The notes under the pieces: generated by a model
Database searches by the model: none
Seen by the model: only the letters and a program-made list of their open reading frames with translations
What the model was told of the DNA's origin: nothing
Shown: piece by piece, positions 1 to 42,577 of the stretch
Layout of the letters: the number at the start of each line of letters is the position of its first letter
Position numbering within the stretch: the stretch's first letter is position 1
Source of the DNA: a virus
Lineage: Duplodnaviria > Heunggongvirae > Uroviricota > Caudoviricetes
Reading direction: 5' to 3' (one strand)
DNA length: 42,577 bases
IMG/VR virus record: IMGVR_UViG_3300002026_000032
Span: 80,351 to 122,927 of that record
Made by a program: the position numbers and the translations under genes

Positions 1-280
1 GTGTGAGAGATTTCCTCTTCATCATCCATGTTATTTGTGAAACCATCATATCAAATAAATTCTTAATCGATTTTCTGGTGGTGATGTCATTGGTTGACAT
101 GATCTTTTTATGGATCGTTGGATATTTCTTTTTAATAACAATGAACACCTTTGCCAATTCAGCAACCATATCCAGAAATACTTTATCAGTGCCTTTGAAT
201 AGTGTACTATCCAATAGTAAGGATAGTTCAGCGAATTCTGCGGCACTAAATATTGTTAACTTCGGATCCACCGGTTGCAT
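1..280 (-). CDS. Hypothetical protein, runs off the left edge (3'-truncated)
   Basis: Manual translation from ATG at 280 gives MQPVDPKLTIFSAAEFAELSLLLD... open to base 1. Same strand as all other genes, but the RBS is weak. Confidence 0.35.
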   Translation of the reverse strand, partial: MQPVDPKLTIFSAAEFAELSLLLDSTLFKGTDKVFLDMVAELAKVFIVIKKKYPTIHKKIMSTNDITTRKSIKNLFDMMVSQITWMMKRKSLT

Positions 281-416
281 CCTTAACTGTGGCTAAGGGT
301 TCTATGTAAATCTGATAAATTCCATTATTTTGATGCCAAGGAAGGAGGCGAGCCACACCCGACTTCGCCTTCTTCTTTGTGTTTGGTATACCTAAATTTG
401 GTATAGCATCTGACAT
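246..416 (-). CDS. Small hypothetical protein (56 aa), not in the ORF track
   Basis: ATG overlaps the upstream TAA (TAATG coupling at 414-418). Translation MSDAIPNLGIPNTKKKAKSGVARLLPW...EVNNI*. Confidence 0.4.
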   Translation of the reverse strand: MSDAIPNLGIPNTKKKAKSGVARLLPWHQNNGIYQIYIEPLATVKDATGGSEVNNI

Positions 417-937
417 TATTTTCTCCGGAAGACTATATCTAATGACAATTCATCAAACGAGACTTCTTCATTCGGGCTATTTGGATCAACGAAGTCATAA
501 GCATTTCGAACTTCAACATCTTTGATGATCTCCCGTATGATCAGATTATTGATTGATGGGGCAAATGTAAGCTCAACTTGCTTATCGATATCACCAGTTT
601 CACCAAGGTTTGATCCAACGAAATCGCGATCAGCAATCAGCACAAATTCACTTGGGTGTTTGTTGAATACAAATTCTTTAAACACTTCAGCAAATGATGC
701 GACAACTGATTCAACATGCTCAGGTAGAACGGAAAACCACCCATTCATGTCATTGGTGCCGAATCGACATCTCCATTGGAATCCGTCTTCGGCGCGATTT
801 TCCATGACGAATTTATACCCATGGATTGTGAATCGACGATGAAATTGAGTACTGTCCATCGGATTCATACCTTCCCAATATTCGGTATCATCGTACGTCT
901 GAACCAGACTGTCTAGCAATTTAGTCTTGATACTCAT
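416..937 (-). CDS. Hypothetical protein (173 aa)
   Basis: Intact ORF overlapping both neighbours; no family recognised. Confidence 0.75.
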   Translation of the reverse strand: MSIKTKLLDSLVQTYDDTEYWEGMNPMDSTQFHRRFTIHGYKFVMENRAEDGFQWRCRFGTNDMNGWFSVLPEHVESVVASFAEVFKEFVFNKHPSEFVLIADRDFVGSNLGETGDIDKQVELTFAPSINNLIIREIIKDVEVRNAYDFVDPNSPNEEVSFDELSLDIVFRRK

Positions 938-1500
938 TTATCTTCTCCTACATACAAATTATCTTTATAATCATACATGTTCAGTATGAACTTTTTATCT
1001 TTCCCATATGAATAGAACTCTTTAAGTTCTTCTTCATCGAATTCAATTGGTGCACTCAACCACTCACCATCATCACCATCTTCGTCGATGATACAATATT
1101 TCATAACCGCTTGCATTGGGATGTTGTGAACCTGGGATATCCCATACTCCTCATCGAGATCGATCGCTATAAGTGGATTGTTGGTCCCGATTGATAAGTC
1201 AGACCTTTTTAATCCATCAATACCATCTGAGTTCTTGAATGCGACATACAATGACAGGTATGGTACCATATCAATTGCTTCACTACCATCACCAGTGATA
1301 TTATCACCAAGTTCATCCCGATCATGTTTATATCGATGCTTGATATACTCATATCGCTTCCGTTCTTGTGGGTCAAGTGATTTGATCTTCACCAAATTCT
1401 TTTTACCTGAACTTGTTGTGTGCCAAACACGATGATCCAACCAACTCTTTTCAGCTTCGGTTAAAATATATTTTTCATGATATAACTGTTTGACATTCAC
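934..1500 (-). CDS. Hypothetical protein (188 aa), possible prohead-protease substrate
   Basis: GTG start with GGAG 8 nt upstream; N-terminal ILTE-A motif. Confidence 0.78.
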   Translation of the reverse strand: MNVKQLYHEKYILTEAEKSWLDHRVWHTTSSGKKNLVKIKSLDPQERKRYEYIKHRYKHDRDELGDNITGDGSEAIDMVPYLSLYVAFKNSDGIDGLKRSDLSIGTNNPLIAIDLDEEYGISQVHNIPMQAVMKYCIIDEDGDDGEWLSAPIEFDEEELKEFYSYGKDKKFILNMYDYKDNLYVGEDK

Positions 1501-1517
1501 AGAAAAAACTCCGATCG

Positions 1518-1540
1518 AAAAAAGGGGGCTAAATGCCCCG
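1518..1540 (-). terminator. Intrinsic terminator-like hairpin
   Basis: Minus strand GGGGC-ATTTA-GCCCC followed by CTTTTTT, downstream of the 1563 gene stop. Confidence 0.6.
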
Positions 1541-1550
1541 ATACTAACAA

Positions 1551-1558
1551 GATTTATA
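1551..1558 (-). promoter_or_regulatory. T4-like late promoter variant (TATAAATC)
   Basis: Intergenic 7/8 match to TATAAATA, but it lies just upstream of a terminator-like hairpin. Confidence 0.35.
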
Positions 1559-1562
1559 GAGC

Positions 1563-2900
1563 TTACTTCTTTTTGTCTTCATCATCTTCAGCTTTGGTTG
1601 GTTCTTCGAGGTTTCCTGACATGATGACATCTGCATCAGGAAGCTCATTAGCCATTCCTGGTGCCGCAGTATCTGTAGGTAGACCAAGATCAACTTCACC
1701 TTCACCATTATCAGCAACATCAAGTTCGTTTGATGGTTCCTGATCTTCAGCTGCGTCATCGGACTGATCTTCAGTTGCTGGCGCCCCTATGGTGGTGTCA
1801 AGTTCAGTCCCTTTGATTCTTTCAACAAATTTCTGGGATGCCTTGACCACTTCAGCACCATCACCAGTTTTAAGGCGATCACCTTTAGTGGCCAGAAGTT
1901 TATTGGCCATAGACATTGCCATTAGGTTTATACCGGCTCTCTCAGACCCAACATCAGTCACATCATCTTCAGTTTTTGCATCACCAAGAAGCTCCTCAAC
2001 AAATGCATTAACGACATCTCGATATGCAGTTTCTGCATTACCAGTGAGTTCACGGAACTTATGATTTACCACTTCATACACCTCAGATGGTGATTTGTTT
2101 GTTGACTGAAATAAATCAACAGACACATCACCAAGTTTTTCAAGTGCGTCATCCGGCATACTTGTCATCGAATTGATCATATCAACTGCGGTGAGCTTTT
2201 CACCTTCATCTTCCACTTCAGTTTCTTCTGGCTCATCACCTTCAGTCAATACTTTATCATTGAGAAGTTTTCGACCTGTTACAAATTGTGTAGCTCGGTC
2301 TTTAATTGGAGTCAGTGCACTAATATCTTTAGAATCAGCACCAACACGACTTTCGTCATCATGTTCTTCATGTTCATATTCGTCGTCATGATGACGGTCA
2401 AACATTGAATCAGCATCAATCGATGGTTTACCATCTGCATAATATTTCCCACGGATATGATTCATTGCTGAATGGGGATCCATTACTTCACCGTCGATGA
2501 TCACGGTGATTTTTGCACCGGGAGTCAATGATGTCTTCTGTGATAGATTTCTCAATGTGTCAATTTCGGCATCCCTCTGTAGATCAAACATTCTTGGCTC
2601 TAAGCCAGTCAATGATGATTGGAATTTATCACCGCGGCGATCAACCGAAGCAACAGTCAATCCTTTGATGACATCGCGAATGTAATCCATATTTTCATTC
2701 ATGAACTTACGGGTAACACCATGGATTGCGGTGTTGCCAGTCAATACAAGCTCAATCTCATTCTGAGCAATTGACTCAGTCATTAATGATGATTGAGACC
2801 GAACATGTGATACGATGCGTGCCGCAGCTTCAGTAAGTTTATTACTGAACTCATACACACTATCACTACAATTTACTAATGTTGAGAACTTAGTTTTCAC
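1563..2900 (-). CDS. Acidic hypothetical protein (445 aa), probable internal head/core protein
   Basis: Start moved to GTG at 2900, which overlaps the regA end, instead of 2969. Carries LTE-A, MTE-S and LTE-G motifs and a D/E-rich low-complexity C-terminal half. Confidence 0.82.
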   Translation of the reverse strand: MKTKFSTLVNCSDSVYEFSNKLTEAAARIVSHVRSQSSLMTESIAQNEIELVLTGNTAIHGVTRKFMNENMDYIRDVIKGLTVASVDRRGDKFQSSLTGLEPRMFDLQRDAEIDTLRNLSQKTSLTPGAKITVIIDGEVMDPHSAMNHIRGKYYADGKPSIDADSMFDRHHDDEYEHEEHDDESRVGADSKDISALTPIKDRATQFVTGRKLLNDKVLTEGDEPEETEVEDEGEKLTAVDMINSMTSMPDDALEKLGDVSVDLFQSTNKSPSEVYEVVNHKFRELTGNAETAYRDVVNAFVEELLGDAKTEDDVTDVGSERAGINLMAMSMANKLLATKGDRLKTGDGAEVVKASQKFVERIKGTELDTTIGAPATEDQSDDAAEDQEPSNELDVADNGEGEVDLGLPTDTAAPGMANELPDADVIMSGNLEEPTKAEDDEDKKK

Positions 2901-3294
2901 TATTCCGCCCCTCTTTCCATATTTTAAATTCGAGCATATTAAATTTATGTGACACAGTCCATCCTTCATTGACCATTCTGTCGCGTTTCAGGACAAACAC
3001 GAAGTTTGATAAGCTGGATAATTCTGATATGATGCTATCGATTATTCCCCATTGAACCAAACAATGAGCAACTGAGTTTACCCGACCAATATCTTCATTA
3101 CTTAGTTCACCATCTCTACCACGAGTCAGTTTAAATAACTCTTTGAAATGGGCTATAAAATATCTACCATCATACTCTATGATGTATGCGGTTGGATATA
3201 TTATCTTTTGTTCTCTATTCGCAACACCAATCCGCTTCAGAGTCTCAATTGTCGTACTCATTGGATATTGGGTGTTTAATTTAATCTCAATCAT
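2890..3294 (-). CDS. regA: RegA-like translational repressor
   Basis: MIEIKL...ETLKRIGVAN...YFIAHFKELF...ED..R.NSVA..L.QWGII matches T4 RegA (MIEITL...ETLTRMGIAN...YYIVHFKEML...ED..RRDSIAWLLEDWGLI). Confidence 0.9.
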   Translation of the reverse strand: MIEIKLNTQYPMSTTIETLKRIGVANREQKIIYPTAYIIEYDGRYFIAHFKELFKLTRGRDGELSNEDIGRVNSVAHCLVQWGIIDSIISELSSLSNFVFVLKRDRMVNEGWTVSHKFNMLEFKIWKEGRNSEN

Positions 3295-3296
3295 CA

Positions 3297-3815
3297 CTAC
3301 TCCGTATGTGAACTTTTTACTTTGAGAATCATATCCTCATAGGCAAATGTTGCAGCAAATGACACTTCAGATGACTTCCCATACTCAAGTGGAACTCTAG
3401 CCACATTTGTTATTAGTAGGTCTAAGAACTGAAGTTCAACGGTTGGTCTGGATTGATTGTCCAAGATCTCCACAGCAAGTTCAGCAATCTTTAGATCTTT
3501 GGCGTCGAGTTCAAACTTACCTCGGCGAATATTTGCAACCCATCTGTACAAAGCATACCAGTTCTGTAAGTATTCATTCATCTTAAATGTTACCGTTAAT
3601 GGTGACAACCCTGTATTATCCTGCATTGAATATGGTTCATATTCTGTATGCCCACCGAACCGGATTGTCCCATTCGGTAGGTTGATATCAGGCAAATCAA
3701 TATTTGCAACAAACTTTGTCAATAGATCGGTTGCGTTGGTATCCATAAATGGGATATTGGATATCCTAAGTCTCCACCGATCTGAATGAAATGTATTAAG
3801 GCTGAACTTATCCAT
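3297..3815 (-). CDS. gp3: Tail tube terminator / sheath stabiliser, T4 gp3-like
   Basis: Tube-fold pattern LPDINLP...LTVTFKMNEYLQNWYALYRW...ILDNQ...SFAATFAY, resembling gp3 (IPGIRIP...LIVRFIVDEELKSWIGMYEW...ILDNS). Confidence 0.75.
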   Translation of the reverse strand: MDKFSLNTFHSDRWRLRISNIPFMDTNATDLLTKFVANIDLPDINLPNGTIRFGGHTEYEPYSMQDNTGLSPLTVTFKMNEYLQNWYALYRWVANIRRGKFELDAKDLKIAELAVEILDNQSRPTVELQFLDLLITNVARVPLEYGKSSEVSFAATFAYEDMILKVKSSHTE

Positions 3816-4305
3816 TTGCGATTATCTCAAGTATTTCGTCTTCGGTTTCTTTAAACACTTTATTGAATAATGTCGAATCATGCATATCATCCGGTATAAC
3901 CGTAAATGATATTTGGGTCAATTCAACTTCTATGGTTTGATTCATGAACTTATTTAAAGCCTTTCGGCTGGTCATAATAGATTCATAAACATCTTTATAC
4001 TGTTCATTGAAAGCATCCTTAATCCCACCATTAGTTTGATATGTGACACCATTTGATGGGATCCATTCACCTTTTAATAGCAGATCATGTGCTTTATAAT
4101 ATTCATCAGCACCATCAACTGTGGATTCCTGACTGATATGATCATTGAGTGTTATGACATCATCTCGCAACTTATTCATAGTTGAATCGATATAAAAGCT
4201 AAACATCCGGTTACTAGTGATAGCACCAGATGTGATAGCCTGTTTACATTCTGCAATACCATTTGCAAAATTCAGGAACTCCTTGTGTGTCATTTCAATT
4301 TTCAT
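3808..4305 (-). CDS. Hypothetical helical protein (165 aa) following the tail fibre; possible fibre chaperone
   Basis: Intact ORF with GGAGG RBS and an upstream late promoter; function inferred from position only. Confidence 0.72.
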   Translation of the reverse strand: MKIEMTHKEFLNFANGIAECKQAITSGAITSNRMFSFYIDSTMNKLRDDVITLNDHISQESTVDGADEYYKAHDLLLKGEWIPSNGVTYQTNGGIKDAFNEQYKDVYESIMTSRKALNKFMNQTIEVELTQISFTVIPDDMHDSTLFNKVFKETEDEILEIIANG

Positions 4306-4337
4306 AAACCCTCCAAAAATAATTTAAACTTCACTAT

Positions 4338-4345
4338 CATTTATA
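4338..4345 (-). promoter_or_regulatory. T4-like late promoter (TATAAATG)
   Basis: Intergenic, right after the fibre stop and about 30 nt before the next start. Confidence 0.55.
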
Positions 4346-4354
4346 GACAGAATT

Positions 4355-7300
4355 TCATTGACGGTAACATATTATACCGGTATGCATTGTCCCACCAACT
4401 TTAGTGTTAGGAATACTACTTACTATATTTGCCTCAGTTGCAGCTGGTTCATCATCAACTACAGTATAAATAAATGGATCCGTAAATACAGGTTTTAATG
4501 GTGTATATACAAGAAAATCTTTAACTGAATTAGCTCCGATATAAACCGGAATCCTTATACATTTCTGCACACCAGTAATACTTGGTGTATCATCCAATAC
4601 ATCACCAAAATTGATAATTGGAAATGTATATTTATGTTCCATAAATCCATATGATGAGCAACATGATACCAATTCAATACCATTCATAAACTTGACATGA
4701 TTAAAATCAAGATCATTATCATACACTATATAAATCTCCTCAAGAAGATATGATACAATGTTTGATGATGCCAGGGCTTTTGTTATATTCAATACCATTT
4801 CTACAAATGGTTTAGTGAATTTTATAAGAGCCGTCCCAATGGTGTGATATTCAGTTATTGCTGGCCCGGATTGTGGTGTTATCGTGAATTTACCAATTAT
4901 CGAATTGGTGTCATTTGATGTATCTGTATATCCGATCAAGTCAACTTTCATATCATTTACAGATAACACAGATCTATCCCCAATCAAACCAAACACACCA
5001 TAATTATTACCATTTCCACCAGTCACAAAATGTGATATAGCATGTGATGCTATTGCATAACTATGATCAAATCTATTACTAACCGAACCGATATTAATAT
5101 CTTGTCCATCTATCAATGCAATATCAAATCCTTCAGGATTTTTCAAATCAGTGTGTGATGCATTCCCTGGTAGGAGTGTGTTATGGACCAGTATTGATCC
5201 AACACCATTTGAGTTAATCCCACCATAGAGATCATGAACATACACAGCTCTAATCCCCCTACCCGGAGCACCAATCTGTGATCGATATGATGCCGATGGT
5301 ATTAGGTCTGTATCAAGAGTTGTGTATAAGAAATCAAACTCAGTTGTATTTACTGGTAGCGTACTCGGTATCCCTACTGGTTGAGTCGACCATTTATAAG
5401 TTCCGGTTGTGTATGTTGTTTCTCGTCTCGTCTGAGTGTCTTCATTCAGCATATACCCCAAAAATGCAGTATTGGTCTTTTGTGTATATGTCTCATTAAA
5501 TGGTGAATACTCACGACCAATTGATTGTGCAAATGCAGCTGATGGTACTATGGATGTACCAATGGTTAAATATGAGCCTTGTGATGGTTTTCCGGAAAAT
5601 TTCCCAATACCACCAACAACCTCAGAAACAACAACACCAAGTCTGGAATACCCATAAATACTTTTTGTGTGTAATTGAGTCCATGGATTCACAGAATTCC
5701 CTAAATTCTTTGCACTAGTATACCCCGTGTAATCAAATCCACTATCTTCAACAGAACCATCACCATTCAATATATTAATCGCATTAAGTTCTGTTGATGT
5801 CCCCGGTATTAAATCACCAAACATATAAATTGGTGTTGACACCCCAGAAGTATTCTTTGAAAATAAAGCATGAACAAATGCCGCTTTAATTGGCTGAGTG
5901 CCTGTACCGAATTGTATACCAACCTGTTTGTAATCATCAGTTGATCTTTGTCGGCTGACTTGGGAATCAACATACTTAATTACATTTTGAAATCCTTCTA
6001 ATTTTTCAACAACCAAGTTGCTGATCCAACTTGAGTTTGTGTATTGGAAATCAGAATTTAATGTACCAACATATATCGATCTGATTTTGGCGACCTGTGT
6101 TCCAATATCATATTGTTCATTTGTTGATGGGGTTAATGATGCAGACAGCATAACATCACCATTGGGGTTCCCATCAAACACATACCCACCCAAATAACCG
6201 GTATTCAATGATTTGGTGTATGATGTTCTAAATCTCTCTCTGCGGGATCCTAAATCGATTGTTGTTGATGGTGCTGTACCTTCATCGACACCAGCAGCCG
6301 TACCAATTTGATTAAATGTCAGAGGAATTATACTTTTGTTGAAAACGAACCGCCCTGCTATATCTGGGTCACAGAAGAACTCATAATCATTTGCTGCGTT
6401 TATTGTCTGCCAATACTTAATCACATCATTTGGATTGGTATCATCAATTCTCGATGCACACCCGATGATATCAGTTCTGGCCCCATAATCATAACCATAT
6501 TGTTCGGCCACCGAATTTACCAATGTAAACCATTCATCATAATGAGTGTCATCAGATACTCCAGTTAGCCCAACAACTGAGACATGATGCTGTGCTAATG
6601 TAACTCCACCCTCAGGACTTGCATTATCAGTACCAATAAATATCCGCTGATATGCATGCAAAGAATCCATGGATCCATCATCGTTTGCACCGGTTGTGTA
6701 TGACCAAAATGCAAACTCATTCCCATAAAATTTAGCAGTGTTAGTTACACCATCAATGTCATTTGCTTGGAAGTCAATCACAATATCGATGATGATTTCA
6801 TTGTTTGATGCTCCAGTTGATTCGTATTCAATTGGATTGATCATGTAGACCGATCCAACATAGTATACCCGACCGTCATCACTGGTAGCAAACATCGCGA
6901 TTTTGTTGAATTTGAATGATCCTAACTGTTCGACAGCTGATATTGCACAGGTGAATACACCGACCGTTCGGTAATCTGGAGTTGAGTTATCACTGATATT
7001 GATATTTGCAGTTCGGTAATTCACATTACTAAGCAAAACTTGTTCAGCGCTGACATAGACCTTATTTGAATTCGGCTCGAAAATGCTCGATAGTTGTGCT
7101 GCGTATGAAGTATGTGGTGTGATTGTATTGAATGTGGCGCCTGATATTGATGTCAATGGATATGATCCTATGTCGCCGGAATAATCGGTATTTATGACAG
7201 TTGTTGACATGAGCTGAGATAGTTCAGTTGTTGTCTTAAATGAAGCGACCAACGGAAGATCGCCCAATAAATTCACTCTGACATCAGGCCGTTGATATGA

Positions 7301-7675
7301 TTCAGTCATACCAGTTGTTAAAATGTCATTGATGATTACACCATCAGCATCAGTTGATATGCGATATTGCATATTTGGGATTCTGATGATGTACTGCCCG
7401 GCTGGTGCATTCAACGCTGTCTCGGCTTGTATATCCAGCAAATTGTCTATGGAATCCATACCAAGTCTACGACCATTATACTGCCGCTCAAAACCGGTAG
7501 TATTATTATACTTGGTCTCATTACCACCAGTGAATGTTAAATCACGAGCATTCTTATCAATCAGCAAGTCATATATAGGCATGAAGTGTGTAATCTTAAC
7601 CTTCGGACCACTAACTGCGTTATTAAATACTTGTGACGCATTATCTGTTAAATATACATATGACTTGTAACTCAT
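4355..7675 (-). CDS. Tail fibre protein (1106 aa) with a P2 gpH/DUF3751-like baseplate-binding N-terminus
   Basis: N-terminal YVYLTD...KVKITHF and FKFNKIAMFATSDDG...NPIEY resemble collar-fibre N-termini. About seven [LI][IVTL]P...[DNSQ][LIF]G repeats. Directly follows the wedge genes. Confidence 0.72.
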   Translation of the reverse strand: MSYKSYVYLTDNASQVFNNAVSGPKVKITHFMPIYDLLIDKNARDLTFTGGNETKYNNTTGFERQYNGRRLGMDSIDNLLDIQAETALNAPAGQYIIRIPNMQYRISTDADGVIINDILTTGMTESYQRPDVRVNLLGDLPLVASFKTTTELSQLMSTTVINTDYSGDIGSYPLTSISGATFNTITPHTSYAAQLSSIFEPNSNKVYVSAEQVLLSNVNYRTANINISDNSTPDYRTVGVFTCAISAVEQLGSFKFNKIAMFATSDDGRVYYVGSVYMINPIEYESTGASNNEIIIDIVIDFQANDIDGVTNTAKFYGNEFAFWSYTTGANDDGSMDSLHAYQRIFIGTDNASPEGGVTLAQHHVSVVGLTGVSDDTHYDEWFTLVNSVAEQYGYDYGARTDIIGCASRIDDTNPNDVIKYWQTINAANDYEFFCDPDIAGRFVFNKSIIPLTFNQIGTAAGVDEGTAPSTTIDLGSRRERFRTSYTKSLNTGYLGGYVFDGNPNGDVMLSASLTPSTNEQYDIGTQVAKIRSIYVGTLNSDFQYTNSSWISNLVVEKLEGFQNVIKYVDSQVSRQRSTDDYKQVGIQFGTGTQPIKAAFVHALFSKNTSGVSTPIYMFGDLIPGTSTELNAINILNGDGSVEDSGFDYTGYTSAKNLGNSVNPWTQLHTKSIYGYSRLGVVVSEVVGGIGKFSGKPSQGSYLTIGTSIVPSAAFAQSIGREYSPFNETYTQKTNTAFLGYMLNEDTQTRRETTYTTGTYKWSTQPVGIPSTLPVNTTEFDFLYTTLDTDLIPSASYRSQIGAPGRGIRAVYVHDLYGGINSNGVGSILVHNTLLPGNASHTDLKNPEGFDIALIDGQDINIGSVSNRFDHSYAIASHAISHFVTGGNGNNYGVFGLIGDRSVLSVNDMKVDLIGYTDTSNDTNSIIGKFTITPQSGPAITEYHTIGTALIKFTKPFVEMVLNITKALASSNIVSYLLEEIYIVYDNDLDFNHVKFMNGIELVSCCSSYGFMEHKYTFPIINFGDVLDDTPSITGVQKCIRIPVYIGANSVKDFLVYTPLKPVFTDPFIYTVVDDEPAATEANIVSSIPNTKVGGTMHTGIICYRQ

Positions 7676-7696
7676 CTATTCATACCTCTCAAAATG

Positions 7697-10600
7697 TTAT
7701 GCACGGATTATCTGTCGAATAGCCACGCTGATATTCATATTTATAGCGTTGGATCCTGCCAGATTCTTCTCGTATGATACAGTTACTGCATGTAACACCA
7801 TTGTTATTGGTTTTATCGATTCAATAACTCTAACTGCTTGACTGATTCGCTTATTTATAATGTCATAATCTTCATCTTCCGCAGACCCTTCAGCACTAAC
7901 CTTGATCCCCATATGAGATGTCGGATAATAACCACTACCAATAAGCAATGGAGATAGTGCTGCATCCTCTGTGATGAAATTCTTATGGTCTTTTGTGTAA
8001 TAAGCAACCAACTCACCAACCAACCCATATGAATAGAGAAGTACAACGAATGCTTTGGGTATTGACTTGATCTTATACCAATATGGAAGTGATTTTATAA
8101 CATGACGAATGTTCATCATGATCTCTTCTTTAGATCGTATATCATCAGAATTGATCCCACCATCAGCAAATGTTGCGGCGTAATTGAATCCCATATTTAT
8201 GTTATACCCAAGATCTGATGCAAAAACTGATAAGTATTCATCATCAACTAGATATGGGTCTCTTAGATCTGATAACCGACTGATTTTCTCTATTATCGAA
8301 ATTTTATTAGTTGTTGATGGTTCATACACAAATCGACCCAACATTGAATTTGACAATTCAGTCATATCAATTTCAGACTCAATAATGCCATCATACGATT
8401 CAATCTCAGTTTCACTTGGCTCAACAGGAGTAATTGATATTGTCAGATCACCAGGATTTGTTATGGTTAATGTCTGTGCAGCCTCAATAGTTATTGGAAT
8501 TGCATCACTGGTCACAGAGATCAATGGATCAGTCACGACGCAAGTCATGTCTTTCCCATTGTCAGAGAGTACCATGACTCGACTGTAGTCAGCTGTCGTT
8601 GCCACTTCTACACCATCAAGTTGCCACGAGTATCCTACAGGATCGAGATAAGTCATATCCCCGATCAGATTGAATAGAGCAATAATCGCATCTCCTGGAG
8701 TGTAGACATCTATGACGAAGTACACTGCTTCAGGAATGTATGTCGCGAGTGAAGATTGAATCTCTTCATCGGTGGTCTCATTCCTGAAGGTGAACAGAAC
8801 AGTGCTGGATGACATAATCTCAGCAGTGATGCTATAAGTATCAACGTAGTTGAACGCATAGTTCGTCTCAAGATCAGGCCCGTCACTTCTGCTCACTAAA
8901 CAGCGAGTAGAATTGATTCTCAGAGTCGTCGAATGGTTGTAGATGGAGATCTCTTCGCCAATGAACTGGAATTCCAGACGGTATGATCTCATACCGCCAC
9001 TAGGGACTTGAATCGCTAACCCAGACGCACCACCTCCAAGAGTCTCGATCTGAATTGAGTAGTCTGTTTTTGTCAAGACTGAGTTTTGAGGCGCGAAACT
9101 GATGTCTCCAAAATTAACCGGATCAGGTCTACTAGAAGCATCAGCAGAGAAGACCACAGTGTCACCTTCTACGACGTCTACAGACAAAGGACTGACTATC
9201 ACTGAAAGATCACTCGTTACGGTGATTGGTACTAGGTCGGTAGTGAGAGATCTTCCATCAGTAAAGAACACAATACCATACAAACTCTTCCCGTTATCAC
9301 TGGCAATCAGAGTTCTTGTGTATTGGGGAGTGTATATCGTAGTAACATAATCTCCATCAAGATACCAATCAACACCGCTAAAAGTGCCGACGAAGGATAC
9401 TTCAAACAAGACAGAACCTCCTAGAATCCCGTCTACCTCTGTAGGTGTTATGGAAACAGACTGGATCTCTTGGACATTGACTGGAATCTCTTTTGTCCCT
9501 ACTATTTGATAGCCAATTGACACCATCTTCGTTGGAAAGTCAAACATCGTTCTCAGAAGACCAACACTTATCGTGGCAATTTCCTGATTGAATTGTGAAT
9601 CCACTCTCAAGTAGAGTTGACCCATCCACATCGGTACCGTATCAGTGGCAATTGGATTGGACAGATTGAATCCGTCTCCTGCATTAGTCAGATAGTATTC
9701 CAGACTACTAGTACCCGGTGATGGGAATACCACCAGAGCGTATGTATTGTTGGGAGCAATCACTCCGGTGTACATGTGAGTATACGACTGTTCATTCACG
9801 AAATAGGTAGCGATCATGTTACCATTCCAGAACTCAAACCGCACTCGACCCGGGACTGTAATACTGAAAAGAGCATTATTGTGGGTCGTAGAGATGGCAA
9901 ATCTACATTGCTTGTACGCGTCCACCTCAGCAGCCATGGTGATGTTATTGGTCATGACAATGTCATTAGCTGTAACTGTTACGTTGGAGAGATTACTGTC
10001 GTAATAGTCCCAATTAAGATCAGAGAAGTCGGTAGTCTCATAGTATGGCATATTTTTGACTGCATTGGCCGCCATAGTTCCGTAATCGTCAGGAATCATC
10101 ACGCGAGAATACGGGTTGTCAGGAGAGACATTGTTTCCGTTAAGATTCCACCACCAATAGTCTTCGACCACCGGAACGATTTTACCGTATGTCGTGACAT
10201 TAACGCCATCACCAAACCCGATGGTAGTCACATACGACCGGAAGACTTCCTTGTTGTCGTTCATGTAGAGTTGATTGAACCCACCCGCTGAGTAGTAGTT
10301 GATCTCGTTCGCATCGACAGTAGTTGCAACAACCCAGTGATCGAAGTCATTAGAGTACAACAGACTACCACCACTGTCCGCGTAGAACGTGTCATCCACC
10401 ATCTTGAATACTCTGACACTAGATGAGGTAACCGTGTAGATATCCGGTTCGAAGGTCAGTCCACTATCTAGAGAACGATATACTACCGTGTTCTCGATGT
10501 GGTGAGTAAACTGAAGATAGAACCCTGTAGAGTTGATCCAGATATGTGAATCCCACGAAGCGTAGATAGTCTCCACTTCAGACATCGACCAAGTGAGCAA

Positions 10601-12682
10601 ATTAGTAGAGCGGTACACTTGATTCCCACCGGATACGAAGTATGTACCCTCATGGAACAAGATATCCCCATAAACAGGCATGTCTGTTACCGCAGTGAAC
10701 AATCCTGAATTGTCGGGACACACATAGACACTAACACCGATGTTCATGACGAACCGAGTTCCATCGAAGAAGACTCGAGTACTTGGTGTACCGAATTCGT
10801 TTATAACAACGAATTGTTGTGTTTGAGTCCAAGTCAACCCGAGATCAGACGATACCACCATAGTGATAGTTCTGCTGTACCAGACGCCAGTATTACTATC
10901 ACCCGCATGTATTCCCACCAGAACACCATTACCGTACGCGATATCTCTGATGCTGTAAGTAGTAAAGGTCTCTACAAAATCAAAGTCAATGCCGTTGGTA
11001 GATCGATAGATTCCTACACCGAAATCATCTGAAGCAGAATTACACACCAACCAAACACCGTCGGCAAAGAGGCACTGACCATTAACTCCACCGGCAATTC
11101 CCTCAGGTCTATCCGGTTGAACTTTCCATTCGAACATCCACATTGGATCGATCTCAGCAGAGAACTCAACAGTTGTCCCCTCGTCTACGGTTACAGAAGT
11201 CGGTACTGTTGTGACCGGAGGCATTTCAAAGCGACCCACTAGAACCGGAACTGAATTACTAGCGGCTGAGTCTACATCAGTGGTTACTTGACAATAGATA
11301 GACTTGGTGTTGTCTAAAATCACCCCATCCATGGAAAGAATGTTCGAGTTTGTCCCGATCTGTTTCCCATTCATCATCCATGAATAGGTTGCACCAGTGA
11401 CAGGGGTACAGGTTAATTCGTAGGGAGTTCCCTCGACAATAGTGATCTTGGTTGGTGTAACCGAAACTGAAAGAGCTGATTCGACTGTAATAGTAACCGA
11501 GTCTGTGATTTCCACCCCGTTATTGCTCACCGTGATCTCGTAGGTGTCAGCATCTGTTAGTTCTGCTTCTGCTTTTGAGTACGAGAATGCCCCTGTGGCG
11601 TTGGTTTCTGTGGCTATTTCGGTCAGGTCTTTTTTGATAGATGCGGAATACTGCGGGACTACAACTGTGCTTCTGAAAAAATCCCCATCACTCGTACTGT
11701 CTCCTGTTGTTCCTAAAATTTGTCCCGTTGATGGGATTAGTCCTAAGTGGAAACAAGCAGAAGTTCCCGCGTCCATGACTCCTGTTGTTTGAAAAGTTGC
11801 GCCGTTATCATAGGAAATTTCTGTATTCGACCCTGTTGAGCATAGGATAATATCAGAAATTGCAAAAACAGAGCGAAACGCGTTTCCTATCGTAGGGAGT
11901 TGCCCCCATGTCGAACCGTTGTCTACCGACCTCCATATTTTTGCCGTTGTTGTGCTGGCATACAACACACCACCACCAGCATGATAGATGGAATAGACAT
12001 CTCCAAGCCCTGTCGATTTTGCTGAAGTCCAGTTTGCTCCAAAATCATCGCTATAAAGCAACTGTGTCGATGCGCTCGTTTGGGATGTCCCCACGATTAT
12101 GCGATCGTTTAACCCTATCGCCAATCCATATGTCCAGTCATCGACACTAACCTGTGGGATTGTTTTTTGGGAAAACGAAGACCCTCCGTCTGAGGAGACC
12201 CATACAGCATTGTCGTCTATCGTTGCAACGAGTAGATTTGTCCCGTTTGTTCTCAGCCTAGAGCATTCATTTGATGCGGTAAATTCAACAACAACAAGCA
12301 CCCAGTTGTCACCATTATCTACCGATTTGTAAATTTGCGCTGTGCGAACAAGGGCAAAAATCGCACCATCGTCGAGCTGGCAGAACGAGTATACGACTGC
12401 TGTCGTACCCGGAATAGTATAGAGAGTTTGGAAGGTTGCCCCGTTGTCGTCTGATGACAGGATTTTTGCGTCTGTCGACCCTGTTCCTGTACCAACTAAT
12501 ATCCTACCAGACTGCAAAACTATACCCTCGTGGCACCGTTCGTAAGCCGCGCCAAGTTCTGTTTTCGTCCACGTCGGCAATGGTGATGTACCACCACTCG
12601 CCTGCCACTCGATCAAAAGTGGATCGCCTTCGAGTAGAGTTTGGTCTGCTGGTGTTGCTGTTGCTGTTACTGCTAATGCCAT
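7697..12682 (-). CDS. Giant baseplate/adhesin protein (1661 aa): five Ig-like domains, two Asp-box beta-propellers, two beta-rich inserts and a C-terminal gp7/P2 gpI-like wedge domain
   Basis: Asp-box motifs S-x-D-x-G-x-T-[FW]. Ig motifs P..V.V.EG..V.F, Y.W..[DN]G and DN.K...C.VT. C-terminal LRDPYLVDDEYLSVFASDLGYN...LPYWYKIKS. AGAGG RBS. Confidence 0.82.
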   Translation of the reverse strand: MALAVTATATPADQTLLEGDPLLIEWQASGGTSPLPTWTKTELGAAYERCHEGIVLQSGRILVGTGTGSTDAKILSSDDNGATFQTLYTIPGTTAVVYSFCQLDDGAIFALVRTAQIYKSVDNGDNWVLVVVEFTASNECSRLRTNGTNLLVATIDDNAVWVSSDGGSSFSQKTIPQVSVDDWTYGLAIGLNDRIIVGTSQTSASTQLLYSDDFGANWTSAKSTGLGDVYSIYHAGGGVLYASTTTAKIWRSVDNGSTWGQLPTIGNAFRSVFAISDIILCSTGSNTEISYDNGATFQTTGVMDAGTSACFHLGLIPSTGQILGTTGDSTSDGDFFRSTVVVPQYSASIKKDLTEIATETNATGAFSYSKAEAELTDADTYEITVSNNGVEITDSVTITVESALSVSVTPTKITIVEGTPYELTCTPVTGATYSWMMNGKQIGTNSNILSMDGVILDNTKSIYCQVTTDVDSAASNSVPVLVGRFEMPPVTTVPTSVTVDEGTTVEFSAEIDPMWMFEWKVQPDRPEGIAGGVNGQCLFADGVWLVCNSASDDFGVGIYRSTNGIDFDFVETFTTYSIRDIAYGNGVLVGIHAGDSNTGVWYSRTITMVVSSDLGLTWTQTQQFVVINEFGTPSTRVFFDGTRFVMNIGVSVYVCPDNSGLFTAVTDMPVYGDILFHEGTYFVSGGNQVYRSTNLLTWSMSEVETIYASWDSHIWINSTGFYLQFTHHIENTVVYRSLDSGLTFEPDIYTVTSSSVRVFKMVDDTFYADSGGSLLYSNDFDHWVVATTVDANEINYYSAGGFNQLYMNDNKEVFRSYVTTIGFGDGVNVTTYGKIVPVVEDYWWWNLNGNNVSPDNPYSRVMIPDDYGTMAANAVKNMPYYETTDFSDLNWDYYDSNLSNVTVTANDIVMTNNITMAAEVDAYKQCRFAISTTHNNALFSITVPGRVRFEFWNGNMIATYFVNEQSYTHMYTGVIAPNNTYALVVFPSPGTSSLEYYLTNAGDGFNLSNPIATDTVPMWMGQLYLRVDSQFNQEIATISVGLLRTMFDFPTKMVSIGYQIVGTKEIPVNVQEIQSVSITPTEVDGILGGSVLFEVSFVGTFSGVDWYLDGDYVTTIYTPQYTRTLIASDNGKSLYGIVFFTDGRSLTTDLVPITVTSDLSVIVSPLSVDVVEGDTVVFSADASSRPDPVNFGDISFAPQNSVLTKTDYSIQIETLGGGASGLAIQVPSGGMRSYRLEFQFIGEEISIYNHSTTLRINSTRCLVSRSDGPDLETNYAFNYVDTYSITAEIMSSSTVLFTFRNETTDEEIQSSLATYIPEAVYFVIDVYTPGDAIIALFNLIGDMTYLDPVGYSWQLDGVEVATTADYSRVMVLSDNGKDMTCVVTDPLISVTSDAIPITIEAAQTLTITNPGDLTISITPVEPSETEIESYDGIIESEIDMTELSNSMLGRFVYEPSTTNKISIIEKISRLSDLRDPYLVDDEYLSVFASDLGYNINMGFNYAATFADGGINSDDIRSKEEIMMNIRHVIKSLPYWYKIKSIPKAFVVLLYSYGLVGELVAYYTKDHKNFITEDAALSPLLIGSGYYPTSHMGIKVSAEGSAEDEDYDIINKRISQAVRVIESIKPITMVLHAVTVSYEKNLAGSNAINMNISVAIRQIIRA
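10165..11146 (-). repeat. BNR/Asp-box repeats, propeller 2
   Basis: STNGIDF, SSDLGLTW, STNLLTW, SLDSGLTF, SNDFDHW. Confidence 0.75.
11657..12580 (-). repeat. BNR/Asp-box repeats, propeller 1
   Basis: SDDNGATF, SVDNGDNW, SSDGGSSF, SDDFGANW, SVDNGSTW, SYDNGATF at roughly 42-45 aa spacing. Confidence 0.85.
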
Positions 12683-12719
12683 ATTGTAGACCTCTGGATA
12701 GATTATTCTGATTTAATTT

Positions 12720-13964
12720 TCAATTGGTGATGTAAACCTGTGCTGATCCAGATACTACCATGGATCCATTAGTAACTGTTATTTCATACACACCAGCATC
12801 TGCAACTGTTATCATTGGTTTTGAATACACAAACACACCTGTAGTGTTAATCTGAGTCTCGATAACAACTGAATTATGCCGGATTGTTGCATGATATTCA
12901 AGTTCAGATCCACCACCAACGACCCACTCAATTTCAAGCGGGGGATTAGCCGTCTCACCACCAAGATTTATATCCCATTCAGTTGACTTATCCAGTTCAT
13001 CTATCACCAATTTCATGACACCACTATTGTCATTATACATATTATTCAAAGTATACTGATACGCCTTTATCAAATCATGAACATCGGTGTCGTGATATTG
13101 CTCTGGTAAAAACTGTTCAATGTCAATAATTCGATTCTCTCTAGCCCGGATCATAGCACGAATTTCATTGAAAATTGTGCTGATTGTATTCACAGAATTA
13201 AGTACCAATATATCATCATCCGGTATCAGTAATTTAGCTACAACATCGACTCTATATCGATCACCATCGATGTACTTATATGAATCAGAATTCATGAATT
13301 TGAATGATAGTTTATTTTCTATTGTGATCCCAGAATAAATAATAGAATCATATTTATCACGAATGGCCCATTGGAACTGTTCGGGGATTATATCAATCGT
13401 TCCAAAATTCTGTACAACATTTGCGGTATATGTAACAGTCCCCATATTGATTACTGTATCTAAGTCCGCGCTAAGGACAACTTCAATTTGTGGATTGAAT
13501 TCAACCACAGGTGTACTCATCCGAAGCGAAAGAATGATTGATCTTATGATTATATCTGTAACCAAAGACTCTATGATTATATCTGGGTTTGTTAACAATA
13601 ACTGAACTGTGTCAATTTCCAATTCAAGGAATTGTGCACTGACAATACATGGATCTGAGATGATCGTTACATATTGGTTTGTTATTTCATAATGCCACGA
13701 TGAGTTATTATCATATTTAGTTATGGTAACTTCGTGTGAATATGACTGTGTGAATGGGAGTTCACAAGGAAATGTTTCGCTATGTACTAGAAATCCATTA
13801 CGATACAATCTAAATGTTAATTCACCAGTAACTTGTTTGACTGATATGGGAAATTCAAGTTGAGATCCAACATATGAACTGAGTGTAGCAGGAAACGATG
13901 TTACAGCAAACCCACCCCCAAAAATTCCAATACCAAATGGGTATTGACCTACTGAACCATTCAT
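12720..13964 (-). CDS. Ig-like domain protein (414 aa) carrying a putative N-terminal segment of the gp7/gpI-like wedge
   Basis: Three beta-rich Ig-like segments plus helical IIDIEQFLPEQYHDTDVHDLIKAYQYTLNNMY. AAGGA RBS. Lies directly after the gp6-like gene. Confidence 0.68.
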   Translation of the reverse strand: MNGSVGQYPFGIGIFGGGFAVTSFPATLSSYVGSQLEFPISVKQVTGELTFRLYRNGFLVHSETFPCELPFTQSYSHEVTITKYDNNSSWHYEITNQYVTIISDPCIVSAQFLELEIDTVQLLLTNPDIIIESLVTDIIIRSIILSLRMSTPVVEFNPQIEVVLSADLDTVINMGTVTYTANVVQNFGTIDIIPEQFQWAIRDKYDSIIYSGITIENKLSFKFMNSDSYKYIDGDRYRVDVVAKLLIPDDDILVLNSVNTISTIFNEIRAMIRARENRIIDIEQFLPEQYHDTDVHDLIKAYQYTLNNMYNDNSGVMKLVIDELDKSTEWDINLGGETANPPLEIEWVVGGGSELEYHATIRHNSVVIETQINTTGVFVYSKPMITVADAGVYEITVTNGSMVVSGSAQVYITN

Positions 13965-13975
13965 ATATTAAGTCC

Positions 13976-16411
13976 TTATTTGTAAATGTATTCAATGTCC
14001 ACGGAAGGATGTAACAGAACCATTTGACTTGCAAACTGACTCTCTGTTTGTATTTTAATTCCTTCAATGTTTCCATAAGCATCAAAGTATCTACCATCAC
14101 GCTCAATATCAAGGGTGCTCAACAATTTGATACCAGAAATGAATATATCGATGGCCGCTGGGTCAATCATGTCGCCTTGAGTGATCATGCATGTATCAAA
14201 CCCATCATCCGAATATGATTCAATAAATTCCTTTATACCCTTTTCAGTGGCATAGTCAAGCATTTCTTTAATATCAGGTGTGCTGGTATTCTGTAGGTAT
14301 GATAAACATTCAATCACCACACGCATACCGAATGTATTGTACATTTTATCCCAATATGTAGCACTGGGGCTGTATTGTGGATCGGTGATTGGTATTAATT
14401 CACTACCATAGATTTGTTGAGGGATTGTCTGCTTGAAAATCTTTTCGATGAGAACTCTTAATGCAATACTGTTTGCTAATGTCGATGACCCATCAGTGGT
14501 TGTTATCTTTAATGCCGATGATATGTCTGCACCAAGTATGTTGCTGCTCTTAAACTCAACATCAACCTTCAACACTCCATAAAACGACTCAACAATCTCA
14601 ATAATTTTTGATTTATAGAAATTGTTATCGAAATTGATTGTGTTTCGGCACCATGCATACAGATCTGATGTTAATTTTGAATCAAATGCCCCACCATCAC
14701 TGAAGTCAACCATACGGTCAACTACAACTCGAACCTTGATCGTCATTGGTATAATCTGTGGTTGCACATAAACATTCCTATTTGTTATTTCACATCGAGA
14801 ATCCAATTTATTTATCAAATTCTTGATGTCGATATTCCCACCATGAGCTAAATGCTGCTGAGCTATTATACCAGTCAGAATTGATGCTGTATCATTTGGG
14901 TCAATTAAAGATGCCCATTTCATTGTTGTGTTTGATAGGTATGCCAACTGACCATAAAGATACTGTTCGTTACCATTTGCGTATGATGATAGATTATCAA
15001 GTACCACAGGATCATATGATGTGATTGTGGTTGTTGTTTTAGTACCATTGATGGTGACTTCATCATACAATTCACCGACCACAGACACAAGAACCACATT
15101 AGCTAGTGCTGGTACCGATACTACACTTATACCAGATTCTCTGAGTCTGCGAATCTCATCATGCTCACTCCAAGCCGACGCATATTTCACATTGAATGCT
15201 TCGGTGTAGCTCCTCATGAATGATTCATAATCATCTTTATCCGTTAACCGATTCAATGATTTGAATATCTTCCCGGAGTTGTATCTTATTGAGTCGATGT
15301 CTTCAATATCACCACCACCAGACAGCGGACCGACGGCGAATGGTTTAACAAATTCATTATAAAATCCTACGACATTTCCCGCAGTTGTCGTGTAATTGTA
15401 TTTCCATGAATCAACGATCTTCAATGGCAAACTATCACATCGTGATACACGCCCACTAACACCCAGAGTTGATAGGTATTTCACCTTTATGACATCAGTG
15501 TCTGAAATGGCACCGCGTTCAACATATTTACCATCACCAAAATAGATTTCAACACCTGTTGTTGTTGAGCTCTCGATGATACATATCTTTTTCAAGTTTG
15601 TCCCAAAATCAACACCCAATTCGGATGCATACTCCATGAATGTTTCTCGGGAAATTTCATAGGGTACATCATTTATTGTAACTGTGGTGTATTGATTAAG
15701 ACCACTACCTTCACCATAATAATTACTGAATGTTTCATCAGGGAGAAGATATCTCTGAAATATTTGACCAACCTGTATGTTCACAGATCGGCTATCTACG
15801 ATGAAGTCTCTCATTACACCTTGTAGATACATGAATTGGGTTTCGTTATAAACATTCAACCCATTCACATCAACAATATTCTTTGCTTCAACAACGCGAG
15901 TATTTGGTTTATTCTTTAAACCCTGAACATCATCCCACACCACATACAACACCCCACCGTTAGGAGTTTCATTAATGAGATATTGAGTATCAGCCTCAGT
16001 TAGTGTGTATTCAAATCGAGTATGTTTGATTACATCAACACCACTAATCTTCATTCGAAGTTGGGCCGGCATTATGATCTTACTGACACCATTCGCAATG
16101 ATTGGATTGGTTATCATGAATCCCATGATTCCATTGGCTGGTGTTGGGCGCCGTAAATCATATCCAATGTTCTTTGCATTCTGAACAACAGATCCATAAT
16201 GAGATGCGGTGTATCTGAAATTCTCTTTAATCTTGCGTTCAAGTGCGTAATGTAAGAACTCAGTCGAAGCACCCATTAAGTCTACAATTATACGAACCAA
16301 ACTGGCTGGATCAAATTTACCGGCACCACTTGCTTGAAGCTCAGCAATAATCTTCTCAACTTGGGTATCTCGTGTTATGTCAGTAGTGCTAAATAAATTT
16401 TGTCGTATCAT
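13976..16411 (-). CDS. gp6: Baseplate wedge subunit, T4 gp6/baseplate J-like
   Basis: LERKIKENFRYTA...SVVQNAKNIGYDLRRPTPA, YFGDG...G, GGGDIEDIDSIRYN...RLTDKDDYE motifs; follows gp25. Confidence 0.85.
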   Translation of the reverse strand: MIRQNLFSTTDITRDTQVEKIIAELQASGAGKFDPASLVRIIVDLMGASTEFLHYALERKIKENFRYTASHYGSVVQNAKNIGYDLRRPTPANGIMGFMITNPIIANGVSKIIMPAQLRMKISGVDVIKHTRFEYTLTEADTQYLINETPNGGVLYVVWDDVQGLKNKPNTRVVEAKNIVDVNGLNVYNETQFMYLQGVMRDFIVDSRSVNIQVGQIFQRYLLPDETFSNYYGEGSGLNQYTTVTINDVPYEISRETFMEYASELGVDFGTNLKKICIIESSTTTGVEIYFGDGKYVERGAISDTDVIKVKYLSTLGVSGRVSRCDSLPLKIVDSWKYNYTTTAGNVVGFYNEFVKPFAVGPLSGGGDIEDIDSIRYNSGKIFKSLNRLTDKDDYESFMRSYTEAFNVKYASAWSEHDEIRRLRESGISVVSVPALANVVLVSVVGELYDEVTINGTKTTTTITSYDPVVLDNLSSYANGNEQYLYGQLAYLSNTTMKWASLIDPNDTASILTGIIAQQHLAHGGNIDIKNLINKLDSRCEITNRNVYVQPQIIPMTIKVRVVVDRMVDFSDGGAFDSKLTSDLYAWCRNTINFDNNFYKSKIIEIVESFYGVLKVDVEFKSSNILGADISSALKITTTDGSSTLANSIALRVLIEKIFKQTIPQQIYGSELIPITDPQYSPSATYWDKMYNTFGMRVVIECLSYLQNTSTPDIKEMLDYATEKGIKEFIESYSDDGFDTCMITQGDMIDPAAIDIFISGIKLLSTLDIERDGRYFDAYGNIEGIKIQTESQFASQMVLLHPSVDIEYIYK

Positions 16412-16770
16412 TTGATTTCCTGCTTTACGCTATATTGACCGGTTTCATAATCCAGCGTGTCATACTGAATTTGTATGTATAATTCACGAGTCTTGGAGAT
16501 AAACACAACATCGATATTTAATGTATCGAGTTTTATTGTAATGATGTATGATTTAATCAACCGGTATAATTCAGTCTTAATCTCTTCAATTTTCGATTGA
16601 CTCATCATTCGAAATACCAAAGTTGATACCGACGATCCAATTGATGTGAATAATCGCTCAGTTGGATGCGTAAATATGAGATTTTCGATGGATTGGTTGA
16701 TAGCCTCAACATTTGTCACGTCGCCATATCTCCTAAAATTTGGAGATAAATCCTTTGCGTATTCAGTCAT
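16408..16770 (-). CDS. gp25: Baseplate wedge / sheath initiator, gp25-like
   Basis: VTNVEAINQSIENLIFTHPTERLF..IGS.V..L.F is the GPW/gp25 signature. Confidence 0.85.
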   Translation of the reverse strand: MTEYAKDLSPNFRRYGDVTNVEAINQSIENLIFTHPTERLFTSIGSSVSTLVFRMMSQSKIEEIKTELYRLIKSYIITIKLDTLNIDVVFISKTRELYIQIQYDTLDYETGQYSVKQEIK

Positions 16771-16793
16771 ATACCATCCTATTGTTACTCACA

Positions 16794-16801
16794 AATTTAT
16801 A
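16794..16801 (-). promoter_or_regulatory. T4-like late promoter (TATAAATT)
   Basis: Intergenic, between the spike stop and the gp25 start. Confidence 0.55.
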
Positions 16802-16804
16802 GCT

Positions 16805-17521
16805 CTAACTTATGACTGATAAAATCACATCATTTGGTTTTGAGTTTATCGATGTATCCCCAACATGAGGAACTCCATTTAATGGACAAAATCTGATAGC
16901 ACATAATGGCCCAGATCCAGTTAAATCCGGAATCACAGTCCCAGGGAGTTTAAGAGTTGATATGTTAGCATTAACTCTACCCAACTGCATGTTAACCTCA
17001 CCACTATGACCAACATCACCAATTATCACATTACCATCCTTATCAATGATGAGGTGACCAAATTTTACATTGTAGAAATGTTTAGCACCGGTAGTTCTGT
17101 CGTACGTGATTGAATGTGTTTCGTCTTCAAATAACACTACTGTATCCGGATATTGGGAATCAATCAATTCATCGCCAACCATTTTTGATGGCAGCTGTGT
17201 TGATGGGATAAATATATCAGTCCAATAAGGAACATATCGATTTCCTGAGTCGAATCTGATATGAACCTTCTCACCAATTCTAGGTAGTGTGAAATTTCCA
17301 ACATCACCAAGATATGCCCATGGTAGCATGTCATCGGGAATCTCCTCAGTATGAACCGACATAACCCGAACTTTAATTCGAGCTTGTTTCTTTGGGTCGT
17401 TATTATCAACAACAATCCCAACATATCGGTCATTGAATAACCGACCCGTTGCATTCTCTAAATTTTCAACAAGGATGCTTTCCAGATCTCTATTGTGTAA
17501 ATCTCTAATATCACTGTTCAT
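16805..17521 (-). CDS. Baseplate central spike, gp5/gpV OB-fold, no lysozyme domain
   Basis: YVGIVVDNNDPKKQARIKVRV...LPWA...LPRIGEKVHIRFDSGN...PYW is the OB-fold signature. Confidence 0.85.
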   Translation of the reverse strand: MNSDIRDLHNRDLESILVENLENATGRLFNDRYVGIVVDNNDPKKQARIKVRVMSVHTEEIPDDMLPWAYLGDVGNFTLPRIGEKVHIRFDSGNRYVPYWTDIFIPSTQLPSKMVGDELIDSQYPDTVVLFEDETHSITYDRTTGAKHFYNVKFGHLIIDKDGNVIIGDVGHSGEVNMQLGRVNANISTLKLPGTVIPDLTGSGPLCAIRFCPLNGVPHVGDTSINSKPNDVILSVIS

Positions 17522-18681
17522 TCTAGACCCATCCCATTTCTGCTAACAACCATAGCTTTCTTATACCCAATTGATGGTGTGGCTGAGTGTGTTATTCCAG
17601 ACACCATAACCTGACCAGACAAATATTTATTAAGGGCCGGCTGATTACCATTCTTATCCGATACCGACATCACAGTCATGTTCAGAATTTTACCAATATT
17701 AACATGTTGTTGTGGGCTCATCTCAACAGAAATCGACACGGAGAATTTTTCATCAATCAATCGTCGGTTCTCATATGTTGACCTAACATGATTTATATCC
17801 ACCACACCAGTATCAATAATCCCTATGTAGTCCCATGCCGATGGAGTCCCCTTGTACTTGTTATCATGATATAATGCACCACCAAATCCATTTTCAGGGA
17901 ATGTACTATTGGTTAACTCTTCACCAGTAACCACATCCGTTGCTGACAATTGAAATCCATATGTTGATCTACGGTGAAGGGTATTATTCAAGTTCTTTAA
18001 ATCCAGCGCCCGGTAGTATATAGGGAATTCTGGTGGAACATTATCTTGAATGATATAGCTTGGGTCATAAACCAAATCAGTGATAGACTTCTGACCTATG
18101 AGATTCCCAAATGAATTGGCATGGATAACCCCATCCGTCGTCCCATATAGCAATGGTAGATCCCCATCACCAATTGCCGATTGAAGTAAATGGTGAATGA
18201 AGTCATACATATTTTCATTCAATCGGAGCCAATCGCGGGTGTCACCAGTCGCCAGCCCATCATTGATGAAATCATAACCACAGGTTGTGATTATTTGTTC
18301 CATCATTATTGATGATGTTAATGATCGGTATGCGGCACTACCGATACCCCATAATGGATCACCATCTCGCTTTGGTGACATGTATCCGGTAACAAACACT
18401 CGATGTCCATTACCACATTCAGTTATTTGATAATCTGATATATTAAATACCGACACCAGTTGAACATTCGTTTGGTCATTCGCTGCCATTGACACAAATA
18501 TCTTGGAATTAGCCGACAATGGTACAAGCTCAGTTGCACCGTCCATATCATTGAATATCAATTTCAATCTAGGGAGTAAGTCAAAGATCCACTCTTTAAC
18601 CTCCACATAAACAATGTTCATCCCTGGGATTTCAGCCCCATCGATGATGACCGTTCCATGATATTTTATCTGAGCATTCAT
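17518..18681 (-). CDS. Baseplate hub, gp27/P2 gpD-like
   Basis: LPRLKLIFND near the N-terminus and LSGQVMVSGITH...YKKAMVVSRN at the C-terminus; located between the LysM and spike genes. Confidence 0.65.
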   Translation of the reverse strand: MNAQIKYHGTVIIDGAEIPGMNIVYVEVKEWIFDLLPRLKLIFNDMDGATELVPLSANSKIFVSMAANDQTNVQLVSVFNISDYQITECGNGHRVFVTGYMSPKRDGDPLWGIGSAAYRSLTSSIMMEQIITTCGYDFINDGLATGDTRDWLRLNENMYDFIHHLLQSAIGDGDLPLLYGTTDGVIHANSFGNLIGQKSITDLVYDPSYIIQDNVPPEFPIYYRALDLKNLNNTLHRRSTYGFQLSATDVVTGEELTNSTFPENGFGGALYHDNKYKGTPSAWDYIGIIDTGVVDINHVRSTYENRRLIDEKFSVSISVEMSPQQHVNIGKILNMTVMSVSDKNGNQPALNKYLSGQVMVSGITHSATPSIGYKKAMVVSRNGMGLE

Positions 18682-18998
18682 TTGAAGATACCCTTAGTTG
18701 TCATTTTCATTACAAAATTATTCACATCATTTACCGATGGGGTGTCGATCAGAGTCCCAGTTTTAAAGTCATTCCATATGTCATCTATGGCATTAAATTC
18801 CATGAGGATCCACCACAGTCGACTATCACTATACAATGCCAACGCAACGAGATCTGGTCGACAATGAAATGCTGGCGTTACATAGAATGGCTTCAATCGA
18901 TCGCGAATTTCCATCTTGAATTCAGTCAATAATACATCAAAGTCACCATCACTTGACTTGGTATAGAATTGATCTCTAGTTACATTTCTGGTTATCAT
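18678..18998 (-). CDS. Baseplate wedge LysM-like protein, gp53-like
   Basis: RPDLVALALYSDSRLWWILMEFNAIDDIW motif. Confidence 0.78.
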   Translation of the reverse strand: MITRNVTRDQFYTKSSDGDFDVLLTEFKMEIRDRLKPFYVTPAFHCRPDLVALALYSDSRLWWILMEFNAIDDIWNDFKTGTLIDTPSVNDVNNFVMKMTTKGIFK

Positions 18999-20377
18999 GA
19001 TTCATTCCTAACTAACGACATAAATGATGCGTCGGATGAGCCATCTTCGTTAATCTCATATGCCTGTTTCATATTAGCCACCGCAGTCTCATCCTGCGAT
19101 AAAATGAATCCTGTATACTCATATGAATCGATGGCTTTTCTTGTTTCGAGATTCAATGTAGCATCAAGCCATAATGGACCGGCCGTGGTCATTTTCTTTG
19201 AGAATGATAATGTGATCCCCTTTAGAATCATATCATCATGACTGAAATATTCACCAATCATCACCCCAACTGTTGGCGGTGAGTATCTAAGGGTCATCTG
19301 GTCTGCTATGTTTTCGGAAATTTCATCGATCATACTTTTATTCAATAGTTCTTTCGATTGCATGATTCGATCATTCTGCATTTTAGTTAGATCCCATACT
19401 GCAGACCCAGCTTCTAAGATACCAGCACCAACCTTTTTTACATTCTTCACAGTAGCATCCGCCAATTTAGTCGAATTTCCATCGGTGATGGTGTTAGTCG
19501 CAACAATTACACCCTCAACAGCATCAGTTATAAGATTTTTTATAGCATTGGCTCCTGATTTTACCAACTTCTGTAACGGGTCGGTAGCAGTGTCAATCTT
19601 TTCTGTGGCTGGTTGTGTAACCATTGATAAATTCTCACCAGCCGCCTGTAATGCACCACCACCATATTTAACTATATCACTAATTTGTTGAACGCCACCT
19701 TCAACAACTTTAATCCCACCAGCAATCATACGCTCAATCAGTTGACGGATCTTAGCCTTATTCTCTTCGGATTCATTACCATTACGAGTGTATGGAACCA
19801 TATACTGAAGTAGTGCAACCGCAGTTGCTGCTGGTTGTCCGGTGCCATTCCAGTCAACAACTTTCATCTGAACAGTTAATGATAATGGCTCAGTCCCTTG
19901 ATAAAACTTCTTCGTTTTATAATACCCACCAAAATTACCACCAGCTCGTGTTGTCTCAGAAGTCCATATGTTGTAAACTTCAGATGGTTTTATATTACCA
20001 ACTGGTGTTTTCTGTGAGAAGTTCTCCATGGCATTGGCCATGACACGGTCAACCGTGTTTAATCCCTCACTAGCCACCCACCGAGATGTTATGTTTATAT
20101 CCGGCATCTTATCAATAATCCCACGAACTGCAACAAAGCGACTATCCGTATCATCACCACGCATTCCGTAATGACCCGATGGATATAACCGGATTGATGC
20201 GGCACCATTTCGGTCAAGTAGTCGTTTGAAACCAGACCCATTCATAACCGTGGTTTTGCGTTTCCACATCATTGTTGAATATATGTCATCATCGAAGAAT
20301 GGCCGTGAATGGTGTATTGCACCCTCAGCCGTTACCATTCCCCCAATAATACCCTTAATTACTCTTGCAGCTGTCAT
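18995..20377 (-). CDS. Tail tube initiator, gp48-like, with a long helical insertion
   Basis: Tube-fold segments YQGTEPLSLTVQMKV and PPTVGVMIG...DMILKGITLSFSK...PLWLDATLNLET. Located between the tape-measure-like and LysM genes. Confidence 0.58.
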   Translation of the reverse strand: MTAARVIKGIIGGMVTAEGAIHHSRPFFDDDIYSTMMWKRKTTVMNGSGFKRLLDRNGAASIRLYPSGHYGMRGDDTDSRFVAVRGIIDKMPDINITSRWVASEGLNTVDRVMANAMENFSQKTPVGNIKPSEVYNIWTSETTRAGGNFGGYYKTKKFYQGTEPLSLTVQMKVVDWNGTGQPAATAVALLQYMVPYTRNGNESEENKAKIRQLIERMIAGGIKVVEGGVQQISDIVKYGGGALQAAGENLSMVTQPATEKIDTATDPLQKLVKSGANAIKNLITDAVEGVIVATNTITDGNSTKLADATVKNVKKVGAGILEAGSAVWDLTKMQNDRIMQSKELLNKSMIDEISENIADQMTLRYSPPTVGVMIGEYFSHDDMILKGITLSFSKKMTTAGPLWLDATLNLETRKAIDSYEYTGFILSQDETAVANMKQAYEINEDGSSDASFMSLVRNES

Positions 20378-20380
20378 AAT

Positions 20381-22822
20381 TTACGACCTTGTGTTTGAAC
20401 TAAACCCAGCGTACTTATCAGGTTCGGATTTGATTATTTGTAACATAGCGGCGGCCATACTGGATGCAAGTGCATCTATGGTCTTTGTATCCAATGATGT
20501 TAATACAGCCGAACCATCTGGCTCAGATTGGGTTGCAACCTTCGTAGTCATCATTTTCTTCGGTGCTACCTGTGGTGCAGTCTCAGTTTTAATCTGCGAT
20601 GGTGGAGTTAATGATGGGGTTGGTGCACCCATATCCATCACTGGACCACCACCATCTATTACACCAAGAGTTGCATCCATATTTGCATCTTCTGGTATTT
20701 TACTCATGAACCCCTTGATTGAATTTAATCCATCACCAGGCATGTCAACTTTACCATTACTTTTTAGATACTTCTGCATGTTACCGGCGCCGAGCTGTGA
20801 TGCCCCAACCAATCGACCCTCAGTGATAAGCACACCATTCATAGTTTTTCCTATGTACTTATCTAGACCCAAATACTTTATCTGTCGTAAATTTTCATCG
20901 GTATACAAGTCCATGGCATCTTCTTGCATAGCCGGTGTGAAAAGATTTGGGTTCTTTTTGTAATCACCCCATGAGTACCCGTACCGCTTTTCACCCTTGA
21001 TTTGTTTGTATGCATCTTCACCTAGTTGATACTTACCCAAATATCCACGAGAATTAAATCCAACATTATAATTGCCACCAGATTCAACTTGACCAACCGC
21101 ACCTTTAAGTGTGCTCTTCTTAATAACTAAATTATTCGGATCAAAGGTTCCGCGTTTATTGGGATTCCATGTTGGATCAGTACCGCCTTTAACCATCCCA
21201 GTAGTGGTAGAACCCATACCAAATAACTTAGACAATGCATCACCCGCAGCCCCAGTTGCCCCACTGAACATATCACCAATACCAGCGACACCACCGACAA
21301 CCTTTGAGATAAATCCTTTAGTCCCCTCAAGTAGCTTGACGATATTATCCATCAATCCACCAGTGAACGCCTTGTTTGTGTCTTCCACACCTTTACCCAA
21401 CTCTTTCATTGGATTGATGCCGGTAAATTTCTCTACAAGTAATGATGCAATACCAAATAGTTGACCAAATGGATTTACCATGATAAATCCAGCCTGTAAC
21501 GATTTGAGAGCCTTAGCTGTTTGTCCGGCTTTCCAGAAATCAAGGGCATCTTTCATATGCATGATAACACCAATACCAGGAAGAAACTTCAATTTCTTAG
21601 TCCAGTCGGCTGGTTTCTCCGGTGATTCTTCATCAACTTTCATGGCACCCGGAAGATTAGATCTGACAGCTTCAGCGATACCAAACAATGCACCAAATGG
21701 TGGTGAAAGTTGAGTTAACCCTTTACCCATTGATTTGAGTGCTTCTGATTTATCACCAGCTTTCCAAAAATCAAACGCATCCTTCATGTGTATAGCAGTT
21801 CCAATGATAGGGAGGTTCTTTAAAGTCTCCTTCGTCTTTGGTGAGAATAATGGTGGGGGTGGGTCTTGGAATTTACCCTCTGATTCATTTTTAAGATCTC
21901 GGCCAAGCGAAATTATATCGATACCAATCGATAACGCAGGACCAATCCCCGGAATAAAATCTACAGCAGCCGCTGCGATTTCAAGTGCAGCACCAACTTT
22001 ATCACCCTTGCGCCACTTATCAAAGGCCATCTTCAAACCAATAGCTGTGCCAATGAATGGTATCGCCTTTAAAGCGATCCCAACACCTTTAGTTGCAACT
22101 TTAGCACCAGTCTTCGCAACTTTAGCTAAGATACCCGGAGCCTTCTTTGCACCATTCTCAGCAAGTTCACCCGCAGCTTCACCCGCAACTTCACCAGCAA
22201 CTTTAGCACCCTTGATCTTATCAATGCCACTCATGATCTTACCGAATAGTTTTGACGCACCACCGATCGCTCTACCTGCGATTCTAGATGCAGTCTTTGT
22301 AACAACCTTTGTACCGAAGTTTGATACATTTTTATTATCACTAAACATAGCCAAGCTTGCTACGATCGTACCTAGGGTTGTAGCAACAAGTGCTATTGGT
22401 GCCAAGAAATCAGAGAATCCTTTTCCAATTCCTGATATCTCATTGGATACTTTAGCGAGACCAACCGTTAGGCTGTCTCTGAGTAGATTATTTGATGTGA
22501 TTAATCGATTTGTGTTGTCAGCAAACATGGATGAGAGATCTGCAGTCGTATTATCCGCATAAGCTTGCTCTTCGGCTAATTGTTTATTAGCCTTTATCAT
22601 GTTATCACTCTGTGCTTTTAAAGCATCAGGAAACACTTTATACAACTTGATGATTGATTTATTCAGTTCTTCAAGTTGCTTTGATGATTGTTCTTGGTGT
22701 TTAACCATATCAGAAAGGGGCCTGTGTATAAGCTCAAACCCCTTCATTGATGAACCCCGAATGCCCTCAGCAATCTGAGAGCTTACGAGTTTCTTAATTT
22801 CTTGATCATTTGCAGCAGCCAT
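20381..22822 (-). CDS. Tape measure-like protein (gp29-like) with a C-terminal lysozyme/lytic-transglycosylase-like domain
   Basis: Coiled-coil N-terminus and G/A-rich amphipathic repeats. VESGGNYN...N.RGYLGKYQ is a lysozyme-superfamily catalytic motif. Follows the chaperone pair. Confidence 0.72.
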   Translation of the reverse strand: MAAANDQEIKKLVSSQIAEGIRGSSMKGFELIHRPLSDMVKHQEQSSKQLEELNKSIIKLYKVFPDALKAQSDNMIKANKQLAEEQAYADNTTADLSSMFADNTNRLITSNNLLRDSLTVGLAKVSNEISGIGKGFSDFLAPIALVATTLGTIVASLAMFSDNKNVSNFGTKVVTKTASRIAGRAIGGASKLFGKIMSGIDKIKGAKVAGEVAGEAAGELAENGAKKAPGILAKVAKTGAKVATKGVGIALKAIPFIGTAIGLKMAFDKWRKGDKVGAALEIAAAAVDFIPGIGPALSIGIDIISLGRDLKNESEGKFQDPPPPLFSPKTKETLKNLPIIGTAIHMKDAFDFWKAGDKSEALKSMGKGLTQLSPPFGALFGIAEAVRSNLPGAMKVDEESPEKPADWTKKLKFLPGIGVIMHMKDALDFWKAGQTAKALKSLQAGFIMVNPFGQLFGIASLLVEKFTGINPMKELGKGVEDTNKAFTGGLMDNIVKLLEGTKGFISKVVGGVAGIGDMFSGATGAAGDALSKLFGMGSTTTGMVKGGTDPTWNPNKRGTFDPNNLVIKKSTLKGAVGQVESGGNYNVGFNSRGYLGKYQLGEDAYKQIKGEKRYGYSWGDYKKNPNLFTPAMQEDAMDLYTDENLRQIKYLGLDKYIGKTMNGVLITEGRLVGASQLGAGNMQKYLKSNGKVDMPGDGLNSIKGFMSKIPEDANMDATLGVIDGGGPVMDMGAPTPSLTPPSQIKTETAPQVAPKKMMTTKVATQSEPDGSAVLTSLDTKTIDALASSMAAAMLQIIKSEPDKYAGFSSNTRS

Positions 22823-22990
22823 TTATCCACCAAACGCATTCTGAATTGATACCATTCCGTTATCCTTTTTCTCAGCTTCATTACGCCTATGGACATAATC
22901 AGCTAGGTTTTCATACTGAGTGATAAATTCAAAATAGTCCATGTCGTCGAATGAGTTGAATGGAACCTTCAACTCAATCGACACTTCCAT
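22823..22990 (-). CDS. Small tail/baseplate assembly chaperone (gp51-like, 55 aa); possibly a frameshift extension of the upstream gene
   Basis: MEVSIELKVPFNSFDDMDYFEF...L..YV resembles the small ORFs that precede tape-measure genes. RBS is weak. Confidence 0.6.
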   Translation of the reverse strand: MEVSIELKVPFNSFDDMDYFEFITQYENLADYVHRRNEAEKKDNGMVSIQNAFGG

Positions 22991-23006
22991 GATCCACTGC
23001 AATAAA

Positions 23007-23915
23007 TCACTTAGGTTGATACTTGGGGTTAAAGAATGAAGCGTGAAATCGAACCGGTGTATAACCGGTACCCCCACACGATCCACACTCAGCACTTACA
23101 TATGGTGACATACCGAATTCCCAATCTTCGATATTCGATGTTAATGCAGCATAATCCTCCGCGTCAAGAGACATGATGAAGTTATATGCTGTAAGTATAT
23201 TTAACTTTTGAGAACCAACACTGATTATCTGTGCAGCCAGATCCAACAATTCGGAATCCATATCTTTAAACTCACGACCATTTTTGGTCATGAATGATGC
23301 GATACGCTCTTCATCACGGACTCGTAAATAACTGTAGTTCACCTGAACACCAGCATTTGGTAGTACAACAGTTCCAGTAAATTCATCATCGATGTGATTG
23401 ACATGAATTGAGTCGGGTGATAGGTGGAATGAAGACATCTTACCACACAATGGACACTGATATTCAACTTTGAAGTCCGGATTTTTGAACGAGTTTGCTC
23501 GTAACCAAATGACCAGATACAACCGGTCATTGATGAATAGTTCATCGATATTAATCCCGCGGACACATCGACGGAGAACATCATTCATCACATCAGGTGC
23601 ATTACCTTGGTTGATATTAGTAAGTTTTTTGATCTCAGGAACCGCATATGGTTTCACCCAGATCTGTGCACCCTCTGGATAGAAATGGAACTTCGAAGGA
23701 ATATCATGGATTCTGGTGAATCCTTGGTCATCCTTGGTCATATCATTTCGGGATACATGTTGAGGTGATGGCTGATGTGCTGGCATCTCAACTGGATCAC
23801 CACCCATCAATGTCGCCAAACTTTTAGCAACATAATCATCGTCAACTTCAACTTCATTGTGTTGGGTTGCTTGGAGCTTAGGAAACTCATCACTGGTAAT
23901 TCTCTTTGGTGGCAT
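23007..23915 (-). CDS. Baseplate hub assembly chaperone, gp26-like with Zn-ribbon motifs
   Basis: Start reassigned to ATG 23915 (AAGGAG RBS). DRLYLVIWLRANS...CPLC...YLRVRDE...CGSC pattern. Confidence 0.72.
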   Translation of the reverse strand: MPPKRITSDEFPKLQATQHNEVEVDDDYVAKSLATLMGGDPVEMPAHQPSPQHVSRNDMTKDDQGFTRIHDIPSKFHFYPEGAQIWVKPYAVPEIKKLTNINQGNAPDVMNDVLRRCVRGINIDELFINDRLYLVIWLRANSFKNPDFKVEYQCPLCGKMSSFHLSPDSIHVNHIDDEFTGTVVLPNAGVQVNYSYLRVRDEERIASFMTKNGREFKDMDSELLDLAAQIISVGSQKLNILTAYNFIMSLDAEDYAALTSNIEDWEFGMSPYVSAECGSCGGTGYTPVRFHASFFNPKYQPK

Positions 23916-23938
23916 AATACCAATCTCCTTCAAAAAAA

Positions 23939-24781
23939 TTAAAACAATTTACTTTGTATAAATTCACTAGCAAAATATGTCGGATTGAAATGAGCTATTT
24001 GTTCTGTTCCAAAACTGATTTTTCTAGTTATAATCGAGTTATTCACATAACTGAGATTTGTGCCCATACTCTGGACATAATAACAATTCTTCAGTGTGTA
24101 GATTCCGGTTGGATATCCAGACGCATCGAACTGTGTGACAACAATGTTGAACAACTTTTGCAAATTTGGTGGGACATGAAGCCCTTCGCTATCAATAATG
24201 GTTTTTTGTAACCAATTTTTGAAATACTCAATCGATCCAACATTATCCTCCTCAAAAGTTATTTCCACATTAGTATTTATAGGGTTATCATCTATGACAG
24301 AAAATCCTCGAGGAACATTACCATACATGATTGTCTGCTTAGAAAAGTTCAGTGATGGTATCGAAATTTCATTGATATGCCATGATCGTATGATTGGTGG
24401 GATTGAACATTTGCCATCACGAATTCGTTTTATCAGAGTTTTATTTGGAAGCATCGTTACGAGGAAATGACACCCGTTTGCCACACTCTTACCGACAAAT
24501 CGATCGGGCATGTTATACCACATATACATTTCATTCTGCATAAATAGTCTGGTACCTTCACCAAGTATCTCAACGATCGCGTCAACCGCTTTTGGAATTA
24601 TCGTTAATGATTTCTTGAAAATACCATCAGTATCCCGCTTCCCCCATACAGGATTGCGTGAATCAAGATAACCAAACCGGTTTACTAGTGTATCACCAAT
24701 TTCAGTGCCGCGAGCATCTTTAATCTTATCAATTCCGATACCAACCCCGACGGCTGCGCCTATACCTAATATACCCATCAT
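23939..24781 (-). CDS. Tail tube initiator, gp54-like
   Basis: Tube fold: ISIPSLNFS...EITFEEDN...YFKNWLQK...IVVTQFD...YTLKNCY. Confidence 0.65.
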   Translation of the reverse strand: MMGILGIGAAVGVGIGIDKIKDARGTEIGDTLVNRFGYLDSRNPVWGKRDTDGIFKKSLTIIPKAVDAIVEILGEGTRLFMQNEMYMWYNMPDRFVGKSVANGCHFLVTMLPNKTLIKRIRDGKCSIPPIIRSWHINEISIPSLNFSKQTIMYGNVPRGFSVIDDNPINTNVEITFEEDNVGSIEYFKNWLQKTIIDSEGLHVPPNLQKLFNIVVTQFDASGYPTGIYTLKNCYYVQSMGTNLSYVNNSIITRKISFGTEQIAHFNPTYFASEFIQSKLF

Positions 24782-24790
24782 TCACTCCTC

Positions 24791-24823
24791 ATAAACAAAG
24801 GGGTGGAACTTTCGCACCACCCC
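24791..24823 (-). terminator. Intrinsic terminator-like hairpin after the tube gene
   Basis: Minus strand GGGGTGG-TGCGAAAGTT-CCACCCC then TTTGTTT; GAAA loop. Confidence 0.65.
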
Positions 24824-24832
24824 ATATACAAT

Positions 24833-24840
24833 CATTTATA
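24833..24840 (-). promoter_or_regulatory. T4-like late promoter (TATAAATG)
   Basis: Intergenic, 7 nt after the tube stop and directly upstream of the hairpin. Confidence 0.5.
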
Positions 24841-24847
24841 GTCAGCA

Positions 24848-25519
24848 TTAACCAGCATGTCCAGGCCCAAGAGCAACCATTCCTGAATTGGTCGTAGGAC
24901 CAGAAGTTGTAGTTTTATTTCGAACCGGATAAGCCAAGTCAAATACGAAATCTACCATGAATTCAATCATCCCATCGGTATATCCATACTGAACATCAGA
25001 TATCTTTTTCACCCACACATTGAGATATTCATATCTAAGATCCAGTTTAGTACCATTACCCGCATAAGCATGTAATGACATTTTAGGGATAGCATATGAA
25101 TTACCAACTGCTCGTTTACCCTGAGCTAGTGAAAGCCCAGTATAACTGTTGGCTGAACGGTCACGCCACGCACTGAACATTTTATATGTGAGTTGGTCTT
25201 CAAACTCAACAAACTTTACAGTCATGTTGTGAATGATATTCATACGACCAGCAAACACCTGATCCATACCAACAAAATTTGTTTTAAGTTCAGTGGTGTC
25301 ATGCATAGGAACTATTGCATCCTGTGCACGCACCAGCATTTCATCACCGAGGTCATTTATATTAACACCTTCAAGCCATGCTTTCGACAACTCATCAGCG
25401 AACAGCGCTTTCAATGAGTCGGACGGAAAATCAAGGAAGTATAACCACTTTTTCTGTGGATCACGACCATTTTTTAACTGAGCACGACTTTCAATGGTGA
25501 ACTTTGTAAGATCTGCCAT
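24848..25519 (-). CDS. gp19: Tail tube protein, gp19-like
   Basis: Follows the sheath. FAGR...MTVKFVEFED...YKMFSAWRD...YEYLNVWVKKISDVQYG...EFMVDFVFD. Confidence 0.85.
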   Translation of the reverse strand: MADLTKFTIESRAQLKNGRDPQKKWLYFLDFPSDSLKALFADELSKAWLEGVNINDLGDEMLVRAQDAIVPMHDTTELKTNFVGMDQVFAGRMNIIHNMTVKFVEFEDQLTYKMFSAWRDRSANSYTGLSLAQGKRAVGNSYAIPKMSLHAYAGNGTKLDLRYEYLNVWVKKISDVQYGYTDGMIEFMVDFVFDLAYPVRNKTTTSGPTTNSGMVALGPGHAG

Positions 25520-25529
25520 TTTCTACCAC

Positions 25530-27692
25530 CTATCTCTGTATACGAAGATCGCTAATTGATACACCATCATCACCAACAATTGCTGTGAAGTAAATAAACT
25601 CAGAGTATCCAGGGAATGTCACACCCATATCGACATACATCTTCTTCTGTTTACGAACTTCAGCACCGTTATTATCTTCATCACAGAACACTTCACCACC
25701 GGTGATTCGACCAAGTGAGATCAACTTACTCAGGTAGTCATTACCAGTCCGTTCGATTTTTGCTCGGTTCTCGGCATTGTTGATACGGAATGTCTGTGAG
25801 TCAAGTGAATCACCAAGATCTTTCATAATGCTTAACAGAACACGAACTGGCGCTGTACGATTCAATGGAGAATCAGTCATCAGCATAGTCTTGGCGTTCC
25901 ACATTACATAACCAGCCTTAGGCTTCTTCAATACCGTGTTGATATGAGCGTCACTGAATGCAATTGCATCAGTAGTTGTCACATCTACATCGAGTGCGAG
26001 TATTGGTACTTCACCATACTCATACCCGGCAGGAAGATCTTTGATATCATACACAGTTTCGATACGAGAGTGAAGATATCCAGCAATGATCGACATCGGA
26101 AGGAATGATGCCTTACCTGTCTCAGGGACAAACACTTTACCATACCGACCATATGCTGATACAATCGCTGGATCGATCACACCATTAGGTGCTGATGCTA
26201 TGACTGAGCTGGCTGGTTTCATGATGTTACCAACCTGAATGATTGCAAGTGCATCAAGTCTGGCATTAGCTGCTTCTGCAACCTGAATTGATACTGCAGG
26301 GTTGTATGAAATAAGAAGGCTTGTGTCAACTGTAGTTGTTTCAGACAATTTACTCCATATCGAAGCTTCATTCAGTACACGAGTGTCGTCACTAATTGCG
26401 GCAACATTATTGGTATACAGACGACGGAATGATGTGCTGTTGATGATATCACCATACACATTATACTGGTCATATTTTCCAACAAATGTATTAACTACAT
26501 CGCTATCCATATCCATACCATCAACATCACCCTTTACATAAATGTATGGTGATACACCGTTGATTACATCTTCAATGAAGATTGAATTAGTTCCCACATC
26601 CACATAATTTGCAAGTGACACCTGATATGACTCAAGCAGAGTCATTCGAGAAACTTTTACAGATCCACCATTTTCAATATCATCCCAGTCATATGGAGCT
26701 GTGGTTGTATACACATTAACCTTGGCAACTGAAGATGCAATTGGGAAATTCTTTCGAACTTCAGCAAAACTCATCACAAAGAAACTCTCTGTGTGAATGT
26801 ATGCGGTGTCTTTATTAATCGTTCCCGATGCGTCATAGTATGCACGATATTCGGCAGTTGTATCAGTTACATGTTCACTTGGCTGAGTCACTACGATCGT
26901 AGCGGTTCTACCATTCAAGGTGATTGTATAATCAGTGTCAGCAACAAGAGTTGTGACTGTATCACCAATCTTAATACAAACATCCATTTTACCTTTTGTT
27001 GTCGCTGCATCTTCACCGGTTACCGATGGAACGGTTACGGTCATATGATATGAGCTTCCGATTGGTACAATCTTCCCGCCGGTTACCGGGTATGTTGGTG
27101 TATCATATTCATACATCCATGAACATCCATAACCAAATCGTTGGACTTCCACTGCAATCTTAGCCGTTGCCGATGTTTTGTCATCAGCTGTTGGGTATGG
27201 ACGAGCAATGATAAATCCATTGGTGAATGATCCATTATCAGTATCGGATACATATGCATCGATAGCTGAGATTCGGTCGATTGAATCAAGTGCAGTTTTG
27301 TCTGTGAGACCTGCTGTGATTGGGTTAGCTGTACGAACCATTGGGTATGCGTTATATGCATACTGCTCAGCGTCCGCATAGTTACGAACAACTGTAATTT
27401 TTTCACCAATCCTCAAGAACATCGATACTACATGATGACCAAGTTTCACTAACGCCTTTGCTCCAATTCCATCACCAGTACCGTAATCACTTACGTTGAT
27501 AGGTTTGATTGGGCCAAATATGTCGTAAAACTTACCCAGTTCGGCCGCAAAGACCTCATATGGCATATTGATGTATCCCTGGTCGGAATTGATAACAGTA
27601 GCAGCTGCGCCGGTACCACCAGTGGCTACAGTAGCGGTTGATCTATCCAACCGTTTCTTATATACCCCAGCAATGCTATCTGAAATTCCCAT
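25530..27692 (-). CDS. gp18: Tail sheath protein, gp18-like
   Basis: C-terminal sheath motifs PMSIIAG...HINTV...YVMWNAKTM...RVLLSI...FRINNAENR...VFCDEDNN...SEFIYF. Confidence 0.9.
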   Translation of the reverse strand: MGISDSIAGVYKKRLDRSTATVATGGTGAAATVINSDQGYINMPYEVFAAELGKFYDIFGPIKPINVSDYGTGDGIGAKALVKLGHHVVSMFLRIGEKITVVRNYADAEQYAYNAYPMVRTANPITAGLTDKTALDSIDRISAIDAYVSDTDNGSFTNGFIIARPYPTADDKTSATAKIAVEVQRFGYGCSWMYEYDTPTYPVTGGKIVPIGSSYHMTVTVPSVTGEDAATTKGKMDVCIKIGDTVTTLVADTDYTITLNGRTATIVVTQPSEHVTDTTAEYRAYYDASGTINKDTAYIHTESFFVMSFAEVRKNFPIASSVAKVNVYTTTAPYDWDDIENGGSVKVSRMTLLESYQVSLANYVDVGTNSIFIEDVINGVSPYIYVKGDVDGMDMDSDVVNTFVGKYDQYNVYGDIINSTSFRRLYTNNVAAISDDTRVLNEASIWSKLSETTTVDTSLLISYNPAVSIQVAEAANARLDALAIIQVGNIMKPASSVIASAPNGVIDPAIVSAYGRYGKVFVPETGKASFLPMSIIAGYLHSRIETVYDIKDLPAGYEYGEVPILALDVDVTTTDAIAFSDAHINTVLKKPKAGYVMWNAKTMLMTDSPLNRTAPVRVLLSIMKDLGDSLDSQTFRINNAENRAKIERTGNDYLSKLISLGRITGGEVFCDEDNNGAEVRKQKKMYVDMGVTFPGYSEFIYFTAIVGDDGVSISDLRIQR

Positions 27693-27720
27693 TAGATACC
27701 TCCTATTAACGTTTCTCTAT

Positions 27721-27728
27721 TATTTATA
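27721..27728 (-). promoter_or_regulatory. T4 late promoter (TATAAATA)
   Basis: Perfect gp55-type consensus upstream of the sheath gene. Confidence 0.8.
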
Positions 27729-27734
27729 ACTCTG

Positions 27735-29318
27735 TTAAAAATTTACAACCATCAATGGTACATTTGCATCATCAAAATCAAAGTCATCGTCATCATCGTC
27801 ACCATACAAATCATTTGGATCATATATGTTATCGAAGTTGTAATAATCCAGTTCATCCTCATCATCACTATCATACCCAACCGAATCCAGAATATCTTCC
27901 CAGAATGGCGTCAGCATTATGTAACAACCCCACAATAAACTGGTGACACAGTCGTCGTTGCCCGATGATGCCCCGAACACACCAATTCTCTGCTCTTCAT
28001 ATCGAGATAGTTCATTGATAGTGTCTACATCGACAATCTTTAGATACCCACTCTCAAGATAATCTTTCATATGAACATGAGCTTTAGCCTTGTTGCCTCG
28101 ATTGGCTCGAACACCATATTCATTCTTATCATCAACAACCATATTTTCATATTCAAGCTCTTCATACAGTTTGGTTGCTGTCACCGACCCCACATCGTTT
28201 GTTTCGATCAACATCCATGCTTCATTGTACCATTCAGCGACCGATTGGATAACTGATGCAAACTTGGATGGTGATATTGTATTGGATGAATACACCGCAA
28301 CCTGTTCTAATTGATATGGACCATTTATCTTCAAGACCTGAATCACTGAGTAGTCAGATCCAACCCCCTTCCCAACGTCAATACCAAGCATGTAGTGACA
28401 CCCTGTAACAGGTTTCTGGTAAATTCTAAGAGCCCCATTCCATTTTAGATGTGACGGATCTACTGATTTCATTCGACCAAGAATATGACCTTCAACGAGC
28501 GTCGATGTTGATCCAAGGAATTCACATTCATATTCTTGTTTGAATGATACGATTCCAATATTCTTGATTTCCTTTTGCCGCCATGCTTCGTCTCGGCCGG
28601 GGATTTCCCAATATGGAACTTCGATGCGGTAGAAATCGGATTCTGGATCTCGAGCTCGCTGCCAGAAATCATAGTAATGATTCATACCCTTTGGTGTTGA
28701 TATGATGATCAACTGAGTGGTTAATCCGGCTGATATTACTGGGTATGCACCGCGAATGAAATCATCTGCTATGTGATTTGGGACCTTAGCAAACTCATCA
28801 AGGATCAATAGATTGATGGATTTACCGGTGATTGATTCACCAGATGTTGATCCAATGATGACTTCACAACCATTTTCGAGTTTTATTGATTTCTTGTTCC
28901 ATTCTTTGACACCCTGTTGCATCCACATTGGTAATCTCTGGTATGCAAACTTGATACGATCTAGCATCTCCTTAGCACCACCCTCTTGGTTAGCCAGAAT
29001 TGCCACTCGCTTATGTTGATTGAATAGAATGTACCAAAGGATGTATAATGCAACTACAGTCGATTTACCCGACTGTCGGCCTATCTTGAGTATTAAATGC
29101 CTCTTGTTATTTGGTGTGTTTATGATACATTTAAGGATCTTCTTCTGGAATTCACGGGGATTCATTAATTGAATCCCATGGTCTAGTGTGGTGATCATGT
29201 AATAGTACATTGCAAAGAATATAATATCCATGGATGATCGAATATAATTCAGTCGATCCTCTTGAGTTAAATCATAGCTCTCATTTTCCCCTCGAAGACC
29301 TTCTATATTGCGATACAT
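27735..29318 (-). CDS. gp17: Terminase large subunit
   Basis: Walker A GRQSGKST, Walker B LLILDEFA, ISTPKG motif, nuclease GIDVGKG..SDYS and DDCV. Confidence 0.97.
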   Translation of the reverse strand: MYRNIEGLRGENESYDLTQEDRLNYIRSSMDIIFFAMYYYMITTLDHGIQLMNPREFQKKILKCIINTPNNKRHLILKIGRQSGKSTVVALYILWYILFNQHKRVAILANQEGGAKEMLDRIKFAYQRLPMWMQQGVKEWNKKSIKLENGCEVIIGSTSGESITGKSINLLILDEFAKVPNHIADDFIRGAYPVISAGLTTQLIIISTPKGMNHYYDFWQRARDPESDFYRIEVPYWEIPGRDEAWRQKEIKNIGIVSFKQEYECEFLGSTSTLVEGHILGRMKSVDPSHLKWNGALRIYQKPVTGCHYMLGIDVGKGVGSDYSVIQVLKINGPYQLEQVAVYSSNTISPSKFASVIQSVAEWYNEAWMLIETNDVGSVTATKLYEELEYENMVVDDKNEYGVRANRGNKAKAHVHMKDYLESGYLKIVDVDTINELSRYEEQRIGVFGASSGNDDCVTSLLWGCYIMLTPFWEDILDSVGYDSDDEDELDYYNFDNIYDPNDLYGDDDDDDFDFDDANVPLMVVNF

Positions 29319-29920
29319 TACAACAACTCCACGACTGCGGCATACAAATGCTTACATAGCATTAGTTCACCATCAGAATTAGTCCGACTTCTCGATGGTA
29401 ATGCCAATGAATGTTCTTTAGTTGACATGTTATTTGGGTGCTGTTTGAATACAAGACCCGCTTTAAACATATGACCGTGAATTCGGTAGTAGAAGTCATC
29501 ACATGTACAATATATTGCCTTAATTTTGTCGCTATGATGGACGATATACCCACGATATTTTGATTGTGAGCTTGAACCAACAGAATACCGGAATGTATTC
29601 CCCTTTGATGGTCTAAATCTGTAATTGGATTCAGCAATGAACTCAACTACATCACAATCCTGCCCTGATTTATACAAATCATCTGCCATGATCTGACCGG
29701 TTACTGCCCCATTGGGTGCTCTCATCATTGACTTCATATATGCAAGTAATTTTGCCTTACGCCGGACATACACCGATATGTCTCGGTTCTTACGACGAAC
29801 CCATCGTTTGATATATGTTATTCTATTGGTACTGAATGTCATGACATCACGACTTAAACCGGTCACATCCTCCGATTCGGTCAGTAATTGTTCATTATCG
29901 GCGAATATTTCATCAATCAT
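29318..29920 (-). CDS. SWIM-type zinc-finger protein (200 aa)
   Basis: CTCDDF...CKH SWIM pattern (C-x-C-xn-C-x-H). Overlaps both terminase genes. Confidence 0.8.
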   Translation of the reverse strand: MIDEIFADNEQLLTESEDVTGLSRDVMTFSTNRITYIKRWVRRKNRDISVYVRRKAKLLAYMKSMMRAPNGAVTGQIMADDLYKSGQDCDVVEFIAESNYRFRPSKGNTFRYSVGSSSQSKYRGYIVHHSDKIKAIYCTCDDFYYRIHGHMFKAGLVFKQHPNNMSTKEHSLALPSRSRTNSDGELMLCKHLYAAVVELL

Positions 29921-30425
29921 CGCTCACCTCAAATGAAGCATCAATAGCATTCATGAAATTTTGTGATTTGGCCTGTGATATCATATCCAACAAATCCTTT
30001 GCATTCATTTGTACGGTACCGGATTTCAGTGTTGATGGATTTTCAGCTTTCTTGGCGTCATTATGAACCTTCATAATCTTGATTCCAATCTCAGCACGAG
30101 TCTGATATAATGTTCTCAACTCCCGCTGCTGTGCTGTCAACGCATTAATCATCTCCGCGGTTGCTGTAACCATACCAGGACCAATGCCAATCTGTATCTG
30201 TTCAGATAATGTGGTCATTATCTTATCTGTCGTTTTAATCGACTTCAGCATGTGTTCTTTAAGATCCTGAAAATCATCACCATCATTGATCATTTCAACT
30301 AATGATGTGTTCTCGTGTTTTACGGTATCAATATCATTGGTAATATTCATTAAGTCAAGCACACTCATATCATCATCTGGGATTCCAAATGACTGATCAA
30401 GTGCATCAAATTGATCTTTCATCAT
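29913..30425 (-). CDS. Terminase small subunit, gp16-like
   Basis: Helical protein upstream of the large terminase; PGMVTATAEMINAL resembles the PR..EV...L motif. Start placed at ATG 30425 (GGAG RBS); the track start is 30455. Confidence 0.68.
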   Translation of the reverse strand: MMKDQFDALDQSFGIPDDDMSVLDLMNITNDIDTVKHENTSLVEMINDGDDFQDLKEHMLKSIKTTDKIMTTLSEQIQIGIGPGMVTATAEMINALTAQQRELRTLYQTRAEIGIKIMKVHNDAKKAENPSTLKSGTVQMNAKDLLDMISQAKSQNFMNAIDASFEVSDD

Positions 30426-30426
30426 A

Positions 30427-31164
30427 CTAAGCGTCTCCTGGATTGTAGATATCATCCAACCGAATGATTCTCTTCTTTAGTTGAGCTTTACTGTCATCAT
30501 CAATAGCAGTTAATTCAATGATATCAACCAATTGATCCCGCATAAGTGGCCGATATGTGAACGCTTCAACTGTGAATGGTAAACTCGCAGTGATATCCCT
30601 CTTTCGATCGGATATGTTTATTGGTATTCCCCATTCAGGATTGATCGTTCCATCACAAACCACATTATAATCACGCTCAATGTTTATGAACGGGAATTCC
30701 TTTATTCGAAGCTTCTTTGCCGGTGAAAAATAAGGGATTATCGACTCAATTATCTGACATAGGTAATCGTATGAATGACTTTTCATCTGTAAACTGAATG
30801 ACAAGTTGTGTGGAGTCGGCTGATAGTCCAATAAACTATCTATATCACCAAATCCATAGATATTTCTCCAGTCATTTGGACTCTTTATACGATCAGTGGC
30901 TAGTGATACCCCATTTAACATCATGGCTAATCTTGGGGATGTCTGATAATATCGTTTCATCATCTCAACATCAGCTGATGATACAGAATGTTGTTCAGTT
31001 CGATCCATATCAGCTTTGTTGATAGGGCCAAGCATGATTGGGACTCTAATAATCTTGGTTAAATTACCATCTTTATCATGTGCATGGACATCAATATCAC
31101 GAAACCAGTTTGTGAGGGCTGTTGTGGCATTTTTGATCGTACTGACATAGTAATAAGTTTTCAT
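30427..31164 (-). CDS. gp15: Tail completion / sheath stabiliser, gp15-like
   Basis: YY..TIK...AL..WF.DI.V...IRVPIMLGP...PRLAM...PTPHNLSF.L...QIIESIIPYF. ATG overlaps the upstream TGA. Confidence 0.87.
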   Translation of the reverse strand: MKTYYYVSTIKNATTALTNWFRDIDVHAHDKDGNLTKIIRVPIMLGPINKADMDRTEQHSVSSADVEMMKRYYQTSPRLAMMLNGVSLATDRIKSPNDWRNIYGFGDIDSLLDYQPTPHNLSFSLQMKSHSYDYLCQIIESIIPYFSPAKKLRIKEFPFINIERDYNVVCDGTINPEWGIPINISDRKRDITASLPFTVEAFTYRPLMRDQLVDIIELTAIDDDSKAQLKKRIIRLDDIYNPGDA

Positions 31165-31946
31165 TTCCACTCCGATGTGATGCTAAGTAAAAAGTCGTTT
31201 CGCGTAACACCCATTGGACATAGTTTTGAAATTTCGGTTATTTGCTTATTTGATAATGGAACTATCTTCGACTCAAACATAATTCTTATACCATCATTAT
31301 TTGATTCAATGTAAGCTCCATTATGCTTAAGTTTCTTTGCTGAAACATTATATTTATCCGCAATTATCTGAGCTGGAGTTTTACTCATAACAGTTGATTC
31401 ATTCAAGATGCTAAATCGATAGTTTGTTTTAACCGATTCAAATTTTACTTTGGTTTCAGTTGGTTCAACTTCCTCAATCTCATCTTCCACATCAAGCTGT
31501 CTTGGCTGAATTTCTTTCGGCTGCTCTTCGTCGGTTGAATCATTCGGATCCACAGTCTGAACTTCATCAGTATCGATATCAATTTCATTTGAAGCTCCCT
31601 TAATTTTAGTGAGGAATTCAGACTCATCATTGACTGGAAACACTTCAGAGTTTCTAAGTCCCCATGGCCCATCTTTCTGCCCTCTGATGTATCTTTCGGC
31701 AATTGCTCGGTCACCTGAGGATGAATCGATGATGGCTATGCTCATACCCTGCCCATTATTCTTAGCAGTTAATGCTTCACCAGCCACATGGAATTTTCCA
31801 TCCCAATAGAATTTGACCTTTGTGTTTGTGAGTGTCCCTGATTTAACGATTCTCAATTCGGTATGATTATCAGTTACCTTAAACTCAATTTTAGGCTGAC
31901 TTTCGCTTTCCAAAAGATACCTTGTAATCTTATCCATAATGCTCAT
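31161..31946 (-). CDS. Hypothetical protein (261 aa), possible prohead-protease substrate
   Basis: GAGG RBS; LLE-S, KFE-S, LNE-S and MFE-S motifs; acidic linker. Confidence 0.75.
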   Translation of the reverse strand: MSIMDKITRYLLESESQPKIEFKVTDNHTELRIVKSGTLTNTKVKFYWDGKFHVAGEALTAKNNGQGMSIAIIDSSSGDRAIAERYIRGQKDGPWGLRNSEVFPVNDESEFLTKIKGASNEIDIDTDEVQTVDPNDSTDEEQPKEIQPRQLDVEDEIEEVEPTETKVKFESVKTNYRFSILNESTVMSKTPAQIIADKYNVSAKKLKHNGAYIESNNDGIRIMFESKIVPLSNKQITEISKLCPMGVTRNDFLLSITSEWK

Positions 31947-31955
31947 CTAATCACC

Positions 31956-32765
31956 TCATGCTATAATGATATCGAAGTATTCACTCTCACCCTGAATGGT
32001 CTCAACTACCTTCTCATATTCAGACTGATAACTGGAGAATATCTCGTCACCACCCATTTGAGATCCATCAGGCATTGCGACTTTTATCTTACGGAGTCGT
32101 TTTCCCCATGCAACACCAGCCATAGCCACAGCAAGTTCTCTAAAATTCTGAAGATTATATAAATCATCAAGTTTCAAATTATTGAAAGCTGATAAAACAC
32201 CGGTAACTGACATTCGAGGGGTTGGTGATATTTTCAGTACCTTTTTACCGGGGATGTATCGAACATTGAATGTCTTTCCAAATGTTCTACGGATGTCACC
32301 GAGATACATCATCGCGGTTTCATAGTCCTGAAGTTGCATTCCCTGACCAAAGCCACCACCACCTGTGTATCCACCCATTGACATTCCACCCATACCACCC
32401 ATTGAATTCATCAATGCATTTGTTGGGCTGAACATGGTAGCAAATTCACCAGATGAATTGTCCGCGGTATTACTAAATGAGTACACATAATCAATATCAA
32501 CATCGAGAAGATTTCCATGAGAATCGCGAAGATCTTTAATTGGGATTTCTGATTCACCACCAGGGAATGTTACCACGAAATAATCTTGGTAATATCCTTC
32601 ACCACCAGCATATCTAATGTATTTATGTCGAGCATTATGTATCTGCTGTTTAACTGTTTCCGGATACAATTCTACATTTATTTCCGGGAATCCGAGTTCT
32701 CGGAAAACGTAGTCTGTCATTTCATCAATATTGTGTATCTCATCATAAACTTTAAACTGATCCAT
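31956..32765 (-). CDS. gp13: Neck protein, gp13-like
   Basis: DYVFRELGFPEINVEL...QQIHNA...WGKRLRK...MPDG..MGG..I motifs. Confidence 0.87.
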   Translation of the reverse strand: MDQFKVYDEIHNIDEMTDYVFRELGFPEINVELYPETVKQQIHNARHKYIRYAGGEGYYQDYFVVTFPGGESEIPIKDLRDSHGNLLDVDIDYVYSFSNTADNSSGEFATMFSPTNALMNSMGGMGGMSMGGYTGGGGFGQGMQLQDYETAMMYLGDIRRTFGKTFNVRYIPGKKVLKISPTPRMSVTGVLSAFNNLKLDDLYNLQNFRELAVAMAGVAWGKRLRKIKVAMPDGSQMGGDEIFSSYQSEYEKVVETIQGESEYFDIIIA

Positions 32766-32785
32766 CGTGAGCTCCTTTTATCTAC

Positions 32786-32793
32786 TATTTATA
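32786..32793 (-). promoter_or_regulatory. T4 late promoter (TATAAATA)
   Basis: Perfect consensus upstream of gp13. Confidence 0.8.
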
Positions 32794-32801
32794 GCCACAT
32801 C

Positions 32802-32829
32802 AAAACAAAAGGGAATCTTTCGATTCCCT
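32802..32829 (-). terminator. Intrinsic terminator after the endonuclease gene
   Basis: Minus strand AGGGAATC-GAAA-GATTCCCT then TTTGTTTT. Confidence 0.85.
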
Positions 32830-32834
32830 GTATG

Positions 32835-34508
32835 TTATTTGATGTATTCAAACTTCAGATTTCCTGAATCATAGATCCTCAGAAATCCACGCTCCTTCAT
32901 TATCTCTCGCTCAGTCTTTGCCTTATCATCTGGTGTTACTGCGATGACATTCTTCCTGTATTTGAATCGATGCTCACGCTTTCTATCCCGCTTATCGAAG
33001 TAATAATAACCAGGATCGGTGACTTTTATCAATTTGAACCCGGTTGATAGATAAGCATTCTTATGAAAGTTGGTCCATGATCGATCGGCATATGTAATCA
33101 ATCGATCCGGTTTACAATCACCCATGAACTTCTTTATCATCTTTGATAATCCACCAACAACTGTATAACCCAATTTAGTGGAAAATCGATACAGCTCATA
33201 ACCAGCACCAGCTTCATTCATACTTACACGAGTTTTTCCGAATGTTGCGACTGATATCAATTCACCGTTGTGGTATAAGCCATAGTTGAATGACCCCGGA
33301 GCTCCAGACCCTTGTATATGATTTTTTGTTGTAAACTTCGATGCATCCGAATTTGAGATTTGTTTCAACTTGGTTTTTCTGGCACCAATCTTTATCGATG
33401 TTTGTAATAGTGATTTCAATCGACTTTCAACTATTCTTCGATTATACAACCAATCATCCTCAAATATTTGAATTAGATGTATCCCAACACTTTCACATTT
33501 ATTGAGTTTATTGATATGGTAATCTTTATCAAGATTTTCATCGCTATGCCAAAATAATCCATTAAATTCAAATGCTATTGATAAATCTGGTAAATATATG
33601 TCAAGTTCTAATGGTTTAATTGCGGTTCGATCGTTACGTTTTATACACCCGTCATACAATGACTGTATCATCTCAAATAACTCATGCTCTTGCATACTTT
33701 TACATTTTGGACAACCGGTATTTCCATATAGGAATGATGCAGCCTTAACATTGAAATCACCATGATACTTACAAGTTACTGTCACATCATCAACCATAGA
33801 TTTATATGCTGAGTTTTTATAGCTATATCTATCATTAGTGTGTATGGTTTCGGCGCGATCAATGAATTCGGTGGTTGTTAATAATTTTTGTTCATTGTTA
33901 CATACTGGACAGATATTACCAGCAAGATGATTCATTGGGTATACATCAAAATCCCCATGTGATTTACATGTTATCGTGACTTTCTGTTTCATATCAACAA
34001 CCACAGTTCTGGGATATTCAAATCTATCACCAAAAACTTCTACAGATCTTTTTATGAAATCTGTCGTATAAACTTTATTGGATTGATTATACTGATCTAA
34101 GTTGTGCTTCTTCACTTCAATGGCACATTTTTGACATCCACATTTTCCATGGATGTGAGTTGCAACCCTCTGTGTAAATTCACCATGATCCGGACAAATT
34201 ATAGTCATTATGTCTTCTGTTGATTTGGGTACAAATTCAACATACTCATATTTGTCACCATGGATAGCTCTAGACTTATTGACAATTTGAGAAAATGATA
34301 ATCGTTTATTTTCACCAACTTTCTCAGCTCGACATTTAGGACATCCACCACCACCAGTTCTAATATAATCCTCAACGCGTGGTTTGAAGGTCATGTCATG
34401 TTTGGTGCATCGAATATCTATTTTAATTTTTGTCCCGAACGATTCAGGTGATACTGAATAGTCTCGATCATCTCTACCAACTCTTAACCCAAGTTCGTCT
34501 CTTGTCAT
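32835..34508 (-). CDS. Free-standing Hef-like homing endonuclease (557 aa): Zn-ribbon repeats, PD-(D/E)xK-like nuclease and a GNAT-like C-terminal domain
   Basis: Four C..H/CxxC repeats (GCPKC, GCQKC, ICPVC, GCPKC). ELDIYLPDLSIAFEFNGLFWHS nuclease motif. NHIQG...YELYRF...VVGG.SK...TYADRSW. Start reassigned to ATG 34508 (GGAG RBS); the track start 34571 lies inside the terminator. Confidence 0.85.
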   Translation of the reverse strand: MTRDELGLRVGRDDRDYSVSPESFGTKIKIDIRCTKHDMTFKPRVEDYIRTGGGGCPKCRAEKVGENKRLSFSQIVNKSRAIHGDKYEYVEFVPKSTEDIMTIICPDHGEFTQRVATHIHGKCGCQKCAIEVKKHNLDQYNQSNKVYTTDFIKRSVEVFGDRFEYPRTVVVDMKQKVTITCKSHGDFDVYPMNHLAGNICPVCNNEQKLLTTTEFIDRAETIHTNDRYSYKNSAYKSMVDDVTVTCKYHGDFNVKAASFLYGNTGCPKCKSMQEHELFEMIQSLYDGCIKRNDRTAIKPLELDIYLPDLSIAFEFNGLFWHSDENLDKDYHINKLNKCESVGIHLIQIFEDDWLYNRRIVESRLKSLLQTSIKIGARKTKLKQISNSDASKFTTKNHIQGSGAPGSFNYGLYHNGELISVATFGKTRVSMNEAGAGYELYRFSTKLGYTVVGGLSKMIKKFMGDCKPDRLITYADRSWTNFHKNAYLSTGFKLIKVTDPGYYYFDKRDRKREHRFKYRKNVIAVTPDDKAKTEREIMKERGFLRIYDSGNLKFEYIK

Positions 34509-34542
34509 TTGACACTCCAATAATAAAAATGAATTCATGATC

Positions 34543-34571
34543 AATATAAAACAAAAAGGCTGGAGTGTCAA
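34543..34571 (-). promoter_or_regulatory. Sigma70-type promoter for the endonuclease
   Basis: -35 TTGACA (34571-34566, perfect), 17-nt spacer, -10 TATATT (34548-34543, 5/6). Confidence 0.72.
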
Positions 34572-34582
34572 CCCCAGCCTTT
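34548..34582 (-). terminator. Intrinsic terminator of the major capsid transcript
   Basis: Minus strand AAAGGCTGG...CCAGCCTTT stem then TTGTTTT, about 25 nt after the gp23 stop. Confidence 0.85.
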
Positions 34583-34607
34583 ATTTTACCAAATCATTAA
34601 TTTATGA

Positions 34608-36152
34608 TTAAGATCCGGTTCCAGGAAGAACGTTAACCATTGATCCAGGAATGATCGCATCAACATTCTCATAACGAATCATACGATAGTAACGACCAGC
34701 ACCTAAGAGGTTATGAGTAATTGAGTAACGGCTCATAACTCCGATGCGTGGGCTGAAATCGGCTGGGTTAATAGCCCGGTTTGTGAGAGCTGTAATAAAC
34801 GGTGAATAGATCACACCAGCTTCAGACAATCCAGCACCTTTATAACCAACGAGGGCATATGATTCAGTCGCATGACGGTCACGATAACAATCAATGGTTC
34901 CATTGAGCTTACCAATGTACGCAACAGATACGGATGGGTTTACTCCACCTTTATACTGTACGAACTGGTGACCAGCAGCCTGAAGTACAGTTGCGATATC
35001 CTGGGATACGATCACGAAGTTACCACCGTTACCACGACCAGTTGTAAGTGCAAGCACGTTCGCCTGAGACATGATAGTTGCAATAACAGTCATGAAGATT
35101 TCACCATTCCAACGACCGATTGCAGTACCAGAAGGCGCTGTAGTTGGGTCGAGGTCGATTGGTGAAAGCTGAGCTCCACCCATGTTTGGTGACATATCTT
35201 CGGATACGAACTTAACAACATCTACGATTTCACGGTCAAGCTGTGCATTCATCTCATAGTTGAGGGAATTAAGCATTTCCTTTTCGATGTTGAGACCCTG
35301 GTGCATAGACTGAATGTCCTGTGCAGATTCCAGAGAGTAGCTAGCACCCATTTTACGACCCTGAGCTCGGATAGCTCTCTGGGCAAGTTTGAATTCAAGT
35401 TCAGTCATGTGACCGGTTGCAGTTCCGGGGATACCGGAACCGAAACGAGCATCACGCATTACAAGACCCTCAGTATGTTTCAGAGGAGCACCCTGAGATG
35501 ATACTGTAAGAGCAGTAATGTTACCAACTACACCAACCGCAGCATTTGCAGCAACGATGGCAGCTTTAAGTTTAGTTTCATCAACTTTACCCTGTGCTGT
35601 GTAGATGTCAATTTTACGACCGTTTGCATCAATACCATTAAACTCACCAGCACCGATTACACCGGTATTGTCGTAAGCATAGATAACTTTCACGGTACCA
35701 GACTGATGTTGGAACTGAGGAACATTATCCCATCCAGCTTCAATATCAGTTCCCTGATAAACCATACGCATAGCAAACGCTACACCATAAGGCTGTTGCA
35801 TAGGCTGAACGGCCACACATTTGTGAGCGAACAGGTCTGGGAATGATCGACGCATAAGAGCAAGTGCAACTGGGCGGAATACGTTCGCCGGGTCGTTTGC
35901 ATATACGTTATCAGAACCCTGATATGCCATGTTATTTGTTCCGGTGTTAGCCCCTGGAGCCGCACCAAAGTTAGAAATTCCAGCATCCCAAGCTTCGGTC
36001 AACACACCAGCGCGACCAGAAAGGTCACGGGTTGCAATGTTTTCCATAAGCTGAGCCATCGAATCGCGGATGGTTTCATCTTTGATTGATGCTACTGAAA
36101 AGTCGCCAGCATCTTTTGATGCCCATTGTTCGAGAATAAGATTCTTTTTCAC
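34608..36152 (-). CDS. gp23: Major capsid protein, T4 gp23-like
   Basis: FRPVALALMRRSFPDL.A...VAVQPM..P.G..FAMR, RKMGASYSLE.AQDIQSMH, SPRIGVMSRY. GTG start with GGAGG RBS. Propeptide cleavage motif VLTE-A. Confidence 0.97.
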   Translation of the reverse strand: MKKNLILEQWASKDAGDFSVASIKDETIRDSMAQLMENIATRDLSGRAGVLTEAWDAGISNFGAAPGANTGTNNMAYQGSDNVYANDPANVFRPVALALMRRSFPDLFAHKCVAVQPMQQPYGVAFAMRMVYQGTDIEAGWDNVPQFQHQSGTVKVIYAYDNTGVIGAGEFNGIDANGRKIDIYTAQGKVDETKLKAAIVAANAAVGVVGNITALTVSSQGAPLKHTEGLVMRDARFGSGIPGTATGHMTELEFKLAQRAIRAQGRKMGASYSLESAQDIQSMHQGLNIEKEMLNSLNYEMNAQLDREIVDVVKFVSEDMSPNMGGAQLSPIDLDPTTAPSGTAIGRWNGEIFMTVIATIMSQANVLALTTGRGNGGNFVIVSQDIATVLQAAGHQFVQYKGGVNPSVSVAYIGKLNGTIDCYRDRHATESYALVGYKGAGLSEAGVIYSPFITALTNRAINPADFSPRIGVMSRYSITHNLLGAGRYYRMIRYENVDAIIPGSMVNVLPGTGS

Positions 36153-36182
36153 AATATTCCTCCTACTGTACCTTTTACTTAA

Positions 36183-37073
36183 TTAACCGAGTAAACGAGC
36201 ACCGGCGTTAACCAGACTTCGTTTCGATTCTGATAATGTTGAACCCTGTTCATCAACCTTTGTTTCAGCCTTGGTTGATTCATTGATCAGAGTTGATCCG
36301 GAAGTTTTAGCTCCGAGCGCAGATCCAGTTACTACTTTGGATTTGGTCTTTACCACTGCCGGTTTATCCGAGCTTTCCTTAAGAATCGCTTTTTTCTTAT
36401 TGTCCTGAGATTCCCGAATTAATAGTTTTGCAGCAACATCCTCAGATTCTTTCAGAATTTTAATCTGAGATTCCAAACGAGGTTTAATTTCCGCATACTT
36501 CATACCCTTAAATGATTCAAACAGAAGTTTTCGACTGTCATCAGATAGGGTTCGGGTAGTTTCAGACATAAGCAAATAAGCGGTAGTCTTATCGAGCTGA
36601 GCTGTCAAATTCGATACGCTCTCCATGAGATCATTTTGATCTTTCTTAAGAGTTGCGATTGTGTCGTTCATGAAGTTTGACTTACTAAAATCAATTCCAT
36701 TCTCAACCAAGACTTTACGCATACCTGTAATTACAGGAGCGAAAGCTTCAACCATGGCAACATTCTCAAGAAGTTCATCAGAGATCTGATCTTTAACATG
36801 GGCATCCAAAATTTCTGATACGGTGGCAATTGTGCGCTCTTCGAGCTGTTGCATTTTGCCATCATACTCAGTAATAAGGATTGAACGTTCTTTGTTGACT
36901 GCTTCTGTGAGTTTAGACTTGAAATCAGCCGCATATCGGGTATCAAGCTCTCTCTGAATTTTAGCTCGTTCAACAATGAGTTGCTCTTGCACAACACTGT
37001 TGACTGATTCAGTTAGGGCTTGAATGTCTGATCCGGTCATCACACCATTCAGTTTCTCAAATAATTCATTCAT
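36183..37073 (-). CDS. gp22: Prohead core scaffold, gp22-like
   Basis: Coiled coil between protease and capsid genes with many x-E-S sites (LTES, LMES, LFES, LKES, IRES, INES, LSES). Confidence 0.87.
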   Translation of the reverse strand: MNELFEKLNGVMTGSDIQALTESVNSVVQEQLIVERAKIQRELDTRYAADFKSKLTEAVNKERSILITEYDGKMQQLEERTIATVSEILDAHVKDQISDELLENVAMVEAFAPVITGMRKVLVENGIDFSKSNFMNDTIATLKKDQNDLMESVSNLTAQLDKTTAYLLMSETTRTLSDDSRKLLFESFKGMKYAEIKPRLESQIKILKESEDVAAKLLIRESQDNKKKAILKESSDKPAVVKTKSKVVTGSALGAKTSGSTLINESTKAETKVDEQGSTLSESKRSLVNAGARLLG

Positions 37074-37099
37074 ACCTTTATCTCCTTGTATCTACTTAC

Positions 37100-37107
37100 T
37101 ATTTATA
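37100..37107 (-). promoter_or_regulatory. T4 late promoter (TATAAATA)
   Basis: Perfect consensus upstream of the scaffold and capsid genes. Confidence 0.8.
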
Positions 37108-37116
37108 AAGTGCATA

Positions 37117-37803
37117 TCATTTCAGCACTTTTACACTTTGTCTAGCTATATCGGTTAACAATTCTCGTATTGCACGGGACTTATTATCCTTTGTCGCTGA
37201 ATGATCTACGGTCTCTACCATTCTGGTTATAGCAGCATCCACAGATTCGACACCCTCAGCTATTCTCTCCCGATTACTTTTAACCAGATCGATAAATGCA
37301 TTCGGTGCTGATGGGTTGTGAACAACATCGACGGAATGAAGACTGAAATCTTCATTGACTCGTTTCGTGTGTTCATTAACAGATCCAGCTCCGCGAGTCG
37401 ATACACCAAGTTTTACATCTTCATCCAACAGGATCATTATGATTTTTCCTGAAGGTGTAGGTAATATTCTAGCACGACCCAGTGCATCATTGCCTTTCAT
37501 CTCTAATTTCTCGATAAGAATAGCAGATCTGAGGAGTGCTGTGTCTAAATTTTCTGGATGATCAGCCTCTCCTAGTGCACGATTCTCTTTGATATACACC
37601 GAGTTATATTTCTGAACTTCCCGTGCAATTATGCTATGTGGGTAGATCCGACCGTTGTTATTCTTAACCTCAGCCTGTATAAAGATCCCCTCGATGTAAT
37701 ATCGTTCAGTCTCTTTTTTAGTAAGCTTGGTTTTGAATGATTCAACCAGTATATTGAACTGATCCATCGGTGAGTATTCATCAAGTGTAATGAGCTCAGA
37801 CAT
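37117..37803 (-). CDS. gp21: Prohead protease, gp21-like
   Basis: YIEGIFIQAEVKNNNGRIYP, ALGEADHP, LGVSTRGAGS, DVVHNPSAPNAF. Confidence 0.96.
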   Translation of the reverse strand: MSELITLDEYSPMDQFNILVESFKTKLTKKETERYYIEGIFIQAEVKNNNGRIYPHSIIAREVQKYNSVYIKENRALGEADHPENLDTALLRSAILIEKLEMKGNDALGRARILPTPSGKIIMILLDEDVKLGVSTRGAGSVNEHTKRVNEDFSLHSVDVVHNPSAPNAFIDLVKSNRERIAEGVESVDAAITRMVETVDHSATKDNKSRAIRELLTDIARQSVKVLK

Positions 37804-37805
37804 CA

Positions 37806-37949
37806 CTACCCCTTGTTTATTTTATCAAGGATAATGACTTTCTTTTCAGACACCTGCTCCATGATCTTCTGTGCTGCAATAGTCTCGATCTTTTCTTTGA
37901 TTGTCACCAAATCATTTGACACTACGCAATCGATAAACGATTTATCCAT
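37806..37949 (-). CDS. Small prohead core protein, gp67-like (47 aa), missed by the ORF track
   Basis: Late promoter, AAGGAG RBS and ATG, giving MDKSFIDCVVSNDLVTIKEKIETIAAQKIMEQVSEKKVIILDKINKG*. Sits between portal and protease, as T4 gp67/68 do. Confidence 0.72.
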   Translation of the reverse strand: MDKSFIDCVVSNDLVTIKEKIETIAAQKIMEQVSEKKVIILDKINKG

Positions 37950-37969
37950 TAAAATCTCCTTGTTACTCA

Positions 37970-37977
37970 TATTTATA
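37970..37977 (-). promoter_or_regulatory. T4 late promoter (TATAAATA)
   Basis: Perfect consensus immediately after the portal stop. Confidence 0.8.
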
Positions 37978-37980
37978 AAA

Positions 37981-39765
37981 CTACAACTGAATTATATCTT
38001 CAGCCCCAGGTAATGCTTGTCCGGCAGTCTGAACTCCCATTCCACCACCAGCACCCATGCCCATATCCATTCCACCCATACCCATATCTTGGCCACCCAT
38101 TCCGGCGCCCATACCCATACCTTGACCGAATTGCTCACCACCAACATCAAATCCACCAACTCCTGCATCCATACCCATCCCCATATCCTGCTGTGGGGCT
38201 GCGGCTTGGTCTTTAGCATTCTGTTTCATGCTGGCTTTCATCTCTTCAATCAGTTCCATATTTCGGTCATACAATTCAACCGGCATTTTGTAATATTCTT
38301 TTAAAACAATCTCAGGTGCAAACAACCCGTTGGGATTTTCTTTTGTGAACATCATCTGTGTATATTGATTCAATATTGTAGTTCTCTTTTCCAAGATCTC
38401 CAATTCACGGATCATTTGGAATTCATTCTGTCGATTGAATCGAACTGTGAATAACTTCGTATCAATGAACTCATCATTCAATCCCCGGACTTCAAGAACT
38501 CGGATAAATGTATTGATCAAAAGATATCGGAATCGGTTTTTGTTTCTATCTAAGAATCTGGACCAATTGAGCTCTTCTTGTGGGATCTCCCCTGGGTTCC
38601 CATATGTCGCAACTTTTGTTGTTGGATCAATCCATCTGGATGATGGAATATTCCCAGCTCGATATAAATTCCCTCGAATGATATTTACATCATTTAAGTC
38701 ACCAAGATTCATGTCACCATCAACCGTAGAAACTGATGATCCCTCACTGCCTTCAACTTTGGCTAGCCATATGTCTTCTTGCATTGATTGGTGGTTTCTT
38801 GATGAATCCATTGCACCAGTAGTTGGATCGAATTTAATTTCTTTCTTGTATTTCTCAATAACCGAATTGAGGAATTGCATACCTCGTTTAGCACCGCCCT
38901 TTGGAACTGCAATATTCCATAAGCGTCTTTGTGGTGCTCGAATGATTCGATATGTAACCAATGCATCGATAAGGTGTCTATACATGTTGTATGGTCGAAC
39001 ACATCTCTCTAGATATCCACGGATATCGGCTTTGGTTTCGCCATAGTCTCCATAGTTCACATAGATCATATCATCTACATCAACCAATTCAACAGTGCCT
39101 TTTTTAAAGTATTCTTCGTGATTTAATGATGAGAATGCACCATTGGTTTGGCGAACCTGATCGGTTACATCACCAACGGCATATTTTACAATCATCTCAC
39201 CCTTGTATACAGGGAGGCAATTATATGCAGGTATCACTCGGAAGTCAATAATATCAGTTTTGTTTCCAGTCTTATCATATTCGTAAATAAGCTTTATGAA
39301 TATTTCAGCTTCGATGATGAATTTCTTGTACAGATCCCATGCAATCTCATCGAAATTAAACATCTCCTGATACATGTAATCCCAAGCTTCGATCATGTAT
39401 TCTTTTACATAGCTTGGAACATGAGGTTTAATATCTAAATGTGCCACATGTCCATCGGAGTCTGGAACCATGGAATCATCACATAGCATATCAACCATCC
39501 ATCCCATTTCAGATGAGTATGCCATCTCCATATACTTGCGGATACGGAATGCTTTGTTCATCAGATATTGCTCGAAATAGATTCCCAGCATTTGAACACT
39601 TGAATAATCTTCAGGTATTGATGTGAGTTCTACATCTCGATATCCGAATCGTTCTCTAGCGTGATGGTTCTCTGTTTCTTCTGCACCAAAATAATCTTTG
39701 ATTGATTTGGATCCTGGTAATCTCCCGAAGAAATTTGATATGCTTGATTCATTAAGAATGTTCAT
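37981..39765 (-). CDS. gp20: Portal protein, gp20-like, with a Gly/Met-rich tail
   Basis: DALVTYRIIRAPQRRLWNIAV, MQEDIWL..EG..GS.VST..G...LGDL.DV, RFRYL motifs. Confidence 0.95.
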   Translation of the reverse strand: MNILNESSISNFFGRLPGSKSIKDYFGAEETENHHARERFGYRDVELTSIPEDYSSVQMLGIYFEQYLMNKAFRIRKYMEMAYSSEMGWMVDMLCDDSMVPDSDGHVAHLDIKPHVPSYVKEYMIEAWDYMYQEMFNFDEIAWDLYKKFIIEAEIFIKLIYEYDKTGNKTDIIDFRVIPAYNCLPVYKGEMIVKYAVGDVTDQVRQTNGAFSSLNHEEYFKKGTVELVDVDDMIYVNYGDYGETKADIRGYLERCVRPYNMYRHLIDALVTYRIIRAPQRRLWNIAVPKGGAKRGMQFLNSVIEKYKKEIKFDPTTGAMDSSRNHQSMQEDIWLAKVEGSEGSSVSTVDGDMNLGDLNDVNIIRGNLYRAGNIPSSRWIDPTTKVATYGNPGEIPQEELNWSRFLDRNKNRFRYLLINTFIRVLEVRGLNDEFIDTKLFTVRFNRQNEFQMIRELEILEKRTTILNQYTQMMFTKENPNGLFAPEIVLKEYYKMPVELYDRNMELIEEMKASMKQNAKDQAAAPQQDMGMGMDAGVGGFDVGGEQFGQGMGMGAGMGGQDMGMGGMDMGMGAGGGMGVQTAGQALPGAEDIIQL

Positions 39766-39773
39766 TTAATCCT

Positions 39774-40496
39774 CTAATTTTCATCATCCCAATACCCAAA
39801 TGGATCTTGTTCAACATCACTCTGTGTTGATGGTTCATAATTGATTTTTGATGCAGCGACTCGAACCACTTCTGATACATCAAATAGATCACTAGATTCG
39901 ACAGCCAATCGAACTTCATCATCAATTGGTAAATCTTCCACACCCTGTTTCTCATTAACAAACGGTTTAACTGTGAACGACCATGCATATCGTTTAGATT
40001 GATATGCCATGAGGTCTTCCTCTTTAACCTCAACAATTTCATAGATATAATTGTTGAATGCAACCCTGATGATATCACCTATCTTAGGAATGTATTGATC
40101 GTGGATATTTGGATTACCAACAATATCACATGTACTGGCTTCATCAAAATGTAATTTAGAACAATACATAGCAAAATTATCGAGACCTTCAATACCAAAC
40201 ATAGACCATGTTTTATCTTCTTTTGGTAATTGGAACCATACCATTAATTCAAATTTTCTGATTATTCGACGATCATCGTCATCACCAAAACGCTCATCAT
40301 ATGTGGTATCAAATGTAGTTATATAAAATTCAGTTTTAACACCAGCATGATTGTATTGTTCTGTCATCATTATAGCAACCATATCTCGATTGCTATCATA
40401 CGCTTGGTTGTATTGATTCATCAACCCAGTTGGCCTCACAGGATATCCCCCGTAAACTCCACTTGGTATCAATTTATTATTGAATTCACGATTCAT
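39774..40496 (-). CDS. gp14: Neck / head-closure protein, gp14-like
   Basis: FGDDDDR...FGIEGLD...PKIGDII...YEIVEV...YAW. The track start at 40502 is an alternative. Confidence 0.85.
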   Translation of the reverse strand: MNREFNNKLIPSGVYGGYPVRPTGLMNQYNQAYDSNRDMVAIMMTEQYNHAGVKTEFYITTFDTTYDERFGDDDDRRIIRKFELMVWFQLPKEDKTWSMFGIEGLDNFAMYCSKLHFDEASTCDIVGNPNIHDQYIPKIGDIIRVAFNNYIYEIVEVKEEDLMAYQSKRYAWSFTVKPFVNEKQGVEDLPIDDEVRLAVESSDLFDVSEVVRVAASKINYEPSTQSDVEQDPFGYWDDEN

Positions 40497-40510
40497 CAAC
40501 ACAACCTTTA

Positions 40511-40981
40511 TTATCTAAGTTCACACATAACATCATTAGGGAATTTTATAGTACCAACACCAACTAATGAACCAAATGATGATATGACACAAATCAATCC
40601 AGTTGATACTTCATATACAATCAACCCCAATGAAATGTTGGTGATCAAATCAGTGAAGTCAAATGGTGATGAATCACCACTCACAGTTTTTATCTGAATT
40701 CCAGTTGGTGCTTGTATCGCCGAAAATGCGGGTGTTGTTGTTCCATTGTTGGTATTTTTCAATAACCGATCAGCAGTTGATACTATTGGACCAAATCCAT
40801 CAACAAACAAATTCAATGGTATTTGTGAATAATTAGTCACACCATTTATTATTGATGCGGTTGTTCCATCAGTCTCTACACCAGACTTCAGTAAACTAAC
40901 CTTATATTGACCAACGAAGTCTGATGAATTATTCATTAAACCAAGTCGAAACGCATTTGTAATACTGGTAACGATTGCCAT
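40511..40981 (-). CDS. Putative virion structural protein (156 aa)
   Basis: MAIVTSITNAFRLGLMN..SDF..YKVSLL resembles a common phage structural N-terminus; beta-rich C-terminus. Confidence 0.68.
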   Translation of the reverse strand: MAIVTSITNAFRLGLMNNSSDFVGQYKVSLLKSGVETDGTTASIINGVTNYSQIPLNLFVDGFGPIVSTADRLLKNTNNGTTTPAFSAIQAPTGIQIKTVSGDSSPFDFTDLITNISLGLIVYEVSTGLICVISSFGSLVGVGTIKFPNDVMCELR

Positions 40982-40989
40982 AATAAATC

Positions 40990-41376
40990 CTACATGAAGT
41001 TTGATGCTTTATTGATTAGATCACTAAAGCTGTTCGATGCACCCTTTTCTGGTGTAACAAATGGATCACCCAATTTATCACCAGCTTGTTCCTCTTTGGT
41101 TGGACTATCAACTGATTCTTCATCTCGACCGTCTTCAGTCTTTTCACCAGTTTCCATTTCCATTTTAATCTCATTGAACTTTTCGATAAACTTACCAACA
41201 AACTCATCGGACTTTTCTTTGTCGGTGTGTTTGATGATGAACGCAAACGCTTCAGATAAAGCAGTCAATGCATCCGATCGGTTCTCACCAGCAAGTTCTT
41301 CAAGTTTAAAAGTTGATATCATATCGATCACATCTTCAATCGACATATCCTTAATCTCAGTAATATCTACAGCCAT
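40990..41376 (-). CDS. Acidic hypothetical protein (128 aa)
   Basis: Start reassigned to ATG 41376 (GGAG RBS); late promoter upstream. Confidence 0.75.
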   Translation of the reverse strand: MAVDITEIKDMSIEDVIDMISTFKLEELAGENRSDALTALSEAFAFIIKHTDKEKSDEFVGKFIEKFNEIKMEMETGEKTEDGRDEESVDSPTKEEQAGDKLGDPFVTPEKGASNSFSDLINKASNFM

Positions 41377-41468
41377 GACGCTCTCCACCTGTTAAATTAT
41401 GACTCGATTGTTTAATCTCGAGTCATTCATCACCCGAACTCATCAGTTGTGACGAAATTCCTTACCTA

Positions 41469-41476
41469 TATTTATA
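41469..41476 (-). promoter_or_regulatory. T4 late promoter (TATAAATA)
   Basis: Perfect consensus, intergenic. Confidence 0.75.
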
Positions 41477-41481
41477 ACGAA

Positions 41482-41741
41482 CTATTCTTGTGGTTCTTCG
41501 GTAATCACCGGCGCTTCTGGTATGACCTCTTCGACCACAGTGACAACGTTACAACTATCGATCAAGTCATAGACCTTGGCGAAGAAGTTAACTACATTGT
41601 CAATCTCTTCTACCCTCCGTCTCGAGAGTCAATAAACATCGATGTCGCTTTGATCTTGAAGTCACTTCTGACCGCCAGAGGGTTTACTGCTATCTGAAAC
41701 TCTATCGGGACGAGAATGTCCCCTTTACTATTAGTTCTCAT
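41482..41741 (-). pseudogene. Small gene broken by a -1 frameshift (43 aa + 43 aa), not in the ORF track
   Basis: AAGGAG RBS then MRTNSKG...DSRDGG*. The -1 frame continues VEEIDNVVNFFAKVYDLID...PEAPVITEEPQE* and stops just before the next late promoter. Confidence 0.45.
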
Positions 41742-41752
41742 ATAAATCTCCT

Positions 41753-42577
41753 TTAAGTTATTATTATTCTTCTTCCACCAACAGTAAGTTGAGTAGTGCT
41801 ATATACAGTTCCTATACTATTAACAGCAAAAGCATTTACATAGTATTTTACACCTGGTGTTAATCCAGTCATTAAAGTATCATAAATTCCAGTTCCAGTT
41901 GCTTCATCTACTGTAAAATTAATTGGTGCTCCTTGAATTCCTGCCAGATACCAACTAAATCCTCTCGAAGTAACAGATGATCCACCATCAGAAACAACAG
42001 TTCCATATCCTCTAGCAGATGTAGAACTTTCTAATACCACAGCTTCAAGTGTTACAGTTGGAATAGTTGCCGAAACTGCTTCTTTGATTTCAACTGCAAA
42101 TACGTTGTTTGGACTTCCTGTTACACCAGCTTGAACTGTTACGGATCCACTTGATAAACTTGGACTGATTGCTCCCCAAGTATAATTATTGATATTGTGA
42201 GTATACTTAAGTGTTCTAATAGTGCCATCAGGAATCTCAATATAAGCTCCTGTAGAAACACCAGAAAATCCCATTGCTATAATCATTGAATTTGCTGAAA
42301 TAGTTAATGAACAAGTATTACCTGTTACTGAAGCTCCATCAAAACCAGTATTTCCTGCTCCACTTGATCCTGTAAAAGAATAAGCATATCCAGAACAGAC
42401 ATTATAATTTTGAGTATTCAATGTTACACTTACAGTATTAGAACCTGTTGATGGATTAGCTAATCCCCAAATTGACCAACCTATAGTTGCAATGGTTGAT
42501 GGAGTTTCAGCTCTGATTAATGTCATTGCTACGCCACCATAAGTTACTCCTGTTACACTACCAGAAGGGATTGTCAA
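41753..42577 (-). CDS. C-terminal part of a fibre/decoration-like protein with an FN3-like domain (5'-truncated by the window)
   Basis: PTVTL...GTVVSDGGS.VTSRGF.W...LTGLTPG.KYYV.AFA.NS.GT.YS is FN3-like. The frame is open to the window edge. Confidence 0.75.
   Translation of the reverse strand: MTIPSGSVTGVTYGGVAMTLIRAETPSTIATIGWSIWGLANPSTGSNTVSVTLNTQNYNVCSGYAYSFTGSSGAGNTGFDGASVTGNTCSLTISANSMIIAMGFSGVSTGAYIEIPDGTIRTLKYTHNINNYTWGAISPSLSSGSVTVQAGVTGSPNNVFAVEIKEAVSATIPTVTLEAVVLESSTSARGYGTVVSDGGSSVTSRGFSWYLAGIQGAPINFTVDEATGTGIYDTLMTGLTPGVKYYVNAFAVNSIGTVYSTTQLTVGGRRIIIT

What the first reader, a model, noticed from the sequence alone, without database searches (positions are those of the whole stretch)
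8480..12682. Russian-doll adhesin: Ig-like domains with whole domains plugged into their loops
Seen: five Ig-like repeats share P..V.V.EG..V.F / Y.W..[DN]G / YSR....DN.K...C.V / IP[IV][TN][IV]. Two are intact (about 11230-11477 and 9213-9468) and three are interrupted. Ig1 holds a ~308-aa Asp-box propeller (11657-12580). Ig3 holds a ~327-aa propeller (10165-11146) after FSAEIDP, resumes at DYWWWNLNG..YSRVMIPDDYG, then holds a second ~175-aa beta-rich insert (about 9525-10051) before its last strand. Ig5 holds a ~160-aa beta-rich insert (about 8645-9127) after FSADASS and resumes at VGYSWQLDG..YSRVMVLSDNGK. Three inserts fall at the equivalent loop after the second strand. Inference: an Ig stalk acts as a reusable socket for swappable receptor- or glycan-binding modules on the baseplate, rather than the usual beads-on-a-string layout.
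Basis: partly seen in the sequence, partly recalled or inferred. Interest (0 to 1): 0.82.

Follow-up and report, generated by a model that had tools for sequence, protein, structure and literature searches.

The report
Nested Ig-domain arm on split baseplate protein
A 1661-residue phage baseplate protein carries five Ig-like domains, three of which have whole foreign domains plugged into their loops, and this array itself sits inside, and has split in two, a baseplate wedge gene that is a single 580-residue protein in the closest relative.

Summary
The gene at window 7697-12682 (minus strand, 1661 aa) has five Ig-like domains.

**Intact domains:** Ig2 and Ig4.

**Interrupted in the B-C loop:**
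- Ig1 holds a seven-bladed Asp-box propeller.
- Ig3 holds a roughly 324-aa probable propeller, plus a second roughly 183-aa insert before its last strands.
- Ig5 holds a roughly 162-aa insert.

**Evidence:**
- A profile of 701 foreign intact Ig domains hits complementary half-domains.
- MAFFT alone lays intact Ig domains across the gaps of Ig1 and Ig5.
- In the AlphaFold2 models the halves are confident. A solved single Ig domain superposes on both Ig5 halves at 1.6 Å.
- The same Ig1-type loop is empty in three natural homologues and holds a different insert in another.
- The second Ig3 insert rests on motif order only.

**New here:**
- The array is itself an insertion. The upstream gene's first 338 residues plus this protein's last 256 form one 580-aa protein in a close relative.
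- The block has foreign codon composition (GC3 0.46 against 0.29).
- It brings its own ribosome-binding site and start codon, so the wedge gene is split.

A binding function is inferred, not shown. Nested adhesins are known (RrgA, evolved Dit), so this is a new variant of a known kind. Two earlier notes of this scan on the same stretch proposed the split and the empty socket. Both were tested here and hold.

The parts
12951..13964 (-). Upstream gene P0160, residues 1-338. This is the N-terminal part of the wedge protein.
   Evidence: It matches P0153 residues 1-336 at 1.9e-130. GC3 is 0.287. The conserved LP-containing motif lies just before the insertion site.
12723..12950 (-). Ig0, the intact Ig1-type domain at the end of P0160 (residues 339-414). 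This is the 'empty socket'.
   Evidence: The translation shows the B strand followed directly by the C strand. It is 37% identical to P0001 344-400. GC3 is 0.276, like the resident genes.
12683..12722 (-). TGA stop of P0160 and a 37-nt spacer holding AGAGG 8 nt before the ATG of P0001.
   Evidence: Sequence read. The two genes are in different frames. The start region resembles the 5' end of the P0014 gene.
12584..12682 (-). Ig1 N-half (residues 1-33; strands A, A', B).
   Evidence: Profile match 5-40. pLDDT is 83-98. Intact Ig rows align here and at 343-401.
11657..12583 (-). Insert 1: seven-bladed Asp-box beta-propeller (residues 34-342).
   Evidence: Pfam Sortilin-Vps10 scores 50.4 bits against a cut-off of 33. 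There are six Asp-boxes about 43 aa apart. VIA gives Z 21-23 over model 33..342. Ycf48 gives TM 0.66-0.72.
11480..11656 (-). Ig1 C-half (residues 343-401; strands C to G).
   Evidence: Profile match 350-403 at 2.3e-8. pLDDT is 91-98. It is 78% identical to P0014.
11234..11479 (-). Ig2, intact (residues 402-483).
   Evidence: Pfam Ig_2 scores 35.3 bits against a cut-off of 27. Full-length profile match.
11135..11233 (-). Ig3 N-part (residues 484-516).
   Evidence: Profile match 488-521 at 4.2e-7. The Pfam I-set match covers only profile positions 1-34.
10163..11134 (-). Insert 2: roughly 324-aa beta-rich domain, probably a degenerate propeller (residues 517-840).
   Evidence: BLASTP to insert 1 gives E 0.003. 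It has two Asp-boxes. It has no relatives and did not fold in AlphaFold2.
10079..10162 (-). Ig3 middle part (residues 841-868; strands C to E and the D-D-Y-G turn).
   Evidence: It matches the Ig5 C-half at 1e-3 in both directions. The WNLNG, YSR and DDYG motifs are present.
9530..10078 (-). Insert 3: roughly 183-aa beta-rich domain of unknown fold (residues 869-1051).
   Evidence: It lies between the Ig3 middle piece and the Ig3 closing motif. No family match. pLDDT is 50-56 or lower. Only weak leads exist.
9473..9529 (-). Ig3 last strands (residues 1052-1070), ending in IPVNV directly before Ig4.
   Evidence: This is one of only four [IV]P[IV]x[IV] motifs, each closing an Ig domain. No independent sequence match.
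9215..9472 (-). Ig4, intact (residues 1071-1156).
   Evidence: Profile match 2.5e-13. pLDDT is 92-98. VIA gives Z 11.8 at rmsd 1.6 Å.
9128..9214 (-). Ig5 N-half (residues 1157-1185).
   Evidence: Profile match 1159-1185. pLDDT is about 96. MAFFT places tandem Ig rows here and at 1341-1400.
8642..9127 (-). Insert 4: roughly 162-aa beta-rich domain of unknown fold (residues 1186-1347).
   Evidence: No relatives and no family match. It did not fold. ConA/SPRY-like clusters appear only as weak leads.
8483..8641 (-). Ig5 C-half (residues 1348-1400).
   Evidence: Profile match 7.5e-16. Solved single Ig domains align 80 residues at 1.6 Å over model 675..917, which spans both halves.
8333..8482 (-). 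Linker back into the wedge protein (residues 1401-1450). The right-hand junction is near residue 1421.
   Evidence: The alignment to P0153 resumes at about residue 1404-1430. GC3 falls to 0.24-0.30 here.
7697..8332 (-). C-terminal wedge domain (residues 1451-1661, plus the stop codon).
   Evidence: It matches P0153 322-580 at 7e-115 and seven further relatives. GC3 is 0.287. Language-model features point to Baseplate_wedge and Tail_P2_I clusters.

Best explanation
P0001 is the C-terminal polypeptide of a split baseplate wedge protein of an uncultured T4-like myophage. The family is encoded directly after the gp25-like and gp6-like genes. In the closest relative it is one 580-aa chain.

**The insertion.**
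- In this phage, a variable site between a conserved N-terminal segment and the conserved C-terminal domain holds six Ig-like domains.
- Ig0 is resident and ends the upstream gene.
- Ig1 to Ig5 form a block of about 1400 residues with foreign codon composition. The block arrived with its own ribosome-binding site and start codon, and so cut the gene in two (inferred).

**The nesting.**
- Within the block, Ig1, Ig3 and Ig5 each carry a whole domain in the B-C loop. This loop corresponds to CDR1 and lies at the N-terminal end of the sandwich.
- Ig3 carries a second domain near its E-F or F-G turn.
- The N and C termini of a closed propeller lie side by side, so it can sit in a loop without breaking the host fold.

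**Inferred consequences.**
- The result is a short continuous Ig stalk, anchored in each wedge by the C-terminal domain.
- The stalk displays four different globular modules sideways.
- The modules most likely make weak, multivalent contacts with host surface glycans, as other phage Ig arrays and inserted carbohydrate-binding modules do.
- Whether the two polypeptides reassemble was not established.
For: **Nesting**
- Complementary half-domain profile matches.
- Alignments spanning the junction: 51 of 52 for Ig1 and 550 of 555 for Ig5.
- MAFFT without guidance places intact Ig rows across the gaps.
- AlphaFold2 gives pLDDT above 90 for both halves of Ig1 and Ig5.
- Single solved Ig domains 3bfo_A and 4x9h_A align 80 residues at rmsd 1.6 Å over model 675..917.
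- A closed seven-bladed propeller spans exactly residues 33..342.

**Natural controls for Ig1**
- The same loop is empty in P0068 copy 2, P0103 and Ig0.
- It holds a different roughly 200-aa insert in P0068 copy 1.
- Against P0014, the flanks are 63% and 78% identical but the insert only 27%.

**Ig3**
- Motif order: EGTT 501, WNLNG 845, YSR 858, DDYG 865, IPVNV 1066.
- The middle piece matches Ig5 at 1e-3.

**Split wedge gene**
- P0153 equals P0160 1-338 plus P0001 1405-1661, at 1.9e-130 and 7e-115.
- The relative is syntenic and its gp6-like protein is 70% identical.
- The stop, spacer, AGAGG and ATG are read directly from the sequence.
- The start region is shared at DNA level with P0014.

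**Foreign block**
- GC3 is 0.455 in the block against 0.287 on both flanks, with steps at both junctions.

**Variable site**
- Relatives have no insert, a PKD domain, Ig domains, CBM96 or an NHL propeller.

**Rarity**
- Only one other split Ig was found among about 1270 Ig domains in 149 related proteins.
Against: - AlphaFold2 gave no usable model for Ig3 or for inserts 2, 3 and 4 (pLDDT under 50). The double insertion in Ig3 therefore has no structural support.
- The last Ig3 piece has no independent sequence match.
- MAFFT does not place intact Ig rows on the later Ig3 pieces.
- The confident Ig halves in both models depend on alignments in which intact Ig domains already bridge the gap. They are not fully independent of the sequence evidence.
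- No binding activity, ligand or host is known.
- The wedge family has no Pfam or PDB relative by sequence.
Confidence: 0.75

Rival explanations
1. The layout is linear. The short Ig-like pieces flanking the inserts are decayed remnants or linkers that do not pair, so the protein is beads on a string with broken beads.
For: The Ig3 middle piece is not significant against the foreign Ig profile (E 0.27). The last Ig3 piece has no match. AlphaFold2 did not fold Ig3.
Against: - The profile coordinates of the halves are complementary for all three domains.
- The flanks are far better conserved than the insert in P0014.
- Uninterrupted copies of the same domain exist.
- One solved Ig domain superposes on both Ig5 halves at 1.6 Å.
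- The closing motif occurs only at Ig ends.
Confidence: 0.05
2. The high-GC3 block is a chimeric join made by metagenome assembly and is not part of this phage's genome.
For: Composition steps sharply at both ends of the block. Only one record carries the protein. Read support could not be checked.
Against: - Both flanks are the two parts of one wedge gene, in order and orientation.
- The right junction is in frame inside a single ORF.
- Ig0 on the resident side is the same domain type as the block's first domain.
- Other relatives carry Ig or PKD arrays at the same site.
Confidence: 0.05
3. The inserted propellers are enzymes (sialidase or other glycoside-hydrolase type depolymerases) rather than binding modules.
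For: Asp-box propellers include sialidases. Foldseek lists the Micromonospora viridifaciens sialidase among the matches. Depolymerases are common on phage tails (general knowledge).
Against: - No RIP motif occurs anywhere in the protein.
- The best family is Sortilin-Vps10.
- The best whole-domain structural matches are non-enzymatic seven-bladed propellers such as Ycf48 and YncE.
- Sialidases are six-bladed (established knowledge).
Confidence: 0.12
4. The array is structural or environmental decoration rather than host recognition. It could act as a Hoc-like sensor, mucus adherence or baseplate bracing, with the true receptor-binding protein encoded elsewhere, for example the 1106-aa downstream gene.
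For: Phage Ig arrays such as Hoc are dispensable decorations (PMC10385173). A conserved 1106-1146-aa gene follows the wedge gene here and in relatives. Close relatives do without the array.
Against: Relatives place recognised carbohydrate-binding or propeller modules (CBM96, NHL) on the same protein. The baseplate periphery is where host contact occurs. Neither point excludes this rival.
Confidence: 0.2

Closest known systems
Evolved Dit proteins of siphophages (carbohydrate-binding modules inserted in loops of the Dit galectin domain; PMC7291167)
   Same: It is a phage baseplate protein. One or two whole binding modules are inserted in loops of a beta-sandwich host domain. The inserts vary between related phages.
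   Different: Here the host domain is an I-set-like Ig in an array, not the galectin domain of Dit. The carrier is a myophage wedge protein. Three host domains in one chain are filled. The inserts include propellers. The array is itself an insert and the gene is split.
Streptococcus pneumoniae pilus adhesin RrgA (D3 inserted into D2, and D2/D3 inserted into D1; PMC5333627)
   Same: It has a Russian-doll topology in which beta-sandwich domains are formed from sequence on both sides of an inserted domain. The separated halves of D2 reassociate, a precedent for a split host domain.
   Different: RrgA is a bacterial sortase-dependent pilin with isopeptide bonds. P0001 has no LPxTG motif, is unrelated in sequence, and its nesting is parallel (three sockets) as well as serial.
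Integrin beta subunit (beta-I domain inserted in the Ig-like hybrid domain, itself inserted in the PSI domain; recalled from established structural knowledge)
   Same: An Ig-like sandwich hosts a large ligand-binding domain in a loop, with serial nesting.
   Different: It is a eukaryotic receptor with a different insert fold. No homology was tested or expected.
Hoc and other phage Ig-like decorations (conserved anchor domain plus a string of variable Ig-like domains; PMC10385173)
   Same: It has a conserved C-terminal anchor and variable I-set-like Ig domains. The RB49 Hoc and phage Moo19 decoration structures are among the structural matches to Ig4 and Ig5.
   Different: Hoc is a plain linear string on the capsid. 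Here the string is on the baseplate and three of its beads are filled.
P2 gpI / T4 gp7 class of wedge proteins (Pfam Tail_P2_I)
   Same: The gene lies right after the gp25-like and gp6/gpJ-like genes. Language-model features of the C-terminal domain point to Tail_P2_I and Baseplate_wedge clusters.
   Different: There is no profile match for this protein or genome. One relative scores E 0.0017, below the cut-off. Membership is not established.

Membership tests
Ig-like domain (Pfam Ig_2 / I-set) | Profile match above the curated cut-off | tested here: met
   Ig2 scores 35.3 bits for PF13895 against a cut-off of 27. Ig4 and the half-domains match a profile of 701 foreign Ig domains.
Ig-like domain (Pfam Ig_2 / I-set) | Beta-sandwich fold superposable on solved Ig domains | tested here: met
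   This rests on AlphaFold2 models only. Ig4 gives Z 11.8 at rmsd 1.6 Å. The two Ig5 halves together give Z 11.4, with 80 residues at 1.6 Å on 3bfo_A.
Ig-like domain (Pfam Ig_2 / I-set) | Domain made from one continuous stretch of chain | tested here: not met
   Ig1, Ig3 and Ig5 are interrupted by 309, 324 + 183 and 162 residues. This is the variant feature, not a reason to reject the fold.
BNR/Asp-box beta-propeller (Pfam Sortilin-Vps10) | Profile match above the cut-off, and repeated S-x-D-x-G-x-x-W/F boxes | tested here: met
   Insert 1 scores 50.4 bits against a cut-off of 33 and has six boxes about 43 aa apart.
BNR/Asp-box beta-propeller (Pfam Sortilin-Vps10) | Closed seven-bladed toroid | tested here: met
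   Insert 1 model: Z 21-23, about 280 residues at rmsd 3.0 Å on seven-bladed propellers, and TM 0.66-0.72 on Ycf48. The propeller's pLDDT is only 45-77.
BNR/Asp-box beta-propeller (Pfam Sortilin-Vps10) | The same features in insert 2 (residues 517-840) | tested here: inconclusive
   It has two boxes only. BNR scores E 0.81. BLASTP to insert 1 gives E 0.003. The blade profile gives E 0.014. There is no model.
Sialidase (GH33) | RIP motif of the catalytic arginine triad | tested here: not met
   No RIP occurs anywhere in the 1661 residues. The other catalytic residues could not be assessed.
P2 gpI / gp7-class wedge protein (Pfam Tail_P2_I, Baseplate_wedge) | Gene directly downstream of the gp25-like and gp6/gpJ-like genes | tested here: met
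   PHROG matches of the neighbouring genes. The order is the same in L008 and L009.
P2 gpI / gp7-class wedge protein (Pfam Tail_P2_I, Baseplate_wedge) | Profile match to PF09684 or PF23786 | tested here: not met
   No match in the protein or in a six-frame search of the genome. One relative scores E 0.0017, below the cut-off. It is therefore described by position only, not filed as a member.
P2 gpI / gp7-class wedge protein (Pfam Tail_P2_I, Baseplate_wedge) | Fold and contact with the gp6-like dimer | not tested
There is no PDB relative by sequence.
Evolved Dit | The host protein is the distal tail protein, with a galectin domain carrying the insert | tested here: not met
   The carrier follows gp6-like in a contractile-tail baseplate cluster, and the host domains are Ig-like. 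It works like an evolved Dit but is not one.
Sortase-dependent nested pilus adhesin (RrgA type) | C-terminal LPxTG sorting signal | tested here: not met
   No LPx[TSA]G occurs in the protein.

The most novel reading that the evidence does not exclude
This is a three-level nest with a genetic break. A baseplate wedge protein contains an Ig array, and the array contains propellers and beta modules. The array was captured from another phage together with its own translation start. The wedge protein is therefore now made as two polypeptides that must reassemble in the baseplate. The B-C loop of phage I-set-like Ig domains would then be a general natural display socket that accepts domains of 160-520 residues.
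Probability: 0.45. Interest if true: 0.72.

Novelty: new variant of a known kind. Interest (0 to 1): 0.62.

Why it matters
- Phage Ig-like domains are usually described as passive beads on a string. Here they serve as hosts for whole domains, three times in one chain and twice in one domain. This gives a compact way to mount several different binding modules on one short stalk.
- Natural filled, empty and differently filled versions of the same loop give a ready comparative system for studying how host range modules are exchanged.
- They also point to a loop that tolerates very large insertions, which could be useful for displaying domains on phage particles.
- The split of an essential wedge gene by a captured block with its own start codon shows how modular exchange can change gene structure as well as sequence.

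Tried and rejected
**Searches for relatives**
- A search of 50,697 phage records with the protein and with 8.7 kb of DNA found no match.
- The word-indexed search over the whole protein found only itself.
- An IMG/VR scan with the protein found no relative.
- The exhaustive HMMER search of residues 340-1440 hit only through the Ig repeats. Inserts 2, 3 and 4 have no relatives.
- The two beta-rich inserts have no Pfam or PHROG match.
- ESM Atlas features gave only weak leads, with shared-feature counts far below the trustworthy range: Sialidase-like_CBM, DUF6645 and SO2946-like for insert 3, and SPRY or ConA-like for insert 4.

**Alignments and models**
- MAFFT could not place intact Ig rows on the later Ig3 pieces in any mode tried.
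- Adding propeller rows to the Ig1 alignment destroyed it.
- As a result, Ig3 and inserts 2-4 were folded essentially without an alignment and came out under pLDDT 50.

**Split-gene pairing**
- Complex prediction on the two wedge parts (P0160 1-340 with P0001 1400-1661) gave no answer, with a score of 0.00. Both chains were poorly folded. This counts neither for nor against binding.

**Wedge family identity**
- The Tail_P2_I and Baseplate_wedge profiles gave no match in the genome.
- PDB sequence searches with the wedge family found nothing meaningful.

**Tools unavailable**
- The protein's own contigs were withheld.

**Readings rejected**
- Read-through of the P0160 stop into P0001 is rejected because the two genes are in different frames.
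Full report
**Setting**

The window is the last 42.6 kb of a 122.9-kb IMG/VR virus record estimated at 55% complete. On the minus strand the genes run in this order:
- a gpV-like hub gene;
- a gp25-like gene (120 aa);
- a gp6-like gene (811 aa);
- a 414-aa gene (P0160);
- the 1661-aa gene of the finding (P0001, window 7697-12682);
- an 1106-aa gene;
- T4 gp19-like tube and regA-like genes.

This is the baseplate cluster of a contractile-tailed phage. Neither the protein nor the DNA has a match among 50,697 deposited phage records.

Ig2 (residues 402-483) passes the Pfam Ig_2 cut-off. A profile built only from Ig2 and Ig4 finds N-terminal pieces at 490-510 and 1158-1179 and a C-terminal piece at 1349-1399, E 8e-11.

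A stronger profile, built from 701 intact Ig domains of other proteins, finds complementary pieces in all three interrupted domains:

| Domain | Residues | Profile positions |
|---|---|---|
| Ig1 | 5-40 | 15-50 |
| Ig1 | 350-403 | 49-99 |
| Ig3 | 488-521 | 15-50 |
| Ig3 | 844-866 | 47-71 |
| Ig5 | 1159-1185 | 15-41 |
| Ig5 | 1348-1407 | 43-104 |

- When the pieces are joined in silico, 51 of 52 significant hits for Ig1 and 550 of 555 for Ig5 run across the junction into both halves.
- MAFFT in automatic mode, with no guidance, lays intact single Ig domains over residues 1-33 and 343-401. It lays tandem Ig pairs over Ig4, 1159-1188 and 1341-1400, leaving the inserts as gaps.

**Structure models**

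Residues 1-401:
- pLDDT is 83-98 for residues 1-30 and 91-98 for 341-401.
- Between them lies a moderately confident all-beta domain.
- That domain aligns over residues 33..342 with seven-bladed propellers: Z 21-23, about 280 residues, rmsd about 3 Å. It matches Ycf48 with TM 0.66-0.72 by target.
- This agrees with the Pfam Sortilin-Vps10 match (50.4 bits against a cut-off of 33) and with six Asp-boxes about 43 residues apart.

Residues 484-1405:
- Only Ig4 and the two halves of Ig5 are confident (pLDDT 92-98).
- Solved single Ig domains of 85 residues align 80 residues at 1.6 Å over model 675..917, that is protein 1158..1400. The two halves therefore form one sandwich in the model.

These models depend on alignments in which intact Ig domains already bridge the gaps. 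They confirm consistency and are not fully independent proof.

**Natural controls**

P0014 is a 1075-aa protein at the tail tip of a siphophage-like contig.
- It starts with the same residues as P0001 and has the same split domain.
- Its flanks are 63% and 78% identical to P0001, but the roughly 300-aa insert is only 27% identical.

P0068 is a 996-aa protein in the same position in another contig. It has two copies of this domain.
- Copy 2 is uninterrupted.
- Copy 1 has about 200 unrelated residues at exactly the same point, between the A-S-G-G end of strand B and the Y-S/T-A start of strand C.

P0103 and the last 76 residues of the upstream gene P0160 are also uninterrupted copies. The same loop therefore exists empty, filled with a propeller, and filled with something else.

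**Ig3**

The first interruption is supported by three results:
- the N-terminal profile match;
- a Pfam I-set match that covers only profile positions 1-34;
- a middle piece (844-871) that matches the Ig5 C-half at 1e-3 in both directions.

The second interruption rests on order and motifs.
- The closing motif [IV]P[IV]x[IV] occurs only four times in the protein, each time at the end of an Ig domain and directly before the next. One of them is at 1066, just before Ig4 (P about 5e-4 by shuffling).
- About 183 residues separate it from the D-D-Y-G turn at 865.
- Whether strand F lies before or after the insert is open.
- AlphaFold2 did not fold Ig3 or inserts 2-4, which have no relatives.

Insert 2 is probably a degenerate propeller. 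BLASTP to insert 1 gives E 0.003 and it has two Asp-boxes. This is not shown.

**The array is itself an insert, and the gene is split**

This point follows leads in two earlier notes of this scan on the same stretch, tested here.
- The last 256 residues of P0001 are a conserved domain found at the C-terminus of shorter proteins of 315-830 aa.
- The closest of these, P0153 (580 aa), matches P0160 residues 1-338 over its first 336 residues (1.9e-130). It matches P0001 residues 1405-1661 over its last 259 (7e-115).
- P0153 lies after gpV-like, gp25-like and gp6-like genes in a contig whose gp6-like protein is 70% identical to ours.
- The junctions fall after about residue 338 of P0160 and near residue 1421 of P0001.
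- P0160 ends with Ig0 and a TGA. After it come 37 nt, which include AGAGG 8 nt before the ATG of P0001 in another frame.
- The first codons and the upstream purine run are nearly the same as at the start of the P0014 gene.

Composition supports a foreign origin for the block:

| Segment | GC3 |
|---|---|
| P0001 residues 1-1400 | 0.455 |
| P0160 N-part | 0.287 |
| P0001 tail (residues 1401-1661) | 0.287 |
| Ig0 | 0.276 |

- GC3 steps at the start codon and again at about residue 1390.
- The simplest reading is that a foreign block beginning at a gene start was recombined into a resident Ig-bearing variable site, cutting the wedge gene in two. This step is inferred.
- Other family members have different modules at or around the same site: nothing, a PKD domain, plain Ig domains, CBM96, or a C-terminal NHL propeller.

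**Identity of the carrier**

By position the family corresponds to P2 gpI or T4 gp7.
- Language-model features of the C-terminal domain point to Tail_P2_I and Baseplate_wedge clusters.
- One relative scores E 0.0017 against Tail_P2_I.
- There is no profile match for this protein or this genome, and no PDB relative by sequence.

I therefore describe it by position only.

**How it most likely works**

Shown:
- the topology of Ig1 and Ig5;
- the propeller in Ig1;
- the split;
- the foreign composition of the block;
- the variability of the site.

Inferred:
- The C-terminal domain anchors the chain in each wedge.
- The Ig domains form a continuous stalk.
- The modules project sideways from B-C loops, which lie at the N-terminal end of an Ig sandwich (general structural knowledge).
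- The modules bind host surface glycans weakly and multivalently.

The binding role rests on analogy:
- evolved Dit proteins, in which carbohydrate-binding modules sit in loops of a galectin domain (PMC7291167);
- Hoc-like Ig strings (PMC10385173);
- the CBM96 and NHL modules found on relatives.

A sialidase-like enzyme is unlikely. The protein has no RIP motif, and the model has seven blades rather than six.

**Novelty**

Nested beta-sandwich adhesins are known. In RrgA, D3 is inserted in D2 and D2/D3 in D1, and the separated halves of D2 reassociate (PMC5333627). The integrin beta hybrid domain is another example. Inserted binding modules in phage baseplate proteins are also known.

What is unusual here:
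- the hosts are phage I-set-like Ig domains;
- three of five are filled;
- one is filled twice;
- the array sits inside a wedge gene and has split it.

Among about 1270 Ig domains in 149 related proteins, only one other split domain was found. It carries a 519-aa insert after strand C, in P0008. I rate this a new variant of a known kind.

**Limits**

- There is no host and no experimental data.
- The folds of three of the four inserts are unknown.
- A complex prediction for the two wedge parts gave no answer.

Noticed in passing
window 7697-13964: GC3 inside the foreign block is uneven. It is 0.50-0.62 over the end of insert 2 and over insert 3, 0.50-0.54 over insert 4, but 0.34-0.38 over Ig4. 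This may mean the block is itself a mosaic assembled in steps.
   Followed up: partly
L003 10001-13228 and L005 10001-12991: The Ig1-with-insert module also forms the N-terminus of 996-1075-aa proteins encoded right after the tape-measure and a 214-aa gene in siphophage-like contigs. The module has therefore moved between contractile and non-contractile tail systems.
   Followed up: partly
L015 6221-8704 and L012 3686-7693: Relatives of the wedge family carry other add-ons. One has a C-terminal NHL-repeat propeller (827 aa). Another has a CBM96 module in a 1335-aa version.
   Followed up: partly
L009 2400-3632: An IS605-type TnpB gene (OrfB_IS605, Cas12f1-like) sits between the gp25-like gene and the next baseplate gene of a related phage contig.
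   Followed up: no
P0008 residues 608-1214 (protein): This is the only other split Ig domain found. Its N-half runs through strand C, then come 519 residues, then the C-half. The insertion is in the C-C' loop rather than the B-C loop. The insert has no Pfam match.
   Followed up: partly
window 4355-7675: The 1106-aa gene downstream has no Pfam or PHROG match, but a gene of the same size (1146 aa) follows the wedge gene in L009. It is a candidate fibre or further baseplate protein.
   Followed up: no
window 12951-13964 (P0160 residues about 25-110): By eye, the N-terminal part of P0160 and of P0153 also reads like an Ig1-type sandwich (R-N-G after a hydrophobic strand, Y-E-I-T-N near the end). 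The resident protein may already begin with such a domain. This was not tested.
   Followed up: no

Follow-up and report, generated by a model that had tools for sequence, protein, structure and literature searches.

In I-TevI, I-TevII, I-TevIII, segB and Aeh1 mobE, a stable local hairpin buries the ribosome-binding site of the endonuclease gene, and a late promoter with the motif TATAAATA is embedded in the same element (PMC2988022). A second arrangement is represented by segD of T4, a free-standing endonuclease gene that lies between the capsid genes 23 and 24 and is flanked on either side by intrinsic terminators (PMC2988022). No endonuclease-specific promoter of T4 is early; all are middle or late (PMC2988022).

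Here we describe the locus of a predicted free-standing homing endonuclease gene inserted behind the major capsid gene of an uncultivated member of the Caudoviricetes. The window is a stretch of 42,577 nt (positions 80,351 to 122,927 of the IMG/VR record IMGVR_UViG_3300002026_000032, a metagenomic contig), and all coordinates refer to it. On balance, we favour the view that the element in front of the endonuclease gene is an overlap between a terminator and a promoter, placed at the junction of an inserted selfish gene with a late capsid operon, and that an 11-nt complement found in it is incidental. The sequence itself shows that the elements are present, that the promoter class is enriched, and that relatives have a terminator behind the capsid gene, and it also gives the identity of the endonuclease and the folding energies; promoter activity, early timing and the efficiency of termination are inferred.

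Layout of the locus and the endonuclease

The features of the locus, all of them on the minus strand, are the following:

37107-37100, minus: late-promoter motif TATAAATA, upstream of the 296-aa gene that precedes the capsid gene
34608-36152, minus: major capsid protein gene (gp23-like, 514 aa; Pfam Gp23, E 7.6e-65)
34610-34608, minus: stop codon of the capsid gene
34555-34582, minus: hairpin of the predicted terminator T1, 12-bp stem (terminator scan and folding energy)
34566-34571, minus: candidate -35 hexamer TTGACA, within the loop and closing pair of T1
34561-34571, minus: upstream arm of an 11-nt inverted repeat, TTGACACTCCA, spanning the loop of T1 and some of its 3' arm
34557-34549, minus: T-run of T1, 3' of the hairpin
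34543-34548, minus: candidate -10 hexamer TATATT, immediately past the T-run
34509-34519, minus: downstream arm of the 11-nt inverted repeat, TGGAGTGTCAA, holding the GGAG Shine-Dalgarno and a 6-nt spacer and abutting the ATG
34518-34515, minus: Shine-Dalgarno GGAG of the endonuclease gene
34508-34506, minus: ATG of the endonuclease gene
32835-34508, minus: predicted free-standing homing endonuclease gene, 557 aa
32810-32829, minus: predicted terminator T2, 8-bp stem followed by a T-run, 3' of the endonuclease gene
32786-32793, minus: T4-type late promoter motif TATAAATA, upstream of the gp13-like gene
31956-32765, minus: gp13-like head-tail adaptor gene (PHROG 211)

Every sequence element on which a first-pass annotation of this DNA had drawn is present at the position it gave. 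The capsid gene is the last in a late transcription unit (scaffold-capsid), and the genome contains the late motif TATAAATA 23 times, where shuffled sequences give 8.6 +/- 2.9. The gp13-like gene shares 56% identity with a gene of the relative L014 that bears the Pfam domain Phage_T4_gp13.

The endonuclease is composed of four N-terminal zinc-ribbon repeats, an I-Bth0305I/Vsr-like nuclease domain (residues ~272-372), and a Mom/GNAT-like C-terminal domain (~370-557) that matches Mu Mom (8bv8). The protein has matches to PHROG 559 and 3339 and to the Pfam families DUF723 and DUF4379, and its start codon is backed by an end-to-end alignment with P0127. The profile of the nuclease domain matches I-Bth0305I (PDB 3r3p) with an E-value of 1.8e-5, and a Foldseek comparison places its fold closest to the same structure (TM 0.73-0.76, rmsd 2.7 A), with Vsr coming next. 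Within this domain, E, D, E and H residues are invariant across 50 homologues. On its profile and predicted fold, we assign the gene to the free-standing homing endonucleases of the Vsr-like, or EDxHD, type (I-Bth0305I family).

The distribution of the gene points to mobility, as it is present or absent between conserved genes of related genomes. It occupies the same locus in L014, which belongs to the relative L002+L014; L001 lacks it in the capsid-gp13 interval, and in L020 this slot holds a different gene. In the endonuclease-free relatives, the gp13-like gene adjoins the capsid gene. Elsewhere, members of the endonuclease family lie beside capsid, terminase and sheath genes. A megablast search of the locus against phage records gave no match, and neither the capsid peptide patterns nor an 18-mer of the terminator were matched in viral contigs.

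Overlap of a predicted terminator and a probable sigma70-type promoter

The hairpin of T1 starts 25 nt past the capsid stop and consists of a 12-bp stem with 6 G-C pairs and a 4-nt loop, followed by the U-tract TTTTTGTTTT. Its energy is -18.4 kcal/mol, with pair probabilities of 0.83-1.0, and the fold z-score of the region is -3.3. In each of the four relatives examined (L001, L002, L020 and L021), the capsid stop is likewise followed by a terminator-like hairpin and a T-run, the stems differing in sequence among all of them. The energy, the z-score and the hairpins of the relatives bear out the terminator proposed in the first-pass annotation, and T1 has the appearance of a good, strong intrinsic terminator for the late scaffold-capsid transcript, presumably an efficient one. 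The idea that T2 was the ancestral capsid terminator, with T1 arriving together with the endonuclease cassette, was dropped because a hairpin and T-run come after the capsid stop in each of those relatives. The two terminators of L002+L014 are copies of each other, and in L001 the capsid terminator is followed by the same TATAAATAGTAG as the late promoter ahead of the gp13-like gene.

The hexamers TTGACA and TATATT are separated by a spacer of exactly 17 nt, as had been noticed at first pass, and together match the sigma70-type consensus at 11 of 12 positions. This is the best promoter-like site within 7 kb. The class to which it belongs (TTGACW-N17/18-TATATT) is represented in the genome by four exact copies; 200 dinucleotide-preserving shuffles gave 0.29 on average (a 14-fold enrichment), and none of them reached four. 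All members of the class lie upstream of gene starts, and the other three exact ones are found in the non-structural part of the genome, in front of ORFans and an NrdD-like gene. The endonuclease promoter and the class members have in common the hexamer TATATT, with G as the usual next base, and a leader rich in T ahead of GGAG, whereas the late genes use TATAAATA in place of this class. From these features, TTGACA-17-TATATT is probably a working promoter of the early type, with transcription predicted to start near 34538-34535. A start near 34536, as first suggested, lies downstream of the arm at 34571-34561, so the RNA initiated there would lack that arm.

Three further observations concern promoters in this genome. 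Four other early-class promoters lead directly into a hairpin with a T-run. The AsiA family (PF09010) has no match in the genome (a record that is ~55% complete), and the control genomes are likewise without one. An antisense promoter built on the plus-strand TTGACA at 34509 was discarded, as inspection found no -10 at 16-18 nt from it.

The promoter match could also be fortuitous or inactive, and the gene a promoter-less cassette expressed through T1 read-through, like several seg and mob genes of T4, with TATATT being part of a T/A-rich tail. Seven free-standing endonuclease cassettes of T4 are indeed promoter-less (PMC2988022), and the relatives give this reading some ground. The corresponding place holds TATAAT in L002 and TTTATAG in L020, the tail TTTTGTTT(T)ATA recurring in both without a -35; the -10 aligns (alignment A1) with the position of the late promoter in L001; and the best candidate promoter seen by inspection in L002+L014 is a weak one (9/12). 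The -10 may have partly descended from the T-rich tail of the terminator, and its weight when taken alone is lowered because L002 has no -35. However, TTGACA lies at exactly 17 nt, where TTGACW at 17 or 18 nt would be expected by chance with a probability estimated at ~1e-3. The class is enriched and otherwise found only ahead of gene starts, its members share the -10 hexamer and the leader, and expression by read-through would be low, since T1 looks strong. We regard a promoter-less cassette as unlikely.

According to the favoured terminator-promoter overlap, T1 (34582-34555 plus the T-run) would end the late scaffold-capsid transcript, and a host-type sigma70 promoter of the early class would make use of the hairpin loop as its -35 and of the bases just past the T-run as its -10. 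This promoter would yield an endonuclease mRNA with a short leader of about 28 nt, which T2 would end just short of the late promoter that serves the gp13-like gene. Late capsid transcription would be kept off the endonuclease gene by termination, and early expression from its own promoter is probable.

The 11-nt complement over the ribosome-binding site

As described at first pass, TGGAGTGTCAA (34519-34509), which includes the GGAG of the endonuclease gene and abuts its ATG, is the exact reverse complement of TTGACACTCCA (34571-34561). Perfect inverted repeats of at least 11 nt within 100 nt are abundant in this genome, with 16 distinct cases against 4.4 +/- 1.9 in shuffles; nine of the 16 have loops of at least 20 nt, against 3.6 +/- 1.8. 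The pair formed by TGGAGTGTCAA and TTGACACTCCA is the only long-loop repeat that touches a ribosome-binding site. Given the repeat densities, we put the probability of a single coincidence of this kind at between a few and about 20 per cent per genome. At a single locus, the chance of an exact 11-nt complement over the Shine-Dalgarno and spacer is roughly estimated at ~1e-4, so chance is not a comfortable explanation either, and whether the complement goes beyond chance is borderline.

The first-pass annotation had seen here a three-way switch, in which terminator, promoter and an anti-Shine-Dalgarno arm are combined. In read-through RNA, the loop and 3' arm of T1 would re-pair with the ribosome-binding site and silence translation, while the promoter-initiated RNA would be translated. 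In broader terms, the capsid terminator would be an anti-Shine-Dalgarno element that acts on read-through RNA in cis or, from the 3' end of the terminated capsid mRNA, in trans, with an early-on/late-off logic that inverts the one of I-TevI; in a weaker form, the hairpin loop alone would touch the spacer, in cis or from the 3' end of the abundant capsid mRNA. The complement does span the Shine-Dalgarno up to the AUG, the predicted start site does remove the upstream arm, and no other long-loop repeat reaches a ribosome-binding site. Such control has precedents in I-TevI, segB and Aeh1 mobE (PMC2988022), and 15 of 16 free-standing endonuclease leaders of marine phage loci bear hairpins (PMC2677866).

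The folding energies speak against the switch. The 11-bp stem competes with the T1 hairpin for the same bases, and is the weaker of the two when taken alone (-14.6 vs -18.4 kcal/mol). In context, the fold containing it reaches -32.1 kcal/mol, which is 7.1 worse than the minimum-energy fold (-39.2), and its pair probability is ~1e-6. The T1 hairpin forms first, and the minimum-energy fold retains it for each of the transcript lengths that were tried. Opening the region from the Shine-Dalgarno to the AUG costs 4.2-4.8 kcal/mol in the promoter-initiated RNA and 3.7-5.9 in the read-through RNA, so that folding both predicted mRNAs yields neither the stem nor a difference in access to the ribosome-binding site. 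For the weaker form, the duplex of the T1 loop with the spacer is worth just -4.7 kcal/mol before steric cost; pseudoknots are outside the model of the ViennaRNA folds, so this contact is not scored in them.

The relatives do not favour the switch either. L002+L014, the one endonuclease-bearing relative available for comparison (n=1, endonuclease 42% identical), has neither the TTGACA loop nor the 11-nt complement, its longest complement being 5 nt. In its minimum-energy fold, the ribosome-binding site is weakly paired with the segment around the candidate -35; a different sequestering structure in this relative was rejected, since the opening costs are too alike (3.3 vs 3.75-6.1 kcal/mol). 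The 11-mer, whose presence in a relative without the endonuclease would have counted against the switch, is missing from L001, a finding that lends the switch weak support, as all these relatives differ from one another in their hairpin stems. An Rfam search returned sub-threshold chance matches only. No homologue of the endonuclease above 42% identity was found among 5.8 billion proteins, which makes a covariation test of the 11-bp stem impossible. Together with the frequency of inverted repeats of such length in the genome, these results make the switch very unlikely, and the anti-Shine-Dalgarno role of the capsid terminator, in cis or in trans, no less so. Of the three parts proposed at first pass, the terminator and the promoter stand on sequence evidence and the anti-Shine-Dalgarno arm is not supported.

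The two arms could alternatively be DNA sites, that is, inverted half-sites with centres 52 bp apart (~five helical turns) that are bound by a protein repressing the promoter. By analogy with the I-TevI operator, the zinc-ribbon-rich endonuclease itself would be a candidate binder, as its four zinc ribbons are predicted to bind DNA and autorepression of I-TevI at an operator overlapping its own promoter is established (PMC2988022). The position of the arms, over the -35 and about +20 to +30, would suit such a role. However, the arms are not kept in L002+L014, no further copies of the 11-mer are present near the locus, and the 19-mer containing it matches only unrelated metagenome sequences (10 loci, about the number expected by chance, with no other likeness to the window), one of which (L004) bears a terminator-like hairpin of similar sequence. 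We consider this possibility extremely unlikely. The 11-nt complement is real, and most likely it has no regulatory role.

Comparison with known endonuclease genes

The locus offers a clean example of a selfish endonuclease gene fitted into an essential late operon while leaving the operon undisturbed: a terminator precedes the gene, another follows it, and the gene downstream keeps its late promoter intact. Promoters overlapping terminator-like hairpins look like a habit of this genome, given the four other early-class cases. If active, the early-type promoter would be a departure from T4, the best-studied model, since the endonuclease promoters known there are middle or late (PMC2988022). 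A terminator with a second function in concealing a ribosome-binding site would, if true, be new, but the evidence presented here speaks against it. We see in the element a neat variation on known modes of phage gene control, which leaves the current understanding unchanged.

As in the I-TevI, segB and mobE type, a selfish endonuclease gene carries its own candidate promoter inside a longer host transcription unit, and the position of this promoter would leave out of its transcript an upstream stretch that is complementary to the ribosome-binding site. Contrary to that type, the promoter is of the sigma70, early type, the longer transcript forms no stable structure pairing the Shine-Dalgarno or AUG, and the complementary segment is locked in a stronger terminator hairpin, leaving the sequestering stem with an occupancy of ~1e-6. 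The likeness to segD lies in the position directly behind the major capsid gene, and in the intrinsic terminators that bracket the gene and would insulate it from late capsid transcription. However, segD encodes a GIY-YIG enzyme, runs antisense to the genes around it and lacks its own promoter (PMC2988022), whereas the gene described here is I-Bth0305I/Vsr-like, in sense orientation, and preceded by a strong candidate promoter. The nuclease domain resembles I-Bth0305I (PDB 3R3P) in both fold and profile, and, as with the Vsr-like genes of marine phages (PMC2677866), the gene is free-standing between conserved phage genes and has control elements in its leader. It differs from I-Bth0305I and the marine Vsr-like genes in having, in addition, four zinc-ribbon repeats at the N terminus and a Mom/GNAT-like domain at the C terminus, and in a leader with neither a local hairpin nor TATAAATA.

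Position of the endonuclease gene

The window forms the final 42.6 kb of a viral contig of 122,927 bp, an IMG/VR-type record (about 55% complete according to CheckV, 39.7% G+C). Nearly all of its genes are carried by the minus strand and make up a T4-like structural module, in the order portal, prohead protease, a 296-aa gene, gp23-like capsid, the 557-aa gene, gp13-like adaptor, and gp15-like. The capsid protein is less than 30% identical to cyanophage capsid proteins, and the phage is only a distant relative of known T4-like phages. Around the endonuclease, the layout is capsid gene, terminator hairpin (T1), endonuclease gene, second terminator (T2), late promoter, and gp13-like gene.

Features of the window
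36152-34608, minus strand: gp23-like capsid gene
34508-32835, minus strand: 557-aa (endonuclease) gene
32829-32810, minus strand: T2, after the endonuclease gene, together with TATAAATAGTAG
32765-31956, minus strand: gp13-like adaptor gene
2890-3297, minus strand: RegA-type translational repressor gene (PF01818, E 2.9e-18), within the structural module

The ATG at 34508 is the right start of the endonuclease, as alignment to the nearest homologue begins at residue 1 and the first residues agree. The 557-aa protein consists of three parts: four zinc-ribbon repeats, whose Cys and His are invariant in 50 homologues; a nuclease domain, whose profile matches the catalytic domain of the homing endonuclease I-Bth0305I (PDB 3r3p, E 1.8e-5) and whose predicted fold also finds that structure as its best match (TM 0.73-0.76, rmsd 2.7 A), with Vsr in second place; and a C-terminal domain (residues ~370-557) with a Mom/GNAT fold, for which Mu Mom (8bv8) is the top structural match. 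This last domain is conserved throughout the family, which counts more than 2,000 matches. Judged by sequence, this is a genuine homing endonuclease gene, belonging to a family that behaves like a mobile gene. The endonuclease is absent between the capsid and gp13 genes of the related locus L001, is present between the capsid and gp13-like genes in another relative, L014, and in the more distant relative L020 that slot holds a different 167-aa gene (4508-5011). In unrelated contigs, family members adjoin capsid, terminase, or sheath genes, with one tandem pair.

Family members in other loci
L013, 226-4375: tandem pair of family endonucleases between terminase and sheath genes
L016, 2501-4507: family endonuclease immediately following a capsid gene of the Phage_cap_E type and that gene's terminator

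Both L002, which has the capsid gene (70% identity), and L014, which has the endonuclease and the gp13-like gene, were obtained from one sample. Given an overlap of 9 nt between their ends, we infer that they very probably join into one phage. In this phage, the capsid stop and the endonuclease stop are followed by copies of one 62-nt stretch, with about 90% identity over the 62 nt (alignment mean 84%).

Direct repeat flanking the relative's endonuclease gene
L002 2457-2535 and L014 1703-1785: spacer after the capsid gene, terminator, and start of the late promoter

Stem positions differ between the two hairpins of this repeat, yet the stem is perfect in both, and the repeat ends within the late-promoter motif, which is intact in the second copy only. 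In the window, T2 and TATAAATAGTAG follow the endonuclease, and the same 12-mer stands directly behind the capsid terminator in L001. The slot that the endonuclease occupies has the ancestral terminator on one side and the late promoter on the other.

A capsid terminator overlapped by a probable promoter

The first-pass annotation had described a terminator hairpin behind the capsid gene, and a 12-bp stem followed by a T-run is indeed found at 34582-34555. By itself, this hairpin is worth -18.4 kcal/mol with pair probabilities of 0.83-1.0, and the fold of the region beats 200 of 200 shuffles. A hairpin with a T-run also follows the capsid stop in four relatives (L001, L002, L020, and L021; capsid identity 45-71%), starting within about 25-30 nt of the stop in the first three, and the tail resembles that of T1 in L002 and L020. 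Given these counterparts, T1 is most likely an ordinary terminator, and the one that the capsid transcription unit had ancestrally. The unit itself is late: the T4 late-promoter motif TATAAATA is present at 37107, in front of the 296-aa gene, which is in turn followed by the capsid gene. The genome contains 23 copies of this motif, and shuffles 8.6 +/- 2.9; 16 copies lie on the minus strand, the strand of most genes, and several stand 17-63 nt ahead of gene starts.

The capsid gene of L001 (439-2787) is called as 782 aa, with residues 1-273 forming an N-terminal extension absent from the window's capsid protein, which could be a fusion with an upstream scaffold-like gene or a gene-calling artefact.

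The hexamers of the sigma70 promoter proposed within the same element are likewise present, with TTGACA at 34571-34566 in the hairpin loop, a spacer of 17 nt, and TATATT at 34548-34543, and it is the top sigma70-like site in the surrounding 7 kb. Sites of the form TTGACW-N17/18-TATATT number four in the genome; 200 dinucleotide-preserving shuffles average 0.29 and never reach four. The three other exact members of this class and two near-members occupy short spacers immediately ahead of gene starts, all in the genome's non-structural part; the genes they precede are ORFans, an acetyltransferase, and an NrdD-like gene. Further features common to these sites and the endonuclease site are the -10 TATATT, with G as the usual next base, and a T-rich run ahead of a GGAG-type Shine-Dalgarno. 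Because the class is enriched, precedes gene starts, and has these -10 and leader features in common, the site is probably a genuine early promoter of the phage, of the class recognized by the host polymerase. Its -10 coincides in part with the T/A-rich tail of the terminator. Relatives have such a tail too (TATAAT in L002, TTTATAG in L020), so it is mainly the -35 in the loop that carries the argument.

Outside the window, four early-class promoters of the source record (G000:C1) run straight into a 9-12-bp hairpin with a T-run, with folds of -17 to -23 kcal/mol. The hairpins start 0-1 nt past the -10 or overlap it, and RNA begun about 7 nt past the -10 would miss most of the 5' arm; they look like terminators that would stop transcripts arriving from upstream while sparing those begun at the overlapping promoter.

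Promoter-into-hairpin sites in G000:C1 (position in its stretches L017, L018, and L019)
43434 (L017 ~5935)
45781 (L017 ~8282)
61261 (L018 ~1762)
75030 (L019 ~2031)

In addition, three tandem copies of a unit with TTTACA-16-TATATT at about 37900-38080 of the same record (L017 ~400-580) may form an array of iterons or of promoter-like repeats.

Proposed occlusion of the ribosome-binding site

It had further been proposed that read-through RNA from the capsid gene refolds to bury the ribosome-binding site of the endonuclease. The complementarity invoked is exact: TGGAGTGTCAA at 34519-34509, which includes the GGAG Shine-Dalgarno and adjoins the ATG, is the reverse complement of 34571-34561. The 11-bp stem and T1 are mutually exclusive, as the stem needs the loop and the 3' arm of T1, and the energetics go against it. 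Alone, the stem is worth -14.6 kcal/mol, less than the T1 hairpin, an order that holds at 15, 25, and 37 C; in context, the best fold containing it reaches -32.1 against a minimum of -39.2, and all 11 pairs form with a probability of about 1e-6. Folding order points the same way, with the T1 hairpin transcribed about 40 nt earlier and kept in the minimum-energy fold at each 3' end tried. Accessibility is similar as well, since freeing the stretch from Shine-Dalgarno to AUG costs 4.2-4.8 kcal/mol in RNA begun at 34533-34540 and 3.7-5.9 kcal/mol in read-through RNA begun 100-490 nt upstream. ViennaRNA folds leave out pseudoknot-like contacts, such as pairing between the loop and the 6-nt spacer, which would be marginal at best because the free duplex is worth only -4.7 kcal/mol before any steric cost.

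Conservation is also lacking: in L002 and L014, taken as joined, the terminator loop is TTTTT and complementarity to the ribosome-binding zone extends over 5 nt at most; three other family loci give 6-8 nt. At a length of 11 nt or more and within 100 nt, the genome contains 16 perfect inverted repeats, nine of them with long loops, against about four in shuffles; most of those with long loops fall inside genes and look accidental. An exact complement at this single site is unlikely by itself, and the chance of coincidence is put at between a few and about 20 per cent per genome once some 170 genes and a loose definition of an interesting match are allowed for. Altogether, an anti-Shine-Dalgarno function of T1 is unlikely.

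Outside the window, G000:C1 has a perfect 11-nt inverted repeat that is rich in G+C although the genome has only 40%; its arms, GGCGCCACCGG and the complement, lie around the start of a minus-strand gene (25531-25541 and 25637-25647).

Expression model and known systems

From the three-way switch originally suggested, all elements are present, the terminator is real, and the early promoter is probable, whereas the anti-Shine-Dalgarno arm is unlikely to function. The element is a real terminator, overlapped by a probable early promoter, before a genuine homing endonuclease gene. Late transcription begun at the 37107 promoter would stop at T1, the endonuclease mRNA would start near 34536 from the early-class promoter and end at T2, and a separate late promoter would serve the gp13-like gene. 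On this model no RNA switch is required to silence the endonuclease late: termination would already exclude late transcripts. RegA is a known route of shutting off early mRNAs in T4, and the RegA-type repressor of this phage may be a further candidate for such silencing.

In lying behind a capsid gene with a terminator on either side, the endonuclease gene resembles T4 segD (PMC2988022). The arm-removing logic of the promoter is the same as in I-TevI, segB, and Aeh1 mobE, where a promoter removes an inhibitory upstream arm (PMC2988022), and in the leaders of marine Vsr-like endonucleases (PMC2677866). However, what defines those leaders is a stable structure burying the ribosome-binding site (PMC2988022, PMC2677866), and the structure tested here did not prove stable. 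Contrary to T4, whose endonuclease promoters are middle or late only (PMC2988022), the endonuclease of this phage has an early-type candidate promoter.
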